From positions 1 through 64,000 of the forward strand of contig BEHE01000002.1 of assembly GCA_002898395.1 (NCBI GenBank): 64,000 bases of DNA, written 5' to 3'. This DNA is from Candidatus Calditenuaceae archaeon HR02. GTDB taxonomy: Archaea; Thermoproteota; Nitrososphaeria_A; Caldarchaeales; Calditenuaceae. The notes beneath the pieces are model-generated. The model was given only the letters and a program-made list of their open reading frames with translations. It was not told where the DNA came from and did no database searches. The stretch's first letter is position 1. Each line of letters begins with the position of its first letter. Below, in pieces: positions 1 through 64,000 of this stretch. The position numbers were made by a program, and so were the translations under genes.

Positions 1-96
1 CAAAACAGGGCCAGATACAACACAAAGCAAAGAAAAAAACTCGTGAAGATAAATAAGCTATCCAGAGATATACCCCCGACGAGGGCTTAAAAGCCT

Positions 97-762
97 CTAG
101 ACGACTTTGTACCTTTGTACTGCTTCTCTGAAGTTCATACCCTGTCTTATGGACTTCCGGAACTCGGTCTCCTTCTCGACCTTCTTCTCAGCCTCCTCTA
201 GGACCTCCCAAACTACTTGTTTGGGGATTACAACGATGCCGTCGAAGTCGCCGTAGACTATGTCGCCAGGCCTTATTCTAACTCCTCCGCAGACTATCTC
301 TACTTCGCTCTCTGAGAATTCTACGCGTCCTTTTGAGTCGGCTGGTGTGAACCCGGCTGAGTATACCTGGAATGGAGGGTTTATTTCGAGGATTTTTGGG
401 ACATCTCTGATAGCTCCGTCGACAACCGCCCCGACTGCTCCGCGAGACCTGGCCGCGTTTGACATTAGCTCGCCCCAGCATGCGGCTTCTCTGTTTCCCC
501 CCGTTGCCACGACGACCACGCAGCCGTTATAACAGGCGTCGAAGATAGCTGCGAGCGACTCTATATTCCTCTCACCCCTCCTGTATGATGAGTACCAGTA
601 GGTTGAGACGGTTACTGCGGGGCCGCATATCTTCACATCGCTGTAGAGTGGGCGGAGGTTTCCTTTGAGGACCTGCTCAGTGTACCCCATGTCGTCTAGG
701 ATGTCCGCGACTGCTGGTACGTAGAGCTGGCTGAGACGGCTCCTTAGCTGGACTAAATCCAT
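97..762 (-). CDS. RraA family / 4-hydroxy-4-methyl-2-oxoglutarate aldolase-like protein
   Basis: Motifs VADILD, ICGPAVT, ACWGELMSNAARSRGAVGAVVDGAIRD and PGDIVYGDFDG. Likely start is ATG at 762 (MDLVQL), not 867. Confidence 0.85.
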   Translation of the reverse strand: MDLVQLRSRLSQLYVPAVADILDDMGYTEQVLKGNLRPLYSDVKICGPAVTVSTYWYSSYRRGERNIESLAAIFDACYNGCVVVVATGGNREAACWGELMSNAARSRGAVGAVVDGAIRDVPKILEINPPFQVYSAGFTPADSKGRVEFSESEVEIVCGGVRIRPGDIVYGDFDGIVVIPKQVVWEVLEEAEKKVEKETEFRKSIRQGMNFREAVQRYKVV

Positions 763-1279
763 CTCAACGAAAAACGCTCTCCATTCGATGATAAATAGTT
801 TCTTGGGGGAATTCGGTAGAGACCATTCCCACCAGCTCCGCCAATACCTTACACAATTTGACCCCACTTCCTGCTCTAAAGGTGGACAGGTATGGGATTG
901 TTCTGTTATTCAGCCCCTTCATATAATCGTTTCCTAACTCTCTTCTTCCAGAACCAGTTCTTTACTGGCTGACTGCTAGGAGAGCACCTCCACATATACT
1001 TACATAATCTGATAGTCTGAGATCAGCTTAATCCGTTAGCGTCTTCAGTGGAAGTATTTCTAGCGAGGACATTGTGGTTCGAGTTAATCCTATTAACCAG
1101 CAGAAATGCTCCAAGCCATTGTCGGGTCTGCCTCGATTAACGCCGCGCCGAGCGTAGAATAATTATCCAATTCTTACGGCATCGTTAATGCTCATTCACC
1201 CTAGAAGGCTACACAGTGTCCAGCCTACCTTATCATTATTTCTGTAACTTTGTTGGATGTTATGGTGGTTGGAGATGCT

Positions 1280-2281
1280 TTAAAAGCGTGGTTCTCCTTT
1301 CAGATTGTATCCCCTCTTCTCCAGTTTATCGACCCCCTTCCTTAAGGCCTCTTTAAGCTCTTTTACCCGGTTTTCCTGGAGCTCGTCGTATGTGAAGGCC
1401 CAATAACCCCATTCGATACCCGCCGCATACTTCAGCTTGTCGGCGTATCGGTGGATTGTATAGAACTCGATGTGGAGGTGGTAGTGGGGGTAGATGCCCT
1501 TTACCGGCGCTTGATGTGTGACCATCATGTAGGGGAGGCTGAAGCCAAAGAGGGAGTTATACATCGAGACTGCGACTGCGAGCATGTCTGCAAGATTCTC
1601 CTTCTCTTCCACCATCAGCTCTGGGAGGAGCTGTAGGTGCCTTCTCGGATAGATGTGGCACTCGTGGGGCCACTGCGCATAGAATGGAAGGATCAGGATG
1701 AAGTCCCTGTTTGAATATAGTATCCTCTCCCCCCTCTCCTCTTCTCCCACAATATCACAAACTAGGCAAGACCCCTTCTCCCCATAGTAGCTGGACATGG
1801 ATTCCAGCTCTCTCTCAATCCTAAGTGGTATGAATGGTAGGGCGTATATCTGTGAGTGTGGATGGTGGATAGATACACCTATGAGCTCTCCCTTATTCCT
1901 GAATGGGGCAACATATTTGATCCCCGGGTCTCTACCAAGCTCGTCAGTCTCACGCCCAAGTATATCCACGTATTTGACGAGATTCTTGAAGGGTATTGTG
2001 TCGAGATCACCCTCGTGATCTGGTGTCTCTATTATGACCCTGCACCTACCGTAGCCTGGCTCGAGCTTTGAGAAGCTTGGGGCGTCTGTCGAGACGGCCG
2101 GCGCTGTTGAGAGGGAGGGGTATCTGTTGTCAAGCGATAGGACGTCCCAGCCGTATCCTGTTTCAGGGGCTCCTGGGCAAAAGGGGCACTTTACGTTCCT
2201 CCAGGGCCTGGTTGCCCTACCGCTCGCCACTATTACCCATGTCCCTAGTAGCGGGTGCCAACGAATCTCATTTATGCTCAT
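1280..2281 (-). CDS. galT: galactose-1-phosphate uridylyltransferase
   Basis: EIRWHPLLGTW, RPW, CPFCPG and catalytic HPHSQ; ATGA overlap with galK. Confidence 0.93.
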   Translation of the reverse strand: MSINEIRWHPLLGTWVIVASGRATRPWRNVKCPFCPGAPETGYGWDVLSLDNRYPSLSTAPAVSTDAPSFSKLEPGYGRCRVIIETPDHEGDLDTIPFKNLVKYVDILGRETDELGRDPGIKYVAPFRNKGELIGVSIHHPHSQIYALPFIPLRIERELESMSSYYGEKGSCLVCDIVGEEERGERILYSNRDFILILPFYAQWPHECHIYPRRHLQLLPELMVEEKENLADMLAVAVSMYNSLFGFSLPYMMVTHQAPVKGIYPHYHLHIEFYTIHRYADKLKYAAGIEWGYWAFTYDELQENRVKELKEALRKGVDKLEKRGYNLKGEPRF

Positions 2282-3489
2282 TCAGAGTAATCAAGGGTTG
2301 ACCCTCTATCTATTCTTAACCGCCAGCCCCTGACTGCGCCGGCTGCTAATGCGGCTTCAAGCGCCGACCTCGAGGATTCAGCATCCTTGCAGAGAGCTAT
2401 GAGACAGCCACCAAGCCCGGCTCCGCTTATCTTGACGCCCAGGGCCCCATTCTCCAGCATTGCGTCTCGAATACTCTCCAGCTCCGGTAAACTTACGTCG
2501 TAAAGGTCTCGGAGAAGCTCGTGCTGCTCATTGATTATATGGGCGAGCTTAGAAAGGTCCTTTGGCCCGTATCGCATTAGTTCAAGGGCTCTTCTCGTCG
2601 ACTCATTGGCCAACAGCGTATAGGCTATCCTTCTGGCCGGCTTGTCACTCAGGCGCGATAGGTATGGGGCCAGCTCGTCGTATGTCATTTCCTCCCACCT
2701 GGTGCTGTCAAAGCTCTCCCCTAAAAACCCCCTAAGCCTTTGGCTGAGGTCCATTCTTCGGAGAGCCTTCAGCCCATCGTTCAACTCCCTCTGCCTAACA
2801 GGGTGTATGCTGCTGACGCTGTGTCTTATCCCCGAGTCTACGGCCACTAGGCTGACATCGCCTATTTGGAGGGTCTCGTATCTCACGGGCGGCCTGGGGT
2901 AGAGGAGGATTGCTCCCCCTAGGGCCGCGCTGTATTGGTCCAGTCTCCCGCAGGGTATTCCCATGACCTCGTTCTCAGCCTTGAAGCATATCTCGGCCAG
3001 TTCCACCTTCTCTAGGTTTAGGGCCCAATAATTGTTGAGGAACTCGGCAAACGCCACCTCCAACGCCGCGCTACTTGCTAGGCCGCTTCCAATAGGTACG
3101 TCGCTATGAATCACGATGTCACCGCCGATCGATGCCCCTCCAACCCTTTCGTTGATCACCTTCACAACCGCTCTAAGATAGTCGCCAAACCATCCTCCTC
3201 CCACCAGTGGGGGGTCCTTGACGCTAAACTCGTCGACGGATTCCTCGCCACGCTCTTGGAGCGTTAGGCTCCGCACCCTGAAGGTATCGGGGCTCTCCCC
3301 GACGACGCCTATGTAGGTCCTAAGGTTTACTGCTATTGGCACGACAGGGAGCCCCTTATAGTCTTGGTGGGTGTTTAGAAAATCCATACGTCCCGGCGCT
3401 GAAGCCACTAGATAGGGAGGCCTGCCTACATGCCGCTCTGTAAGCGAGATGAATATGGAGATGTCCCCACCCACTCCATTATTCTCCAA
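2278..3489 (-). CDS. galK: galactokinase-family GHMP kinase
   Basis: PIGSGLASSAA, CGRLDQ, KISGAGLGG; N-terminal PGRMDFLNTHQDY; coupled to galT. Confidence 0.85.
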   Translation of the reverse strand: MENNGVGGDISIFISLTERHVGRPPYLVASAPGRMDFLNTHQDYKGLPVVPIAVNLRTYIGVVGESPDTFRVRSLTLQERGEESVDEFSVKDPPLVGGGWFGDYLRAVVKVINERVGGASIGGDIVIHSDVPIGSGLASSAALEVAFAEFLNNYWALNLEKVELAEICFKAENEVMGIPCGRLDQYSAALGGAILLYPRPPVRYETLQIGDVSLVAVDSGIRHSVSSIHPVRQRELNDGLKALRRMDLSQRLRGFLGESFDSTRWEEMTYDELAPYLSRLSDKPARRIAYTLLANESTRRALELMRYGPKDLSKLAHIINEQHELLRDLYDVSLPELESIRDAMLENGALGVKISGAGLGGCLIALCKDAESSRSALEAALAAGAVRGWRLRIDRGSTLDYSE

Positions 3490-3555
3490 CCCGCCCCCCC
3501 ATATTTTCTTGCAACAAAGCTACATAAATCTGAAACCCTAAGTCATGATTAGCCG

Positions 3556-4218
3556 ATGCAAGCCGAGGATGTTCACGTGAGGGTTGAGCCAAGACTCTCT
3601 GAAAGCTTTCCAGGTATATCTGTCCTCGCGTTCAAGCTGGATGGGCTGGATCTATCTAGGGGAGGCGAGCGTGTCGATCGGCTCATAGACGAGGTTGTGG
3701 GGGAGGTGAAGAGAACCTATAGCTTGGAGACTTTGAAGGATGTTCCCATCTTTCGGGCCTACAGGGACTTCTTCTGGCGTATAGGCATCGACCCTACTAA
3801 GATGAGGCCATCTTCTGAGGCTCTTGTCAGGCGCGTTCTACTGGGGCGAGAGTTCCCTCGCATAAACCCTCTCGTAGATCTCTATAACCTGGCATCGGTC
3901 AAGACAGGCGTGACCATTGCTGCTTATGACGATTTAAAGGTCTTACCCCCGCTTAGCCTGACGTGGAGTAGGCGTGGAGAACGCTTCAAGGGAATAGGGA
4001 TGGAGAAGGAGATTATTCTGGAGGGAAGGGAGGTGGTTCTGAGGGATGAGGCCGCGATCCTGTCAATATACCCCTACCGGGACTCTGAACACTCTAAGAC
4101 GGACAGCACAACCAGGTCAGCTATTATTGTGATGTGCGGTGTGCCAGGCGTCGCTCCCTCAACCCTAGCACAGGCTAAGGAGATAGTTCTCAAATACGTT
4201 AAGGTAGCTCTAGGGTAG
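3556..4218 (+). CDS. stand-alone B3/B4 (PheRS-beta-like) tRNA-editing domain protein
   Basis: AYRDFFWRIGIDPTKMRPSSEAL, PRINPLVDLYN. Confidence 0.88.
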   Translation: MQAEDVHVRVEPRLSESFPGISVLAFKLDGLDLSRGGERVDRLIDEVVGEVKRTYSLETLKDVPIFRAYRDFFWRIGIDPTKMRPSSEALVRRVLLGREFPRINPLVDLYNLASVKTGVTIAAYDDLKVLPPLSLTWSRRGERFKGIGMEKEIILEGREVVLRDEAAILSIYPYRDSEHSKTDSTTRSAIIVMCGVPGVAPSTLAQAKEIVLKYVKVALG

Positions 4219-4264
4219 GAAGGAGGGTCGCATCTATTAGTCCCTAGGATGAGGGTATCTTAGG

Positions 4265-5254
4265 GTGCGAGGGGGAGAATTAGTCTGCCTGGGCATCGAG
4301 TCGACGGCCCATACAATCGGTGTAGGAGTAGTTGACTCCAGCGGCCTCATCCTCGCAAACGAGCTCGAGACCTTTAGGCCTCTTAAAGGCGGAATCCACC
4401 CTCGCGAGGCAGCCCAGCACCACGCATCTGTTGCCCACCAAGTATTAGAGAGGGCGCTGAGAAAGGCGGGTGTAAGCCCTTATGAGATAGATGCGGTGGC
4501 ATTTTCCTATGGCCCGGGTTTGGGGCCCTGCCTTAGGACAGGGGCCACCCTCGCGCGGGCTCTCGCCCTGAAGCTCGGACGCCCTCTCATAGCAGTGAAC
4601 CATGGAGTGGCGCACATTGAGATTGGTAAGCTTCTCACAGGTTTTAGGGACCCCGTAGTCCTATACGTCGCTGGCGGTAACACCCTCGTAACAACTCTGC
4701 ACGAGGGAAGATACAGGATACTGGGCGAAACACTAGACATTGCAGCAGGCAACTGTCTAGACGCTTTCGGCATAAGTGCTGGGATAGGACCTATGCCCGC
4801 CCCCGAACAATATGCAAGACGCGGCAGAAGCCTCCACAGTATGCCCTTCAACATCAAAGGCATGGACGTCTCCTTCTCCGGCATACTTACGGCGGCTGAG
4901 AGGCTATTAGCTGGTGGGGTTCCAGTGGAGGATGTATCGCTTTCAGTTACCGAGGCCGTCTACGCCATGTTAACCGAGGTTCTCGAAAGGGCACTGGCCC
5001 TCACCCTGAAGAAGGAGGTTCTCCTAGTAGGTGGCCTTGCGAGGAGTAGACGTCTACAAGAGATGGTGAAGGAGATGGTGAAGACTCATGTGGCAGAGTT
5101 CAGACCAATACCAGACGAGTATCTGGGCGATAATGGGGCGATGATTGCCTGGACAGGCATCAAGATGCTCCAACACGGCCAAGTCACACCAATAGAGCAG
5201 AGCATTGTCAGGCCAAGGCTCAGGATAGACGAGACAGAGGTGGTCTGGTACTGA
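4265..5254 (+). CDS. kae1: KEOPS t6A threonylcarbamoyltransferase Kae1
   Basis: LGIESTAHT, GGIHPREAAQHH, GPGLGPCL, VNHGVAHIE, DNGAMIA. Confidence 0.96.
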   Translation: MRGGELVCLGIESTAHTIGVGVVDSSGLILANELETFRPLKGGIHPREAAQHHASVAHQVLERALRKAGVSPYEIDAVAFSYGPGLGPCLRTGATLARALALKLGRPLIAVNHGVAHIEIGKLLTGFRDPVVLYVAGGNTLVTTLHEGRYRILGETLDIAAGNCLDAFGISAGIGPMPAPEQYARRGRSLHSMPFNIKGMDVSFSGILTAAERLLAGGVPVEDVSLSVTEAVYAMLTEVLERALALTLKKEVLLVGGLARSRRLQEMVKEMVKTHVAEFRPIPDEYLGDNGAMIAWTGIKMLQHGQVTPIEQSIVRPRLRIDETEVVWY

Positions 5255-5277
5255 TAGTCGAGATCCAGGACCTTGGT

Positions 5278-5907
5278 GTGATTAAGATAGGGGCGGAGGC
5301 GGTCCTAAGAAAGGTCTCTTGGCTCGGCCTAACACTGGTCGAGAAGAAGAGGATGCCTAAACCTTATAGACACCCCCAACTTGACAAGGAGATCAGAGCA
5401 TCGCGGACACTCAAGGAGGCGAGGATAATGATTAGAGCCAAGGAAGTTGGCGTAACGTGCCCAGCCGTCATACATGTGGACCTGGAAGGGGCCGCGATCT
5501 ATATGCAGTACATAGACGGAGCAGATCTGCGGGCACTTCTCTCGGCCCAGCATCCTATCCTAGGACAGGTCGTGAAGATGCTTGGCTCCTCTCTAGCGAG
5601 GCTGCACGTGGCGGGAATCTACCACGGAGATTTCGTCCCATCCAATGTACTGGTAGTAGGTGAACGGCCTGTCTTGATAGATTTTGGGCTAAGTGGTTTC
5701 TCCACCGACGTTGAGGAGCAGGCAGTCGATATCCATCTATTTGAGAGGGGGGTAGCCGCATCCCACCCCTCAATCTCCAAAAACGTGATGGAGGCTTTAA
5801 AGGCCGGGTACGAGAGCGTGTCGGGTAGTTTGAGGCTTAGGGAGATTGTGGAGAGGATAGGTGAGATCAGGGCTCGGGCGAGGTATGTTGAACGCGGAGG
5901 GTTATAG
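5278..5907 (+). CDS. bud32: KEOPS kinase/ATPase Bud32
   Basis: GAEA, PKPYRHPQLD, HGDF..SN, LIDFGL, ARYVE; follows kae1. Confidence 0.94.
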   Translation: MIKIGAEAVLRKVSWLGLTLVEKKRMPKPYRHPQLDKEIRASRTLKEARIMIRAKEVGVTCPAVIHVDLEGAAIYMQYIDGADLRALLSAQHPILGQVVKMLGSSLARLHVAGIYHGDFVPSNVLVVGERPVLIDFGLSGFSTDVEEQAVDIHLFERGVAASHPSISKNVMEALKAGYESVSGSLRLREIVERIGEIRARARYVERGGL

Positions 5908-5908
5908 T

Positions 5909-6472
5909 TCATTTTGCTCCAATGTGTGCGAGGAGCCCCTTTAGCGCCCTCGATCTGTGGGAGTAGAGGTTCTTCTCGCTTATCGTCATCTCGGCGAAGG
6001 TTCTGCCGTCTCCCTCCTCTGGGATGAATATTGGGTCAAAGCCGAAGCCTCCTGTCCCACGCGGCTCCACCGCAATGACTCCCCTCACCTCTCCTGTAAA
6101 GACCAGCTGCCTACCACCCTCTGCAACAAAGCATAATGCCGACCTAAACAATGCCACCCTATCAGAGACTCCCTCCAGAAGTTTGAGAAGTCCCGCGAGG
6201 CCTATCGTTCTATACACGTAAGACGAGTAAGGACCGGGGAACCCTCTGAGCACCCGGACAAAAAGCCCCGAGTCCTCAACCAGAACATTCTCTCCCCACT
6301 TATCAAAAGCCTCAAGCGCCGAGGATTTTACAATCTCGGCCAAATCGTCCGACTGTATCTCCCTAGCTTTCCCCCTAATCCATACGCATTCGATCCCATG
6401 GCTAGAGAGCATTGCTGACAGCTCGGCCCACTTACCCGGGTTCGTTGTTACAACCTTAACAACCGAAATCAT
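5909..6472 (-). CDS. rdgB: non-canonical purine NTP pyrophosphatase (RdgB/Ham1)
   Basis: TTNPGK, VEDSGL, GFPGPYS, GFGFDPIF, KNLYSHR. Confidence 0.95.
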   Translation of the reverse strand: MISVVKVVTTNPGKWAELSAMLSSHGIECVWIRGKAREIQSDDLAEIVKSSALEAFDKWGENVLVEDSGLFVRVLRGFPGPYSSYVYRTIGLAGLLKLLEGVSDRVALFRSALCFVAEGGRQLVFTGEVRGVIAVEPRGTGGFGFDPIFIPEEGDGRTFAEMTISEKNLYSHRSRALKGLLAHIGAK

Positions 6473-6589
6473 GGCAGTCCTACCCAGAATAATATTACTC
6501 CGACGCGTTACTATTTTTCCACGACTCTCTACGACACCAACAGGCTGGGGAGTTTAAATCCCAGAACCTCGCTCTGAAGAATGGTGTAG

Positions 6590-7762
6590 ATGACCGGCTT
6601 AGAGCTCTATCTTACCCCCCTCGCAATCATTTATAGGAGCGGTGAGGGGTGGAGCGGCTCGGTCAGTATAGATACGCCAGAGCGGAACTATCTCAACGAT
6701 ATCCTGTCAGGGGAGCGCTGCCCGCCGGTAGGGGAGATCGCGAGGATTATAAGTGAGAGAGGTGTTCGGAAAGTTTATACTCAGTCACCACAGCTCATCG
6801 CTCTCCTCTCTCAGATGCTTCAGGGTGTAGAGTTTGAGAGGGTAAGATTACCTATGCCCTTGGAGCAGCTGGCAACCTCCTTAGGCGTCGTTGAGGGGTC
6901 TGAGCAGTATAGGGAGTCTGTCCATAGAGTCGCCCTGAAAATTGTGGAGGATTCCCTCAGGAGAGCGGTGCAGAGAAGAGATATGATGATCGTTCAGGCG
7001 GTCAACTATCTCGACGACCTCCAGAAGATAATCAACATGACCGCCTCGCGGCTTATGGAATGGTTCGGGACACACTTCCCCGAACTCCGCGAATATGTCA
7101 GTGACCCGATAAGATATGCGGAGATAGTCTACGAGTACAGGGACAGGGAGGGTATCTCGGAGGCCGCCCAGCGGGGGGCGCTGGGCCCAGAGCTCTCGAG
7201 AAAGATCATTGAGGCAGCTCAGCGCAGCGTGGGGATTGATCTAGCTGAGCAGGATAAGAGAGTTGTATGGGAGGTGGCCTCCACAATCGTCTCTCTAGCA
7301 AAACAGCGTGACGCTCTAGAGAAATACATCAGGACACTCATGGATATTGAGGCGCCGAATCTGACAGCAATCACGGGCCCAGTGATAGGTGCGAGGCTGA
7401 TATCCCTTGCAGGAGGTCTTAATAACCTCGCGCGGCTGCCAGCAAGCACCATACAGGTTCTAGGGGCTGAGAAGGCGCTCTTCAGATTCTTCAAGACGGG
7501 GAGAGGGGCGCCGAAACACGGTGTCATATTCCAGCACCCATATGTTCACGGGTCCCCGAAATGGCAGCGCGGCAAAATAGCTAGGGCACTAGCCACAAAG
7601 ATAGCGTTGGCAGCTAAAATAGACTACCACTCGAGGGAGGATAGGTCGGCGGAGCTTAGGGCAGCGTTGGAGAAGAGGGTTCAGGACATTAGGCAGAAAT
7701 ATCCCTCACCACCTGTCAAGGCGCGTCAGCCTGCTGGTGTTAAGAAGAGGCGGGGAAGATGA
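6590..7762 (+). CDS. nop5: C/D-box sRNP protein Nop5 (Nop56/58)
   Basis: EWFGTHFPEL, APNL, PASTIQVLGAEKALF, PKHGVIFQHP, RGKIAR. Confidence 0.96.
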   Translation: MTGLELYLTPLAIIYRSGEGWSGSVSIDTPERNYLNDILSGERCPPVGEIARIISERGVRKVYTQSPQLIALLSQMLQGVEFERVRLPMPLEQLATSLGVVEGSEQYRESVHRVALKIVEDSLRRAVQRRDMMIVQAVNYLDDLQKIINMTASRLMEWFGTHFPELREYVSDPIRYAEIVYEYRDREGISEAAQRGALGPELSRKIIEAAQRSVGIDLAEQDKRVVWEVASTIVSLAKQRDALEKYIRTLMDIEAPNLTAITGPVIGARLISLAGGLNNLARLPASTIQVLGAEKALFRFFKTGRGAPKHGVIFQHPYVHGSPKWQRGKIARALATKIALAAKIDYHSREDRSAELRAALEKRVQDIRQKYPSPPVKARQPAGVKKRRGR

Positions 7763-8445
7763 GCGTAGAGGAAATCCCACCGTTCAAGGGTGTCTACGTC
7801 TATAGGACTGAGGGGCAGAAGCTCCTCGTGACTGAGAATCTTGACAGGGGCTTCAGCGTGTATGGGGAGAGGCTTTTCAGGGTTATGGGGACTGAGTTTA
7901 GGGAGTGGGTTCCGTTTCGGAGCAAGCTTGCAGCCGCAATACTGTGCGGCCTAAAGGAATGGGGAATAAGCAGAGGTAAGACGGTCCTCTACCTCGGCGC
8001 CGCCTCAGGCACAACACTCAGCCATGTCTCAGACATCATAGGCCGTGAAGGCTTTGCCTACGCGGTAGAATTCGCCCCCCGCGTACTCTCACAGCTAATA
8101 GAGAGGGTGGTGCGCAGGCGGTCTAACGTAGTAGCCGTGTTCGCAGACGCGAGGATGCCGGAGAGATACGCTGGGCTAGTGGACCTTGTCGACTTTATTT
8201 ACTGCGATATAGCCCAGCCAGACCAGTCTAGGATACTGGTAGAGAATGCGGAACTCTTCCTAAAGAGGGGTGGAGATGTTATGATAGCGATTAAGGCGCG
8301 GAGCATCGACAGCGTGGAGGAGCCTGAAAAGGTCTACAGGAGAGAAATAAGGACAATGGAGGACTCGGGCCTCAAGGTATTAGAGACGGTCAACCTCGCC
8401 CCCTACGAGGAAGATCACATAATGGTTAGGGCGAGGTATGAGTAG
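7759..8445 (+). CDS. flpA: fibrillarin-like 2'-O-methyltransferase
   Basis: VYGE, WVPFRSKLAA, VLYLGAASGTT, DIAQPDQ, IKARSID. Confidence 0.97.
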   Translation: MSVEEIPPFKGVYVYRTEGQKLLVTENLDRGFSVYGERLFRVMGTEFREWVPFRSKLAAAILCGLKEWGISRGKTVLYLGAASGTTLSHVSDIIGREGFAYAVEFAPRVLSQLIERVVRRRSNVVAVFADARMPERYAGLVDLVDFIYCDIAQPDQSRILVENAELFLKRGGDVMIAIKARSIDSVEEPEKVYRREIRTMEDSGLKVLETVNLAPYEEDHIMVRARYE

Positions 8446-9118
8446 GCTGAGCAGAGTCGTAGGCGTGGATGAGGCTGGACGTGGAGCAGTGATAGGCCCG
8501 CTAGTCGTGGCCGGAATAGCAGTAAGTGAAGACATGATTCCGCGGCTCGAAGAGGCGGGGGTCAAAGACTCTAAAAAGCTGACCAGAAAACGTAGAGAAG
8601 AGCTATACAAATGGCTCACATCAACAGGCGTCGAGAATAGGTTCGAGCTAATCGAGCCTGAGAGGGTCGATATATATACTAGAAGGCGCGGGGGGCCTGG
8701 AATCAATACTCTAGAGATAGAGGCTATAGTATCACTCGCAGAGGTGCTCAGGCCCGACGTTATGATAGTAGACAGTCCCTCCAAAAACACAGAGTCTATA
8801 AGATCGAAAATATCTCAACACCTGGCCGGTGTCAGGGTAATATGCCAGTGCCACGCCGATGAGGAATACCCTGTAGTTGCAGCCGCCTCGATAGTGGCGA
8901 AGGTAATACGCGACGCAGCCCTATCTGACCTTGCAAAGACGCTGGGTGATATTGGTTCAGGCTACCCTTCAGATCCCAGGACCCTCGCCTTTCTACACAG
9001 GCTTGTCAGGCAGAAAGGCCTCACAGACGTTGTTAGGAGGTCCTGGAGGACGGTGGATAGGGTCATGCCCACCTTAGGAGAGTACCTCGGCCTGGAGGAT
9101 AGCTCAGGAGAGGGTTAA
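8438..9118 (+). CDS. rnhB: ribonuclease HII
   Basis: GVDEAGRG, DSKKL, VAAASIVAKVIRD, GSGYPSDP. Confidence 0.97.
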   Translation: MSRLSRVVGVDEAGRGAVIGPLVVAGIAVSEDMIPRLEEAGVKDSKKLTRKRREELYKWLTSTGVENRFELIEPERVDIYTRRRGGPGINTLEIEAIVSLAEVLRPDVMIVDSPSKNTESIRSKISQHLAGVRVICQCHADEEYPVVAAASIVAKVIRDAALSDLAKTLGDIGSGYPSDPRTLAFLHRLVRQKGLTDVVRRSWRTVDRVMPTLGEYLGLEDSSGEG

Positions 9119-9157
9119 TTTTTATAAAGTAGGAAAGCACGTTATATATGGACACTT

Positions 9158-9817
9158 ATGGTAACTAAGTCGCGCCAAGACGATATAGAAAATGTTCTCA
9201 TCCAAATAACACATGAGTACACCCTCAAAATCAACAACTGCATGCGGATATACTCATCAATGCTTTCATCCCTGATTTCTAACGGTCCCTCAGAAAGTAT
9301 GGAGAAGGGATTCTCCGAGATATTGAAGATTGACGAGGAGTGTAAGGGTCTCAAAAGGAGCGCCGAGCAGCAGGTGATGAGTTATGGGGCCCTCTTAGTT
9401 CAAAGGGGAGAATACATCAGAGTAATAGCCCTGCTCGACAAGATCCTCGATAAAATTGAAGGGGCCGCCTATAGAACCTTAACACTTTACAAGCTGAAAG
9501 GGTTGGACAACCTATCACTCGCGGGGCTAACACAGATGACTGAAAAAGTTCATGCTGGGACTGAGATGCTTAGGGAGTGTCTAAGGGCCCTGATGCTCCA
9601 GGTTACAGCTCTACATGAGAAGCTTGATGAATTAGAACAGTATGAAAAAATTGTTGACGAAATGTATAGGGGCTTTGACGTCGAGATACTACAAAGCAAG
9701 ATGAAACTTCCTCAAATGATACTTGTCAGAGAGGTTGCGGAGATTCTTGAGGAAATAGCAGACCACATGGAGGAGATATCAAACATCATAAGAGTGATAT
9801 ATCCTAGGGGGAGGTAG
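9158..9817 (+). CDS. DUF47/PhoU-like helical protein
   Basis: Two helical repeats (IDEEC..LKR, LEQYEKIVDEMYR, LEEIADHMEE). Confidence 0.7.
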   Translation: MVTKSRQDDIENVLIQITHEYTLKINNCMRIYSSMLSSLISNGPSESMEKGFSEILKIDEECKGLKRSAEQQVMSYGALLVQRGEYIRVIALLDKILDKIEGAAYRTLTLYKLKGLDNLSLAGLTQMTEKVHAGTEMLRECLRALMLQVTALHEKLDELEQYEKIVDEMYRGFDVEILQSKMKLPQMILVREVAEILEEIADHMEEISNIIRVIYPRGR

Positions 9818-9842
9818 CTATTAGCCGGGTCAGGGCTGTAAC

Positions 9843-10403
9843 GTGAAAGAGCAGTTGAAGAGACCGGTTCGCGCAGATATCATTGAATCTCATATAGTGG
9901 TCTTTGACAGGGAAGGGGCCCGTCAGCTCTTCTCGCAGGGATTCTATGGCAAACCGCTCGGAATCCCAAAGCCCAAAGGCGCCGACTTCGACGCACCACT
10001 TATCCTAGACTTAATCGAGGCACGCTATTTAGCAGAGAAAGGTCTGATCGAGGTTTACAGGGGAGATAGAGTGGTCAGCTTAGAAGAGCTCACAGAGCTG
10101 GGAAATGAGCTCTATGCACGGTTCCGGCAGCTCTATCCAGTTTACAGGGACTTGCGTGAGCGTGGTTTCGTTGTGACACCGGGGATAAAATTTGGTAGCG
10201 ACTTTGCGGTGTACAAGTATGGGCCGGGTATAGATCATGCCCCCTACATAGTCCAGGTGAAATCAGAGGATGAAGAAATAAGTGCGACGGAGATCGTCAG
10301 GGCTGGCAGGCTGGCGACAACCGTGCGGAAAAACTTCATCATCGCGGTGCCTGAAGAGTCCGGAAGGATAAGATATATCCTATTCTCTTGGGTTAAGCTA
10401 TAA
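9843..10403 (+). CDS. endA: tRNA-intron endonuclease, catalytic alpha subunit with crenarchaeal-specific loop
   Basis: GFYGKPLGIPKPK loop, GIKFGSDFAVY, DHAPY, RLATTVRK (Y-H-K triad). Confidence 0.95.
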   Translation: MKEQLKRPVRADIIESHIVVFDREGARQLFSQGFYGKPLGIPKPKGADFDAPLILDLIEARYLAEKGLIEVYRGDRVVSLEELTELGNELYARFRQLYPVYRDLRERGFVVTPGIKFGSDFAVYKYGPGIDHAPYIVQVKSEDEEISATEIVRAGRLATTVRKNFIIAVPEESGRIRYILFSWVKL

Positions 10404-10406
10404 GCT

Positions 10407-10940
10407 TCACACCTTAGTCTTCTCAAGGATTATCTCTAAGAGAGTTCTAAGGATGTTCCATGCACTATTATGATCCTTAGCAATGCTTGGGACAACATTC
10501 ACCTCGTCCCCAAGGCTCATAGCAATCTTGACGTCCTCTGGCGTTAGTGCCCCATCCAAGTCCTGCTTATTTGCGGCTACGATAAAAGGCGTGTTCGGAT
10601 AAATGCTGCGAAACTCCTCCAGCATCTCTTGAGCCTCAAGTATCGAAGACTCGTCGGTGGAGTCGACCATCAATATGTAGCCGTGCATGGACTTCGCGAG
10701 TATATGCCAGATGAAGGAGAATCTGCGCTGGCCGGGGGTTCCGAAAATCCTGACATAGTATCCGTCACCGAGGTCTATCACGCCGAAGTCCATTCCCACA
10801 GTAGTTGAGGGTTTCTTTCGCCTCTCCTCTTCCCTTGTTAATGGGCGCTCAGACGTCATGCTCAGTTCGCAGAGTGTCTTCACGAGGGTGGTCTTACCCG
10901 AGTTGAACGGGCCAGTAACCACTATCTTAAAGCTCTTCAA
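10407..10940 (-). CDS. MglA-like small GTPase
   Basis: G1 GPFNSGKTT, G2 TTVGMDFG, G3 GTPGQRRF, G4 NKQD. Confidence 0.92.
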   Translation of the reverse strand: MKSFKIVVTGPFNSGKTTLVKTLCELSMTSERPLTREEERRKKPSTTVGMDFGVIDLGDGYYVRIFGTPGQRRFSFIWHILAKSMHGYILMVDSTDESSILEAQEMLEEFRSIYPNTPFIVAANKQDLDGALTPEDVKIAMSLGDEVNVVPSIAKDHNSAWNILRTLLEIILEKTKV

Positions 10941-11331
10941 TAGTTTCCTCCTCCTTGAAATAGAGGTCTAGGAGCAGGTTCACGAAGCCTAAGTTTGGAT
11001 TCAGCTTTGTTATCAGCGCAACTACATCGCCTCTGTATTGGAATATGAAGAGGTAGCGCTTGCCATCCAACTCTACCACTATACGACGATAGTCTCCTAT
11101 GTGCATAACCTCCAAGATCGATGAGACCACCCCTGAGATCGCGGATATCGCCGCCCCAAGATACTCCGCGCCCACTGATGAGGCGTTTACCTGTGCTACG
11201 GGAGTGCCATCCGGCTTAGATACAATCGCGACCTCAACGGACCCTCTACTCACCCTGATGACTTCTTCGAGGAGGGACTGAAGCTCGGGTGACGGCGTCT
11301 GGATATCCGCCAACCGGAGATCAACCCCCAC
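10927..11331 (-). CDS. Roadblock/LC7 (MglB-like) protein
   Basis: VAIVSKPDGTPV, LGAAISAI, RRIVVELDG, NLGFV pattern; overlaps GTPase gene. Confidence 0.88.
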   Translation of the reverse strand: MGVDLRLADIQTPSPELQSLLEEVIRVSRGSVEVAIVSKPDGTPVAQVNASSVGAEYLGAAISAISGVVSSILEVMHIGDYRRIVVELDGKRYLFIFQYRGDVVALITKLNPNLGFVNLLLDLYFKEEETIEEL

Positions 11332-11977
11332 TTAGAAGATTCTTGAGTATCCTTTTCGCGCTCTCGCTCAGCAGCTCGACGTCTACGCCAGCCACTCCTT
11401 TTGAAGCCTTGACATATAGGTAAACTCTTCTCCCCGCTACATCTGCTGAAGGTATCAATAACTCCACGATACTGTCTTCTTGAATCTGTAGAGACTTCAC
11501 AGAGCTTCTTGCAAGCTGGAGTGAGTTGATGACCTCTGTGAGTAGAGCAGCCTCCCTATTCGAATCAATGGCCCCTTCTTGATCAATCACTTGCCCGCTA
11601 TCATCGAAGATTAATGCGGCCTCGAAGCCTTCCCCCGCTACTAGCTCGGAGAGGAGGCCGTAAGGTTCCTTCCTTGTCTCCACCTCTGTCTTTTCTGGCT
11701 GAGTCCTATGCTCCTCAACTGTAGCCAACTCCTCTCGAGGGGTCTGTTTGGCCGCCTGCTCTACGGTCTTTTCAGCGGCCTGAATAGCCATTTGCATGAG
11801 CGCGTCGCGTATGTTTGTGTAGGCTGTGAGGGATAGCCTATAGACTCGGAGGGATAGGGTTACCATGTAGATTGCCAGGATGGATGCAATTAGGGCTGCG
11901 AGAGAGCCTCCGATTACCAGTGCGTCAATCAGTGGTGTGGAGTCCATACCGTACCCGCTTGAATACCGTCGCCCCAT
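11321..11977 (-). CDS. N-terminal TM-anchored protein with C-terminal roadblock-like domain
   Basis: Hydrophobic helix ALVIGGSLAALIASILAIYMV, charged linker, then GFEAALIFDDSGQVI..EAALL..VYLYV. Confidence 0.65.
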   Translation of the reverse strand: MGRRYSSGYGMDSTPLIDALVIGGSLAALIASILAIYMVTLSLRVYRLSLTAYTNIRDALMQMAIQAAEKTVEQAAKQTPREELATVEEHRTQPEKTEVETRKEPYGLLSELVAGEGFEAALIFDDSGQVIDQEGAIDSNREAALLTEVINSLQLARSSVKSLQIQEDSIVELLIPSADVAGRRVYLYVKASKGVAGVDVELLSESAKRILKNLLSGG

Positions 11978-12035
11978 TATGTATAAGTTTTATTATCTTG
12001 TAATCTATGAGCGATGCCGATCGGATGCATAGCAA

Positions 12036-12404
12036 CTAGAAATCGTCACCTCGGTTTATTGAAGGCCCTACCCTTCCGCTGCCTCTCACCAGAATAAGCC
12101 CTACACCACCCGCACTATTGCTCTCCTTCAGGGTGACGTGCTGCTGGAACAGTGTGACCACTCTTTTCGGTAGAATTACTGATATGTAGCAGACCTTGCA
12201 TATTGGCCTAGATGAATGTTCATAGCGACACTCTTTGCAGATTAGCTTTCCACAAACCTCGCATCGATAGGGGGCGAACCTATTCTTGTGAATCCAGCAT
12301 CTATAGGTCTCGACCTTCTGTCCGGTCTCGATCTTGTTGCCACAGAATGGGCAGTACGTCGCCCCCTCGACGCAGGGAGCCGCGCAGGTTGGGCAGCGAG
12401 TCAT
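12036..12404 (-). CDS. zinc-ribbon plus B-box-type zinc finger protein
   Basis: CPTC..CPFCG followed by CWIH..CEVCGKLICKEC..ICKVC. Confidence 0.75.
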   Translation of the reverse strand: MTRCPTCAAPCVEGATYCPFCGNKIETGQKVETYRCWIHKNRFAPYRCEVCGKLICKECRYEHSSRPICKVCYISVILPKRVVTLFQQHVTLKESNSAGGVGLILVRGSGRVGPSINRGDDF

Positions 12405-12503
12405 TCCTTGACCACAAGGCGCCCTCTAAATATAAGGTGACAAATGGGTGTCCGGCTAAAACTACCCACGGAATACGCAGGTATTTACTCAATAATGCCA
12501 CCG

Positions 12504-13634
12504 CTACCTTCTAGGAGAGAGTCTCAATAGCTTGTCGTCGCCTGGTCTAACTGAGCCGCGGCCATCCCTATTGCTTGTAAGAACGTAGAGTAGGCCGTCT
12601 GGCCCCTGTACAACGTTCCTGAGCCTTCCGTACTCCCTATATAACAGCTTCTCCGACTCCACTACTCTTGTTCCATCTTCACTGACTGCTAGTCTATGCA
12701 GGTGTTCTCCGCGGAGTGCAGCGAAGAACAGGTTGTCATTCCACTGGGGGAAGTCGCTGCCATAGTAGAAGGTGCATCCAGATGGAGCCCAAGTCTCACT
12801 TCCACTATGATAAATTGGTTCCATGAATCCCTCAACTTCCTGCTTACCCACCACGCGTGGCCATCCATAATTCCCGCCGGGCACTATGCGGTTTACCTCG
12901 TCGTTCGCCACTAACCCCATTTCACCCGAGGGGCCGTGCTCTGTGGCGAAGAGCTGTTCACCTCCCCTGCGCCACGAGATACCCTGTGGGTTGCGGTGTC
13001 CATAGCTGTAGATTGGTGAGTCCTTGAAGGGGTTATCGCTCGGGATTGAACCGTCTATTCCGATTCGGAGTATCTTCCCTGCTGTTGAGTTTAAGTCCTG
13101 AGCACTTTCTGGATTCGCCGCATCACCAGTCGTAATGTAAAGTCTAGCGTCTGGACCGGTCTTGACTCTGCCCCCGTCATGAACCGGTGCAGCAGGTATT
13201 CTATCCAATAGCACAACACCTTCTTTAAACTCAAGTGAGTCCCACAACTGTACACGATTATAGAGGAGAGTACCATCCCTATACGTATAGTAAGTAATTG
13301 GACGGGAGCCTGGCTCTATATGAGTCAGTCCCAGTAGGCCACCCTCACCAACATGTTCCACATCAATCTCCCCCAAGACCTGGCTTCTACCTGTGGAAAG
13401 AGTAAGTAAAACAACACGGCCAGGCCGCTCAGTGATGAGAGCCTCATCGCCACTAATGAAGTCGATCTCCCAAGGGATAATCAGTCCTTCTTTAACCGTC
13501 TCCACAACATAATCCTTCTCCAACCCAGCTTGCCCAACTACTCGGTCATGCTGGCGTAGAAGGAAGTAGAGTATTGAAATGGCCGCACCACCCGTAACCA
13601 TCGAGAGCAATAAGAGTAAGTTCCTCCGATTCAC
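12504..13634 (-). CDS. PQQ-dependent aldose sugar dehydrogenase (GSDH/YliI family), membrane-anchored or exported
   Basis: NRRNLL signal, PWEIDF, GEGGLLG, HDGGR, SYGHRNPQG, GRLRNV, TSNRDGRG. Confidence 0.92.
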   Translation of the reverse strand: MNRRNLLLLLSMVTGGAAISILYFLLRQHDRVVGQAGLEKDYVVETVKEGLIIPWEIDFISGDEALITERPGRVVLLTLSTGRSQVLGEIDVEHVGEGGLLGLTHIEPGSRPITYYTYRDGTLLYNRVQLWDSLEFKEGVVLLDRIPAAPVHDGGRVKTGPDARLYITTGDAANPESAQDLNSTAGKILRIGIDGSIPSDNPFKDSPIYSYGHRNPQGISWRRGGEQLFATEHGPSGEMGLVANDEVNRIVPGGNYGWPRVVGKQEVEGFMEPIYHSGSETWAPSGCTFYYGSDFPQWNDNLFFAALRGEHLHRLAVSEDGTRVVESEKLLYREYGRLRNVVQGPDGLLYVLTSNRDGRGSVRPGDDKLLRLSPRR

Positions 13635-13679
13635 GTCTAGCCTGCACCGTGCTATACCGTCACTTAAAGCATATATATA

Positions 13680-14165
13680 TTGTCTGATTCTAGGCTCACT
13701 CTATTGTTCTGGCTCATGGTCGTTAAGGATTACAGGGCCGGGCCGAGACAGGCCATCCCGGCAAATCAGGCCTTGGCAGACAGGGTTAGGCATGTCTTCT
13801 GGCTAATCTCTGCGAAGAGCCCCTACCGTAAAAGGGTTACCTCAGGTGATTCCTGCCTCTTCTATGTTTCGAGTAAGCTGGGTAAAGTGATCGCCAGTAA
13901 TTGCGTCATCTCCTCGCCACCTAATCCGATAACTCACAACATCAAGGCCTCGTTAAGGGCTATCTGTCAACCCTTCTGACCCACTACATAGGAATAAATG
14001 GATCATCTGGGCCACCCCTAGAGGCCGGCGAGGTAATACCGACATGAACTTTATTAAGAATAAGGATCGATGTTCCGCCACCTTTAAGGCTGCCTCTACC
14101 CACCATCCGCTGAGGACTATGAGTACGTTCTAAAATACCAGCAGGAGAAGAGTACTACTACATGA
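13680..14165 (+). pseudogene. frameshifted EVE (PUA-like) domain gene
   Basis: FWLMV..FW..RKRVTSGD..LFYVS in frame 1; C-terminal EVE hallmarks NFIKNKDR (14044) and AEDYEYV (14109) lie after stops and frame changes. Confidence 0.65.
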
Positions 14166-14862
14166 GGAGATAGGGTTTGACGAATTGGTCGTAGAGTGGC
14201 GCCTTCTCGTGGATTGTCAGCTCCCTATACATAGTCGCGGGCGAGATATACGCCACGTCTATGCTGTCTCCCGAGCCTATGTCACGTCTTATCGCCGCCG
14301 CCACAGCCTTAAATGCCAGTTTAATCGCTTCATCAAGGCTCAAGTCAGGCCTATACTCGGACTCCAACACGCCCAGGGCGACAGGAGACCCGGATCCCGA
14401 TACAACCATCTTTTCCTCGGTAAAGCCGCCTAGGGGGTCGACACTGAAGATATGGGCGCCAGTATCGTCGACTCCTCCAAGCAGGATCTGGGCTTGGAAT
14501 GGAAGCCACCTGTAGCTGAACATGAGGTTTGCTAAAAGACTGGTCAGCGCTCTAATCTGTATGGGTCTCCCTTGGGTGACTTCGTAGTGCCGTGCGTTAG
14601 CCTTCATAAGGTCTATCAGGCTCTGGGCATCAGCAACTCTTCCGGCGATCGTCATAGCGGCATGGTCAGCTATTTTATAGACCTTTTTCGCCTTCCTATG
14701 TGCCACGAAGAACCCTGCGGTTGCCCTACTATCAGTCGCGAAGACAACAATATCGCCCGCAGTGAAACCCACCGTCGTCGTTCCAGTCGATAAAGTTGAT
14801 GATCTATCACCCCTCTCATTCAACCATCCTGTAAAGCCGGGCAAACCGTTTCTACCCCCCAA
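14158..14862 (-). CDS. psmB: proteasome beta subunit
   Basis: Propeptide then TG/TTTVG, ATDSRAT, AGRVADAQ, GSGS, RDIGSGD. Confidence 0.96.
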   Translation of the reverse strand: MGGRNGLPGFTGWLNERGDRSSTLSTGTTTVGFTAGDIVVFATDSRATAGFFVAHRKAKKVYKIADHAAMTIAGRVADAQSLIDLMKANARHYEVTQGRPIQIRALTSLLANLMFSYRWLPFQAQILLGGVDDTGAHIFSVDPLGGFTEEKMVVSGSGSPVALGVLESEYRPDLSLDEAIKLAFKAVAAAIRRDIGSGDSIDVAYISPATMYRELTIHEKAPLYDQFVKPYLLM

Positions 14863-14941
14863 GTATAGGAGATAGCCACGCTATTTACCTTCCCATTCGC
14901 CAATCTTATTGACACACGAGACGTGTCTTATCAGGAGGAGG

Positions 14942-15358
14942 CTAGCGCCCCCGGGTTATCGCTGGCCTGAACTTGTATCCATAGACGATTAGTCCGGACT
15001 CCCCGTCCTCTGCTATTTTCCTGACGACCCTTTCAAGCTCAGTCCCTGGCTTAAGCTCTTCCGGGTCGCAATCCGTGATGCCAGCCACCAGCTTGGTCCC
15101 ATCCTCGAACTCTACAAGGCCTACTATGTATGGGGCCTGTTTCTCAAAGGCGATGGGCGGGTTCTTTACAACCGTGTAGGTGATGAGCCGTGCGCGGTCA
15201 GGAAGCTTGTCTTCGTCAATCCTGTTTGACCTGCACCGCCTGCATATGCTTGTGGCGTAGTGGTGGACTGCACCGCAGTTTAGACATCTCCATACGACTA
15301 GCTTATACCTGAATCTTCTATGTCTCCAGTTTACAGGTGGGCGGAAAACAGCATGCAA
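14942..15358 (-). CDS. DUF35 Zn-ribbon/OB-fold scaffold protein
   Basis: CLNC..CRRC, TYTVV..PP..F..PYIVG, GLIVYGYKF; downstream of thiolase. Confidence 0.92.
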   Translation of the reverse strand: MHAVFRPPVNWRHRRFRYKLVVWRCLNCGAVHHYATSICRRCRSNRIDEDKLPDRARLITYTVVKNPPIAFEKQAPYIVGLVEFEDGTKLVAGITDCDPEELKPGTELERVVRKIAEDGESGLIVYGYKFRPAITRGR

Positions 15359-15364
15359 CCCTCC

Positions 15365-16519
15365 TCACCCCTCCTTCATAACAAGCGCGTAGGCAGCGCT
15401 CCCCAGCCCAGAGAGGCTGATCATCGCGCCATACTTCGCGCCATCTACTTGGCAGGCCCCTGCTCTGCCTGTCAGCTGGAGGAATATTTCCGCAGCCTGA
15501 TAAACACCTGTAGCCCCGAGAGGGTGTCCACGCGCCTTTAGCCCGCCGAAAGCATTGATAACAACTTTGCCACCGTAGTCAAACATGCCATTTTTAGCAT
15601 CGACGCCGCTGGCTCCTTCCTCCGAATAGCCTATCGACTCTAAGATGAGGTTCGCTAGGATTGAGTATGAGTCGTGAATCTCTAATACCTTAACTTGCTC
15701 TCGACTTAGTCCCGCCCTAGCTAGTGCCTCGAAGAAGGCCCGGGTTGCAGCGCTTAGTTTTAGAGGGTCTTCCCTGTCGAATGGAAAGACTATATCGGTG
15801 GATGACGCTGCTCCAGCTAGCTCCACGACCTGTTCATGCTGGATTGTAGGTAAAGCATCTGAGCTGGAGAGTATTAATGCGGCTGCTCCATCGGCTGGGG
15901 CAGTTGTCTCAAGTCTTCGAAGGGGCGGCGAGACTACGGGGGAGGAGAGTACATTATCAAGCGTCGTCTTGAATTGGTACTGAGCGTGAGGCGCTCTAGA
16001 TGCGTGTTCATGCATGATTACGGGGAATTGGGCCACCATCTCCTGCGGTAATTCATACCTCTCTAGATACATTCTGTACATCATGGCTGCGAGCGCAGAC
16101 TCCGTCACACCTTGAAAACCTACTAGGTCGTATCTCTCTGAGAGGGAGGGGAGAAAGACGGCCTCCTCAGGTGTTGCGTCAGATAACTTCTCGACTCCGA
16201 TGACTAGAACCGTATCTGCTAGGCCGGAAAGTATGGCTTGGTAGCCCGAGACGAGGGCTGCGGCACCACTAGCTCCACCTGCCTCAACTCTAAGTGCTGG
16301 GACCCCTGCCAATCCTATGTCCTCTGCGACAATCGCGCCCAGGTTGGCTTGGTTCTGAAGTATCTCACCAAGGGCGTTGGCGACGTAGATCGAATCTATC
16401 TTCCACGGCCTCACCTCAGCGAGACCGTCGACCACCTGGCTAACCAGGCTGTCAATAGAATGACCCCACTGTTCGTCAACTTTTAATAGGCTGGCACCCA
16501 CAATGTACACCTTCCTCAT
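15365..16519 (-). CDS. archaeal acetoacetyl-CoA thiolase-like protein (catalytic Cys absent)
   Basis: GVEK, DGAAA, EIHDSY, GGLKARGHPLGATG; VEAGGASG in place of VEAACASG. Confidence 0.88.
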   Translation of the reverse strand: MRKVYIVGASLLKVDEQWGHSIDSLVSQVVDGLAEVRPWKIDSIYVANALGEILQNQANLGAIVAEDIGLAGVPALRVEAGGASGAAALVSGYQAILSGLADTVLVIGVEKLSDATPEEAVFLPSLSERYDLVGFQGVTESALAAMMYRMYLERYELPQEMVAQFPVIMHEHASRAPHAQYQFKTTLDNVLSSPVVSPPLRRLETTAPADGAAALILSSSDALPTIQHEQVVELAGAASSTDIVFPFDREDPLKLSAATRAFFEALARAGLSREQVKVLEIHDSYSILANLILESIGYSEEGASGVDAKNGMFDYGGKVVINAFGGLKARGHPLGATGVYQAAEIFLQLTGRAGACQVDGAKYGAMISLSGLGSAAYALVMKEG

Positions 16520-16525
16520 AGGCCT

Positions 16526-17569
16526 CTACTCCCTGATTTTGCCCCTCGCCTTCAGATACAACGCGTAGTCAACATATCTCCGTCGCTCTATCAGCTCGCT
16601 CACGAGTGGCGCTCTACCTCTCTTCTCCAGGATCCCTTCCTTAACCCTGAAGACGAAGGCGTCACTTCCCGCACCTGAGCCGTAGGAAACCAAGAGTATA
16701 CTTTCTCCTGGTTTGGATTGGTCTAGCACCTTCGCCAGACCCATCATCGATGAAGCTGCATATGTGTTACCTATGAGATTGCAGACTACCCCAGGTTCTA
16801 TTTTCTTGGCAGGTATGCCCAGCATCTTTGCGGCAGCATAGGGGAATTTGGTGTTTGGCTGGTGGAATACAATGTAGTCGAATTCGCCGAGTGAGTAGCC
16901 GTCTTCCACCACCATCTTCGCTGCAGAGATGATGTGATGGAAATAGGCTGGCACGCCGGTAAACCTTGAACCGTGCACAGGGTATCTCTCATGATTTCTT
17001 CTCCAGAAATCGGGCGTATCAGTTACGTAGCTTGCCGCATATTCCAACTCTGCAATAGCTCCCTCGCTACTCTTTCCAATCAGTAAGGCTACACCTCCCG
17101 CCGCAGCCGTGTATTCTAGCGCATCTCTTGGCCTACCCTGAGCAGTATCCGCGCCGATCGCAAGCCCATACTCTATCATGCCAGACGCCACGAGCCCGGA
17201 GACCAGCTCCACTGCCTCAGTACCCGCCTTACACGCAAACTCTAAGTCAGCACTGAGAAGCCTACTATTAACTCCCAGCACGTCAGCCACTATTGTCCCA
17301 GTCGGCTTTACCGCATAAGGATGCGACTCGGAACCGACATAGACAGCGCCAATCCTATCAGGGTCAATCCCCGCTCTAGCGATGGCATAGCTAGCAGCCT
17401 CCGCCGCTATCGTGACGGTATCCTCGTCGAGGCTATTGACCGATTTTTCCAGCACTGGGAGCTCGGAGTCTGGCATACCCCAGACCCTGGCAATTTCAGA
17501 GGCCTTTATCCTAAACATGGGGATGTAGGCGCCGTAACCATGGACTGCGACTCCTGAGAGTCTAGGCAA
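16526..17569 (-). CDS. hydroxymethylglutaryl-CoA synthase
   Basis: GSESHPYAVKP, EFACKAGT, DFWRR, FHQPN, GNTY, SYGSGAGSD. Confidence 0.95.
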   Translation of the reverse strand: MPRLSGVAVHGYGAYIPMFRIKASEIARVWGMPDSELPVLEKSVNSLDEDTVTIAAEAASYAIARAGIDPDRIGAVYVGSESHPYAVKPTGTIVADVLGVNSRLLSADLEFACKAGTEAVELVSGLVASGMIEYGLAIGADTAQGRPRDALEYTAAAGGVALLIGKSSEGAIAELEYAASYVTDTPDFWRRNHERYPVHGSRFTGVPAYFHHIISAAKMVVEDGYSLGEFDYIVFHQPNTKFPYAAAKMLGIPAKKIEPGVVCNLIGNTYAASSMMGLAKVLDQSKPGESILLVSYGSGAGSDAFVFRVKEGILEKRGRAPLVSELIERRRYVDYALYLKARGKIRE

Positions 17570-17622
17570 CTCGTCACCTATTGCACCTACCCGTATAAAA
17601 GTGTTGAATCAATAGTATACAA

Positions 17623-17725
17623 TTGTCGATTGACAACACCGGACAAGATTCCCAAAAACTACACCGATAAAATTACTGCCACCCAACCGACGTTTTGGAT
17701 GTTTTAGACGTTTAAGCTTATATAA
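17623..17725. promoter_or_regulatory. divergent promoter with palindrome, three 9-bp repeats and TATA box
   Basis: TTGTC-N4-GACAA (17623-17636); GACGTTTTG/GATGTTTTA/GACGTTTAA (17689-17715); TTATATAA (17718-17725). Confidence 0.5.
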
Positions 17726-17748
17726 CCTGAAGTCATATAGACATTGCA

Positions 17749-18204
17749 ATGGTGGAGACGGCTCTAGACGAGAAAGACCTTGAGATTATCCGGGCACTGA
17801 TGAAGGATGCCAAAAAGAGCTTCACAGAGCTCTCGAGAGAACTCGGGGTCCCGAGGACTACCCTGCAGGAGCGGTTTAGAAGGATTACTGCCAGGGGGAT
17901 AATTAAGCGGATTGCCGCGATTCCGGATTATTCGCGCCTAGGTCTGCCTACCACCGCTTTCCTCCTAGTCTCGTTCTCACCCGTGATGGACATTTCCCAG
18001 CGAGACCTTGCAGCCATGATTGCGGAGATGGAGCACGTCTACGAGGTCCACCTGATAAGTGGGCAGTGGGATATGCTGATCAAGGTTAGGGCGCCTTCTA
18101 CTGAAGATGTGGGAAGGCTAGTAATCGATAAGATACGAAGTATAAAGAATGTCGCCAAGACTGAGACTTGTTTCGTCTTCCATACTGCTAAGGAAGTGCC
18201 TTGA
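17749..18204 (+). CDS. Lrp/AsnC family transcriptional regulator
   Basis: LDEKDLEII..DAKKSFTELSRELG HTH; ISGQWD RAM domain. Confidence 0.95.
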   Translation: MVETALDEKDLEIIRALMKDAKKSFTELSRELGVPRTTLQERFRRITARGIIKRIAAIPDYSRLGLPTTAFLLVSFSPVMDISQRDLAAMIAEMEHVYEVHLISGQWDMLIKVRAPSTEDVGRLVIDKIRSIKNVAKTETCFVFHTAKEVP

Positions 18205-18307
18205 AGAATTCCCAGATATTTTTGGGGTATTTCCTATAGCCTTATCTGCTTCGCAACAGGTGGAAACCTCTTAAAACAAAATTAAAGGTTAGAGCACGCC
18301 TCGAGGC

Positions 18308-19411
18308 TTGAGCGAGCTGGAGAGAATCGCTATAGAAAAGGCTAAGGAAGCGGTGAAGCTTGACAAACAGGGGTCCAGAGAGGCTGCCATAGCTCGCTAT
18401 AAAGAGGCGATACAGATTCTGAGCAGGCTTATCAGTCTGACCCAGAGCCCCGTTCTACACGAGGTCTACCGGGAGAGGATGAGGCAATACCTCGATAGGC
18501 TGAGCGAGCTTAGCGAAGAGACACCCACTAGGACAGTGGTTAGGCAGACCATTTCTAAGGAAGAGCCGCGAATGGGGCCTGTGGAGAGCAACGTCAAATG
18601 GAGTGACGTTATTGGCCTCGACGACGCTAAGAGGGTCATTCGCGAGGCCATAGTGTATCCATGGATGAGGCCAGACCTCTTCCCACTGGGCTGGCCAACC
18701 GGTATACTTCTTTTCGGGCCCCCCGGATGTGGAAAGACTCTCCTCGTGGCAGCTACAGCGAGCGAAGTAAATGCAACACTATACACGCTAGATGCAGCAA
18801 CAGTCTTGTCTAAATGGCTTGGAGAGAGTGAGAAAAACATAGCCACACTCTTTTCAAAAGCGAGGCAAGATATCTCGAAAGGTAAACCCGTAATCATCTT
18901 CATAGACGAGGCCGACTCGCTAACTGCTCAGAGATACTTGGAGGTTGGGGGTGAGGCCCGAGCACGGAATCAGCTTCTCAAGGAGATGGACGGGCTATCA
19001 AATAAGAATAAGAAGGAATACCTATACGTGATAGCGGCTACGAATAAGCCCTGGCTGCTCGACGAGGCGTTCATAAGGCGGTTCCAGAAAAGGATCTATG
19101 TCGGGCCTCCCGACCGCGAGACTAGGCTGAACATTTTGAAACACTACACAGCCCACCTCAGATTAGCGGAAGATGTTGACCTAGACGCTCTAGCCGAGAT
19201 GACTGGCAATTACTCGCCTGCCGACCTCTACAATATTTGCCTCGATGCACATTTGACAACTATTAGGGAGATGTTCGAGAACAATCTTGAAGAGCCGCGG
19301 AAAATATCCATGAGAGATTTCATCGCGGCGATCGAGAAGAGAAAGCCCTCCATTAGTGAGGAGATGGTAATGAGGCTCCTCGAGTGGGCTAGGAAACACG
19401 AGGCTGTTTGA
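18308..19411 (+). CDS. cdvC: Vps4-like AAA+ ATPase with MIT domain (CdvC)
   Basis: MIT (AKEAVKLDKQG..AIARYKEAI), RPDLFPLGWP, GPPGCGKT, SKWLGESEK, IFIDE, RRFQKRI. Confidence 0.92.
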   Translation: MSELERIAIEKAKEAVKLDKQGSREAAIARYKEAIQILSRLISLTQSPVLHEVYRERMRQYLDRLSELSEETPTRTVVRQTISKEEPRMGPVESNVKWSDVIGLDDAKRVIREAIVYPWMRPDLFPLGWPTGILLFGPPGCGKTLLVAATASEVNATLYTLDAATVLSKWLGESEKNIATLFSKARQDISKGKPVIIFIDEADSLTAQRYLEVGGEARARNQLLKEMDGLSNKNKKEYLYVIAATNKPWLLDEAFIRRFQKRIYVGPPDRETRLNILKHYTAHLRLAEDVDLDALAEMTGNYSPADLYNICLDAHLTTIREMFENNLEEPRKISMRDFIAAIEKRKPSISEEMVMRLLEWARKHEAV

Positions 19412-19450
19412 ATAATTTTAATATCCGCGGCTGATAATTCCTTCATTGGA

Positions 19451-20434
19451 TTGGCTAATGTAGTGACTGAAAATCTTACACGAGTTTTTGAGACAAAGTC
19501 TAAGAGGATCTTAGCGCTTGATGGTGTAAGTTTTGAGGTTCAGAGAGGCGAGGTATTTGGGTTATTGGGCCCCAACGGTGCGGGTAAAACCACCCTCATC
19601 AGGATACTTACAACCCTTCTACTTCCAACCTATGGCCGCGCCCTTGTAGGGGGGTTCGACGTGGTTAAAGAGGCTAAGAAAGTCCGGTCCATAATAGGGT
19701 TCAGTAGTAGCTCTGAGCGCGTGGGGTTTGACTTTGTGACTGCGAGGCGAAATCTATGGTTCTTTTCACAGCTATACGGAACTCCAATAAGTGAGGCGAA
19801 TAGGCGGATCGAAGAGCTTGCCGCGATGCTCGATTTCCAAGACCAGCTTGACCGCAAACTATACACTTTGACTACAGGCTATAGGCAGAGACTCAACATC
19901 GCGCGAGCCTTCATTAACGGTCCCCAAGTAGTCTTTTTTGACGAGCCTACAAACGGCATGGATGTCTTCTCGGCAAAAAAGATCCGTGAACTTTTTGTTA
20001 AAGAGGCAAAGACCAACTCGCGCACTATTTTCCTAGCCACTCACAACATGTTCGAGGCTGAGGAGGTCTGCGACCGAGTAGCTATCATAGATAGGGGTAG
20101 GATCTTAGCCATTGATTCGCCAGAGAATCTGAAGTCCTCGCTAAGTAAGCCAGTGGTTCTTCTTGAGACTGATATTGCCGGCGCCTCGATTGGTGACCCG
20201 ACGCAGCTAGAGGGCGTCGTGGGCGGCACCATAAAAGTAGACGACGAGAATGAAGCAGCGAAAATACGTGTTATCCTTAGGGATGAGGATTTCCTAGAGA
20301 AGATTTTAGGATTGCTGGAAAAGCGTAGAGTAAGGGTTTTCAATTATCAGAGGATTGAGCCTACCTTGGAGGATGTCTTCATAAGTCTTGTTGGGGCGGG
20401 CTTCGCAGAGAGGGAGAGGGGCATTGAGGCGTAG
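19451..20434 (+). CDS. ABC-2 type exporter ATP-binding subunit
   Basis: GPNGAGKTT, DEPTNGMD, H-loop ATHN, PTLEDVF. Confidence 0.93.
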   Translation: MANVVTENLTRVFETKSKRILALDGVSFEVQRGEVFGLLGPNGAGKTTLIRILTTLLLPTYGRALVGGFDVVKEAKKVRSIIGFSSSSERVGFDFVTARRNLWFFSQLYGTPISEANRRIEELAAMLDFQDQLDRKLYTLTTGYRQRLNIARAFINGPQVVFFDEPTNGMDVFSAKKIRELFVKEAKTNSRTIFLATHNMFEAEEVCDRVAIIDRGRILAIDSPENLKSSLSKPVVLLETDIAGASIGDPTQLEGVVGGTIKVDDENEAAKIRVILRDEDFLEKILGLLEKRRVRVFNYQRIEPTLEDVFISLVGAGFAERERGIEA

Positions 20435-21239
20435 TTTCGTAATCTGGGTCAAGGTAGCTGTCTCTCGCGCGCTCATTAGGATCGTTGCAATGTATGGGGA
20501 TCCGCTCTGGATAGTGGTGAATGTGGGGGGCCCTATGCTGACCTCACTTGCCCTAGCTTTCCTCTACAGGTTGGCGGGCCTCTCAAGTCTAACTGGATTC
20601 GCAATACTGGGCGGAGGTATGGTTTCATATTGGGGAAACGTCATATGGTCCATGGCCTCTCAGCTTAACTGGGACAAGAGGTCTGGGATGATCTACCTAT
20701 ACATCGCCTCACCAGCACCACTAACTGCACTTCTCATAGGCATGTCCCTCGGCGGAATACTTGGAACCCTGCCAAGCTCGATAGCTGTCCTAATAATCGG
20801 AACCTTACTCTTCAGACCACCTTTCGCCCCGCCCACAATGGCCGTGGCATTGATCTTCATGCTTACACTGGTTGCCCTATACGGCATGGGTATAGCCCTC
20901 TCGTCACTGTATCTAATCCTAGGTAGGGAGTCGGAGGAGGTTAACGAGGTACTATACGAGTCCATCTCATTCCTCTCAGGCATTTATTTCCCCTCCATAG
21001 GGAGATTTTCACCCCTGCCACTTGCCGTTCAGGCGGTAGCCTCTCTCATACCGCTTACGCTTGGCATGGACGCCCTGCGGAGGACCCTATTCTATGCTGA
21101 GGGGCTGACGGAGCTATGGCCCAACCTATCAGCTCTGGCAGCCATGGCCGTTGCCTCGATCTTTATAGGGTTAAGAACACTGAGCTACATCGAGAGGAGG
21201 GGGCGCGAAACAGGAGATATACTGGTGGCTATGAAATGA
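20424..21239 (+). CDS. ABC-2 type permease
   Basis: About 6 TM helices, FLSGIYFP, IPLTLGMDALR; start inferred at TTG 20424. Confidence 0.87.
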   Translation: MRRSFVIWVKVAVSRALIRIVAMYGDPLWIVVNVGGPMLTSLALAFLYRLAGLSSLTGFAILGGGMVSYWGNVIWSMASQLNWDKRSGMIYLYIASPAPLTALLIGMSLGGILGTLPSSIAVLIIGTLLFRPPFAPPTMAVALIFMLTLVALYGMGIALSSLYLILGRESEEVNEVLYESISFLSGIYFPSIGRFSPLPLAVQAVASLIPLTLGMDALRRTLFYAEGLTELWPNLSALAAMAVASIFIGLRTLSYIERRGRETGDILVAMK

Positions 21240-22063
21240 TTAAGAAACTCGCGGCCTCCATTATGCTCGGCCTTGAAAGAGAGTTTAGCTGGACCTTCCC
21301 TCCGCTTGTAATCCTGCTTAGCATGATTCCGGCGACAGCCGGTGTATTGACAGCGGTGATGGTTTACTGGGTAGGGTCTAGTGCGGCTGGCAGAGCCGAC
21401 CCAGAATGGGTAGCTTTCCTCATAGTGGGTGCATCACTCTACACACACTTCGCCTCCTACATCTGGGCACCCCTCTCCGCTGTCTCAGAAGGAAAGGCAT
21501 CCTACACCTTCCCACTCGTCTTCATATCCCACTCTTCCCTGTCCTATATCGCCGGTAGGATGATCGCATCGTTTATTGAGTCTTCCTTCACTGCAGTCCT
21601 AGCCTTGGGGGCTGCCACCCTTTCGGTTAAGGCGTTGCTCGGCATCACACCAGGACTGGGCTTTACTCCCCTCGGCATAACCCTTTTCTCTATGGGCATG
21701 GTTGTGGGCCTCCTCGCAGCCCTAGGACTCGGACTGATGCTGGCAGCCTATGCGATATTTGTGACTAGGCTTGAGTGGGGCCTACCCGTCTATATCTCAG
21801 GGATTCTGATGATATTCTCCGAGGCGATCTTCCCATCCTCGGCCCTACCTGCTCCACTCCCAATCATTGCCGAATCGCTGCCCTTCACACACATAATAAG
21901 GGCAGCAAGAGCCGCACTCATGGGGCCTCTAAGCCTATACCTAATCGAGCTCGTGTATGCCGCTCTACTGGGCGCCGCCTGGTTGCTTGCCGGGCTAGCG
22001 GTCTACACATATTCAGAGAGGATTGGCAGGCGGCGAGGATACATAGACTATAGAGTCGTGTGA
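21236..22063 (+). CDS. ABC-2 type permease
   Basis: About 6 TM helices, FSEAIFP..LP, LPFTH; ATG at 21236 overlaps the previous stop. Confidence 0.87.
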   Translation: MIKKLAASIMLGLEREFSWTFPPLVILLSMIPATAGVLTAVMVYWVGSSAAGRADPEWVAFLIVGASLYTHFASYIWAPLSAVSEGKASYTFPLVFISHSSLSYIAGRMIASFIESSFTAVLALGAATLSVKALLGITPGLGFTPLGITLFSMGMVVGLLAALGLGLMLAAYAIFVTRLEWGLPVYISGILMIFSEAIFPSSALPAPLPIIAESLPFTHIIRAARAALMGPLSLYLIELVYAALLGAAWLLAGLAVYTYSERIGRRRGYIDYRVV

Positions 22064-22097
22064 CATGACCAGCACATAGGCGCGGGAATAAATACAG

Positions 22098-22532
22098 CTA
22101 TTCTACGACCTCTAACAAATCACGCTCAAGCTTCCAAGCCACCTCATTCAAAAACCACGCAGAGATCTCAACAACCCGCCCACGGCTGACCGATAAGATG
22201 ACGTAGCTTAGGAAAGGCACCGCGTTGAGGTGGTCAAAGTTGCTCGGGATAGCCGGCGCATCAGGGTGGCTGTGATAAACCCCTACCACCATCTCACCGT
22301 TCCGCGCAGCCTCATCCTCGATCCGCATATACTCGAGAGGATCGATCAGGTATCGCCTATTTCTCTCACCGACATGTGAGTTTTTCGTAGATACATGGTA
22401 TCTTACCATCCTTATCCCAGAGTCGAGCCTCCCTATCAATAGCCCGCAGGCCTCTTCAGGATAGCGCCTCGAGACATCATTAGACAGCTCGTCAACCACT
22501 TTACGGGGTATCCTTATCATCTCCCAAGTCAA
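22098..22532 (-). CDS. JAMM/MPN+ metalloprotease (M67, Mec+-like)
   Basis: PEEACGLL and YHSHPDAPAIPSNFD. Confidence 0.93.
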   Translation of the reverse strand: MTWEMIRIPRKVVDELSNDVSRRYPEEACGLLIGRLDSGIRMVRYHVSTKNSHVGERNRRYLIDPLEYMRIEDEAARNGEMVVGVYHSHPDAPAIPSNFDHLNAVPFLSYVILSVSRGRVVEISAWFLNEVAWKLERDLLEVVE

Positions 22533-22629
22533 CCTGCGATCGACTAGTATCTATACATTCGCAGCCTTCTCATGATTAAAAATAACAGCTGGTTCAACCC
22601 TTTTATCTCAGCTGGCTCTTCATAATGAC

Positions 22630-23346
22630 ATGAAGTTTAGAGTCACGCAAATTCCATCGAGGGTCAATAAGCTAGTGGCTGGGCTGCCCGATATGGGCAA
22701 CGTAGCTGGAATAGCTATGGAGCATCTGATCCGTGAGATGCGTCTTGAACCATTCGCCACGTGCGTTGACACTTGGCCACCCTTCGTCACTCATAGGCAA
22801 GGAATCATAGAGTTTGAGAGGGGAAAATACGCTCTGTATTTTAGGGATGGGCTAAACTTCATCGCTATGACTGGAACGCATCAGCCGTCAGAGCCGAGCC
22901 TGCTATATGAGCTCTGCGAGAATGTTCTAGATATTGCCCAGCAAGCGGGTGTCGAGGAAGTCTATACTATTGGCGCAGCACACTATGAAGACGTAATCAC
23001 AGAGCCTCCAAGAGTCTTCCATGCCGCTCTGTCCAATGCGATGGATGAGAAGCTAAGAGGCCATGGCTCCGCGCCACTAGAGTCTGAAGGATACATTACA
23101 GGCTTCAACGGCCTACTGCTTGGTATTGCGAGCGAACGCGGGCTAACAGGCGCATGTCTGCTCGGCGAAATTGGTGACCCGCACGTAAGACAGCCGGCAG
23201 CTGCTAAGGCTGTACTGGAAGTATTGTCGAGTATCCTCGGCATCACACTAGACTATACGCAGCTTGACGAAGAGATAGACCGGATAAGGGCCGCTAGAGC
23301 GTTAGAGAGGATGTATAGGCGCGGACGCGCCCCCGGCGTCATGTAG
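22630..23346 (+). CDS. PAC2-family proteasome assembly chaperone (Pba-like)
   Basis: GLPDMGNVA, YTIGA, ITGFNGLLLG, CLLGE, PAAAKAVL. Confidence 0.88.
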   Translation: MKFRVTQIPSRVNKLVAGLPDMGNVAGIAMEHLIREMRLEPFATCVDTWPPFVTHRQGIIEFERGKYALYFRDGLNFIAMTGTHQPSEPSLLYELCENVLDIAQQAGVEEVYTIGAAHYEDVITEPPRVFHAALSNAMDEKLRGHGSAPLESEGYITGFNGLLLGIASERGLTGACLLGEIGDPHVRQPAAAKAVLEVLSSILGITLDYTQLDEEIDRIRAARALERMYRRGRAPGVM

Positions 23347-23365
23347 CATATCTCATCCCTCCGCC

Positions 23366-24016
23366 TCAGTTCCGCTTGCTTTGGGCCACCGTGATAATCC
23401 ATGGGGATGGGGAACCTAGTCGAGGGGAAATAGGTGCAAGAGAGCGCGTGAGGAGAAGCGCGGGGATCATAGAAAATGGGATGTGTAGGGCGTTATATAT
23501 AGCTGTGAATAATAGCACGAAAAAGAGCTTCTCTCCAGCTGTAGACAGCGAAATCCCCAAAAAACTTGAAAGATATTTAGCACCCAGGTCTAGAAAGAAG
23601 GGGAAAAGCGCCGTCAGCAACACATAGTTAGCTAGAGTCATCACTATTATCCTCGCAGCCGCCCCTAATAGCGCTAATGAGAAAGAGCAAACCCTCGTAC
23701 CCATGCCCGTAGTCAGATGAGCGGCAGCCCAGAACCCTAACAAGCTAGATGAAACCGCCATGAATTTCATTAGGGGGCCGATGGGCGTCCATTCGCCGAA
23801 CATAAGTAATGCGATGAAGTGGCTTGTAGCAGAGATTAACCCGACTGCAGGGCCAAACATCAACATAGCGATAAAAGAAGGAATCTCAGCTATGTCAAGG
23901 CGGAGATATGGGAGGGGTGGGAACGGGAAGCTAAGCGGTAGAAGCCCCAGCGTGAAAGCCAAGCCGCCAAATACCGCTCCAATCATTATACTTCTGCTAT
24001 TAGGACCCTTCCCCAT
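23366..24016 (-). CDS. ECF transporter S-component
   Basis: FPFPPLPYLRLDIAEIP, FGP..G, PIGPLMKF; about 6 TM helices. Confidence 0.85.
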   Translation of the reverse strand: MGKGPNSRSIMIGAVFGGLAFTLGLLPLSFPFPPLPYLRLDIAEIPSFIAMLMFGPAVGLISATSHFIALLMFGEWTPIGPLMKFMAVSSSLLGFWAAAHLTTGMGTRVCSFSLALLGAAARIIVMTLANYVLLTALFPFFLDLGAKYLSSFLGISLSTAGEKLFFVLLFTAIYNALHIPFSMIPALLLTRSLAPISPRLGSPSPWIITVAQSKRN

Positions 24017-24108
24017 TCCAGGCTCCTCGCCGGACCCCTTATCTAATAAATTATGAGTAGCTACTCAGAATGGTGTATCACTGGATTGAATTAATATAAA
24101 CACTAAAC

Positions 24109-24426
24109 TTGCTTGATATTGGCATGATTCCGGAACAAAAGATTGCGGAGCTGAGCAACATTTTTAACGCTCTCGGGAATGAAACGCGCCTCAAGATTCT
24201 CTTAATAGCAAGTCAGAACGACAGGCCCCTACACATTAAGGCGTATGCCCGGCTTTTAAAAAAGAGGTATTCAGCAGTTTACAGACACATCAGTATTCTT
24301 CACAGAGCGGGTCTAGTTACTATATATGAAGTTGGCCGCAGCAGGGTGGTGGCACTAAGAAAGGGCTTGGATATTGGGACACTCATCCGGGCACTGGCTT
24401 CTGTGGGAATTATCACAGATGAGTGA
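24109..24426 (+). CDS. ArsR/SmtB-family wHTH regulator
   Basis: FNALGNETRLKIL, VYRHISILHRAGLV. Confidence 0.88.
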   Translation: MLDIGMIPEQKIAELSNIFNALGNETRLKILLIASQNDRPLHIKAYARLLKKRYSAVYRHISILHRAGLVTIYEVGRSRVVALRKGLDIGTLIRALASVGIITDE

Positions 24427-24431
24427 TAATT

Positions 24432-24474
24432 ATTTCCATTTCTTAGTGATTTAGTACTCAAGAAATCTGGAAAT
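24432..24474. promoter_or_regulatory. imperfect inverted repeat upstream of a TATA box (candidate operator)
   Basis: ATTTCCATTTCTT...AAGAAATCTGGAAAT, followed by TTTATTAA at about 24485. Confidence 0.4.
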
Positions 24475-24518
24475 GAAATGCAAATTTATTAAACTCATCT
24501 ATCCTAATCCAATACGCT

Positions 24519-25145
24519 ATGAAGCGGGTGAACACTAAATGGATAGCGGGCGTGGCGGTCTTGGCTGCACTCGCATATGCTCTCTCTCTGATGAAGCTTC
24601 ACCTACGCTATCCCCTTTTGCCGTTTCTCTCATTCGACATCTCTGAGATACCTGACGTCCTCGCATATTTCATGTTCGGGCTCTCAGGAGGCCTAGTCGC
24701 AGCCGTCGCCCACTGGGTTGCACTAAACTTCGGGACACCCTTCCACCAGCTCGTCGGGCCAACAATGAAGCTCTTAGCCGTCCTATCAACCATGTTGGGA
24801 CTCGAGGCCGCCTCGCGCATCAAAGGTGGGTCAATGGTCCTGAACAGTGTTGCACTCGCCCTCCTCTCAAGGACGGCAATCATGGCAGGCGCTACCTTCA
24901 TCCTCTACTACTACCTCTTCCCCGGTGTATACCTCCCCTTCTCGAGGAAAGTGTTGAGCGGTATCGGGATAGCCGTCGAGTCTGACCTGACTTTGGCGAC
25001 AGTCATGGTGGCATTTACATCCATCTTCAATATCATACACGTATTCATGAGCGTTCTTCCAGCATACGCTGCGTACAATAGGATACTCGCCACCCTACCC
25101 CACCTCCCCTCTAAGCGCCCAATACTCAGGAGCCAGACCAAATAG
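24519..25145 (+). CDS. ECF transporter S-component (paralog of 23366..24016)
   Basis: YPLLPFLSFDISEIP, VGPTMKL, FNIIH. Confidence 0.85.
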   Translation: MKRVNTKWIAGVAVLAALAYALSLMKLHLRYPLLPFLSFDISEIPDVLAYFMFGLSGGLVAAVAHWVALNFGTPFHQLVGPTMKLLAVLSTMLGLEAASRIKGGSMVLNSVALALLSRTAIMAGATFILYYYLFPGVYLPFSRKVLSGIGIAVESDLTLATVMVAFTSIFNIIHVFMSVLPAYAAYNRILATLPHLPSKRPILRSQTK

Positions 25146-25202
25146 TATAGTACCCCTTTTACCAGTGAGCAAGACATAATAAAGGCCATCACCCACTCAA
25201 TT

Positions 25203-25264
25203 TCGGCGATGATGAGTTTGCCGAGTGCGGAAAGAGTGAAGAACCCTGAAGTTATCTGAGCTAA
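25203..25264 (+). ncRNA. C/D-box 2'-O-methylation guide sRNA (probable 23S rRNA targets)
   Basis: Box C ATGATGA (25209), guide GTTTGCCGAGTG, D' CGGA, C' GTGAAGA, guide ACCCTGAAGTTAT, box D CTGA (25256). Confidence 0.85.
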
Positions 25265-25273
25265 AAGAGGTGG

Positions 25274-26317
25274 GTGACTATTTTGTCCATCGAGTTTGAC
25301 GGTTCAGAGATCCGCGAGTGGCTAAAAAAGTCGCGGCCTAAGAGGGTGCTGATTCAGTCGCCACTCGGCCTCAGAGAGTTGGCAGAGCAGATAGGCTCGA
25401 TGGTCTCAAGAGAGGGGGTTGATGCTTTTATCTCTTCAAGCCCTACTTGGGGCGGCTGTGACATTGCTATTGAAGAGGCTAGGAGAGTGGGAGCCGACGC
25501 CATAATCCACATAGGTCACGCCCCCTTCCTCCCCCACGTCGAGTTCTCTGTCCTTTACGTCGAGGCCCGCTACAGAGACTATAAACCGCTGGAAAGCCTG
25601 ATAGAGCCGATAACCGAGGCGCTGACAGGGTATAAAAAAGTGGGTGTAGGCATGAGTGTTCAGTGGCTAAACCACCTAGCTAAATTCATAGACGACCTAT
25701 CTTCTAGGGGCTACAATGCAGTGGCGGGAGAACCTGGCGGCCACCTTATACATAGAGGCCAAGTACTAGGGTGCGACTACACATCGCTGAAGAGAATTGA
25801 GCACCTTGTCGACTGCTATGTGGTAGTGGGGTCGGTCTTCCACGCCCTCGGAGCGGCCTTAATCTCCAAGAAGCCTGTACTCATGGCCGACCCCCATTCA
25901 CAGAAGATTGAATGGATGGCCGAGAGGGCGAGGAGAATACTTGCGACAAGATACTATATGATCCAGAGATTCAAAGAGGCGCGGAGGATCGCTATTCTTG
26001 TGAGCAGGAAGCCGGGGCAATACATGATGGGTCTTGCACAAAAGCTCAAAAAAATACTGAACGAGAATGGGCGCGAAGCTAGCATAATAGTCTCAGACGA
26101 GATAATGATGGAAAGCATAGCCGACTTCACCTACGACGCCTATATCAATACAGCGTGCCCCAGACTAAGCATTGAAGACCAGGCAAGATTCTCAAAACCA
26201 CTACTCTTGCCCGTGGAAGCAATGGTAGCTCTTGGAAAGACAACTTGGGAGGAAGTATTGGATAAAGGGCTAATCCTTAACTTGACTCTCACAGTTCACC
26301 AGTCCACAAATCTTTGA
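25274..26317 (+). CDS. dph2: diphthamide biosynthesis enzyme Dph2
   Basis: Three Fe-S cysteines: WGGCD, GQVLGCD, TACPR; HIGH; KPGQ. Confidence 0.95.
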   Translation: MTILSIEFDGSEIREWLKKSRPKRVLIQSPLGLRELAEQIGSMVSREGVDAFISSSPTWGGCDIAIEEARRVGADAIIHIGHAPFLPHVEFSVLYVEARYRDYKPLESLIEPITEALTGYKKVGVGMSVQWLNHLAKFIDDLSSRGYNAVAGEPGGHLIHRGQVLGCDYTSLKRIEHLVDCYVVVGSVFHALGAALISKKPVLMADPHSQKIEWMAERARRILATRYYMIQRFKEARRIAILVSRKPGQYMMGLAQKLKKILNENGREASIIVSDEIMMESIADFTYDAYINTACPRLSIEDQARFSKPLLLPVEAMVALGKTTWEEVLDKGLILNLTLTVHQSTNL

Positions 26318-26418
26318 ATACGACAACCTTCTATTAGGCTGAAATCGTTTCTCTTCACCTGAGTATGAATACTTCAGCAGATATACTTATATAACGAGTC
26401 AGAAGAGCAGTCTATTGG

Positions 26419-27171
26419 ATGTCAAGAGAACTAGTCGTGGAGACAGAGGGGTTGAAAAAAATCTATAAGCTGGGAAAAGTCGACGTCGTAGCTCTAGATG
26501 GTGTCGATCTTAAGATTTATCGCGGTGAATACATCTCTATCATGGGCCCCTCAGGTTCGGGGAAGACCACGCTATTCAATATGATCGGCGGATTAGACAA
26601 GCCTACAGAGGGCACGGTCTATATAGATGGGGTAGACATCTCGAAGCTAGACTCTTACGAGCTGGCTTGGCTTAGAAATAGGAAGATCGGTTATATCTTC
26701 CAAACATTCAACCTGATACCCACTTTAACGGCGCTAGAAAATGTTATGCTCCCCATGATCTTTGCAGGCGTCCCACGCGAGGAGAGATTTAAAAAGGCTA
26801 AAGAGCTCCTAGAGACAGTAGGGCTTGGCGACAGGCTGCATCATAGGCCTATGGAGCTCTCAGGTGGCCAGCAACAAAGAGTCGCCGTCGCAAGAGCGTT
26901 AGCCAACGACCCCAGCATAATACTGGCCGATGAGCCGACTGGAAACTTAGACCTGAAAACCGGGCGACAAATAATAGATCTGCTAAAAGACCTGAATCTG
27001 AAGAGGAAAGTAACTGTCATAGCGGCAACACATGACTTGAAAATGATAGATGTATCTGATCGTATCCTATGGATACGTGACGGAAAGATAGAGAGGGAAG
27101 AAGAGAGAGGGGCAGTTCGAGTAAGGGTAGGCGAGATAGAGATTGGCGGAGAGCAGGAAAATAAGACATGA
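26419..27171 (+). CDS. LolD/MacB-type ABC ATPase
   Basis: GPSGSGKTT, GYIFQTFNL, LSGGQQQRVAVARAL, ADEPTGNLD, ATHD. Confidence 0.95.
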   Translation: MSRELVVETEGLKKIYKLGKVDVVALDGVDLKIYRGEYISIMGPSGSGKTTLFNMIGGLDKPTEGTVYIDGVDISKLDSYELAWLRNRKIGYIFQTFNLIPTLTALENVMLPMIFAGVPREERFKKAKELLETVGLGDRLHHRPMELSGGQQQRVAVARALANDPSIILADEPTGNLDLKTGRQIIDLLKDLNLKRKVTVIAATHDLKMIDVSDRILWIRDGKIEREEERGAVRVRVGEIEIGGEQENKT

Positions 27172-27201
27172 AATAACAACCATTTAACACTTATGGCATA
27201 A

Positions 27202-28539
27202 TCAGCGACCCCGACTAGTTATGATGTAGGCAATATTTGACAGAGTTATGCCTGCGAAGGCGGCAATATCAACCGGCACAACGTGTGATAGTGAGAAAGA
27301 GAGTGTAGCACAAGCCACTGGATAGGCTATACGCCACCTATTGGTTGGGAAAGTATATGGGAGGGGGATAATAAAGAAGGCAATAAGACTTAGTAAAGGA
27401 TTAGTAAATAGTTTGAGGGCCGAAGATGGGATGGTCAAGAGCATGTCCGTGAGAGGCGATGCTAGCTGTGACAGCTGAAAAGGAATGAAAAGCACAATCC
27501 AAGAAAAGATGAATGCAAGGACAATGTCTATTGTTTTAGTAAATGCCGCCCTTGAGAGACCTAGGACTAGTAGTAGTGTAAAGAAGGTATAGAGGTTGTA
27601 TGTCCCCCATCTAGAAGCCGCGAGTGAAGGGGATGAGAGAATAAGTATTAAAGTGAATGAAAATGCTATATAATTCAGTCTAAGTTCTCCCTGCCCAGAC
27701 AATACCCTGGCCGAAAATAGGCTTACCAAAACTATAGCTAGCGCACTCACATACGACATGTTAATACACATGGCAGTCAGTAGGGATATTGTGAGTGCGT
27801 CCAGAATGTTTCTATACAATCCGCCTTCAAATATTGAGAGAAAGGCTGATAGGCCTACCGCAGTGAAAATTGTGATGCCTAATAGGTAGATGTCTACACG
27901 ATATCCGGTGTAAGTGCCGTACAATAGTATCGACGCCAATAGTGGAGCCGGAGATTTAAGAGTATCTTCCCAAAGTGTCTCTTTTACTTGATTGTCATCC
28001 CTAGGATGAAAAAGCTGTTTGAAGATACCACTTTTTATAATTAAGAGTAGCATGGGCAAATACGCTACAATGTTAAGGAAAAAGTGGAAGTGAACCATAT
28101 TGAAAAATTTTCCTAGGATCCCCGTGCAGGGAGTGCATCCTGTGGTGAGGAACTCATACATTCTATACGTGTGTTCTATGAGATGATATGATTGAGTTGT
28201 GAAACCTATGATGAAGATATTCGGAATAATTACCTCCTTATGGAAGCTAACTAAGACCCATAACTTCATCCTAACGAGTATTATAGCGAGAAATACTAAG
28301 TATAATGTGTTGAATATGAAATGGTTCCATTCTAGGTCTAGGAAGAATAGTAGACCATTTGCCAGCTTTGGCGGTAGACCCAGTACCAAATGTTGATACA
28401 TTTGGACGCTATGCTCGATCATATGCAGTGTTTGAGTCACGAAGGCGGTTAAAGCAACTGCATTCAGTAGTCTATCTGAGCTGAGAGCTTGTAGCCGGTG
28501 AAGTATTATTCTGGTAGGCTGGGCGTTATTATCCCTCAT
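27202..28539 (-). CDS. polytopic membrane protein: duplicated HxxEH...H N-terminal domain plus RnfD/NqrB(UnbU)-like C-terminal domain
   Basis: Repeats TQTLHMIEH..WNHFIFN and TQSYHLIEH..HFHFFLN; C-terminal TM region with LNY..F, SRWG and FFIIP.P.T.P. Confidence 0.55.
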   Translation of the reverse strand: MRDNNAQPTRIILHRLQALSSDRLLNAVALTAFVTQTLHMIEHSVQMYQHLVLGLPPKLANGLLFFLDLEWNHFIFNTLYLVFLAIILVRMKLWVLVSFHKEVIIPNIFIIGFTTQSYHLIEHTYRMYEFLTTGCTPCTGILGKFFNMVHFHFFLNIVAYLPMLLLIIKSGIFKQLFHPRDDNQVKETLWEDTLKSPAPLLASILLYGTYTGYRVDIYLLGITIFTAVGLSAFLSIFEGGLYRNILDALTISLLTAMCINMSYVSALAIVLVSLFSARVLSGQGELRLNYIAFSFTLILILSSPSLAASRWGTYNLYTFFTLLLVLGLSRAAFTKTIDIVLAFIFSWIVLFIPFQLSQLASPLTDMLLTIPSSALKLFTNPLLSLIAFFIIPLPYTFPTNRWRIAYPVACATLSFSLSHVVPVDIAAFAGITLSNIAYIITSRGR

Positions 28540-30193
28540 GTGCTATAAGGCCTCCTATTACACTACATCCTCCTTGCTCCCTTATAGTGAGGATACTGTT
28601 CACTGGAAGGTTTTTGTATTCCTCGACAATTCCGCTCGGCCAATATACTGTTAGCCTCTCAATACGTGAAGCCTTGCCCAATCCAAAGTATAACCATGGA
28701 CCATTGTCGGATAGGAAAGATGTTCCTTTCACGACAGTCTGACGGTAGACCTTCCCCGAAGTCTCTATCTCTACTACAGCGCCCACCCCCTCTCGACTAG
28801 TTTTGTAGGTACACGTGCCACACAGCCAGGTACTTCCCTCCAACCTAATCTGAACCCACCGATTGTCTGTACTATTTGATAGCACGTTTCTATATAGTTG
28901 GGGGTATCCTGAGAGGTCGTATAGTAAAAGGTCTATTCCGCCATCAAGGTCTATGTCAACACACGTTAGCCCGCGAAAGTTGCCATGTCTTGCCACACCG
29001 GCCTGCCAAGTAGCGTCGTAGAAAAATTGTCCAATGTTATAGAATATCTTGTTCATTTGGTTTGGGGGTTTATCAGTCCTCACACCTATTTTTCCATTAG
29101 CAATAACAACGTCGAGGAGCCCGTTGTTATCTATATCGAGGATGCATACTCCCCAACCAATTTGGTAGGGGTCTGTTAATCTTAGCCTGGGTGCAATATC
29201 ATTGAAGTAAGAGCCTGTGTATTTTAGGAGTATGTTATCGTCGTAGTTTGTCACTATGATGTCCCAGTATCCATCCAAGTCTATGTCTCCGTACGCTACC
29301 CCCATCCACTGGCCTAGTCTCTCGGCGCCCATGTTTGATGGGGCTCCGGTAAAGCGTCTACCTTCCTCATTCCTGTAAAGTCTGGTATAGCCAAAGTCGT
29401 TAGCCAGGAAAAGGTCTGGGAACCCGTCACTATCATAGTCTATGAAGGTAGGCTGGAATGTATAGCCGTAATCCACTACTCCGAAAATGCCTGCAGACTC
29501 TGTAAAGGTGCCGTCACAATTATTTAGGAACAGTTGGTTGCCCGCCCCCTGGCCGAATATTGTACCACCTCTGACTAAGCGGAGATTAACGTAGTAGCCG
29601 ATATAAAGGTCTAAGCATCCATCCCTATTTACGTCTCCCCAAGCAACCCCCGCAGCATATTTCCCACTAGTATTGAATAGCCCAGCTTCGCGGGTTACCC
29701 GCTTAAATGTGCCGTTGCCCAGATTTTTAAATAGATGTACACTGCCGTATGGCGAGTCATAAAGAGTCACAAGTAGGGAAGCATATCCGCTGTTGTCGTA
29801 GTCAGACCAAGTGCAAGACATACCCTTTTGACTTAGTTCTTTAACTAATAGTCTAGCCTCGCGTGTCGTATCTTCGAACCTGAATCCTCCCTCGTTGCGG
29901 AAAAGTCTCCCTGGGGTGTTCCAACCTACAATGTAGACGTCCAAGTCCCCATCCTTGTCATAATCACCCCAACAGCTCCCTCCACCCGGAATCCAGAAAA
30001 TTTCCGAGTCTTCGACAACTTTCACGTATAGGCCGGCATCTTTAGTAACGTCTAGAAAATAGGGCTTGTTTGGGGGTAGGGATGTAAGAGTTGTGTATTG
30101 GAACGGTATTGCATCACTACTGAAGAGCCAATATGCTAAAAGAACAAAAAATATCGCGGCTGCGTATTTCTTTTCTATCCGCTGTCTGCTCAA
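28529..30193 (-). CDS. CRTAC1-like FG-GAP repeat / ASPIC-UnbV protein, membrane-anchored
   Basis: Repeats WGDYDKDGDLD, DVNRDGCLDLY, DYDSDGFPDL, DIDNNGLLD; C-terminal GAVVE..GTSFLS..LYFGLG..VYWPSG. Confidence 0.92.
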   Translation of the reverse strand: MSRQRIEKKYAAAIFFVLLAYWLFSSDAIPFQYTTLTSLPPNKPYFLDVTKDAGLYVKVVEDSEIFWIPGGGSCWGDYDKDGDLDVYIVGWNTPGRLFRNEGGFRFEDTTREARLLVKELSQKGMSCTWSDYDNSGYASLLVTLYDSPYGSVHLFKNLGNGTFKRVTREAGLFNTSGKYAAGVAWGDVNRDGCLDLYIGYYVNLRLVRGGTIFGQGAGNQLFLNNCDGTFTESAGIFGVVDYGYTFQPTFIDYDSDGFPDLFLANDFGYTRLYRNEEGRRFTGAPSNMGAERLGQWMGVAYGDIDLDGYWDIIVTNYDDNILLKYTGSYFNDIAPRLRLTDPYQIGWGVCILDIDNNGLLDVVIANGKIGVRTDKPPNQMNKIFYNIGQFFYDATWQAGVARHGNFRGLTCVDIDLDGGIDLLLYDLSGYPQLYRNVLSNSTDNRWVQIRLEGSTWLCGTCTYKTSREGVGAVVEIETSGKVYRQTVVKGTSFLSDNGPWLYFGLGKASRIERLTVYWPSGIVEEYKNLPVNSILTIREQGGCSVIGGLIAHEG

Positions 30194-31170
30194 ACCTCTA
30201 TCATTTTACCCAGTCTGTGAGACTCGTTCGCCATTATTGTAAGTTCGAGTGTTTTGTATGCGTCGGAATAGGGGGAGAGTATACGCGACTGGTCTCCACT
30301 CTGAACTGCCTCGAAAAATGTTTTCAGCTCCTCAAAGTATGGGTCAACGGTACTCCTCAGTTCTTCAACTCTATTATTCCTGTAAAATATGATCTTTCTT
30401 TGATGTCCGGCAATGTCTACCACCAGTCCCCTAGCAAATATCCGAAGAAAGGTTTCCTGCATCGTATTCACGCTCTTCCAAGTAGCTACTACAGTCGATG
30501 TGACACCGCTTCTATGCCTGATAGTAATTATGGATGAGTCTTCAACATCTGTAGTTTCCTCCTTCGAGAGCCTCCTCTCTAATCTAGCGTAAACCGAGGC
30601 AGCCTCACCTGCGAAATATCTTATAAGATCGATAGTGTGTGTTACTTGCTCGACTATCTGTCCACCACTCGAGGCCTTCTGTAGCCACCAGTGGTTTGGA
30701 GGGAAGTTAGCAGCCCAAACATATTGCCCGTATATCATCCCTATATCACTAGGATCAGATAGTGTATTTTTCGCCAACCGAACTACATCAAGATATCGCC
30801 ACATATATCCTACACTGTTAACAACTCCTTTCTTCTCGATCTTACGAAGTATCCGTGAGGCCACTTCGAGGTTTATTGCAACCGGCTTCTCTATGAAGAG
30901 GTGCACTCCATGTTCGAGTACCTCCTCCTCGAATCCATGCGCATTCGGTGGCACAGCTATTAACGCCGCGTCAGGCTTCGTATCTGAGACCGCTTTTACA
31001 GGGTCTGAATATGCACTGCAGCCGAACCTATTCGCGAATTCTTCCGCCCTCTCCTTCACAACATCAACACATGCCACCACTCGAGCAACATCCCTTAATG
31101 ATGTAAGACTCTTTGCATGGACATTCATTATCCCACCGCAACCAATCAAGACTACTCTTAATGGTTTCAC
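30190..31170 (-). CDS. Gfo/Idh/MocA NAD(P)-dependent oxidoreductase
   Basis: IGCGGI, FIEKPVA, VGYMWRY, SGGQIVEQVTHTID. Confidence 0.93.
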   Translation of the reverse strand: MKPLRVVLIGCGGIMNVHAKSLTSLRDVARVVACVDVVKERAEEFANRFGCSAYSDPVKAVSDTKPDAALIAVPPNAHGFEEEVLEHGVHLFIEKPVAINLEVASRILRKIEKKGVVNSVGYMWRYLDVVRLAKNTLSDPSDIGMIYGQYVWAANFPPNHWWLQKASSGGQIVEQVTHTIDLIRYFAGEAASVYARLERRLSKEETTDVEDSSIITIRHRSGVTSTVVATWKSVNTMQETFLRIFARGLVVDIAGHQRKIIFYRNNRVEELRSTVDPYFEELKTFFEAVQSGDQSRILSPYSDAYKTLELTIMANESHRLGKMIEV

Positions 31171-31176
31171 AAAACG

Positions 31177-31965
31177 TCACCCATATCGCGAAATGAATTT
31201 AACGAATTTACGCAGCTCCTCGAAGGGGTCTCCAGTTATTCTACACTCTAGTGAAAAATAGTTGTCATACCCCTTCGATAGGAGTGTTTTTATCGGTGTG
31301 AAATCTGTATGACCGTATCCTGGAAGCTGGCGGTTGCTATCTGCTAAATGCACGTGAACTATGTGTCTCGATGCCTGGGAAAGGGCGTCCGAGATGTTGC
31401 TTTCTTCTATGTTCATGTGGAAGAAATCGGCCATTAATTTCAGACCATTGGAGCCCACTTCCTCGATGATTTCCAATCCTTGTTCAAGCCTATTTATGAG
31501 ATGTGTCTCATACCTGTTGAGAGGTTCCAAGATGGCACACACGCCGAGCTCTTCCCCTTTCCTAGCCAGAATCCTACATTCTGCCACTAGGAGCCTCTTT
31601 TCAAGCTCCACCACGCTTTGATACAGTGGCGATAGGTCGGGAAGCTTTGCGCCTCCGAAGGTTGGGACAAATATAACGCCAATAGCCCCAATCTCTCTAG
31701 CCCATTCGAGCCTCTGGAGTATATCCTCAACCGCCCTCACCCTCGCATCTTTCTCTGGACTCATAAGGTCGCCACCATACCCGGCGCAGATAACTGAGGG
31801 CTTCACCTTAAAGGAGGCCAGCAACTCCTTCACCTCTCTGATCTTCTCTCCCAATTGTTGTCGACCCCATAGCTCAATACCGCTAAAGCCCAACTTCTCT
31901 AGATTCTCAAGCTTCTCCGCGAGAGTGTAGCCCGGTACTAAGTTGTCTTGGCAAGAAAGTTTCAC
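31177..31965 (-). CDS. sugar phosphate isomerase/epimerase (AP-endonuclease-2 TIM barrel)
   Basis: LEPLNRYE, DFFHMNIEE, HVHLADSNR..PGYGHTDF, SLEC. Confidence 0.92.
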   Translation of the reverse strand: MKLSCQDNLVPGYTLAEKLENLEKLGFSGIELWGRQQLGEKIREVKELLASFKVKPSVICAGYGGDLMSPEKDARVRAVEDILQRLEWAREIGAIGVIFVPTFGGAKLPDLSPLYQSVVELEKRLLVAECRILARKGEELGVCAILEPLNRYETHLINRLEQGLEIIEEVGSNGLKLMADFFHMNIEESNISDALSQASRHIVHVHLADSNRQLPGYGHTDFTPIKTLLSKGYDNYFSLECRITGDPFEELRKFVKFISRYG

Positions 31966-32002
31966 GCCTCATCACAGTTTGTAGAGGAATATAACGTTTT
32001 GA

Positions 32003-33910
32003 TTACCAGGGCCATATCCACGAGGCCTTTGAAAGTAGCGTAAACGAAATTCCAATGCCTACCGTGATGCCTAGCCCCGAGAAGAATCCCGCTATGAAGA
32101 AGTTTTTCACAGACTCCCACCTCTCCCTACCGAAGGATCTTGAGATGACTAGGTTTGCTAATAGAGAGCCGATCAGGATTGTTAGGGCGTATGGCGGGAG
32201 TATAAAGAACCCTAGCACCAAAGGGAATGTAGGGAGAGCTAGACCAATTCTTTGGAAGAAGGCTTCGAGGGATACTAACCCGAGAGCCGACAGCGCGCCA
32301 ATTCCGAGGTGTTCAGGTATCACGGCGATCTGTCGCGTAGCGAATAGGCTGTCATTAGTCGCGAAGATTGGCCAGTAAATCATCGTTATTGGATAGACAT
32401 TTGAAGGGATAGGTGAAAGCCTCCAAAAGAAGTCCATGGCGATTAATCCAATAATACCAACTAGTGTGAAGGCAGCTGCTACCCCTATGAAGTAGTGTGT
32501 CGGGCGCGTGGAAGTGAGGTAGCTGACCTTCCCCAGCTGGGTTAAGTATCCTGTATATCCCAAGTTGATATAGGGTGAGTAGACCCACCCCGCATAACCT
32601 TTATACGGGGTGAAATAGACGATAACCTGCCACGGCCAAGGTATTGCGGGGAAATATCCCACCTCGCCTAAGGACCTTGCCGCTACCATAGCTATGAAGA
32701 AGCTAAGCCCAACAGAAGTAAGGAGTGCTACCCACATAGGAAAGCCGGGGACCAACACCATGAATAAGACTACCGACCCAAGCGACGCGAATAGGAATAG
32801 GAATAGGGAGAATCTCAAGGGAAGGTCTGCTTCCCTAGGCTTGATAACTGCGGATGCGAATAGCCTCAGGCTCCTTGAAAAGGTTTTACGATATGCTAGG
32901 ATCAATGCGATTGCGATACCCATTATGAATCCGAATTGTGGGCTAATCCATATCCTCTGGAATGACCTCTGATATATTGAGCCTATGGTCATTCCCCTGT
33001 AGTATTCAGAGAACCAGAGAGGAAAGAAGTCGGGTGAAGAGGTGAATATAGTATTGGCTACGATCCAGATTGCGGTAGATCCTATCAGGGTTGATGCCGC
33101 AATCTTAATTGGAAGGACCATTCCCAGTCCAAGTGTGAAGGGGTCTGTGGCGATTCCTACCAGAGCTCCGGGAATATACTTCTCGGTAAGCCAGACAAGG
33201 TCAAACCAGGGTATGGGCAGGAGAGGGACGCCGAATAGGAAACCTGCATAAGTCATGAATGCATAGATAACTCCTGTAAGTATACCAAGTATGTATATGG
33301 ACATCTGCTGCTCCTTCCTTTCAATTAGGACGCTTATTAGAGACGCCTCAACGTGTGCTAAAGGATACCTTAGTTTCTCCTCTTTGACGAATATATATGT
33401 GAACATAATTGCTAGGCCTATCTCGGCCATGGCCAACAGGGCGAACGACAATCCAGTCACGATCAACGCTGAGAGCCAATCGGGGTGAAGGAGCGTCCTC
33501 AGCTGGTAGACAGGCGAGAAGCTAGGCGGCGCCAGCCACGTCGGTACTAGTTGGTTGATAGGGGTTCCATCAATCAAGAAATACTGGGTAATAGGTGTGG
33601 TTACATAGAATGTTCTATAGACTAGCCAGTAGTAGGGGGGGAGTGTGGAGGACATGACTGCAACGCTGCTGTAAATGACGAATAACTCCTGCTTTCTGAG
33701 CGGGCTTCCAAAAAATCTTGTAAGCTCTGCGAAAAGTATAGCTATTATTGTGACCGCAATTGCTGGCGAGAGTGCGCCGGATATAAGGTTAAGATAAAGT
33801 GAGACGGGTATGAATAGGACCGCTGCGGTCAAGATTGCGAGAATCGCCCTCCATGAAATTCCATATTCCAGTTCTTCAGAGGGCTGAGTTTCCTTCAGCT
33901 CCGTCACCAA
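32003..33910 (-). CDS. OPT-superfamily membrane protein ('peptide transporter'-like)
   Basis: Many TM helices, GISWRA, PLRKQEL, EEKLRYPL; related to 34032..36125. Confidence 0.72.
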   Translation of the reverse strand: MVTELKETQPSEELEYGISWRAILAILTAAVLFIPVSLYLNLISGALSPAIAVTIIAILFAELTRFFGSPLRKQELFVIYSSVAVMSSTLPPYYWLVYRTFYVTTPITQYFLIDGTPINQLVPTWLAPPSFSPVYQLRTLLHPDWLSALIVTGLSFALLAMAEIGLAIMFTYIFVKEEKLRYPLAHVEASLISVLIERKEQQMSIYILGILTGVIYAFMTYAGFLFGVPLLPIPWFDLVWLTEKYIPGALVGIATDPFTLGLGMVLPIKIAASTLIGSTAIWIVANTIFTSSPDFFPLWFSEYYRGMTIGSIYQRSFQRIWISPQFGFIMGIAIALILAYRKTFSRSLRLFASAVIKPREADLPLRFSLFLFLFASLGSVVLFMVLVPGFPMWVALLTSVGLSFFIAMVAARSLGEVGYFPAIPWPWQVIVYFTPYKGYAGWVYSPYINLGYTGYLTQLGKVSYLTSTRPTHYFIGVAAAFTLVGIIGLIAMDFFWRLSPIPSNVYPITMIYWPIFATNDSLFATRQIAVIPEHLGIGALSALGLVSLEAFFQRIGLALPTFPLVLGFFILPPYALTILIGSLLANLVISRSFGRERWESVKNFFIAGFFSGLGITVGIGISFTLLSKASWIWPW

Positions 33911-34003
33911 ATCGATTACATTCCAAGTGATATCGGCTTTTTTATAGGTTTATCCGTAAAATAATCAATCTTATTTTAATCGATTGCAAGTAAGATTTAT
34001 ATA
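33910..34003. promoter_or_regulatory. divergent promoter with repeated AATCGATT palindromes
   Basis: AATCGATTACA (33910) and AATCTTA-TTTT-AATCGATT-GCAAG-TAAGATT (33967-33997) abutting TTTATATA. Confidence 0.55.
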
Positions 34004-34031
34004 AGAGTATGTCACTTGCTTAATCGAGAAA

Positions 34032-36125
34032 ATGAGCGCACAATCTACCTCGGTTATAAGAGGATTAACCGTAAGGTCCATATTGATCGGTGCAATTCTG
34101 GTTATCGTTGCTCAAGCAATAGGGGACATGACATGGCTATACACGTCGAAGACAGGCACAATCAACGCCTTCTGGCTACCCTTCATCTATATCGTTCTAC
34201 TCAACGAGCTGATAGGGCGTACAAATCCACGGCTTAGGCTTACTGCACAAGAGCTCGTTTGTATCTTCCCAGCGCTAGCCCTTGTAAACAGCATAAAGTA
34301 TTACCCGAAGGGCGCCTTGAGCGGTGGCGAGGCTCTTTCAGGCTACATAGAGAAAACGATTGTATCGGTAGGAGCTGGGATGAACGATCCCACTACAGGG
34401 GAGTATTGGAGGATGATGACACCGCCCTGGATGTTCCCAAAGGATCCCACGATGATAGCGGCTTGGCAGACAGGGTTGACGCCAGGCCAACAAATTCTCT
34501 GGGGAGAGTTCCTTCCACCGATAATATACTGGTCACTGTACACCATTCTGATGTACTATCTAGCGCTCTTCCTCGGGTTCGGCGTTTGGGGGAGAAGATG
34601 GGTTGATGTAGAGCGCCTCATATTTCCACTCTCAATCCCAATGATATACATGATACATAACGCATCTGACATTGATCCGGAAACGAATAAGTCGAGATGG
34701 TTCCGATTGCAAGAGCCAACTCTTAGAGTCTTCTGGGTGTCTTTCTTCATAGGTCTAATAGCTTCGCTTATACCGGTTTTTGGCGAGGTTGTTCCTCCGT
34801 TAGCCGTCTTCGGAGCATTCGCTTGGGGAGAGCAGCCATTACTGATTTTCGGGCTTCCATCGATAATGCCAGGCGCAATGGCAAAGGGTGTATTCCAAGT
34901 CGACCAAGTGGCGCTCTGGTTATTGCTTCCAAACAATCTACTCATAACGGCTGTACTTGCGTATGTGGTTTTTGGCCTCCTCTATCAGTGGATCGGCGTC
35001 ATAAGTGGAGCACTACCCTACAACCCTGGGATGGAGTTCCTTTGGAACTGGGAAGATATTCCGGCCAACTGGTTCCCATTCCCGTATAGACATGTAGGGA
35101 TACTAGGGATGATGGTGGGGCTAGGCATAATTACGTTGATAACGCTTAGGTCACGATTTGTGGAGCTTGCCCGTGCATTGAGAGGAAGGTCTGAAAACGA
35201 GTATGGGCTGTCTACGAGATCTATTGCCTGGTTTGGGCTCATAGTCACAATAGCGATTTTAGCTCTCTTCACAGCATCCGGGGTCCCATTCATCATCGCT
35301 TTAGCGATGGTGGTGTTCGCATACATCTACTGGACCGCACTGGCTAGAGTAACCGCGACTTTGTGGTGGCACGTCGACGACTTCGCAAACAACGGAGGAG
35401 TGGGTACTTACATCTTCCCGCTGGGCGTAGCGTTAGGATATTGGCCGGCTACAGTACCCACAACCGGTACCACGAACTTCGGGCTCTTCGCCACAGGCAT
35501 ACTCACTATCCCATTCAACAATACATGGACTCTGAGGGTCAACGGTTTCGGACCAGGAGCCGCCGTAACCTACTACAAGATTGCCAGAGAGACAGGCACT
35601 AATGTCCGAGACGCTATAGTGGCCGCTACAACGATTATTGCAATTGGCGTAGTGTTTGGGTACGTGTGGAGGATATGGCTCCTCAACCATGCTGGAGGCC
35701 TTGCAAACTCTAATGCGTGGGCTTGGACAGCCGGCATGAAGTTCAGCAACTTCATAGGTGGGACATCTTACGTACCTGTTGGAGCCACAGATTGGGTACC
35801 AGGCCTCACCTATGGACTGGTAGGAATCATAATAATCGCCGTTGTCTGGTTCCTAAGGTCAAGGTTTGCATGGTTCTTCATCGACCCAACCTCGCTGACC
35901 ATGAGCATGGCGGTAGGTCTGATATGGACTTGGCTATCGGGACTGGTGGCCCTAATAATCAAGGTAGTACTGATCAGGACTATAGGTGTGAGAAGATTCG
36001 AGTCATACGTTATCCCCATTGCAGCGGGTATATCACTTGGCTTCGGCGCGCCAATCCTCCTAGCAGGACTAATAGAGTTCTTCGCTGTGGTGCTGCCGAG
36101 ATTCTCAGCCCAATTCGTACCCTAA
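34032..36125 (+). CDS. OPT-superfamily membrane protein (DUF6785/DUF6784-like)
   Basis: GLTVRS, LTAQEL, W..PIIYW, RRWVDVERLIFPL, RSRFAWFFIDP, LIIK..G. Confidence 0.75.
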   Translation: MSAQSTSVIRGLTVRSILIGAILVIVAQAIGDMTWLYTSKTGTINAFWLPFIYIVLLNELIGRTNPRLRLTAQELVCIFPALALVNSIKYYPKGALSGGEALSGYIEKTIVSVGAGMNDPTTGEYWRMMTPPWMFPKDPTMIAAWQTGLTPGQQILWGEFLPPIIYWSLYTILMYYLALFLGFGVWGRRWVDVERLIFPLSIPMIYMIHNASDIDPETNKSRWFRLQEPTLRVFWVSFFIGLIASLIPVFGEVVPPLAVFGAFAWGEQPLLIFGLPSIMPGAMAKGVFQVDQVALWLLLPNNLLITAVLAYVVFGLLYQWIGVISGALPYNPGMEFLWNWEDIPANWFPFPYRHVGILGMMVGLGIITLITLRSRFVELARALRGRSENEYGLSTRSIAWFGLIVTIAILALFTASGVPFIIALAMVVFAYIYWTALARVTATLWWHVDDFANNGGVGTYIFPLGVALGYWPATVPTTGTTNFGLFATGILTIPFNNTWTLRVNGFGPGAAVTYYKIARETGTNVRDAIVAATTIIAIGVVFGYVWRIWLLNHAGGLANSNAWAWTAGMKFSNFIGGTSYVPVGATDWVPGLTYGLVGIIIIAVVWFLRSRFAWFFIDPTSLTMSMAVGLIWTWLSGLVALIIKVVLIRTIGVRRFESYVIPIAAGISLGFGAPILLAGLIEFFAVVLPRFSAQFVP

Positions 36126-36170
36126 AACCTTTTTTCTACCCGTATACCCCCTCCTATTAGTGGATGAAAA

Positions 36171-36806
36171 GTGAGCGAGCTAGAGACTATCAAGCTTGCT
36201 CTTGGCGACAAGGTTTCCAACATTGCGTGGGACCTTGATGGGTGGGTCATTCAACTGAAGAATTCAAACTTGCTCAACCTCAAAATATCTCGAAGGCTGG
36301 TGGGAATATCTTTTGACTGGGAATGGCACTTCGTGACAACATTAATTATGCATGAGGAGGTTGACGAGGCTGGGTTACACTTGTATAGAGAGATGAAACG
36401 TAGAGAGGTCCAGATAAGGAGGAGGGGTATACTGAGATATTCTTACGAGTGGGTGACCGGTGAGCTGCTTATCAAGGTTTTCCCCGAACTACCGCCCGCG
36501 AATGACTTACTTATCTCGCTAAACAGAGACGAAAACCTCCAGCACTTACTTAGACGGTCTTCAATAGATGAGCTCTACATAAACACTTACTTTGAGCTTG
36601 GGGGAGCCAGCCTATCCGACCAGGCCCTTAGAAAATATTATGAGTCGCCCACGATGGTTGGATGGCTTATAACCGCGATCAAAGGACCAGGCTCTGAGTG
36701 GAGGTTCGGCCCAATTGTTAAGCGGATCTATGAACTGCTCGACTATCTTGCCGGTAAGCTCCTAGAGTTCTCTAGGGAGCTTGAGTCGAGGCTCGCTTTC
36801 CTATGA
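36171..36806 (+). CDS. hypothetical soluble protein
   Basis: 211-aa ORF filling the gap downstream of the OPT-like gene; no recognised motif. Confidence 0.65.
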   Translation: MSELETIKLALGDKVSNIAWDLDGWVIQLKNSNLLNLKISRRLVGISFDWEWHFVTTLIMHEEVDEAGLHLYREMKRREVQIRRRGILRYSYEWVTGELLIKVFPELPPANDLLISLNRDENLQHLLRRSSIDELYINTYFELGGASLSDQALRKYYESPTMVGWLITAIKGPGSEWRFGPIVKRIYELLDYLAGKLLEFSRELESRLAFL

Positions 36807-38351
36807 TACGCTACAAATCTCGATGTTTCTTATCTTAGCGATGCAGGTGATGTGTTGATATACTGTATGGAGAGATGCGCTGGTGAGCTGCCACCTGGCG
36901 CGCCAGTCAATAATGATGTAGTTACTGTCAAGAATGTCTCTCACAATTTTCTCCTGTACTTTCTGTTCGTGTATAGGCCAGGAACTGTATAGCTCTCCCG
37001 AAAAATACTTCAAGATCGCCTCGAAGAAACTGTAGCTTCCCAAGCCCATGCCTTCATACATCATGTATCCGTATGAGTCTATCACCATGTTTGATGGATA
37101 CTCTCTGGACAGGAAGGTGTATATGGGTTCGAAGGCAATCACAGAAAAGTGGGATGCCCCCATCTCTATCAGTAACTGGGATACCCTGACTGGCGTGTCA
37201 TCTCTTGTCGCAGGAGGATTATATACGGATATTATTCCGGCTTGTATCAAAGCCATAGAAAGTATCCAGATTGGGGTAATTTTCGTCAGGAAGACGTGGG
37301 TTATTGACGTCTTCCAAGGCACAAGCCTCAACCTTGACCCTAACTCTACAGCCACGCCTATAACATAGGAAAGCGGAGTTATGATGTGTTGGATATAGTG
37401 GCCGAAGAAGGTCTTGGTCAGAGAGAACGCTATTATATAAGAGAGGCTCCACATCGCCCAAAGATATATGTCATTAGACACAAGCTTAGAGCGGACTAGA
37501 GATGGAGCCATGAGAAGGGCTAAAAAGAGAGATGGGAAACCAGCCCAAGTTACGCCTAAATCCAAAATAGATGTTAACATCCAGCGTAACCGCTCTGTCT
37601 GAGCTATACCGTCTGAGGGGCGTACTATATGAAAGAGTATCGTCTGCTTTAGGTAGGTGTCGGGTTCGGCCAATATGTATTTTGAACTAATCAATAGATA
37701 GGTAATGATGGCTGATGAGAAAATGAGTGTGGATACCCGGATTCTTCTCGACACTATTGCATGTAGCAGGATTGCACCTGCCCCGAAGAGGCCGCTCATT
37801 TTAGAGGAGAGTGACAACCCCAATGCAAGCCCGGAAGTAGCCGACAGTATAGCTTCCTGGGTAGGAGTTCGGCATTTACGAAGTAACACGTAACTGAGAA
37901 CAGAGACTGAGAGAAAGAAGTCGACATATGGCTCGAGCATGACCATTCGCGAATTATAGGAGGCAAATCCATCAAGGGCCAGAAAGGCTGTGCCTATTAG
38001 CGCTGCCAGCTTTCCCACTGACATGTATGCTGCAGCGGCTAGAACAATCAAAGTCGCGGATCCTAGCATTGCTGATATGGCCCTAGCACGTGCATATGCT
38101 TGGGGCCCTCCATCGCCCACAACAAATTCCAGGACATGGAGAGAGAGTGGCGGGTGGGCGAAAAAGAAGTCAATATAGGGTGTATAACCTTTAGATAGGA
38201 GTAGGGATGCTGAGAGGTGAACTCCCTCGTCATAGTCGTGCCATCCGCTCTCAGCCCCCAGGTTTGAGAACCTTACCATGATTCCCGCTAAAACGACACC
38301 AGCTAATGCAATAATGTACAGTATGCGATTGGCATTAAGCATCGACACCAT
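36801..38351 (-). CDS. GT-C fold membrane glycosyltransferase (ArnT/PMT-like)
   Basis: YDEGVH, PYIDFFFAHPP, RMVMLEP, F.HY; many TM helices. Confidence 0.82.
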   Translation of the reverse strand: MVSMLNANRILYIIALAGVVLAGIMVRFSNLGAESGWHDYDEGVHLSASLLLSKGYTPYIDFFFAHPPLSLHVLEFVVGDGGPQAYARARAISAMLGSATLIVLAAAAYMSVGKLAALIGTAFLALDGFASYNSRMVMLEPYVDFFLSVSVLSYVLLRKCRTPTQEAILSATSGLALGLSLSSKMSGLFGAGAILLHAIVSRRIRVSTLIFSSAIITYLLISSKYILAEPDTYLKQTILFHIVRPSDGIAQTERLRWMLTSILDLGVTWAGFPSLFLALLMAPSLVRSKLVSNDIYLWAMWSLSYIIAFSLTKTFFGHYIQHIITPLSYVIGVAVELGSRLRLVPWKTSITHVFLTKITPIWILSMALIQAGIISVYNPPATRDDTPVRVSQLLIEMGASHFSVIAFEPIYTFLSREYPSNMVIDSYGYMMYEGMGLGSYSFFEAILKYFSGELYSSWPIHEQKVQEKIVRDILDSNYIIIDWRARWQLTSASLHTVYQHITCIAKIRNIEICSVS

Positions 38352-38439
38352 GTAACTGCCCCTTTATTGGAAATTGTAAAATTAATAGATGAATATTCTG
38401 AATAAGACTTATACGCCGCGTTCACGGATGTAGGGTAGA

Positions 38440-41400
38440 ATGGCCCTCCGCTTAGCAGTTTTGACGACCATTTACGTGTTTATCGTCTTATACATACTCT
38501 TAGGTAGCGTGAATGCGAGTGAGGAGGCTGTAGGTTCGTCCACAATAGTTTTTACTGTTTTGAGGAGCGATAATAGGCCCGTGGAAGATGGGCTGAGGTT
38601 CGTAGTGCTGGATTCGTCGGGCTCGGAGACAGTACTTGAGACAGTAGGTGGAAGGTTGATGGTCCCATCTAAAATGGGAGCTCACCTAGTAGGTCCACTG
38701 GTTGGGAGCGGAGATGCCTACCTCCCAATCAACATCTCCTTAGATAGTTTCGCGGATTCAGATTTAGAGCCTGTGATAGTGCTTGAGAGGGCTGTCGTAG
38801 TCAAGTTTGTTGAGCTGTTTCCTTGGATTGACGGAAGCCCACTGACGGTCCACTATAGGCTCGAGCTTGAAAGCGAGGGGTCGATCTATCCTAAGACAAT
38901 GCGCTGGAGCCACTATGTCGAAGGGTTGAAGAGGGTGGTTGGGCTTGGAGAGGGAGAGGTCCTTGTTCCGCTCTCTCTGAGCTATAGGCTGTACGGGGAG
39001 TTTGAGTCTGCGGAAGGCGGGGTGGTTAGTTGGACAGCAGACCTCACAAGGCCAATCCGCGAAGCCCAGCCAATCTCTCTGCTACATGCAATCTATCCGC
39101 AGGCCATAAGAGTTGTAGAGAATATCGCCTCAGAGGCCAGATCTAAGCTTGAAAATCTTACTGTGAAGGGGGTCTACCTAGGATACCAACTAGCTATGGT
39201 TGAGAGGGCCAGGGAGCGTATCGAGTCTTCGAGAGAGATGTTCGAGCAGGGTCGGTTAAGAGGCGCATACCAGCTGCTAAGGAGGGCCTACATGGACCTA
39301 GTGGGAATAAACGCGGTATTGTCCGGCTACAATGATCGACAGGTCTCAGGCGGTGTTCTCTTCCCGCTTTTCATGGTTTTGGGGGCGCTCACATTTAGCC
39401 ACCTAGTCTTTGGCGAGAAGAAGTCCAGCATACTTGCGGGTTTGGGTTTGATTAGCGTCATTACATTCGGTTTTATGGCAATTGCATACCCATTTTTATT
39501 GCCTAGCGACGCGTGGGGATGGTCAACCCTCCTATATAGCATACTTGCCATGCTCGGCCTATTCTTGAGCATCCCATCTCTAGGCCTTGAGATTAGGACG
39601 CAGCGCGGAGTGGCATTGCTTGCAGCCTCGTCACTGGCGTTCAGCGTTGCGAGTAGGTTCCTCAAGACACGGCCGTTGAGAACTTGGATAATGGTGGTTA
39701 TGGCTGCAATCACGGTGTCATCCACCCTGCTACTTATCAACACGGGCATCGAGAGCCAGGTATTCGTATCAAGCCCGCTAGAAAAAACCAGCCCACCGGA
39801 CACACCCTACATTGTAGCATATAGTAGAGAATATAGATACGATAATCTGGCTGCTGTTGATATGCGTTATGTCAGCTTCTTTAGAAGCCTCGGATTGGAT
39901 GTCGGGCTAAGGGCGGAGACACCAATCGCCCAGCCGAGTGGCAGAGAATACTACATCAACAATAGGAGGTATAACCTGAGAGGTATTATTGGTGTTTCCG
40001 GCAATACGCCCTTACCAAAAGAACTGTTACAATGCATTATTTCTGGAGAAGTAGACAATGTTGGGCTGAATTCTTCAGCTTCAGTCATTTCTCAGGACTT
40101 GGCAGAGAATCTTGGAGTCTCGGTTGGATCTCAGATAATCGTTAATGGGCTTAAGCTCCGAGTTGTTGGAATAATAGGTATTGATTGCCCAACGTATCTT
40201 AAGGACGTTGACGGGTATTTTGCATCCACACTTATCCGGCCTCCCATGTCCCCCGTTACACCTGCGGGCTGGTCAAATGTAATAGTGACCGGACTTGACG
40301 AGGCACTTAGGTTAGGTGCGGTTCCCACCAAAATATATGTGGTGGGTGGAAGCGACGACAAAATCTATGAGCTCGCCGAGGTGATAAGTCTCCACACCAA
40401 CCTCAAAGTCAGGGTTATTAAGTCTGGAGGCGAAGTCTACGTCTTCAATCTAGTAGGTTTAAGGGGCATATCGGGGGGAGAGGCTCTTGTTGTTGCGAGT
40501 ATCGCTTTCTTAAACCTCATGGTTGCGTCCTTAGCAAACTATTATGAGAGGAGGGGGGAGTTCTTTACAATGTCAACGCTAGGGCTCAATCCCGGGCATA
40601 TCTTGCTGCTAACTTTGGCAGAGGCCATATTCCTCGGCACCATCTCCGCGTTTCTGGGAATATTGGTGGCGCTAGTTGTCCTGAAAATTGTACCCGCTGT
40701 TACACCCATACCCATTGACTTCAAGCTATCGGTGGAGAGCTTGATGGGCGTACTCGCTCTCTCCGCCATGATTTTCATCACCTCACACATTGTATCGGTT
40801 CGCAGAAGTATCATACTCACCACCCCCGCCCAGACTTGGAAATGGGTCTTGACAAAGGCTTTAGACGACGAGGGATACTGGAAGGTCGAGCTACCCGCCA
40901 AGCTGAGAGCATCAAGAATTAAACACTTCATAACCTACATAAGCTCTAGGCTCAGCGAATACAGCTATACCACGACCGTGAACATAAACGTCCAGGAAGT
41001 TAAAGAGGATGTGATGTTAGGAGTCTATAGGATAAGATTCATCTACTCTTCAACTGAGCAGAGGTCCTTCAGAGCTGCTTGCATACTTGAGGTGTATAGA
41101 CGTGGAGAGTGGTGCTCTCTTGTCCTGCGATCAAAGATCGAGGCACAGGATGCTAGGTTCATTGACCAGTACATTAGGGAGATAACTCAGCTTATACGGC
41201 AGTTCACTATAGAGTATGCTTCCCTGACTATTCGGATTTTGGTCCCGCTGGGCCGTGACCTTGGGCATATTATGCCGCTACTCTCTGTCTACAACCCCAG
41301 CGAGGTAAAGCTCATTTGGCGTGGAATGTCGGAAGAGGATTTGAGAGGGGCTGTAGAGGAGCTGGAGAGAAACATGGTTAGGGTCGCTGTGGTCAGGTTG

Positions 41401-41607
41401 TCTTCTTCAGGACCGGTTGCCGCTGACGCCAAGACTGTTATCGAGGCCGCAAAAGGCTGTGACTTGGTCTGTATATCATCTGACGATGGTTATCTTTCTT
41501 CTATTGCTCTGCTAGCCGCACAGCGCCTTAATAAGCGGATATGTATCGTCAAGGACTCTATGGTTATTGAAGCTACAGCTGTAAGCCTGTGGGAGCAGCT
41601 CCGCTAG
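38440..41607 (+). CDS. large FtsX/MacB-like ABC permease with extra C-terminal Rossmann/CARF-like domain
   Basis: Signal peptide, extracytoplasmic domains, RPLRT, YERRGEFFTMSTLGLNPGHI..EA FtsX motif, about 125-aa extra tail. Confidence 0.85.
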   Translation: MALRLAVLTTIYVFIVLYILLGSVNASEEAVGSSTIVFTVLRSDNRPVEDGLRFVVLDSSGSETVLETVGGRLMVPSKMGAHLVGPLVGSGDAYLPINISLDSFADSDLEPVIVLERAVVVKFVELFPWIDGSPLTVHYRLELESEGSIYPKTMRWSHYVEGLKRVVGLGEGEVLVPLSLSYRLYGEFESAEGGVVSWTADLTRPIREAQPISLLHAIYPQAIRVVENIASEARSKLENLTVKGVYLGYQLAMVERARERIESSREMFEQGRLRGAYQLLRRAYMDLVGINAVLSGYNDRQVSGGVLFPLFMVLGALTFSHLVFGEKKSSILAGLGLISVITFGFMAIAYPFLLPSDAWGWSTLLYSILAMLGLFLSIPSLGLEIRTQRGVALLAASSLAFSVASRFLKTRPLRTWIMVVMAAITVSSTLLLINTGIESQVFVSSPLEKTSPPDTPYIVAYSREYRYDNLAAVDMRYVSFFRSLGLDVGLRAETPIAQPSGREYYINNRRYNLRGIIGVSGNTPLPKELLQCIISGEVDNVGLNSSASVISQDLAENLGVSVGSQIIVNGLKLRVVGIIGIDCPTYLKDVDGYFASTLIRPPMSPVTPAGWSNVIVTGLDEALRLGAVPTKIYVVGGSDDKIYELAEVISLHTNLKVRVIKSGGEVYVFNLVGLRGISGGEALVVASIAFLNLMVASLANYYERRGEFFTMSTLGLNPGHILLLTLAEAIFLGTISAFLGILVALVVLKIVPAVTPIPIDFKLSVESLMGVLALSAMIFITSHIVSVRRSIILTTPAQTWKWVLTKALDDEGYWKVELPAKLRASRIKHFITYISSRLSEYSYTTTVNINVQEVKEDVMLGVYRIRFIYSSTEQRSFRAACILEVYRRGEWCSLVLRSKIEAQDARFIDQYIREITQLIRQFTIEYASLTIRILVPLGRDLGHIMPLLSVYNPSEVKLIWRGMSEEDLRGAVEELERNMVRVAVVRLSSSGPVAADAKTVIEAAKGCDLVCISSDDGYLSSIALLAAQRLNKRICIVKDSMVIEATAVSLWEQLR

Positions 41608-41608
41608 G

Positions 41609-42631
41609 CTACGCCGCCATTCTTATAACCTCTGCTATTCGGGGAATAGCAACCCTGATCTCCTTGAGGGGTAGGGGCTGTAAGACTAGGTGTTCAACAC
41701 CTGCGTCTAGGTACTCTCCTATACGCTGGGCCGCATCTTCTATAGACCCAACAATGTTAAGCGCCGACACCATTTCAGGTGTCACGTCACCCACAGAGGT
41801 TACGGCCTTGAAGCCCATCTTCCTAACTCTAACCGAGTTGAACCAGAGGACTGTCTGTGCAAGGAGTGGTATTCCCTTCCTGAGGGCTGAATTCCTTCTC
41901 TTTTCGATTACAGTGAAGGCCATACAGCCGGCTTCAATCTTCCGCGGCTTCCTACCAGCTCTCTCTGCGGCCTCGTAGAGAGCCTCCAGCTCCAAGGAGT
42001 ATATCTGTGGAGGGACACATATTGGCAGCCAGCCATCCGCAACACCCGCTATCCCCCTGATCACCCTGTCTATGTTCGCTGCAGCCCATATGGGTGGGTG
42101 AGGCCTCTGCACGGGTTTCGCCCCGAAGCCCGGAGTCCTTATGCTAAAGAATTTTCCCTGAAACTCTACACTACCCCCACTCAAGAGCTTTTCCAACACT
42201 CCTATGAATTCTAAGAACCTCTCAGCCACATCTCCTTGGACTGAGAAGCCCCATTCGGGACTGGGGCAGCAGCTACCGACCCCGGCTATCAGTCTGCCCT
42301 CCGAGAGGCGGTCCAGCGATATGAGCGTCTGGGCAGTATTGACCGGGTGTCTTCTATAAGTGGCTAAGACAGCGCTTCCGACACTAACCCTGCGAGTTGC
42401 CCTAGCCATTTCGGCCATACAGAGGATGGCGTCTTGGGTTTCTTTTTGGAAAACGCCTACTAGGTCGTCATTAACCCACACGCTGTCAAACCTTACCCCC
42501 TCAACCTCCCGCGCAATTTTAGCTGCGGCATCGAGAGAGAAGTTGGGGAGGGAGATACCGAATCTCACACGAGGACGTGGCACAGAAGACAGTCTGCGAG
42601 GTTGGATAAAAGGTCTATCAGGATTTAACAC
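41609..42631 (-). CDS. LLM-class flavin/F420-dependent oxidoreductase
   Basis: FDSVWVNDD, RHPV..AQ..SLDRLSEGRLIAGVG, PVQRPHPPIW, ADGWLP. Confidence 0.9.
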   Translation of the reverse strand: MLNPDRPFIQPRRLSSVPRPRVRFGISLPNFSLDAAAKIAREVEGVRFDSVWVNDDLVGVFQKETQDAILCMAEMARATRRVSVGSAVLATYRRHPVNTAQTLISLDRLSEGRLIAGVGSCCPSPEWGFSVQGDVAERFLEFIGVLEKLLSGGSVEFQGKFFSIRTPGFGAKPVQRPHPPIWAAANIDRVIRGIAGVADGWLPICVPPQIYSLELEALYEAAERAGRKPRKIEAGCMAFTVIEKRRNSALRKGIPLLAQTVLWFNSVRVRKMGFKAVTSVGDVTPEMVSALNIVGSIEDAAQRIGEYLDAGVEHLVLQPLPLKEIRVAIPRIAEVIRMAA

Positions 42632-43457
42632 ACTTAATCAGGGTGGTGATATAGTCTCGGCTTTCACGGGCACTGTACACAGGGTCTTTCTCTGAGAAGT
42701 CCTGCTCAACAACCAGCCACTCAACTAGGCCCGAGTACTTCAATAGTGAAATTATTCTCGGAAAGTCTATAATTCCGCTGCCCAATTCTGTTGTAAGCTC
42801 ATACCACTTCTCTACACGCCCAGCTCTCTTGGTAAAGGGCTTAATGTCCTTTAGATGAGCGTACGTAATACGGTCAAGATATCTCTCAATCACTTTGGCT
42901 GGGTCCATTCCTGCCAGCGCTAGGTGGGCCGTGTCAGGGCAGAATCCAAGAAGCTCCGGCTCGATTCTTGATAAGACGTATTCTAGTTCTGTCTGCGTCT
43001 CGATGAGGGTGTCATAGTGGTTGTGGAGAGAGGGTTTAATGCCGTTGTCAACGAATACTTTTAGAGCTTCGGCTAACGTTTTTACGAGTTGGTCTAATAG
43101 CTGGAGGACTTGGTCTTGTGAGAGTCCGGCGCTTAATCCTCCACCGGGCGGCCCAATTATTACATTCTCACAGCCTACTCTTCTATAAGTCTCTGCTAGC
43201 CTTGCCGCCTGGTAGAGTATATTGTTACGCTCCTCTCTCTTGTGAAAATCTGCCGACCAGTATATGCCTGAGACTGTTAGGCCTTGGTTCTTCACTGCAT
43301 GAAATAGAGTTGAGTGGTCGAAGCCACCATCCTTTGTAAGCCTCTGTAGCTCGAACTCGGCGAACTCGACTCCCTCGAAGCCGAGAGCCTTGGCGCACTC
43401 AAGGAACTCTACTACGGGCCGCCGTATGAATATTAACCGCTCAATCGAGAGCTTCAT
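42618..43457 (-). CDS. IolE-like sugar phosphate isomerase/dehydratase (TIM barrel)
   Basis: HNHYDTLIET, CPDTAHL, YAHLKD, ELGSGIIDF, VEQD. Confidence 0.85.
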   Translation of the reverse strand: MKLSIERLIFIRRPVVEFLECAKALGFEGVEFAEFELQRLTKDGGFDHSTLFHAVKNQGLTVSGIYWSADFHKREERNNILYQAARLAETYRRVGCENVIIGPPGGGLSAGLSQDQVLQLLDQLVKTLAEALKVFVDNGIKPSLHNHYDTLIETQTELEYVLSRIEPELLGFCPDTAHLALAGMDPAKVIERYLDRITYAHLKDIKPFTKRAGRVEKWYELTTELGSGIIDFPRIISLLKYSGLVEWLVVEQDFSEKDPVYSARESRDYITTLIKCVKS

Positions 43458-44050
43458 ACCTCGACGCGGAAGGCCTCCGCGGGACTCATTTTTGAAGCGT
43501 GATAGGAGGGGTATGCCGTAGCAAAGAGTGAGAGTATGGCAGCATACAATAGCCCCTGTCCCATGATGTAGAGATACTCGGTGGGTGCAACCATACCGAT
43601 TTCCGCGGCCCTACCGTAAGCTGAAAGGAGCCATACACCGACCCCAAGCCCTACCAACACACCGAAGCCTCCACCAATCACTCCTATTATAACAGACTCA
43701 ATAAGGTAGAGTAGGAGTACGTGCCTATCTGCTGCTCCAAGCGTCTTGATTGTTGCTATCTCCCTATAACGCTCAGCAACAGAGATTAACAGCGAGTTGA
43801 ACACACCGAGACCCGCCACTAGAAGCGCTACGAAGATGAGCCAAAACTGGTAGGCAGCAAATTCTGTCCCTTGGGCTACACGGTTTACAGTTCCGAGAGT
43901 GAGTATTACAGTCATAAACGCTATAGCCAGGAGGACGGAAAGCATTGTTAATAGAGAGCGGCTAAACCTCTTCCTTATGTTTAGGAAGACAAGCTTCAGA
44001 AGCTCGCTTGTGGGGAAGGACACCCGGCCATATGTACCCTCTTTAGCCAT
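43454..44050 (-). CDS. minimal FtsX/MacB-like permease lacking extracytoplasmic domain
   Basis: RFSRSLLT, NSLLISVAERYREIATIKTLGA, ES..G, PAEAFRVE. Confidence 0.9.
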   Translation of the reverse strand: MAKEGTYGRVSFPTSELLKLVFLNIRKRFSRSLLTMLSVLLAIAFMTVILTLGTVNRVAQGTEFAAYQFWLIFVALLVAGLGVFNSLLISVAERYREIATIKTLGAADRHVLLLYLIESVIIGVIGGGFGVLVGLGVGVWLLSAYGRAAEIGMVAPTEYLYIMGQGLLYAAILSLFATAYPSYHASKMSPAEAFRVEV

Positions 44051-44062
44051 CGATTAATACAT

Positions 44063-44482
44063 TTAGCCACGCTGATTTAAGCGTTGATCCTCCTCTCTAT
44101 TCATCTCCACCCTCAAATATATGAGGCCGCGGGTTGACAGCATCTGAAGATAGCGAAGTAGGCTTATTTCTGCCTCCTCCCGCGTCATCTTGAAACTCCT
44201 CACAAGTAGATTCGCGATCTCCCTTACATTCCTTTCTCCATCTATGTTCTCCCAGACAAACCCGCCAACTTTGTCCAGTATGAAGGTGCGGAACTCGGGG
44301 ACTGGTAAGAGGCGCTGAAGAACTCCTCGGGGGCGAGGCATTCTAAGTCTCACACTCATCTCGCCCGAAGCTGTGGTAGTGGACTCGGTGTTGGGGTTTT
44401 TTACAGGTATCATTTTCAGAGCCTCTTCAAGACTTACAGTTGGCAGTTGAGGTCTCCGTCTTCTAAACAGTCTCAAGACCAC
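44063..44482 (-). CDS. PqqD/RRE-like winged-helix protein
   Basis: PVKNP, LDKVGGFVWENIDGERNVREI, EAEISLLRYLQML..RGLI. Confidence 0.85.
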   Translation of the reverse strand: MVLRLFRRRRPQLPTVSLEEALKMIPVKNPNTESTTTASGEMSVRLRMPRPRGVLQRLLPVPEFRTFILDKVGGFVWENIDGERNVREIANLLVRSFKMTREEAEISLLRYLQMLSTRGLIYLRVEMNREEDQRLNQRG

Positions 44483-44571
44483 TAGCCAGTCTGGTAGGGG
44501 GCTTAAAGATTTTTCATCACCTTTATCACGGAAAATAAAGGTTATAAGCCGCTAAGACCTGTGAAGTCCCA

Positions 44572-45963
44572 ATGTCGCGCAAAGTAGTGCTAGGCGATGA
44601 TGACTTGCCTACCGAGTGGTATAATATCCTGCCAGACCTTCCTAAACCTTTGCCGCCGCCTATTGACCCCGCAACAAAGTCTCCTGGTCCCGGAATACTG
44701 CCGAGGCTCTTCACAAAGGAGCAGTTAAACCAAGAAATGAGCAGTGAGAGATGGATCAGAATTCCAGAAGAGGTGAGAGAGGCATACAGGCTGTGGAGAC
44801 CCACGCCCCTCATCCGGGCGGTCAGGCTCGAGAGAGCATTGAAGACTCCAGCTAGGATTTACTACAAATATGAGGGTATTTCACCGCCGGGCTCCCACAA
44901 GCCAAATACGGCTGTGGCTCAGGCCTACTACTACATGAAGGAGGGTGTAGAAAGGGTGACCACGGAGACCGGTGCTGGTCAGTGGGGGAGCGCACTAGCC
45001 TTCGCCAGTATGCTATTCGGGCTGAAGGCAACTGTATACATGGTCAGGGCAAGCTATGATCAGAAGCCTTACCGCCGGATATTGATGCAGGCATGGGGTG
45101 CTGAGATCTTGCCGAGCCCTAGCGATAGGACAGAGTTCGGGAGGCGGATACTGCAGTCTGATCCAGATAATCCGGGTAGCCTGGGGATAGCGATTAGCGA
45201 GGCGATAGAGGATGCGCTAAACCATGACAACGTAAAGTATAGCATAGGTAGTGTGGCGAATCATGTTCTGCTGCACCAGACGGTCCAAGGATTAGAGGCT
45301 AAGAAACAGCTAGAGCTTCTAGACGAGTATCCGGATATTGTGGCAGGCTGTGTTGGTGGAGGTAGTAGCTTTTCAGGCCTCTTCTGGCCCTTCTACTACG
45401 ACAGGGTTGCAAAGAAGGCGCCTAAGGAGGTTAAATTCGTTGGGACCGAGCCCACAGCCTGCCCCACGATGACTAAGGGCATCTACACCTACGACTTCGG
45501 CGACACAGCTAGGCTGACCCCAATGCTACCCATGTATACTTTGGGATCGGACTTCATACCCCCACCCATCCACGCTGGCGGCCTCAGATACCACGGCGAC
45601 GCACCCACCCTCTGTCTACTCCTGAAGGAAGGATACATCGAGCCCAGGGCCTATAATCAAGTAGAGGTCTTTGAGGCTGCCACAATCTTTGCGCGAACCG
45701 AGGGGATCATACCTGCACCGGAGCCCAGCCACACAATAAAATACGTGGTTGACGAGGCTCTGAGATGTAAGAGAACTGGCGAGAAGAAGGTCATACTTTT
45801 CAACCTCTGCGGCCACGGACATTTCGACCTGCAGGCCTATCAGGAGTTCTTCGAAGGGAGGCTCCAACCCTGGGAGTATCCAGAGGAAGCAGTGAAGAGA
45901 TCGATAGAGCGCCTCCTATCTGAGTATCCATGGGTCAAGGACCTCCCCTTCCTAAAGTACTAG
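44572..45963 (+). CDS. trpB2: TrpB2 (stand-alone tryptophan synthase beta, type 2)
   Basis: [35 protein letters not shown]. Confidence 0.95.
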
Positions 45964-46011
45964 AGGGGCAGCGAGGTTTATAAATAGAGCCGGAGGTCTC
46001 AGGCATTAGAA

Positions 46012-46173
46012 TTGGTCCTGACAGACACATTCCTGATACAGCTGGCGCAGAGAAGAAGACTACACTATAAGATCTGTAGGAGGTGCGGGGCTAGGAACTC
46101 GCCCGACGCGGAGAAATGTAGGAAATGCAGGAGCAGGAACCTCAGGTGGAAGAAGAGGGAGCTAAAGAGGTAG
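46012..46173 (+). CDS. rpl40e: 50S ribosomal protein L40e
   Basis: Not in the ORF track. TTG start; MVLTDTFLIQLAQRRRLHYKICRRCGARNSPDAEKCRKCRSRNLRWKKRELKR; TATA-like TTTATAAA at about 45977. Confidence 0.95.
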   Translation: MVLTDTFLIQLAQRRRLHYKICRRCGARNSPDAEKCRKCRSRNLRWKKRELKR

Positions 46174-46179
46174 AGGGCT

Positions 46180-46944
46180 TCAACTCGTCTCCTTAATTTT
46201 TAGGTGAGACATCTTCACCGGAACGGACCTGAAGAGGGGGTGAATTTCTACAGAGAGGTCTCTAGCACCATGCGGCGCCGCGATAATCCACGCAAATTTT
46301 ATTCCATTAAGCGAGGTCCCCACGTTGGGATGGTATCCCCTCTCGATCAGAACTACGTCACCGTCTCTGACTACGTGGGCTTCTTCACCTTCCTCGTCCA
46401 TCAGGAGCTGAACACCAAACCCTGGATTCATCCCGTAGAAGATGTAGGCCTCGGGTTTTCCGTCATGTCTATGTGGGGGATAACTTGTCCACGATGCCCC
46501 AATACTCTCGGTATAGCCTGCCAGAAAACGGTCAACTGGGTCATCTTCACTAATCATCACCACTATGGTCCGCGCATAACAATCTTGGCCGGACTCTATC
46601 TTGGGTGCGTCATTAAACCTCTTTACGAACTGATTACTCCGAGCGAATCCCCGCGCCTCCGCTACGTAAATGTTTGCATCGCCCTCAGCCTGTATATCGA
46701 GTCCGACATCCCGCGGCGTGTAGATCATGTCTCTCACACGGAGCAGCTCGTTGTTCACAATTAGAGCGCCGTCGGTCGAGAAGACAATTCGTTCATACTC
46801 AGCAGCCTCCATGGAGTATTTCTCACCCCTTCTAGCCCTGACATGGTATAGGGCAAAATCACCTGTCGCAAATAATCTCTCTAAGGCGTTGCGGGTTTCC
46901 CTTGCCCGTATCAGGCGCCCCCTCAACCTACAACACACCCACAC
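46180..46944 (-). CDS. iolB: 5-deoxy-glucuronate isomerase IolB/KduI family
   Basis: WTSYPPHRHD..EAY, GFGVQ, GDVVLI.RGYHP; start uncertain. Confidence 0.82.
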   Translation of the reverse strand: MWVCCRLRGRLIRARETRNALERLFATGDFALYHVRARRGEKYSMEAAEYERIVFSTDGALIVNNELLRVRDMIYTPRDVGLDIQAEGDANIYVAEARGFARSNQFVKRFNDAPKIESGQDCYARTIVVMISEDDPVDRFLAGYTESIGASWTSYPPHRHDGKPEAYIFYGMNPGFGVQLLMDEEGEEAHVVRDGDVVLIERGYHPNVGTSLNGIKFAWIIAAPHGARDLSVEIHPLFRSVPVKMSHLKIKETS

Positions 46945-46949
46945 AGCCC

Positions 46950-47960
46950 CTATTGAGAAGTAGGCTTGGTTATCTCGTCGATCCTTTTCAAGTCGTCTGA
47001 AGAGAGCTTCACATCCACGGCCTGGAGATTCTCTTCAAGCTGCTCCGGCCTAGTTGATCCAATTATAGGTGCTGTGACTTCTGGCTGGTGGAGTATCCAC
47101 GCTAAACTGAGCTGAGCCAGCGTTATGCCTTTCTCCTTAGCCATCAAAGCGAGCTCGTTCACTATCTTGAGATTTCTCTCGGTGAGGAGGGGGTTTACTG
47201 AGGTGCTATATGATGCTCTCGCATCACCCACTAGTCCCGCGAGGTATCGTCCAGCAAGTAGCCCCTGGGCTAGAGGGGAGTAGCATATGACGCCTATACC
47301 AGTCTGCCTAACTAAGGGGAAGAGCTCTTTTTCAGCTTCGCGCTGGAGGAGGTTGTATAGTGGCTGGACACTTACGAATTTCACGATCCCAAGTCTCTCT
47401 GATACCGCGAGGGCCTGGGATATCTGCCAGGCCTGAAAGTTTGAGCAACCGACATAGTGAACGAGGCCAGCCCTGACTAGGTCGTCGAAAGTCCTCAATG
47501 TCTCTTCAAGAGATGTTGATGGGTCAAAGCCATGGGCCTGGTATAGGTCGATGTAGCTGGTCTGGAGTCTGGAGAGGCTATCCCTCAACGCCTTCATAAC
47601 ATGCTTTCTGGAGAGCCCCTCATCATTAGGGCCATTTCCCATGGGAAACCTGACCTTGGTAGCAATAACTAGTGACTCTCTATCGACCATCTGGAGGAAT
47701 CTGCCCAGCAATCTCTCAGCATATCCCACATGGGTCACGGGAACCGGCGCCACGGCACCGTGATATCGGTTTGCGGTATCGATCGCGTTTATCCCCATAT
47801 CGACTGCCTTTCTCCAAAGCTTGAGTGTTGCCTCCTCGTTGATCTTCCTCACACCATAGGTATCCACTTCGGGGAGCGTCGGGAGATACCATGTGCCGAG
47901 GACTAGGCATGAAATTTTTAGGCCGCTCCGTCCCAGCTGCCTATACTGGATTGGCATCAC
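46950..47960 (-). CDS. aldo/keto reductase
   Basis: LGRSGLKIS, DTANRY, IATKV, SLSRLQTSYIDLYQAH, YSPLAQG. Confidence 0.93.
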   Translation of the reverse strand: MMPIQYRQLGRSGLKISCLVLGTWYLPTLPEVDTYGVRKINEEATLKLWRKAVDMGINAIDTANRYHGAVAPVPVTHVGYAERLLGRFLQMVDRESLVIATKVRFPMGNGPNDEGLSRKHVMKALRDSLSRLQTSYIDLYQAHGFDPSTSLEETLRTFDDLVRAGLVHYVGCSNFQAWQISQALAVSERLGIVKFVSVQPLYNLLQREAEKELFPLVRQTGIGVICYSPLAQGLLAGRYLAGLVGDARASYSTSVNPLLTERNLKIVNELALMAKEKGITLAQLSLAWILHQPEVTAPIIGSTRPEQLEENLQAVDVKLSSDDLKRIDEITKPTSQ

Positions 47961-48670
47961 CCACCACCCAACCCCAGATACATTCGTCCAAGCTCCCTAT
48001 TATTTAGGAGTTCGGAGGGGTCACCCTCAAAAAGTACTCGCCCCCCAACCAGTAGGACAGCGTGGTCTGAAAGCCTAAGAGCCTTAACCACGCTCTGCTC
48101 AGCAAGCAATACTGTGAATCCGTGATCGTCTCTCAGCCTCCTCACAACGTCGAGTACTGTATTCACCATTTTTGGTGAAAGGTTGGCTGTAGGCTCGTCC
48201 AGCATGACGACTTTGGGCCGCCTCATCAAGGCCATGCCGATAGAGAGCATCTGCCTCTCACCCCCGCTCAGACTTGAAGCCTTTCTATGAAGCATCTTGT
48301 CGAGGAATGGGAAGAGCTGCAAAACCTCCTCGGTCCGCTTTCTCCTCTCGTCCTCGGGCAACATATACCCACTCATCAGGAGGTTCTCACGCACAGTCAG
48401 GTTTAAGAAAAGGTTATTGATCTGGGGGAGATACGCTATCCCTAACCGCGCAATCTCGTGGGGAGGGCGGCCGGACAGCTCGGCGCCATCGAGCCTTATG
48501 GAGCCGTTGTAGATGCTGGCTTGCCCAAAGATTGTCTTGAGGAGCGTGCTCTTGCCACTACCATTAGGACCGAGTAGGGCCGTTATCTCACCACGCCGCG
48601 CGCTCATAGAGACGTTAAATAGTATCTGAAGCCGCCCATAACCCGCGTCAAGACTCTTTACGGATATCAC
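47957..48670 (-). CDS. livF: branched-chain amino acid-type ABC ATPase (LivF)
   Basis: GPNGSGKST, LSGGERQML, LDEP, EQ. Confidence 0.9.
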   Translation of the reverse strand: MISVKSLDAGYGRLQILFNVSMSARRGEITALLGPNGSGKSTLLKTIFGQASIYNGSIRLDGAELSGRPPHEIARLGIAYLPQINNLFLNLTVRENLLMSGYMLPEDERRKRTEEVLQLFPFLDKMLHRKASSLSGGERQMLSIGMALMRRPKVVMLDEPTANLSPKMVNTVLDVVRRLRDDHGFTVLLAEQSVVKALRLSDHAVLLVGGRVLFEGDPSELLNNRELGRMYLGLGGG

Positions 48671-49437
48671 GATAACTTTTCACCGAGATAGCTCTCAACC
48701 ACCTCTGGGATTGTGAGCACCTGCTCGGGCGAGCCCTCCGCAATCAAGCGACCATTAAACATAGCCAAGACCTTGTCTGCATACTTCATGGCGAGGTCGA
48801 GTCTGTGCTCGACTATGAGGGCTGCGAGACCGACCTCCGAGACAACCTGCCTTATATGCGAAAGGACCGACTCGGCTATCACTGGGTTAAGTCCTGCCGT
48901 AGGCTCATCCATCAAGATAACCCTAGCCCCGCTCATCAGCAACCGGCCAAGCTCTAGGAGCTTCATCTGGCCGCCGCTCAACTTGCCTGCGGGCTGGTCC
49001 CTAAGCTTGTCCAACCCCACCAGCTCCAGAATCAGGAGAGCCCTCTCGGTTAGCTCCATCTCTCTCCGAATCCATCTACGCCTAATCGGTGCGACTCGAA
49101 TACTCTCACCCTCCGTAGCCCCCGCAGCCATCAAGACGTTATCAAGGACTGTTAAGCTGGGGAAATGCCGGGCTGTCTGAAAAGTTCTTACCAGACCTAT
49201 GCCAAACCGCTCATGTGGTTTCAGATGGGTAATGTCCTTTCCATTCATAAGTATTCTGCCCCTGTCGGGGTAATAGTGGCCTGCAATGAGATTGATTAGG
49301 GTGCTTTTCCCGCTACCGTTAGGCCCAATTAGAAGAGTGAAAACCCCCCTCTTGAGGGAGAGATCTACGCCATCCACCGCGCATACTCCCCCAAACCTCT
49401 TTTCCAGTCCTAGACATTTCACTAGTCCGTCGTCCAA
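48667..49437 (-). CDS. livG: branched-chain amino acid-type ABC ATPase (LivG)
   Basis: FGGV.AV, RTFQ, LSGGQMKLLE, VEH, VVESYLG. Confidence 0.9.
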   Translation of the reverse strand: MDDGLVKCLGLEKRFGGVCAVDGVDLSLKRGVFTLLIGPNGSGKSTLINLIAGHYYPDRGRILMNGKDITHLKPHERFGIGLVRTFQTARHFPSLTVLDNVLMAAGATEGESIRVAPIRRRWIRREMELTERALLILELVGLDKLRDQPAGKLSGGQMKLLELGRLLMSGARVILMDEPTAGLNPVIAESVLSHIRQVVSEVGLAALIVEHRLDLAMKYADKVLAMFNGRLIAEGSPEQVLTIPEVVESYLGEKLS

Positions 49438-49468
49438 TTCCTTTAAAAATCATAAAAATAATCCAAAT

Positions 49469-50935
49469 TTAAGTGTATTTCCCTTCGTATCCGGGCGCCC
49501 AGGCTACACTGTCTGTGGATGCCCTGTATGTGCCGACGATCTTCCATTCGTACTTGTCGCCAACCTTTTCAATAGCCCAGACATCGTAGTCTCCACCAAC
49601 CCTATCACCGCTCTCGTTCAGTATCGTCCACCCCGATGCCCCGAAGTATTGGCTACTTATGAGAGGGAGGACCCCCTTGACCGCAGTTGTATCGTATTTG
49701 TCCACAGCAAGTATCGATAGCGCTAAGACCCAGAGAATGTCATATATCGTGTATGTATAGGTATCGGGCTCCCTACCATAGACCTGTTTAACCCTCTCTC
49801 TAACCCGTTCGAATATATCACTAGTCGTTGCCGCATAGATTGTGTGGAGGAATTTCGTGTCTACGTTGAACTGAGCCGATGTAGCGTCTTTTTGTATGTC
49901 GCCTGAGCCTGCCGTGCCGTCGCTTCCAAACCATCTAACGGAGCGCAAGACGTCGCGCTTAGCCGCCTCCTGCAGGATTAATACGGCCTCCTCAAAGGAG
50001 ATTAAGTGAACAGCCACTGCCCCTTGCCCGTACTTTGAAATCGCATCTCTAACCTTACTCTCAAGCGTGGCGATTTCGGTGGCAAACTCCTTGGCGTCCG
50101 GGTTATACCTTATCCCAGAGTCTACTGCCCCGCCTAACCTCTTGAAGGCATTCTCAGTAGCCGTCTTGAGACCATCACCGTATGTGTCTCCCCTCCAGAT
50201 AGGCACATAGAATTTGATACCAGCATTCCACATTAGACGGGCAAGTGCTGGACCCTGCTTCCTATCGTCGGGTATGAATCTAAATATATTGTCGCCGGGT
50301 ACGGCCAAGTCGACCGCCGTAGAGGACTGGCTGACGACTAGTATGTTGTTCTCGTCAGCGTATGTCTTCAGGTTTCTTACCTCACGGCTGCTTAATGGGC
50401 CGGCAACCATCTTCACTCCGCGGGCGGCTAGAGCCTGCAGCTTTGCGAGAGCCTGCTCAGGCTGCGTTGCAGTGTCCTCAATCTCTAAGACAACCCTGAG
50501 GTTAATGCCGCGCTTTGAAAGCCAAGCATTAATATCGTCTCTGGCGAGCTCTAGAGCGGTCCGGTGATTTTCACCGAATGTCCTCAGGTCGCCCGAGAGG
50601 CTGAGCAGCGCGCCAATCCTAATCTCCCCACTAAGTGTCACCGCCTTGTCCGCTAGCGAGGCTGGGATATAGGGAAGCCCGTCTCCGAGCTTGACCACCG
50701 ACTGCTCGAGAAGAGAAGGCAGTGGGCCGACGGCTTGAGGCGGCTGACCCACAGTGGTGGTTAGCGTTCTCTCCTGAACAACAGTTCTCTGCTGTACAAC
50801 AGTCGTCGTCAGTGTGGCTGGAGGGCTGAGGGAGGGCCCTAGAAAGATTCCTATAACGCCACCCACTACCAGCCCGACTACAAGCAATCCGATGGCTGCT
50901 GCGGTTGAAATCGCGCGTATACTGGACTTGTTCAT
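49469..50935 (-). CDS. LivK-type substrate-binding protein, N-terminally anchored
   Basis: TM anchor plus Thr-rich linker, IGALLSLSG, EDT, FRFIPDD, YD..W. Confidence 0.88.
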   Translation of the reverse strand: MNKSSIRAISTAAAIGLLVVGLVVGGVIGIFLGPSLSPPATLTTTVVQQRTVVQERTLTTTVGQPPQAVGPLPSLLEQSVVKLGDGLPYIPASLADKAVTLSGEIRIGALLSLSGDLRTFGENHRTALELARDDINAWLSKRGINLRVVLEIEDTATQPEQALAKLQALAARGVKMVAGPLSSREVRNLKTYADENNILVVSQSSTAVDLAVPGDNIFRFIPDDRKQGPALARLMWNAGIKFYVPIWRGDTYGDGLKTATENAFKRLGGAVDSGIRYNPDAKEFATEIATLESKVRDAISKYGQGAVAVHLISFEEAVLILQEAAKRDVLRSVRWFGSDGTAGSGDIQKDATSAQFNVDTKFLHTIYAATTSDIFERVRERVKQVYGREPDTYTYTIYDILWVLALSILAVDKYDTTAVKGVLPLISSQYFGASGWTILNESGDRVGGDYDVWAIEKVGDKYEWKIVGTYRASTDSVAWAPGYEGKYT

Positions 50936-51008
50936 TGTAAGTGTTTATACGAGGCTTACAGTATATAAACTTTAAATTGAGATACTTAACATCGATCGTA
51001 TAAGCCCC

Positions 51009-51923
51009 TTGGTCGACCCAGCTTTAGTGAATACGCTAGTTTTCTCAGGGATAGCTGCCATGTCAAGCGTGGGCTTGACCCTCACCTATCTAACCACCCG
51101 CGTCCCCAACTTCGCCCACGGATCATTCCTCACGGTTGGGGCCTACGTGGCCGTCTACTGGGCCCAAATACTACAGAGGAGCCCCTATGAGGTTGTCTGG
51201 GCCTCTGCACTTTTGAGCGGATTGGTCTCAGTTACGCAATACAAAGTTGTCCTAAACCCCCTCAGGAGGAGGGGGGCTTCACCGACCTATCAGATGATTG
51301 CGACCTTGACCGTTGCTTTCTTCATCTTTGGAGTAATGAGTATTTTGGCCGACTATTTCGGAAGGACCTACAAGGTAAGGACAAGCTATATTGCCCTTAG
51401 AGCATTCGATCCGGAGATAATGTCTATTCCTCTGGTCACGCTATTATCACTTGCGTCGGTCATCCTATCCACAATCCTCCTCTACATATTCCTAAACAAA
51501 ACAAGGACTGGCGTAGCTCTGAGAGCGTCAATCGAGAATCCAGAACTCGCCCAAGTATTGGGAATCAACATCGAGAGAATGTACATGCTGGCATGGTTTA
51601 TCGCGGGCTCGTTGGGAGGATTCGCCGGTCTAATGTATGCCATGTGGCTCCCAGTCACAACCACGGCGGGCGACGAGTTTCTACCCACGATATTCGCATC
51701 CAGCATCCTCGGCGGGCTGTCCAGCATATTCGGTTCTCTAGCTGGCGGGATACTGGTGGGGGCGGCAAACTCTCTGATACCGCAGATGATAGCCGCGTTG
51801 GGTTTCACGGAGATAATACAGTATCGGCCGATCATACCGCTCCTGATAATGTCTATAGTCCTGCTGACGGTGCCCGAGGGAATAACGTCCTTGGCTATGA
51901 AGTGGGTGAGGTCCTCGAGATGA
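51009..51923 (+). CDS. livH: branched-chain amino acid-type ABC permease (LivH)
   Basis: GLTLTY..PNFAHG, GVALRA..NPELA..GIN, ILGGL. Confidence 0.9.
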   Translation: MVDPALVNTLVFSGIAAMSSVGLTLTYLTTRVPNFAHGSFLTVGAYVAVYWAQILQRSPYEVVWASALLSGLVSVTQYKVVLNPLRRRGASPTYQMIATLTVAFFIFGVMSILADYFGRTYKVRTSYIALRAFDPEIMSIPLVTLLSLASVILSTILLYIFLNKTRTGVALRASIENPELAQVLGINIERMYMLAWFIAGSLGGFAGLMYAMWLPVTTTAGDEFLPTIFASSILGGLSSIFGSLAGGILVGAANSLIPQMIAALGFTEIIQYRPIIPLLIMSIVLLTVPEGITSLAMKWVRSSR

Positions 51924-53008
51924 TCTCTTTAGACCAATTGATTAGATTTGTTCTGGATCTCGCACCCTGGGTAGCGGCCTACCTCGTGATATCTCTAAGC
52001 CTCAACCTCGAGTATGGGTTTGGGGGGATTCCTAACTTCGGTAAAGTGCTTTGCGTTTCAGGTGGAGCGTTTCTTGTCGGCGCAATCCCTGGACAGCTGA
52101 TAGCAGCACTCTATAACTTGGGGGAGGGACTGAACTATTTCGATAACCACGCTCAGATTATGCCGAAGATAAACGACGTCCTCGCGAGAGATCCTATCCT
52201 CTCAACCGCCTTACTGATCTTTACACTGATTGCAACCATGCTCGTAGGTGCTGGTCTTGGACTCGTCTCGAGCATACCCTCAGTGAGGCTAAGAGAAGAG
52301 TATCTGGCAATGACACTTTTAGCTATGGGCGAGATCCTCATACTTATTGGCGACAATTATAAGAGTCTCATAGGTGGGACTTTAGGAGTCTTTGTCCCCA
52401 GCTTCCTTGGATGGATACCTGTCCCAACTAGGAGTTATGTACTAACAGCGTTACTGGTGGGCATAGCCGTGCTGGTTTTCATCTTTGTCGAGCTATTGAC
52501 AAAGTCTCCGTATGGTAGGCTTCTCAAGTCGATAAGGGATGACGAGGTGCTAGCCCAAGCACTCGGGCGCGACGTTGTTAGCGTTAAGAGGAAAACAATA
52601 ATTCTTGCAGGCGCTCTTGCAGGCTTGGCCGGTGCCATGCTTGCACTCACCACAGGTGCTGTTAATGCTAAGAATTACAGTAGGGCTAACCACACCTTCA
52701 TCCCATGGGTGATGGTTCTGGTTGGTGGCGCCGCGAATAACTGGGGAACGGCCCTTGGCGTCATTGTGTTTATGGCCTCTTCGCGCCTGATTGATGTCTT
52801 CAAGAGAGAGCTACAGCTTTATCTCCCATTTGACGTGGTCTGGCTGACACCGCTCCTACTCAGTACGACACTTCTCATAGTAATGTTCTTCAGGCCAGGT
52901 GGGATAATACCTGAGAGCCGGGCGCAAACGCTTAAGCCAGAAGAGCTGGATTCACTTAAAACAGGCCTGAGACAACATCCTGACCGTACACGAGAGCTAA
53001 AAGCCTAG
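51920..53008 (+). CDS. livM: branched-chain amino acid-type ABC permease (LivM)
   Basis: LNLEYG.GGIPNFG, RLREEYLA, SPYGRLLKSIRDDE; ATG at 51920. Confidence 0.9.
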   Translation: MISLDQLIRFVLDLAPWVAAYLVISLSLNLEYGFGGIPNFGKVLCVSGGAFLVGAIPGQLIAALYNLGEGLNYFDNHAQIMPKINDVLARDPILSTALLIFTLIATMLVGAGLGLVSSIPSVRLREEYLAMTLLAMGEILILIGDNYKSLIGGTLGVFVPSFLGWIPVPTRSYVLTALLVGIAVLVFIFVELLTKSPYGRLLKSIRDDEVLAQALGRDVVSVKRKTIILAGALAGLAGAMLALTTGAVNAKNYSRANHTFIPWVMVLVGGAANNWGTALGVIVFMASSRLIDVFKRELQLYLPFDVVWLTPLLLSTTLLIVMFFRPGGIIPESRAQTLKPEELDSLKTGLRQHPDRTRELKA

Positions 53009-53057
53009 GCTGGGGAGTCATCTTAATAACATGCCACCCTCAGCATCGGAGTAGGGA

Positions 53058-53303
53058 TTGGGAAAGATACGCACTAGGAAGGTCAAGGTTCTCGCTGCCG
53101 AGATACTTGAACACTACCCTGACAGGGTTAAGCCAGATTTCCAGCAAAATAAGCTCCTAGTTCAGGAGGTATTGGAGGGAACAGTCTCTCAGAGGCTGAT
53201 AAACAAGGTAGCCGGCTACCTTACTACACTCGTGAAGAGGAGGCTCAAGGAGGGTGAGGTACAGGAGGAGGCGGTAGAGGCTACGGGCGGGGTTAACGCT
53301 TAA
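53058..53303 (+). CDS. rps17e: 30S ribosomal protein S17e
   Basis: MGKIRTRKVK..DFQQNK..NKVAGYLT. Confidence 0.96.
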   Translation: MGKIRTRKVKVLAAEILEHYPDRVKPDFQQNKLLVQEVLEGTVSQRLINKVAGYLTTLVKRRLKEGEVQEEAVEATGGVNA

Positions 53304-53348
53304 TATTTAGCAGCGGAGCAATCCGTTAAGGGGGCTCTAGATAGTATA

Positions 53349-54461
53349 ATGGGGATTACAGGCAGAAAGAAAGACCACATAAGAATAGTGCTTGAGAGCA
53401 TGTCGGTACAGAGGGGCAGTAACTGGCTCGAATATGTGCACATAATTCCAAGAGCGGCGCCAGACATTAATGTCGAAGAGGTCGACGTAACTGCCACTTT
53501 CCTCGGGAAGCGATTTTCAGCACCTATATTAATTGAGGGGATGACGGGCGGTACTGATGAGGCTGCCAAGATAAATGCAACTCTGGCGGAGGCTGCAGAA
53601 AGTGCGGGAATCCCGATGGGCGTTGGGAGCCAGAGAGCTGGGATTGCTAGCCCTGAGCTCCGCTATACGTTCAGGGCCGCCCGTGAGGCAGGCCCAGATT
53701 TATTCCTGATAGCGAATATAGGGGCGGCGCAGCTGGCACAGCACGGGGTACACTCTGCATGGGAGGCGGTTAAAATGATCGACGCAAACGCCATAGCAAT
53801 ACACGTGAACACCCTCCAGGAGATTATACAGCCTGAGGGGGATAGAAGGTTTAAAGGGTTTCTAGCGCAGATTCGCAGACTATGCGGCGAGATTGGGATA
53901 CCCGTGATAATTAAGGAGGTGGGTTGTGGGATCTCCTTCGAGGACGCTGTCATACTCCGCGAACTTGGGGTCTCGGCGGTTGATGTGGCGGGTAGAGGTG
54001 GGACAAGCTGGGTGGAGATAGAGAGGATGAGGGCGGTTGAGGCAGGGAGGCTTGACAGAGCCCAGTTGGCGGAGGTATTTCAGGACTGGGGAATACCCAC
54101 CGCTGCCTCTGTCCTAGAGGTGGCACAGGTTGACGGCCTCGAGATAGTTGGCTCCGGCGGTATAAGAAATGGCCTCGAGATCGCCAAACTACTTCTTCTA
54201 GGTGCAAATATGGGAGGAATGGCCATGCCCTTCCTGAGGGCAGCTGTTCAGGGGGTTGGGGAAGTTGAGAATCTGATTAAGCGTCTAAAAGAGGAGCTGA
54301 GAGTAACCCTCGCGCTTTGTGGCGCCTCCAACATAACCGAGTTCAAAAAAAAGACCAGTTACATCTTAACTGGCCCACTAAAAGAGTGGAGAGACCAGCG
54401 AATCGCAGGCAGAGCAGGGAAGAACCAGCGGCACAGCTCACACCATGAGCGGCAACCTTAG
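53349..54461 (+). CDS. fni: type 2 isopentenyl-diphosphate isomerase
   Basis: RKKDHI, MTGG, GVGSQR, HVNTLQE..QPEGD, KEVG, GGTSW. Confidence 0.96.
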   Translation: MGITGRKKDHIRIVLESMSVQRGSNWLEYVHIIPRAAPDINVEEVDVTATFLGKRFSAPILIEGMTGGTDEAAKINATLAEAAESAGIPMGVGSQRAGIASPELRYTFRAAREAGPDLFLIANIGAAQLAQHGVHSAWEAVKMIDANAIAIHVNTLQEIIQPEGDRRFKGFLAQIRRLCGEIGIPVIIKEVGCGISFEDAVILRELGVSAVDVAGRGGTSWVEIERMRAVEAGRLDRAQLAEVFQDWGIPTAASVLEVAQVDGLEIVGSGGIRNGLEIAKLLLLGANMGGMAMPFLRAAVQGVGEVENLIKRLKEELRVTLALCGASNITEFKKKTSYILTGPLKEWRDQRIAGRAGKNQRHSSHHERQP

Positions 54462-55277
54462 ATGATAAAGGATATAGAGAATGATTGCCACAGCAACGTA
54501 AGAAGCCCACGCCTTAAAGGATGTCGTAATTATTTTCAAACCGTCAAGGGGGCCTAGTGGAATAAGGTTTATCAGACCCATCAATACGTTCAAATGCCCG
54601 ACCAGGAGCAGAGCTATAGAGAGGCCAATGTTAAACAATCCGAGGAGCGAGTAGGTTATGTAGATGACGGGCAGCAGTACTGCAGCAATAACCAGATTAA
54701 CGATGGGGCCCGCAGCGGCGATCTTGGCAACGCCACGTTGAGTGGCGTAGCCGAAGATTATGACTGCTCCCGGAGCTATGAATTTGAAGGGTAGTAGTAT
54801 TGATATTAGGCTTATAATCGAGCCGAATAGATTCAACCTAAACCTTGCCCAGTGCCCCTGCCTAACCGCCTCGAACTTATGGGCCAGCTCGTGGGCTATG
54901 AAAGAGGCCACAACAGCCGCAACCACACCAGCTGAGAGAGGAATCCCCCACAACATGGCTAGAGGATAGATCAGCGAGAAAGCCACGCCGGCCACGATGC
55001 AGGAGCCTGCAAAGAGGTGTAGAGCCTCAGAGCCTTTCTCCATAGCTGTGAGCTTGGAAAAGAGCATCTCGGTCTTCACCGCAAGCATGGTGGCAGACCT
55101 AGGGGAGCCGCCTTGAGACCTGGCCTCCCTCTTCTCAATCTCAATCAAGTTACGCGCAAGGTACAATGAGCGACACTCATGGGCCTCGGGGAGCCTATGC
55201 TTAGAGCAGAAATAGTCCCCACAGTAGGCACACTTGAAGGGTAGTACCTCCTCGGCGCCGCATTTACTGCAACGCAT
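54438..55277 (-). CDS. AN1-type zinc finger fused to M50 (site-2) metalloprotease
   Basis: CSKC..PFKCAYCGDYFCSKHRLPEAHEC; HELAH, AGP..N, NLIPLGPLDG. Confidence 0.9.
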   Translation of the reverse strand: MRCSKCGAEEVLPFKCAYCGDYFCSKHRLPEAHECRSLYLARNLIEIEKREARSQGGSPRSATMLAVKTEMLFSKLTAMEKGSEALHLFAGSCIVAGVAFSLIYPLAMLWGIPLSAGVVAAVVASFIAHELAHKFEAVRQGHWARFRLNLFGSIISLISILLPFKFIAPGAVIIFGYATQRGVAKIAAAGPIVNLVIAAVLLPVIYITYSLLGLFNIGLSIALLLVGHLNVLMGLINLIPLGPLDGLKIITTSFKAWASYVAVAIILYILYHLRLPLMV

Positions 55278-55460
55278 ACTATACCCTAAACCTTAACCTA
55301 TCCTCTATCACTGAGCCTTAAACTTTCCTTCAAGATAGGCCGGCCGGTAGCCCTCCAGCACCGTCCTAGAGGCCGCCCCTAAGGATTTCTTAGTCAACAA
55401 CCAGCAAGCATTAGTCAAAGATATATTTATGAGCCCCGTAGACAGTTTTAAGGAGGAGCT

Positions 55461-56600
55461 GTGGTAACACTCACACCCGCTTCCGGAGACAGTGTATCTG
55501 TGCTATTCCAACTACTCTGGTTCCTCTTCCTCCTAACGTTTTTCTTCATCTACCCCTACTTCGGGCAAAAGACACAGCTGGCATTCATTCTGAGGTACAT
55601 TGAGAAGAGGCTGGCAGTGCTTAAACAGATAAGGGACGAGGTGAAGGAGAGGACAGTCAGCACACTCAAGCTATATGTCGATGACAATAAGGACTCGGCA
55701 GCGATGGAAAAGGAGCTGGAAAACTTGTTAGAGTTCTTCTACATCCCGCCAGAGTCCATGGATCCGTCCGGCATAGTGTACAAGCTGGAGCATATCCTTG
55801 AGATCGGTGATTCTCGTTTTGAGGAGAGTGTTTCTAGGATGGCGCCGAAGGCCGATATTCACCGCGTCAAGAGCCTCTCAAACCTCGTCGAGGTGGCCCG
55901 GGCTCTCAACATTATCTACAGAGTTGTCAGGCATTATTATCTATTGGGTAAAAGGATGGCTAACTACTTCTTGGCAGTGCAGATACAGATACAGCTCCCC
56001 ATGATAATGGAGCTGGCAGAGTCATATAGGCAGGCATCATATGCCTTCCTTAAAGGTCTACCGATAGGAGACGGGATAGGCGTGCTATCTGCCGCAAAAT
56101 TTGTCAGGGAGAGTAAGAAGATATCTGATATGGAGATAGCTAAGGATACCTGGCTTGAAGTCGTCGAGTTTGAGGGTAGGAAGGTGTATGTTGTAAGGCC
56201 TATCGGGCCGGGCGGCACAGTAGGGAGGCCAGGGGAGGCTGTAAAGAAGCTGGTCTACGAGATGGACACCAAGCCAGACTTAATAATAACAATTGATGCG
56301 GCGTTAAAGCTGGAGGGCGAGGAAACTGGGAAGATAGCTGAGGGGGTGGGCGTAGCTATAGGCGGTCCAGGGATCGACAAGTTCAAGATCGAGACCATTG
56401 CGAAAGAGAAGAACGTCCCACTTTACGCCATCGTGATATACCAGTCGATACTGGAGGCGATAACGCCGATGAGGGAAAGTATTGTAAAGTCCGCCGACAT
56501 CGTAGTGAATAGGGTGAAAGAGTTGATAAGGGATAAAGTCCCCTCTAATGGGACGGCCGTCGTAGCCGGTATAGGAAACACTATTGGCGTGGGGATCTAG
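55461..56600 (+). CDS. DUF1512 family protein
   Basis: N-terminal TM, I.PESMDPSG, PIGDGIG, IDAALKLEGE, GVAIGGPG, GIGNTIG. Confidence 0.85.
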   Translation: MVTLTPASGDSVSVLFQLLWFLFLLTFFFIYPYFGQKTQLAFILRYIEKRLAVLKQIRDEVKERTVSTLKLYVDDNKDSAAMEKELENLLEFFYIPPESMDPSGIVYKLEHILEIGDSRFEESVSRMAPKADIHRVKSLSNLVEVARALNIIYRVVRHYYLLGKRMANYFLAVQIQIQLPMIMELAESYRQASYAFLKGLPIGDGIGVLSAAKFVRESKKISDMEIAKDTWLEVVEFEGRKVYVVRPIGPGGTVGRPGEAVKKLVYEMDTKPDLIITIDAALKLEGEETGKIAEGVGVAIGGPGIDKFKIETIAKEKNVPLYAIVIYQSILEAITPMRESIVKSADIVVNRVKELIRDKVPSNGTAVVAGIGNTIGVGI

Positions 56601-56611
56601 GAGGGAACCGC

Positions 56612-56851
56612 ATGAGCATTAACATGACCGGATTGGGGCAGGAGGGCTCCATCACAAAGGTTAGGCCGGTGCCCTTCAACCCTATCACCCAGCTGAAATG
56701 CCTGAGCTGCGGCTCGACACACACCCGGCCTCACAAAGAGGGCGACTTTATCTTCAAAAATGTCGAGGAGAAGTGCCCTAACTGTGGGGGCAACACCCAC
56801 TTAATCACCGCCATCTATGTAGAGGAGCAGAAACAGCAAAGATTCAGATAA
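56612..56851 (+). CDS. small zinc-ribbon protein
   Basis: CLSC..R..KEGDFIFK..CPNCG..ITAIY; AGGAGG SD upstream. Confidence 0.8.
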   Translation: MSINMTGLGQEGSITKVRPVPFNPITQLKCLSCGSTHTRPHKEGDFIFKNVEEKCPNCGGNTHLITAIYVEEQKQQRFR

Positions 56852-56888
56852 AACACTTCGTATAAATTTTGCAGACTGTAACCACTCC

Positions 56889-58154
56889 TCAGGCTGTCTC
56901 CCTCTTAGCGAGAATAGCTTCGCGGGAGACGTGGGAGTGGGGGTCTATCTTGGCATTGGTTAGCACAGAGCCTTTCTCGATCACCGAATTGTCTCCAACA
57001 ACGCTTACGCCTAGAACTACTGTGGGCTCAATTCTCGAGGACAATATCTTTACATGCCGCGCGATAATTGAATCTTGTATATATGCTCCCTCTCCCACAT
57101 AAACCCTGTCGTGCAGCGCAGATCTCTCGATTGTTACACCATCACCGATAAAACAGTAGTTATCAATGTACGCGTCCCCGATAATTACATCATCACCAAT
57201 CTGGCAATGCCGCCCAATGAGGACATTTCCATCGATCTTGATCCGGCCCTCCTGGACCTTCCTGAGAATCTCTTCCTTCCTACGCATAGAGGCCAAGCTC
57301 TGGCCAAGTATCCAGAGCTTGGATCCTCCCGCCTCGTATGTAGGCTCCCCAAAGAAAATATTCATAAAACCGCTATCCATAATCCTCATCATCGACTCGA
57401 GATAGAGTTCAGGTGTCCCAACATCGTACCATTCGCCCTTCATTTCATAGGCATATACCTTGTATCCTTTCTTGATGAGATAAGGAATGAGGTCTAATCC
57501 GAAGTCGAGGCGCCGTAAAGTGGCTTTCCTCGCCCTGACTTCAGGGTCTAAACAGATCCTCCTGACGTCTGGTGAGAAGAGATAGATCCCCGTACTGGCG
57601 AGGTTTGATGGTTCCTCGCCGCGCGGAGGCTTCTCCACGAATCCATTAACCCTGCCCTTACCATCTACCTCAACTACCCCGTAGGCAGATGGGTCTGATA
57701 CACGCTTCACACCAACTGTGACGAATGCTGAGTTCTCCTCATGAAAGGCCAACAGAGACTTCAGATCTAGTTCGAAGACATTGTCTCCTTGTGCAACAAG
57801 GACGGGTGTGTTTATGTCATAGTAATCCAAGTTAATCAGGAAGCTATCAGCGTTTCCAACGTCATCTATGTTTGGCTGATATTTTATAGAGATCCGGGGC
57901 GTGATACCGTATTTTAAAGAGATTCCATGCCCCTCTTGGAAATAGTCGAAGAGGGAGCGATAATTTATATACCCCTTAACACCGAAGACGAAGTTCCTAA
58001 TCCCTTGCCACGCCAGGTGGATAATAGCATATTCTATGAGGGGTCTCCCTAAAAACCTGACCAATGCTTTAGACACTTCTAAGGTGAGAGGCTGAAGCCT
58101 CTTAGCCACCCCCCCTACGGGTATGAAGGCATAAAGGTCGGAAACTTGAGCCAA
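56889..58154 (-). CDS. NDP-sugar synthase / sugar-phosphate nucleotidyltransferase with hexapeptide repeats
   Basis: GG.AKRLQPLT..K, QGD, YGVV, FVEKP, WYDVGT, left-handed beta-helix. Confidence 0.9.
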   Translation of the reverse strand: MAQVSDLYAFIPVGGVAKRLQPLTLEVSKALVRFLGRPLIEYAIIHLAWQGIRNFVFGVKGYINYRSLFDYFQEGHGISLKYGITPRISIKYQPNIDDVGNADSFLINLDYYDINTPVLVAQGDNVFELDLKSLLAFHEENSAFVTVGVKRVSDPSAYGVVEVDGKGRVNGFVEKPPRGEEPSNLASTGIYLFSPDVRRICLDPEVRARKATLRRLDFGLDLIPYLIKKGYKVYAYEMKGEWYDVGTPELYLESMMRIMDSGFMNIFFGEPTYEAGGSKLWILGQSLASMRRKEEILRKVQEGRIKIDGNVLIGRHCQIGDDVIIGDAYIDNYCFIGDGVTIERSALHDRVYVGEGAYIQDSIIARHVKILSSRIEPTVVLGVSVVGDNSVIEKGSVLTNAKIDPHSHVSREAILAKRETA

Positions 58155-58238
58155 CCCAATAAACTATTATCGCACTAAGCTTGATAAGGATTTCCTCTCC
58201 CGCGGCTAAAAACCATAAATCATGCTAAGATAAACTGT

Positions 58239-58628
58239 ATGTCGCTTCAGAAGTTGAGAAGGCCTAGTCCACGAGAGTTAAGAAGGATGCAGGACAGGAT
58301 GCTTAGCAGTTTAGGAGTCTCTATGGAGGAGCTAGGCCTTGCTAAAGAAGTCACGATAGAGCTTCAGGACAGGACAATCAGGATAAGTGGACCTGCTGTG
58401 GTGGCCATTAATTCACAGGCCGGCAGAATATACCAGATTGTAGGTGGCGAGGAGTTTAAGTCACCAAAAGGAGAGGGAGAAGGGCCTCAATATGAGCCGA
58501 GCCCGGAGGATGTGGCCCTAGTCGCAGCCCAAGCAGGTGTTGAGCCGGAAGAGGCAAGAAGAGCTCTCATAGAGTCTGGAGGAGACTTGGCCCGCGCAAT
58601 AATAAGCCTCAGGACACAGAAGACATGA
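58239..58628 (+). CDS. nac: nascent polypeptide-associated complex protein
   Basis: PRELRRM..LG, YQIVG, UBA tail EDVALVAAQAGV..GDLARAI. Confidence 0.93.
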   Translation: MSLQKLRRPSPRELRRMQDRMLSSLGVSMEELGLAKEVTIELQDRTIRISGPAVVAINSQAGRIYQIVGGEEFKSPKGEGEGPQYEPSPEDVALVAAQAGVEPEEARRALIESGGDLARAIISLRTQKT

Positions 58629-60360
58629 GACTTTCTCCAGGCTGATTTCTCAGCAGAATTGGGAGAGACTGCAGTAGATCCAATATTGGCTCCCTCCCAT
58701 GCAGCTTAGCCAGTCTTTCTACAGCCGAATCCTCCAGCACTATGCCCCCCAATAACTGAGCAAGATCCTGCAAATGGTCTAGATTTAGCGCCAAGAATAT
58801 CCCCGAGAGATCGTTACAATAGTGGTTTAACGGTCCCCGTATTTCTGTCTCGGGAGAGAACCTGTTATTTGCAAGAACCTTATCGATCGAGTAGAGCCTG
58901 TCTGATAATTGCCTTGGCCAGCTCGAGGCTATTACGACTCTTCCCCTGAGAGATGGAACACTGTTGATAGCTTCTGCCAAGCACCTTATAACGCGGGCTA
59001 ACAAATTGTATCCTTCATCCACCCCAGTTAATAACGGTCTCATAACCTCGACCAGACCAATAGGAGCCAGTAGGTAGAGCAACTGTATCCGCGGAGCATC
59101 TTTATGGAATTTGTAGAGGTAGCGGGTGCACCGCTCCAGATATCTGGCCAGCCTTTCAAGCATCGGGGACAGTCTTTGAATCATTATAGACTCATCAAAC
59201 CCGCTATTATTCAATAGCCGCAGAAAGTTAAGGCCCATGAAGGAGTGAACACCGAAGTCCCCTGAAACGGAAGTTTTGATAGCGTATTGTGTGAATAGGG
59301 TTCTATCACCTCTGTAGAAGGTGTAGAGAATCGGGCTTTCAGCCCTGGAAGGCAGTCCTACAATTACTTTATCGACCCACTTACATCTATTCAAGACCTC
59401 GTCAAGTCTATGACCACTCAGCAATTTTTCGGAATACTTGGCTATAATTGGGGTAGGGCCCTCAATTAGAAAGTAAATGTCCTCAGGAAAAGGGTAGGAA
59501 GGGGTTGGATATTCCCGTAATTCTGAGTCTACATCAAGTTGTATTATAAGGTCGTTGTACACCAGCCCCAATACTTTTGGAACAACGCTCTCGTCGTATT
59601 TTGTGAGTGAAACACTAAAGAATTGTAAGGGTCCGCGGGGTAGAGGATACAAGTCGAGCTCTCCTAAGTAGTAGTGCTGTTTAAGCTGCTTTTGAAAGAA
59701 TTTTTCAACGATAAGTGTCCGCATCGTTGTGTCGAGGATGAAGTTTTTTAGCATTTTTAGGTTCATTTTCTCCACGGATCTGTGGAAGGCTGAGTAGAGC
59801 TCCCGTATTGTGGGGGTTGATGGCATGATGTTTGATATCTTCTCTAGCTCAATATTTCTGGAGAGGAGCTCTACCCTCAAGAGATCCTCAACAAGCCATC
59901 TCGGGATCATGGACGTCTGCAATTCATCTAGCTTCTTTTCAACTAGAATCCCCACACTACGGGCTAGGTCTGCCGGGATTTGAATCGCCTCCACCAACTG
60001 TTCAGCTATGATGTTCCTATTGATTGGCTCGAAAGAGTAGTCCCAATTAAGCACAATCAACTCGCCTGATACAGATTTACGTTGAAGGTTACGTACCACT
60101 TCGACCGCCCTCCTACCTAGCGGCGTTAGTGAGTATGTTCGAGACTTGCCCGAATATTCGATAAGACCTGCCCTCAACACTGTCTTGAGATGATATGTAA
60201 ATTTCCCTACATCCTCCCGCTCACTTAATCCTGCATATTTCATCAGTTCGGAGAAGTTCATCTGCGACGTACTTAGGGCCTCTATTATTGAGAGTCTGAT
60301 GGGTGAGGAAATTGCTTTCAAAATGGATGCTACCTCAGCTCTGCCATCCTCATGTCTCAT
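58609..60360 (-). CDS. wHTH + ATP-cone + degenerate class III RNR (NrdD)-like protein
   Basis: KAISSPIRL..GKFTYHLK; EPINRNIIAEQL ATP-cone; eroded NrdD-like segments (HYYLGELDLYPL, GLNFLRL, PIGLVEV). Confidence 0.65.
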   Translation of the reverse strand: MRHEDGRAEVASILKAISSPIRLSIIEALSTSQMNFSELMKYAGLSEREDVGKFTYHLKTVLRAGLIEYSGKSRTYSLTPLGRRAVEVVRNLQRKSVSGELIVLNWDYSFEPINRNIIAEQLVEAIQIPADLARSVGILVEKKLDELQTSMIPRWLVEDLLRVELLSRNIELEKISNIMPSTPTIRELYSAFHRSVEKMNLKMLKNFILDTTMRTLIVEKFFQKQLKQHYYLGELDLYPLPRGPLQFFSVSLTKYDESVVPKVLGLVYNDLIIQLDVDSELREYPTPSYPFPEDIYFLIEGPTPIIAKYSEKLLSGHRLDEVLNRCKWVDKVIVGLPSRAESPILYTFYRGDRTLFTQYAIKTSVSGDFGVHSFMGLNFLRLLNNSGFDESIMIQRLSPMLERLARYLERCTRYLYKFHKDAPRIQLLYLLAPIGLVEVMRPLLTGVDEGYNLLARVIRCLAEAINSVPSLRGRVVIASSWPRQLSDRLYSIDKVLANNRFSPETEIRGPLNHYCNDLSGIFLALNLDHLQDLAQLLGGIVLEDSAVERLAKLHGREPILDLLQSLPILLRNQPGESLMSSVS

Positions 60361-60469
60361 AACTTCCCTCTGCAGAAGACAAGCCTGCCACTAAAGCTTT
60401 ACTGAGCCCAAAAACGCGATACCTTAAATTACTCCCAGTTGAGATTATTACCGAGTGGACTGGTCCAAC

Positions 60470-60543
60470 GGGCCCGTAGCTCAGCCAGGTAGAGCGGCCG
60501 GCTCATAACCGGTAGGTCGTGGGTTCGAATCCCACCGGGCCCA
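60470..60543 (+). tRNA. tRNA with CAU anticodon, most likely tRNA-Ile2
   Basis: GGGCCCG/CGGGCCC-A acceptor (Ile-type), anticodon loop CTCATAA, T-loop GTTCGAATC; no intron, CCA not encoded. Confidence 0.92.
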
Positions 60544-60645
60544 CACGAGGCGGGTAGATAGTAATTATGGAATGTAATTACGAATGACGACTGGTTCGTA
60601 GGCATGGAAACGGATAAGGGAAAGAAAGGGGAGGGGTTTACGTTG

Positions 60646-61517
60646 TCATCGAATCGTCAGAAGAAGCCCTCTCTTCTTCAAATATTCCTCGAGTCTCTTC
60701 CTCTCGATCGTGAAACTGACCTTCTCGTAGAACGTCAGATTCGACTTCTTACTCACCTTGACGTAATAACAGTCTTTTCTCTGTCTATACACTTTCCCCG
60801 TCTCTGGATCTCTAATCGGCGTTCCGGCCCGCTGACGCAATATCGGCTCATCTGAGGTCGTCTCTATTCCGATTCTGCTCAGCAGGTATATCACGTATTC
60901 TAGTAGCCTGTAGTCGGTGTTGGTCACCTCAATTATACCATTTTTACGAACGCAGCCCTCGCTGTCGAAGAATCCTCGTAAAAATGCCGCGATACATCTC
61001 TCGCAGTGCTCAACGTACGGTCTGATCTTCTCGATATCTATGGGTTTCTTGAGCAGTTCGTAAAGTGTTTTGGATGCGACTTCGACGACCCATCTACCGT
61101 CTTTATTCAGTCTTGGTATTGGTGGTTCCCTTCCCAGAACCCTCGCTATTGTCTTGGCATAGAACTCGCCGAACTCTTTGTCCTTGACCATTAATCCGAT
61201 AAAGAATTCGTCATATGTTGGTGGCGGTTTACTTTTCTTCCAAACATAACCGTCTCCAGCCTCAACTCCGATCACGTAGGCTAGATCCTCTGAAGGCTTC
61301 AGGAACTCTAATGTCGGTACTCTGATTCCGTTGTAAGGAGAGTGTTTCCTATTGCACCATTCGCTGCAAGCGGACTTGCGGATAGTAACGTTATATCTTC
61401 TCTTTATCTCCTTGATTATTTGTCCGTAAGACAGTCCCTGTTTTCGGAGTTCAAGAACGTCCTCGTGGATCCTTATCCTCAGCCCCCTCGGGAGATAACT
61501 TCCCCCCTCTTCTCCAT
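60646..61517 (-). mobile_element. stand-alone HTH + LAGLIDADG endonuclease, 1-nt frameshift near the start
   Basis: LAYVIGVEAGDG and FLRGFFDSEG motifs; the frame extends upstream through an HTH (GLSYGQII..SEW); ATG 61517 is out of frame across a G6 run. Confidence 0.8.
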
Positions 61518-61559
61518 TATTTCTTCTCTCCTATCACCCATTCTATACCACCTTTCTGA

Positions 61560-62360
61560 GTGCTAGGGTGTATTTGTGCTATAGGTCGTGGTTGTGTCCC
61601 TTTATTGTGTGGTATCTTGCTAGGCCGGTGTTTGATAGCTTGAACTTCAATGTCTCAACGTGTTTAAACCCGATGATCTCCGCCAGCTCTATTGTCAGAT
61701 TGTTAGGCTTACTAGGTCTCTTGATAGCCTGTGTAGCTTGTTGTTCCTGAAGTTCTTTAGGACTATAACTGCTAGGTCTCTGTTATTGTTGGTTCTGTTT
61801 AGGCATAGGTACATCGAGGCCAGTATCCCTAGCCATGCAGCCCTTAGATGTCTCCCAATCATCAATACAAGATTCCCACCACTAGTAATGACTAGTTTCT
61901 CGAGCCTTGGCCTGAACCCGCTGTTTACCAGCAGGCCGTATGGTGGTGAAGTTATTATTACGCGGCGTCTCTCACCGTTGAGCCGTCCCCTAGGCCTTAT
62001 AGCCCCGTATAGACATGCCGCATTCATGCTGTAGGCGTCTAGTAGTGTGCTGTGGTTTGTCACTGCAATCATCTCTCCCAAGAGCTCTTCAGCAATCTTG
62101 GCATACGTCGGCTCGACATCGTTGACTATTAGGTGGTTGTTGTCTGTGAGTCTGCAGGCTATGGCGGGGATAAATCTAGGCCCCCAAAATGTGGGGAGTA
62201 CCCCCTACCCCGGCCATAGGGTCTATAACAACATCTCCAACCCCAACACATCTCCTCCAGAGATAGTGGCTAGATGCTAAACCCTAGCAGTTTTAGTGGA
62301 AGACTTTTACTTGTAGATATGATGTTACTGCTGGCTTCAGGCTTAGGATGCCTGTGAGCA
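61560..62360 (-). pseudogene. degraded SAM-dependent amino-methyltransferase (DNA N4C/N6A or Trm11-like)
   Basis: GDVVIDPMAG.G (about 62215), ITSPPYG (about 61940), VIVLKNF..TIELAEIIGF split by stops and frameshifts. Confidence 0.6.
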
Positions 62361-63109
62361 AGAAATATCTACTCCAGCCAGAGCTACTACTAGGGGAGAA
62401 GTCCATCCATATCGACTTATGGATAGAGGATGGAATATCGTATAGGCCTAGGGAGAGAGGCTAGACTCGGATTATTACATACCGCATATCCAGCCGAACT
62501 ATAGGTGTGGGGAGGGATACTGCCCTGTCTGCCAATCAAGCTGGGACAAAGGCGACCACTACCCATACTGCAGTAGAAAACCCAGAAAAAAGCCAAGAAA
62601 AAACAGTGAGAAGAGATACATAAATAGAGGATCTGGAATAGTTAAGGCCTAAAAGTATCACTCTCAATAACAATGGCGTAGAAGTTATTCTCAAACTCCA
62701 TTACCTCGGAATGGTATAATCCCCACCCAACGCCGTTAAATATTATTATAATAGGCAGGGGGGATAAGGGGGGGTCGTCTGAGCTTCATCATTCTCCTGC
62801 CGATACTTTCTTCAAAATCTCACAAGTCTTCCACCAATCCTCCTTTTCGCTTACTCCTATCCCATCCTTTATTGAGAGTTAGACGAGATGCCGCTTTCTA
62901 GGTATTGAGGAACTTCAGGTAGTCCTTTGGATAGATATACGTCGCATATACGTCCATCTTAGATTCCATCCACATCCATTGGGACGTGAGTGGTGTGGAC
63001 GAAAAATCTATGAATGCTCTAGTTTCGGTGGACTAAGTTCTTCCAAAGGACTTATCATCGAATAATAAGTAGTTGAGTAATTGAGGGTGTTGTTATTCCT
63101 CAGTCTTGA

Positions 63110-63649
63110 TTATTTGCTTCTCCATCTAATGATGTATCCTAGGCCGCCTAGAATTACTCCGAGGGCGAGCAGCACTATGAATATTGTTATCCATAAGGGA
63201 TAGCCCAAGGGTATGCCGTAGAAGATGTTCGTGTGGACTTGTCCAGGGTTCCATCCTCTTCCGCCCACCTCGGGTGGGAGCATTGCGGCGCCTCCTAGAT
63301 ATCCCCCCAGCATCATCAGACCTGAAGCTCCTAACACTCCCACATTCATCAAGAATAGGTGGGACCATGCTAGCTTGTCGGCAATCCCTGTATAGGGCTT
63401 CCCCAAGACCGATTCGATGTAGTGGTAGAACAGCGCCGTGACGGCCACCCCCATGACACCTACGATGAGGTATGTCACGTAGCCCATCGTGAACCACATA
63501 CCCGCTGACCCAAAGGCTATTACTCGGCTAGGCTCAGGCCTCAAGAAAAAAATCTGCCCTATGACGATATACAGTGTAATCAGCGTAGCAATTGCTCCTT
63601 GGACGATCGCAGCGCCTATAAAACGAGAAGCCCATTTACTTGCCTGCAT
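63110..63649 (-). CDS. 4-TM membrane protein, weakly resembling heme-copper oxidase subunit I C-terminal helices
   Basis: Four hydrophobic helices; LAWSHLFLMNVG. Confidence 0.6.
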   Translation of the reverse strand: MQASKWASRFIGAAIVQGAIATLITLYIVIGQIFFLRPEPSRVIAFGSAGMWFTMGYVTYLIVGVMGVAVTALFYHYIESVLGKPYTGIADKLAWSHLFLMNVGVLGASGLMMLGGYLGGAAMLPPEVGGRGWNPGQVHTNIFYGIPLGYPLWITIFIVLLALGVILGGLGYIIRWRSK

Positions 63650-63854
63650 ATACTATCAAACACCCCCTTTCATCTCTATAACCTATGCTAAAATTTAATC
63701 TTTACCCTTAAGATGCATAATTTTTCATGAATATCCACGTAGTAGTTTCTTTTTCGCGAACTCGCCCACCTCACTGCTAAGAGGAGAGAAGTTGGTCCAG
63801 GCCTCAGCGGGGGGATTGCCTCTATATACTCCCGCTCATTTAAAGTAATGTGCT

Positions 63855-64000
63855 ATGGATCCATTGGTTTTTACCATTACTGTGGGATTGCTCGGTGCTG
63901 CCGCTTCGGTGCTCCTAATAGCGTATGTAGAGAGGCTTCCTAAAGGTGATGAGGGGTTTGTTAATATTTGGCGCGCAATCCGGGAAGGTGCGAGCGCGTA
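63855..64000 (+). CDS. hppA: membrane-bound H+/Na+-translocating pyrophosphatase, 5' partial
   Basis: MDPLVFTITVGLLG..V..LPKG..I..AIREGASAY matches the HppA N-terminus; runs off the window. Confidence 0.75.
   Translation, partial: MDPLVFTITVGLLGAAASVLLIAYVERLPKGDEGFVNIWRAIREGASA

Follow-up and report, generated by a model that had tools for sequence, protein, structure and literature searches.

What remains of a class III RNR once a DNA-binding domain precedes it and its catalytic residues are gone? This question is raised by a gene in the window, i.e. the stretch of 64,000 nucleotides from Candidatus Calditenuaceae archaeon HR02 (contig BEHE01000002.1) that was analysed here. The original prediction, made from the sequence alone, described an unbroken open reading frame of 583 aa containing an ArsR-like winged helix, an ATP-cone-like segment and about 400 residues of eroded class III RNR-like sequence, with no C-terminal Zn site, no RxxGY loop and no NrdG gene nearby. 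It took the product for an RNR-derived pseudoenzyme that works as a (d)NTP-responsive transcription factor like bacterial NrdR. Database entries label the protein only as 'ArsR-family' or 'wHTH'. A search of openly accessible main texts found no description of a fusion of wHTH, ATP-cone and NrdD-like domains.

Anatomy of the protein

The reading frame is unbroken over 583 aa and starts with ATG on the minus strand, as predicted. Seven close homologues were found, with identities of 42-77%. Modelling confirmed a three-part anatomy of the product with a wHTH, an ATP-cone fold and a class III RNR barrel (Table 1); the AF2 model of the full protein reached a pLDDT of 92.9 and a pTM of 0.83. Searching the PDB with the protein sequence or with a profile of eight sequences returned chance-level matches only, among them Hmd hydrogenase (E 0.28) and a designed coiled coil (E 0.012), both of which were rejected as relatives.

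Table 1 Features of the gene and its upstream region, with positions counted in the window and residues counted in the protein.
Feature	Position	Strand	Residues	Basis
Whole ORF: wHTH, ATP-cone-fold domain and NrdD-derived barrel	58609..60360	-	583 plus stop	ORF call, homologues, distribution, dN/dS
ArsR/SmtB-type winged helix-turn-helix (DUF7347)	60070..60360	-	1-97	Pfam, SmtB superposition, dN/dS
Degenerate ATP-cone (beta-hairpin and helices)	59806..60069	-	98-185	Domain-only model, profile chain, basic-position counts
Reduced class III RNR (NrdD) alpha/beta barrel that lacks the finger-loop Cys	58636..59805	-	186-575	Structure matches, long-form profiles, catalytic columns
Perfect palindrome TAAAGCTTTA, located 32-41 nt ahead of the ATG	60392..60401			Sequence, alignment of seven genus loci

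The N-terminal domain is the part that sequence models recognise. PF24038 (DUF7347) matched residues 13-89 with 32.7 bits against a cut-off of 27.6, and PF01022 (HTH_5) matched with 23.3 bits against a cut-off of 22. SmtB could be superposed on residues 2-99 of the AF2 model with a Z-score of 13.7 and an rmsd of 1.8 Å over 92 residues, so that the predicted ArsR-like winged helix is supported by sequence as well as by structure. The NCBIfam scores for ArsR/SmtB families stayed far under the family cut-offs (28.5 bits versus 55). The fold and the sequence family are those of the ArsR/SmtB metalloregulators (PF01022; SmtB, PDB 8qkf), but these comprise about 100-120 aa in total, whereas the wHTH forms only the first sixth of the window protein.

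The second domain was modelled separately (residues 97-188, pLDDT 86.4) and compared with 48,161 PDB representatives. The top seven were all ATP-cones, with 81-90 residues aligned and Z-scores from 10.6 to 6.1: S. coelicolor NrdR (10.6), an NrdB cone (10.1), the cone of S. thermophilus NrdD (9.6), Escherichia coli NrdR (8.8), P. copri NrdD (7.3), A. aeolicus R1 (6.6) and E. coli NrdA (6.1). The first unrelated fold followed directly behind them with Z 6.0. The predicted ATP-cone is hence real as a fold, without a Pfam match: the Pfam ATP-cone model gave none on the protein even at E ≤ 10, and a search of the genome with PF03477 at E ≤ 1 matched three other places and not this gene. On the profile level, the cone of the window clade was connected to that of longer relatives (the long forms described below; probability 97.3, E 1.8e-11), and the long-form cone to that of true NrdD (probability 94.2, E 1.2e-7). 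Direct comparison of the window-clade cone with the cones of 12 true NrdD proteins was not significant (E 0.12).

Residues beyond the cone were compared with solved structures using the full-length AF2 model, which was built from an alignment containing NrdD-like relatives. The Foldseek comparison, one of the checks proposed together with the original prediction, placed class III RNRs in all top positions (E 1e-7 to 1e-5). VIA-align superposed NrdD chains on the model from about residue 172 or 199 to residue 575 with Z 16-18 and an rmsd of 3.9-4.2 Å over 330-364 residues; class I RNR barrels scored nearly as high (Z 14-16.8), and the assignment to class III therefore rests on the chain of sequence relationships. 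An Atlas structure comparison gave TM-scores of 0.71-0.73 to NRDD clusters. PF13597 matched neither the protein nor its seven close homologues at E ≤ 10. The C-terminal part alone aligned with the long forms in hhalign (probability 88.5, E 2.7e-6), and the long-form profile in turn matched solved NrdDs with E-values from 4e-44 to 8e-29; the direct profile comparison of the C-terminal part with the 12 true NrdDs was weak (E 0.0038 over 43 columns). Intermediates and predicted structure thus point to an NrdD origin of this part, with a weak direct sequence link, and the eroded class III RNR-like region is substantiated by the NrdD superpositions together with the homology to the long forms.

Compared with NrdD itself (PF13597; PDB 8p27, 4con and 1h78), to which it is homologous through a chain of family intermediates, the window protein keeps the order in which an ATP-cone precedes the RNR alpha/beta barrel. 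It differs by the additional wHTH at the N-terminus, by a first barrel half that is about 130 residues shorter according to the hhalign gaps, and by the lack of a finger-loop Cys, Zn ribbon and glycyl-radical tail. The end of the barrel coincides with the expected start of the Zn ribbon and glycyl-radical domain.

A family with eroded catalytic sites

A phmmer search against 1.84 billion representatives returned 245 matches at E ≤ 1e-3, some of which (P0014-P0019) align over about 440-540 residues. Pfam scanning covered 24 of the 245. Twelve of these showed the complete architecture of wHTH, ATP-cone and NRDD, with NRDD E-values from 1e-19 to 1e-91 (2.6e-91 in P0038), and four further relatives had weak NRDD matches (6.7e-5 to 2.5e-8). 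PF03477 matched 16 of the 24 (E 7.7e-10 to 3.1e-4), 11 of them above the cut-off. The long forms, found in Thermoproteota, Bathyarchaeia and other archaea, measure 700-800 aa and have the same domain order as the window protein; aligned as profiles, the window group and 45 long-form relatives matched over 485 columns (probability 99.9, E 4.7e-34). Some long forms are labelled 'anaerobic ribonucleoside-triphosphate reductase' in the databases, others 'HTH domain-containing protein'. In a FastTree tree, the window protein lies inside the wHTH, ATP-cone and NrdD-like family on a long derived branch. As judged from these sequence comparisons, no other branch of this large archaeal family is reduced as far. 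Read without regard to support values, the same tree suggests a stepwise reduction from long over mid to short forms.

The catalytic residues were followed through the family. The catalytic cysteine of the finger loop lies in an MGCR/MCCR motif, as given in bioRxiv 10.1101/2022.04.23.489257. It is present in 12/12 true NrdDs of the same phylum, in one of 56 long and one of 32 mid forms, and in none of the 20 other short forms or the nine members of the window clade. Ile occupies this column in eight members of that clade, including the window protein, and Val in the ninth. The radical Gly, which all 12 true NrdDs have, persists in 11/56 long and 2/32 mid forms and in 0/29 short forms. The first CxxC of the Zn ribbon is more widely kept (long forms 53/56, mid forms 24/32, other short forms 3/20) and is likewise missing from the window clade (0/9). 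Neither a CxxC pair nor an RxxG[YF] motif occurs in the last 140 aa of the window protein, and the aligned columns, including that of the radical Gly, are gaps; both C-terminal absences noted at the outset were correct. The long forms share with the window protein domain order, full-length homology and loss of the catalytic Cys, but they retain a Zn ribbon, a vestigial tail, an NRDD body and ATP-cone that Pfam recognises, and the basic residues of the cone, all of which the window protein has lost.

This loss was not accompanied by decay of the gene. Of the order's 61 genomes, 54 carry a match, usually just one copy, and the reading frame is unbroken in seven of eight genus genomes, with an in-frame TGA in one orthologue (G159). 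Among the four closest orthologues, dN/dS was 0.14-0.19 for the whole protein, 0.08-0.16 for the cone and 0.07-0.27 for the barrel. The wHTH is the most constrained segment, with values of 0.007-0.09 for the same orthologues and 0.13 against the orthologue of 54% identity. Every domain of the window protein is under purifying selection; these ratios, well under 1 in each segment, were the second check proposed in advance. The RNR-derived pseudoenzyme of the original prediction thereby finds support on both counts, as the parts needed for radical chemistry are gone and selection acts on all domains.

Proposed role and alternatives

We regard it as fairly likely that the protein is a non-catalytic, DNA-binding descendant of a class III RNR which acts as a one-component transcription regulator. 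In this protein, an ArsR-type winged helix would be joined to the remains of NrdD, namely the ATP-cone and a shortened ten-stranded barrel. The wHTH would contact DNA, and the RNR-derived body would serve as a module for oligomerisation and signal reception, with any ligand binding in another manner or in former sites of the barrel. DNA binding and a regulatory role, both putative, are probable in our estimation. The genomic setting counts against this reading: next to the gene are a tRNA-Met, a LAGLIDADG ORF and a NAC gene, none tied to nucleotide metabolism, and the class II-type RNR gene lies on another contig.

A broader proposal, which we put forward tentatively, concerns the family as a whole. 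All proteins combining a wHTH, an ATP-cone and a dead NrdD may constitute the archaeal counterpart of NrdR. They would read nucleotide pools via the old allosteric and substrate sites and steer the supply of DNA precursors as well as related steps using carbamoyl phosphate (nrdD, pyrBI, argF), and the window clade would be a sensor rewired after loss of the class III RNR. In five genomes, a long-form gene is followed directly by a real nrdD on the same strand, which, together with the ATP-cones that Pfam recognises in relatives, makes an NrdR-like (d)NTP-responsive factor plausible for the wider family. The assembly of the window genome (1.73 Mb, 93.65% complete) gave zero matches to PF13597, i.e. 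no NrdD was found. The original prediction had noted the lack of an NrdG gene only for the vicinity. Across the whole genome, the single NrdG model TIGR02495 matched six times, each time below the cut-off (best 45.9 bits versus 131), and these six look like generic radical-SAM matches. Intergenic regions between argF and the regulator were collected from seven loci and were not comparable, as the start-codon calls differ.

For the window protein itself, the analogy to NrdR has to be drawn more narrowly. NrdR (TIGR00244; PDB 7p37 and 9fzf), the RNR-specific repressor of bacteria, has about 150 aa, consists of a Zn-ribbon DNA-binding domain with an RRRR motif and a C-terminal ATP-cone, and recognises paired boxes in RNR promoters. 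NrdR and NrdD both change their oligomeric state. Common to both is a DNA-binding domain joined to the cone fold, as seen in the two NrdR structures among the best matches. They differ in the type of DNA-binding domain, which is a wHTH here, in the 400-aa dead RNR barrel, and in the phosphate-binding hairpin residues, which are not conserved; the likeness is confined to the cone, with no homology over the whole length. We consider it doubtful that the window protein senses ATP/dATP or dNTPs by its cone in the manner of NrdR and represses or activates the RNR gene of the organism. This would fit with the confirmed cone fold, whose best structural match is NrdR itself, with the purifying selection on the cone, with the position of relatives upstream of nrdD, and with the gene content of the genome, which includes an ATP-cone-bearing class II-type RNR and no match to TIGR00244. 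However, the residues expected to hold the nucleotide are missing. The hairpin Arg and the Lys/Arg of the 'KI' motif are each present in 53/56 long forms and in 0/9 members of the window clade; elsewhere, the two basic positions are kept in 27-28 of 32 mid forms and in 18-20 of 20 other short forms. In the window protein, the conserved basic residues are replaced within 'VLNWD' and 'INRNII', the former aligning with 'VRKRD' of true NrdD. According to PMC9110341, the hairpin pair K50/R51 of S. coelicolor NrdR contacts the nucleotide phosphates; the aligned residues are Asn-Trp here. Because these basic residues are gone, canonical binding of ATP/dATP at the cone of the window clade appears unlikely; for a long form, such binding is predicted. 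Further points against such sensing are the silence of the Pfam ATP-cone model and the location of the RNR gene on a different contig. Moreover, alignments of the sequences ahead of the RNR gene (eight genus loci) and ahead of the gene studied here (seven loci) revealed no common motif to the eye, and a genome search with several regular expressions yielded no common site of the two. The (d)NTP-responsive part of the original prediction is therefore weakened for the window protein, since the basic cone positions are lost, the hairpin reads Asn-Trp and the RNR gene is unlinked.

It is still less probable that the protein is no transcription factor at all. In that case, its RNR-derived body could let it associate with, or regulate, the class II-type RNR or some other nucleotide enzyme; alternatively, the protein could bind DNA in a general chromatin or structural role, with no specific regulon. 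Alpha subunits of RNR dimerise via their barrels, which would suit a partner role. The neighbourhood is also a conserved housekeeping one: among 12 loci across the order NAC recurs in nearly all, and some have genes for Spt5 and L11-like proteins close by. Furthermore, the upstream alignments revealed no operator. Conserved blocks upstream of the gene were put down to the promoter of the tRNA and the gene's own promoter. The palindrome TAAAGCTTTA, which occurs only once in the assembly, has a core (AAGCTT) that is invariant in all seven aligned genus loci, and the full 10-mer is found in six of them. Going by its sequence and position, it is probably the TATA/BRE element of the gene; a candidate operator is a possible reading. 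Set against a role outside transcription are the constraint on the wHTH, stronger than on any other segment, and the GKFxYH motif of the recognition helix, which is near-invariant over 128 family members.

A decaying or functionless nrdD remnant, or conversely an enzyme with altered chemistry, is very improbable: erosion of the barrel past Pfam recognition and the in-frame TGA of one orthologue might suggest a remnant, but a decaying pseudogene was rejected on the dN/dS values, the frame kept within the genus, the distribution across the order and the confident AF2 model speak against one as well, and an enzyme is opposed by the absence of catalytic Cys, Gly radical site and Zn ribbon and by matches to the one NrdG activase model that all fall below the cut-off.

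Implications for archaeal nucleotide metabolism

Archaea mostly lack NrdR, which PMC9110341 describes as 'rare in archaea'. A widespread DNA-binding protein derived from a dead class III RNR would be a candidate for the control of their dNTP-supply genes at the level of transcription. If the tentative reading of a rewired sensor holds true, the window clade gave up the Zn ribbon and the cone residues that bind phosphate after its lineage had lost the class III RNR, while selection on the protein was kept, which would imply a new ligand or a role independent of any ligand.

The long forms also matter for annotation, as the label 'anaerobic ribonucleoside-triphosphate reductase' can mislead metabolic reconstructions into assuming that dNTPs are made anaerobically. 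The window protein marks the far end of the series, where reductase and cone both escape sequence models and the origin is recovered by structure prediction and intermediates. It can be viewed as a natural experiment that shows what an RNR scaffold retains once the chemistry and, probably, nucleotide binding at the ATP-cone are gone. If a widespread DNA-binding protein did arise from a dead class III RNR, it would illustrate clearly how an enzyme can be reused for regulation.

Domain architecture and derivation from anaerobic ribonucleotide reductase

The gene under study encodes the 583 aa of the window protein in a reading frame that is intact, as originally noted, and has an ATG start. Pfam covered only the N-terminus (aa 13–89), where DUF7347 (32.7 bits, cut-off 27.6) and the ArsR-type HTH_5 (23.3 bits, cut-off 22) exceeded their cut-offs; NCBIfam agreed weakly (ArsR/SmtB subfamily, 28.5 bits, below the cut-off of 55). 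At a threshold as loose as E ≤ 10, neither the window protein nor any of its seven close homologues was matched by the Pfam models for the ATP-cone and NRDD, and a PDB search by sequence returned chance-level matches only. Taken alone, curated sequence models reveal only the winged helix-turn-helix (wHTH).

Structure prediction with AlphaFold2, based on an alignment of 128 sequences that contains NrdD-like relatives, yielded a model with a mean pLDDT of 92.9 and a pTM of 0.83. Residues 2–99 of the model match SmtB (Z 13.7, rmsd 1.8 Å), which together with the Pfam matches confirms the claimed wHTH. The top Foldseek matches of the full model in the PDB are all class III ribonucleotide reductases (RNRs; E 1e-7 to 1e-5, probability 1.00), in line with the NrdD-like C-terminal part that had been proposed. 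Using VIA-align, residues ~172/199–575 were superimposed on the NrdDs of P. copri, T. maritima, T4 and S. thermophilus with Z 16–18 and an rmsd of 3.9–4.2 Å over 330–364 aligned residues, followed by class I alpha subunits with Z 14–16.8. As class I is also close, the fold alone indicates an RNR barrel, and the assignment to class III rests on the sequence chain described below. The independent ESM Atlas model of the C-terminal part matched NRDD clusters (TM 0.71–0.73, 361–379 residues), and its language-model neighbours were the NRDD and YjjI glycyl-radical families (score 0.91).

The middle segment (aa 97–188) was folded alone with 18 orthologous slices (pLDDT 86.4); the search with this model covered all 48,161 PDB representatives and used no Foldseek pre-filter. 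Every one of the best seven matches is an ATP-cone, namely S. coelicolor NrdR (Z 10.6), the L. blandensis NrdB cone (10.1), the S. thermophilus NrdD cone (9.6), E. coli NrdR (8.8), P. copri NrdD (7.3), A. aeolicus R1 (6.6) and E. coli NrdA (6.1); unrelated chains start at Z 6.0. Profile comparisons connected the query cone to that of the long family members (E 1.8e-11) and the latter to the true cone (E 1.2e-7); compared directly with the true NrdD cone profile, the query cone gave a non-significant E of 0.12.

A word-indexed search revealed seven homologues with 42–77% identity, from Nitrososphaerota MAGs where named and labelled ‘winged helix-turn-helix domain-containing protein’. An exhaustive phmmer search of 1.84 billion representatives returned 245 matches at E ≤ 1e-3 (103 at E ≤ 1e-10), and relatives carry the database names ‘ribonucleoside-triphosphate reductase’, ‘helix-turn-helix domain-containing protein’ or ‘ArsR family regulator’. 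Many matches of 700–800 aa cover just query aa ~10–172. DUF7347, ATP-cone and NRDD occur together in 12 of 24 phmmer matches scanned with Pfam (e.g. P0038, P0048 and P0107; NRDD E 1e-19 to 2.6e-91). Several proteins of 565–640 aa, among them P0014–P0019, align with most of the query; their ATP-cone is significant or nearly so, and their NRDD matches are weak and partial (P0015 2.5e-8, P0036 3.1e-6, P0019 6.7e-5). Judged by their sequences, these proteins are intermediates joining the window protein to NrdD.

The query alignment of eight sequences matched an alignment of 45 long forms with a probability of 99.9 (E 4.7e-34, 485 aligned columns, query 4–498 on template 3–619), and the long-form profile in turn matched the solved NrdDs of P. 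copri (3.7e-44), S. thermophilus (2.9e-41), T. maritima (1.9e-37) and phage T4 (8e-29). After removal of wHTH and cone, the C-terminal part of the query matched the long forms (probability 88.5, E 2.7e-6, 127 columns). Compared directly with 12 true NrdDs from this phylum, it aligned weakly (E 0.0038, 43 columns), at the expected N-terminal barrel motif. Model fold, profile chain and relatives together bear out the predicted order of wHTH, ATP-cone and NrdD-like body.

Loss of catalytic and nucleotide-binding residues

To count residues, the 12 true NrdDs were added to the 128-sequence alignment, and all counts depend on this one MAFFT alignment. We set the length-tier boundaries at 540, 620 and 700 aa. 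Since kin are not independent, the counts should be read as descriptive of the sample, not as statistical tests. True NrdDs show the finger loop ‘SMCCRL’ and a C-terminus of the form ‘C..C ... YSRVVGYLRPVDQWNDGKQ’. The catalytic cysteine is present in all 12 true NrdDs and in none of the nine reduced relatives including the window protein (window clade; Ile in eight, Val in one), while the rest of the family has it in 0/20 other short, 1/32 mid-length and 1/56 long forms. The radical glycine was found in 12/12 true NrdDs, 0/9 window clade, 0/20 other short, 2/32 mid-length and 11/56 long forms, and is followed by Tyr or Phe in just two proteins. These counts suggest that the entire wHTH-fused NrdD-like family is non-catalytic. 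Beyond the family-wide losses, the window protein also lacks the Zn ribbon and the tail. The first CxxC of the ribbon occurs in 53/56 long, 24/32 mid-length and 3/20 other short forms and, like the radical glycine, in none of the window clade, which agrees with the claimed absence of a Zn site and a glycyl-radical loop.

In NrdR, hairpin residues K50 and R51 are described to bind nucleotide phosphates (PMC9110341). The hairpin reads V-R-K-R-D in true NrdDs of the phylum, V-R-[T/R]-S-x in long, mid-length and other short forms and [V/M/A]-[L/Q]-[N/S/G]-W-D in the window clade. The hairpin Arg is kept in 53/56 long, 27/32 mid-length and 18/20 other short forms (window clade 0/9), and the Lys/Arg of ‘FD(R/K)xKI’ in 53/56, 28/32 and 20/20, respectively; the window clade has Ile, Val or Ser instead (0/9). 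Due to the loss of both positions, canonical triphosphate binding at the cone of the window protein appears unlikely. The cone is still conserved, with invariant residues of its own (D107, Y108, R115 and W155). Of the NrdR-like sensing proposed originally, the cone fold was recovered but not the basic positions, and we conclude that nucleotide sensing is a family-level idea not simply transferable to the window protein.

Maintenance, distribution and gene neighbourhood

Among the four closest orthologues, all of the same genus, dN/dS (Nei-Gojobori) was 0.14–0.19 overall (dS 0.67–0.89), and all domains were well constrained (wHTH 0.007–0.09, cone 0.08–0.16, three barrel segments 0.07–0.27); against a 54%-identical orthologue, synonymous sites were saturated in most segments. 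A sample of 61 genomes of the order contained the gene in 54, mostly as a single match; it was present in 8/8 genomes of the genus, this one included, and in 0/7 of one sister genus. One orthologue contains an in-frame TGA. The gene is maintained, and its low dN/dS and wide presence in the order speak against its being a relic.

A FastTree phylogeny of the trimmed alignment, rooted with true NrdDs and omitting 11 fragments under 540 aa, placed long forms as basal and paraphyletic, mid-length forms (Zn ribbon, no tail) as nested and short forms as a derived clade, with the window clade on a long terminal branch. This may indicate a loss order from long over mid-length to short forms, which we regard as indicative only. 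In a sample of the phylum, 152 of 201 genomes had an NRDD match (0/7 in the window's own family), many of them a strong match (E 1e-120 to 1e-205) alongside a weaker one (1e-67 to 1e-95) located in an ORF of about 640–860 aa.

In five genomes of other lineages of the phylum (G141, G183, G176, G162 and G109; loci L032–L036), where wHTH-type N-termini were seen on NrdD-like genes, such a long-form gene lies directly upstream of the real nrdD in the same orientation. These are five of about 32 genomes with a second copy among the matches listed. The gene pyrB (TIGR00670, 375 bits) adjoins nrdD in two of the five loci, in one together with pyrI. An NCBIfam scan of a few neighbours there revealed no gene resembling NrdG. 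We count the nrdD/pyrB linkage in favour of a regulatory role of the family tied to nucleotide supply.

Features around the putative regulator gene and related loci of the genome
Feature	Position	Strand	Remark
NAC gene	58239-58628	+	convergent, downstream of regulator gene
3' overlap, regulator/NAC	58609-58628		20 nt, tail to tail
Regulator gene	58609-60360	-	window protein
Palindrome TAAAGCTTTA	60392-60401		candidate own-promoter element; once in assembly
tRNA-Met (CAT)	60470-60544	+	divergent upstream, about 110 nt from ATG
LAGLIDADG_3 ORF, free-standing	60646-61275	-	209 aa; PF14528, E 1.6e-17; beside tRNA, further upstream
Stretch of ~1 kb	61300-62300		only overlapping ORFs on both strands; no Rfam match
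argF	C12:44035-44937		other contig
RNR promoter (locus L037)	C12:about 70600-70850		
Second RNR, part with ATP-cone	C19:142-348		ATP-cone at C19 start
Second RNR, C-terminal half	C22:1571-2572		about 55% identity to C12 enzyme

The gene of the window protein thus has other neighbours than the five nrdD-linked genes. The pairing with tRNA-Met is kept in 7/7 genus loci aligned; the orthologous tRNA at one of the loci, L020, has a 29-nt insert, probably an intron. Across 12 loci of the order, NAC is the convergent neighbour in nearly all, and argF (ornithine carbamoyltransferase; TIGR00658, 377–409 bits) the divergent upstream neighbour in seven, all with short forms (L049, L051–L054, L056 and L059). 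These neighbourhoods may represent inherited gene order, not regulatory links.

Candidate sites and proposed role

The assembly (1.73 Mb, 36 contigs, 93.65% complete) contains no match to PF13597 (NrdD) or NrdR, and the one NrdG model searched gave only matches below the cut-off. Contig 12 encodes an RNR of the Ribonuc_red_lgC type that carries an ATP-cone, and a second large-subunit gene is apparently split between two contig ends. The promoter of the contig 12 gene has blocks conserved in eight genus loci, namely an invariant ATGGCCAAT, a TATA-like CTTAAAA and, immediately before the probable GTG/TTG start, an inverted repeat, GGCCCA(n4)TGGGCC. This repeat is single-copy in the assembly and may serve as a site for a regulator or form a 5' hairpin. 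At the regulator gene itself, the palindrome core AAGCTT is invariant in seven genus loci and the entire 10-mer is kept in six of them. Its position is that expected of a TATA box, and we therefore refrain from calling it an operator.

We infer, with fair confidence, that the window protein is a one-component ArsR-type regulator with a catalytically dead, RNR-derived body. The ArsR-type domain would bind DNA, while the body would supply oligomerisation and signal reception; the ligand is probably not ATP/dATP at the cone. In the full-text literature outside supplements and subscription journals, we found neither a wHTH-NrdD fusion nor DUF7347 described. The terms ‘helix-turn-helix’ and ‘winged’ or ‘helix-turn-helix’ did not occur in the available portions of an RNR phylogeny preprint (10.1101/2022.04.23.489257) and of the NrdR paper (PMC9110341), respectively; the latter portions describe NrdR as rare in archaea. 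On this reading, the window protein belongs to the known type of regulators that combine a ligand domain with a wHTH. It shares their plan and differs from them by its RNR-derived body, and such an enzyme-derived body is unusual.
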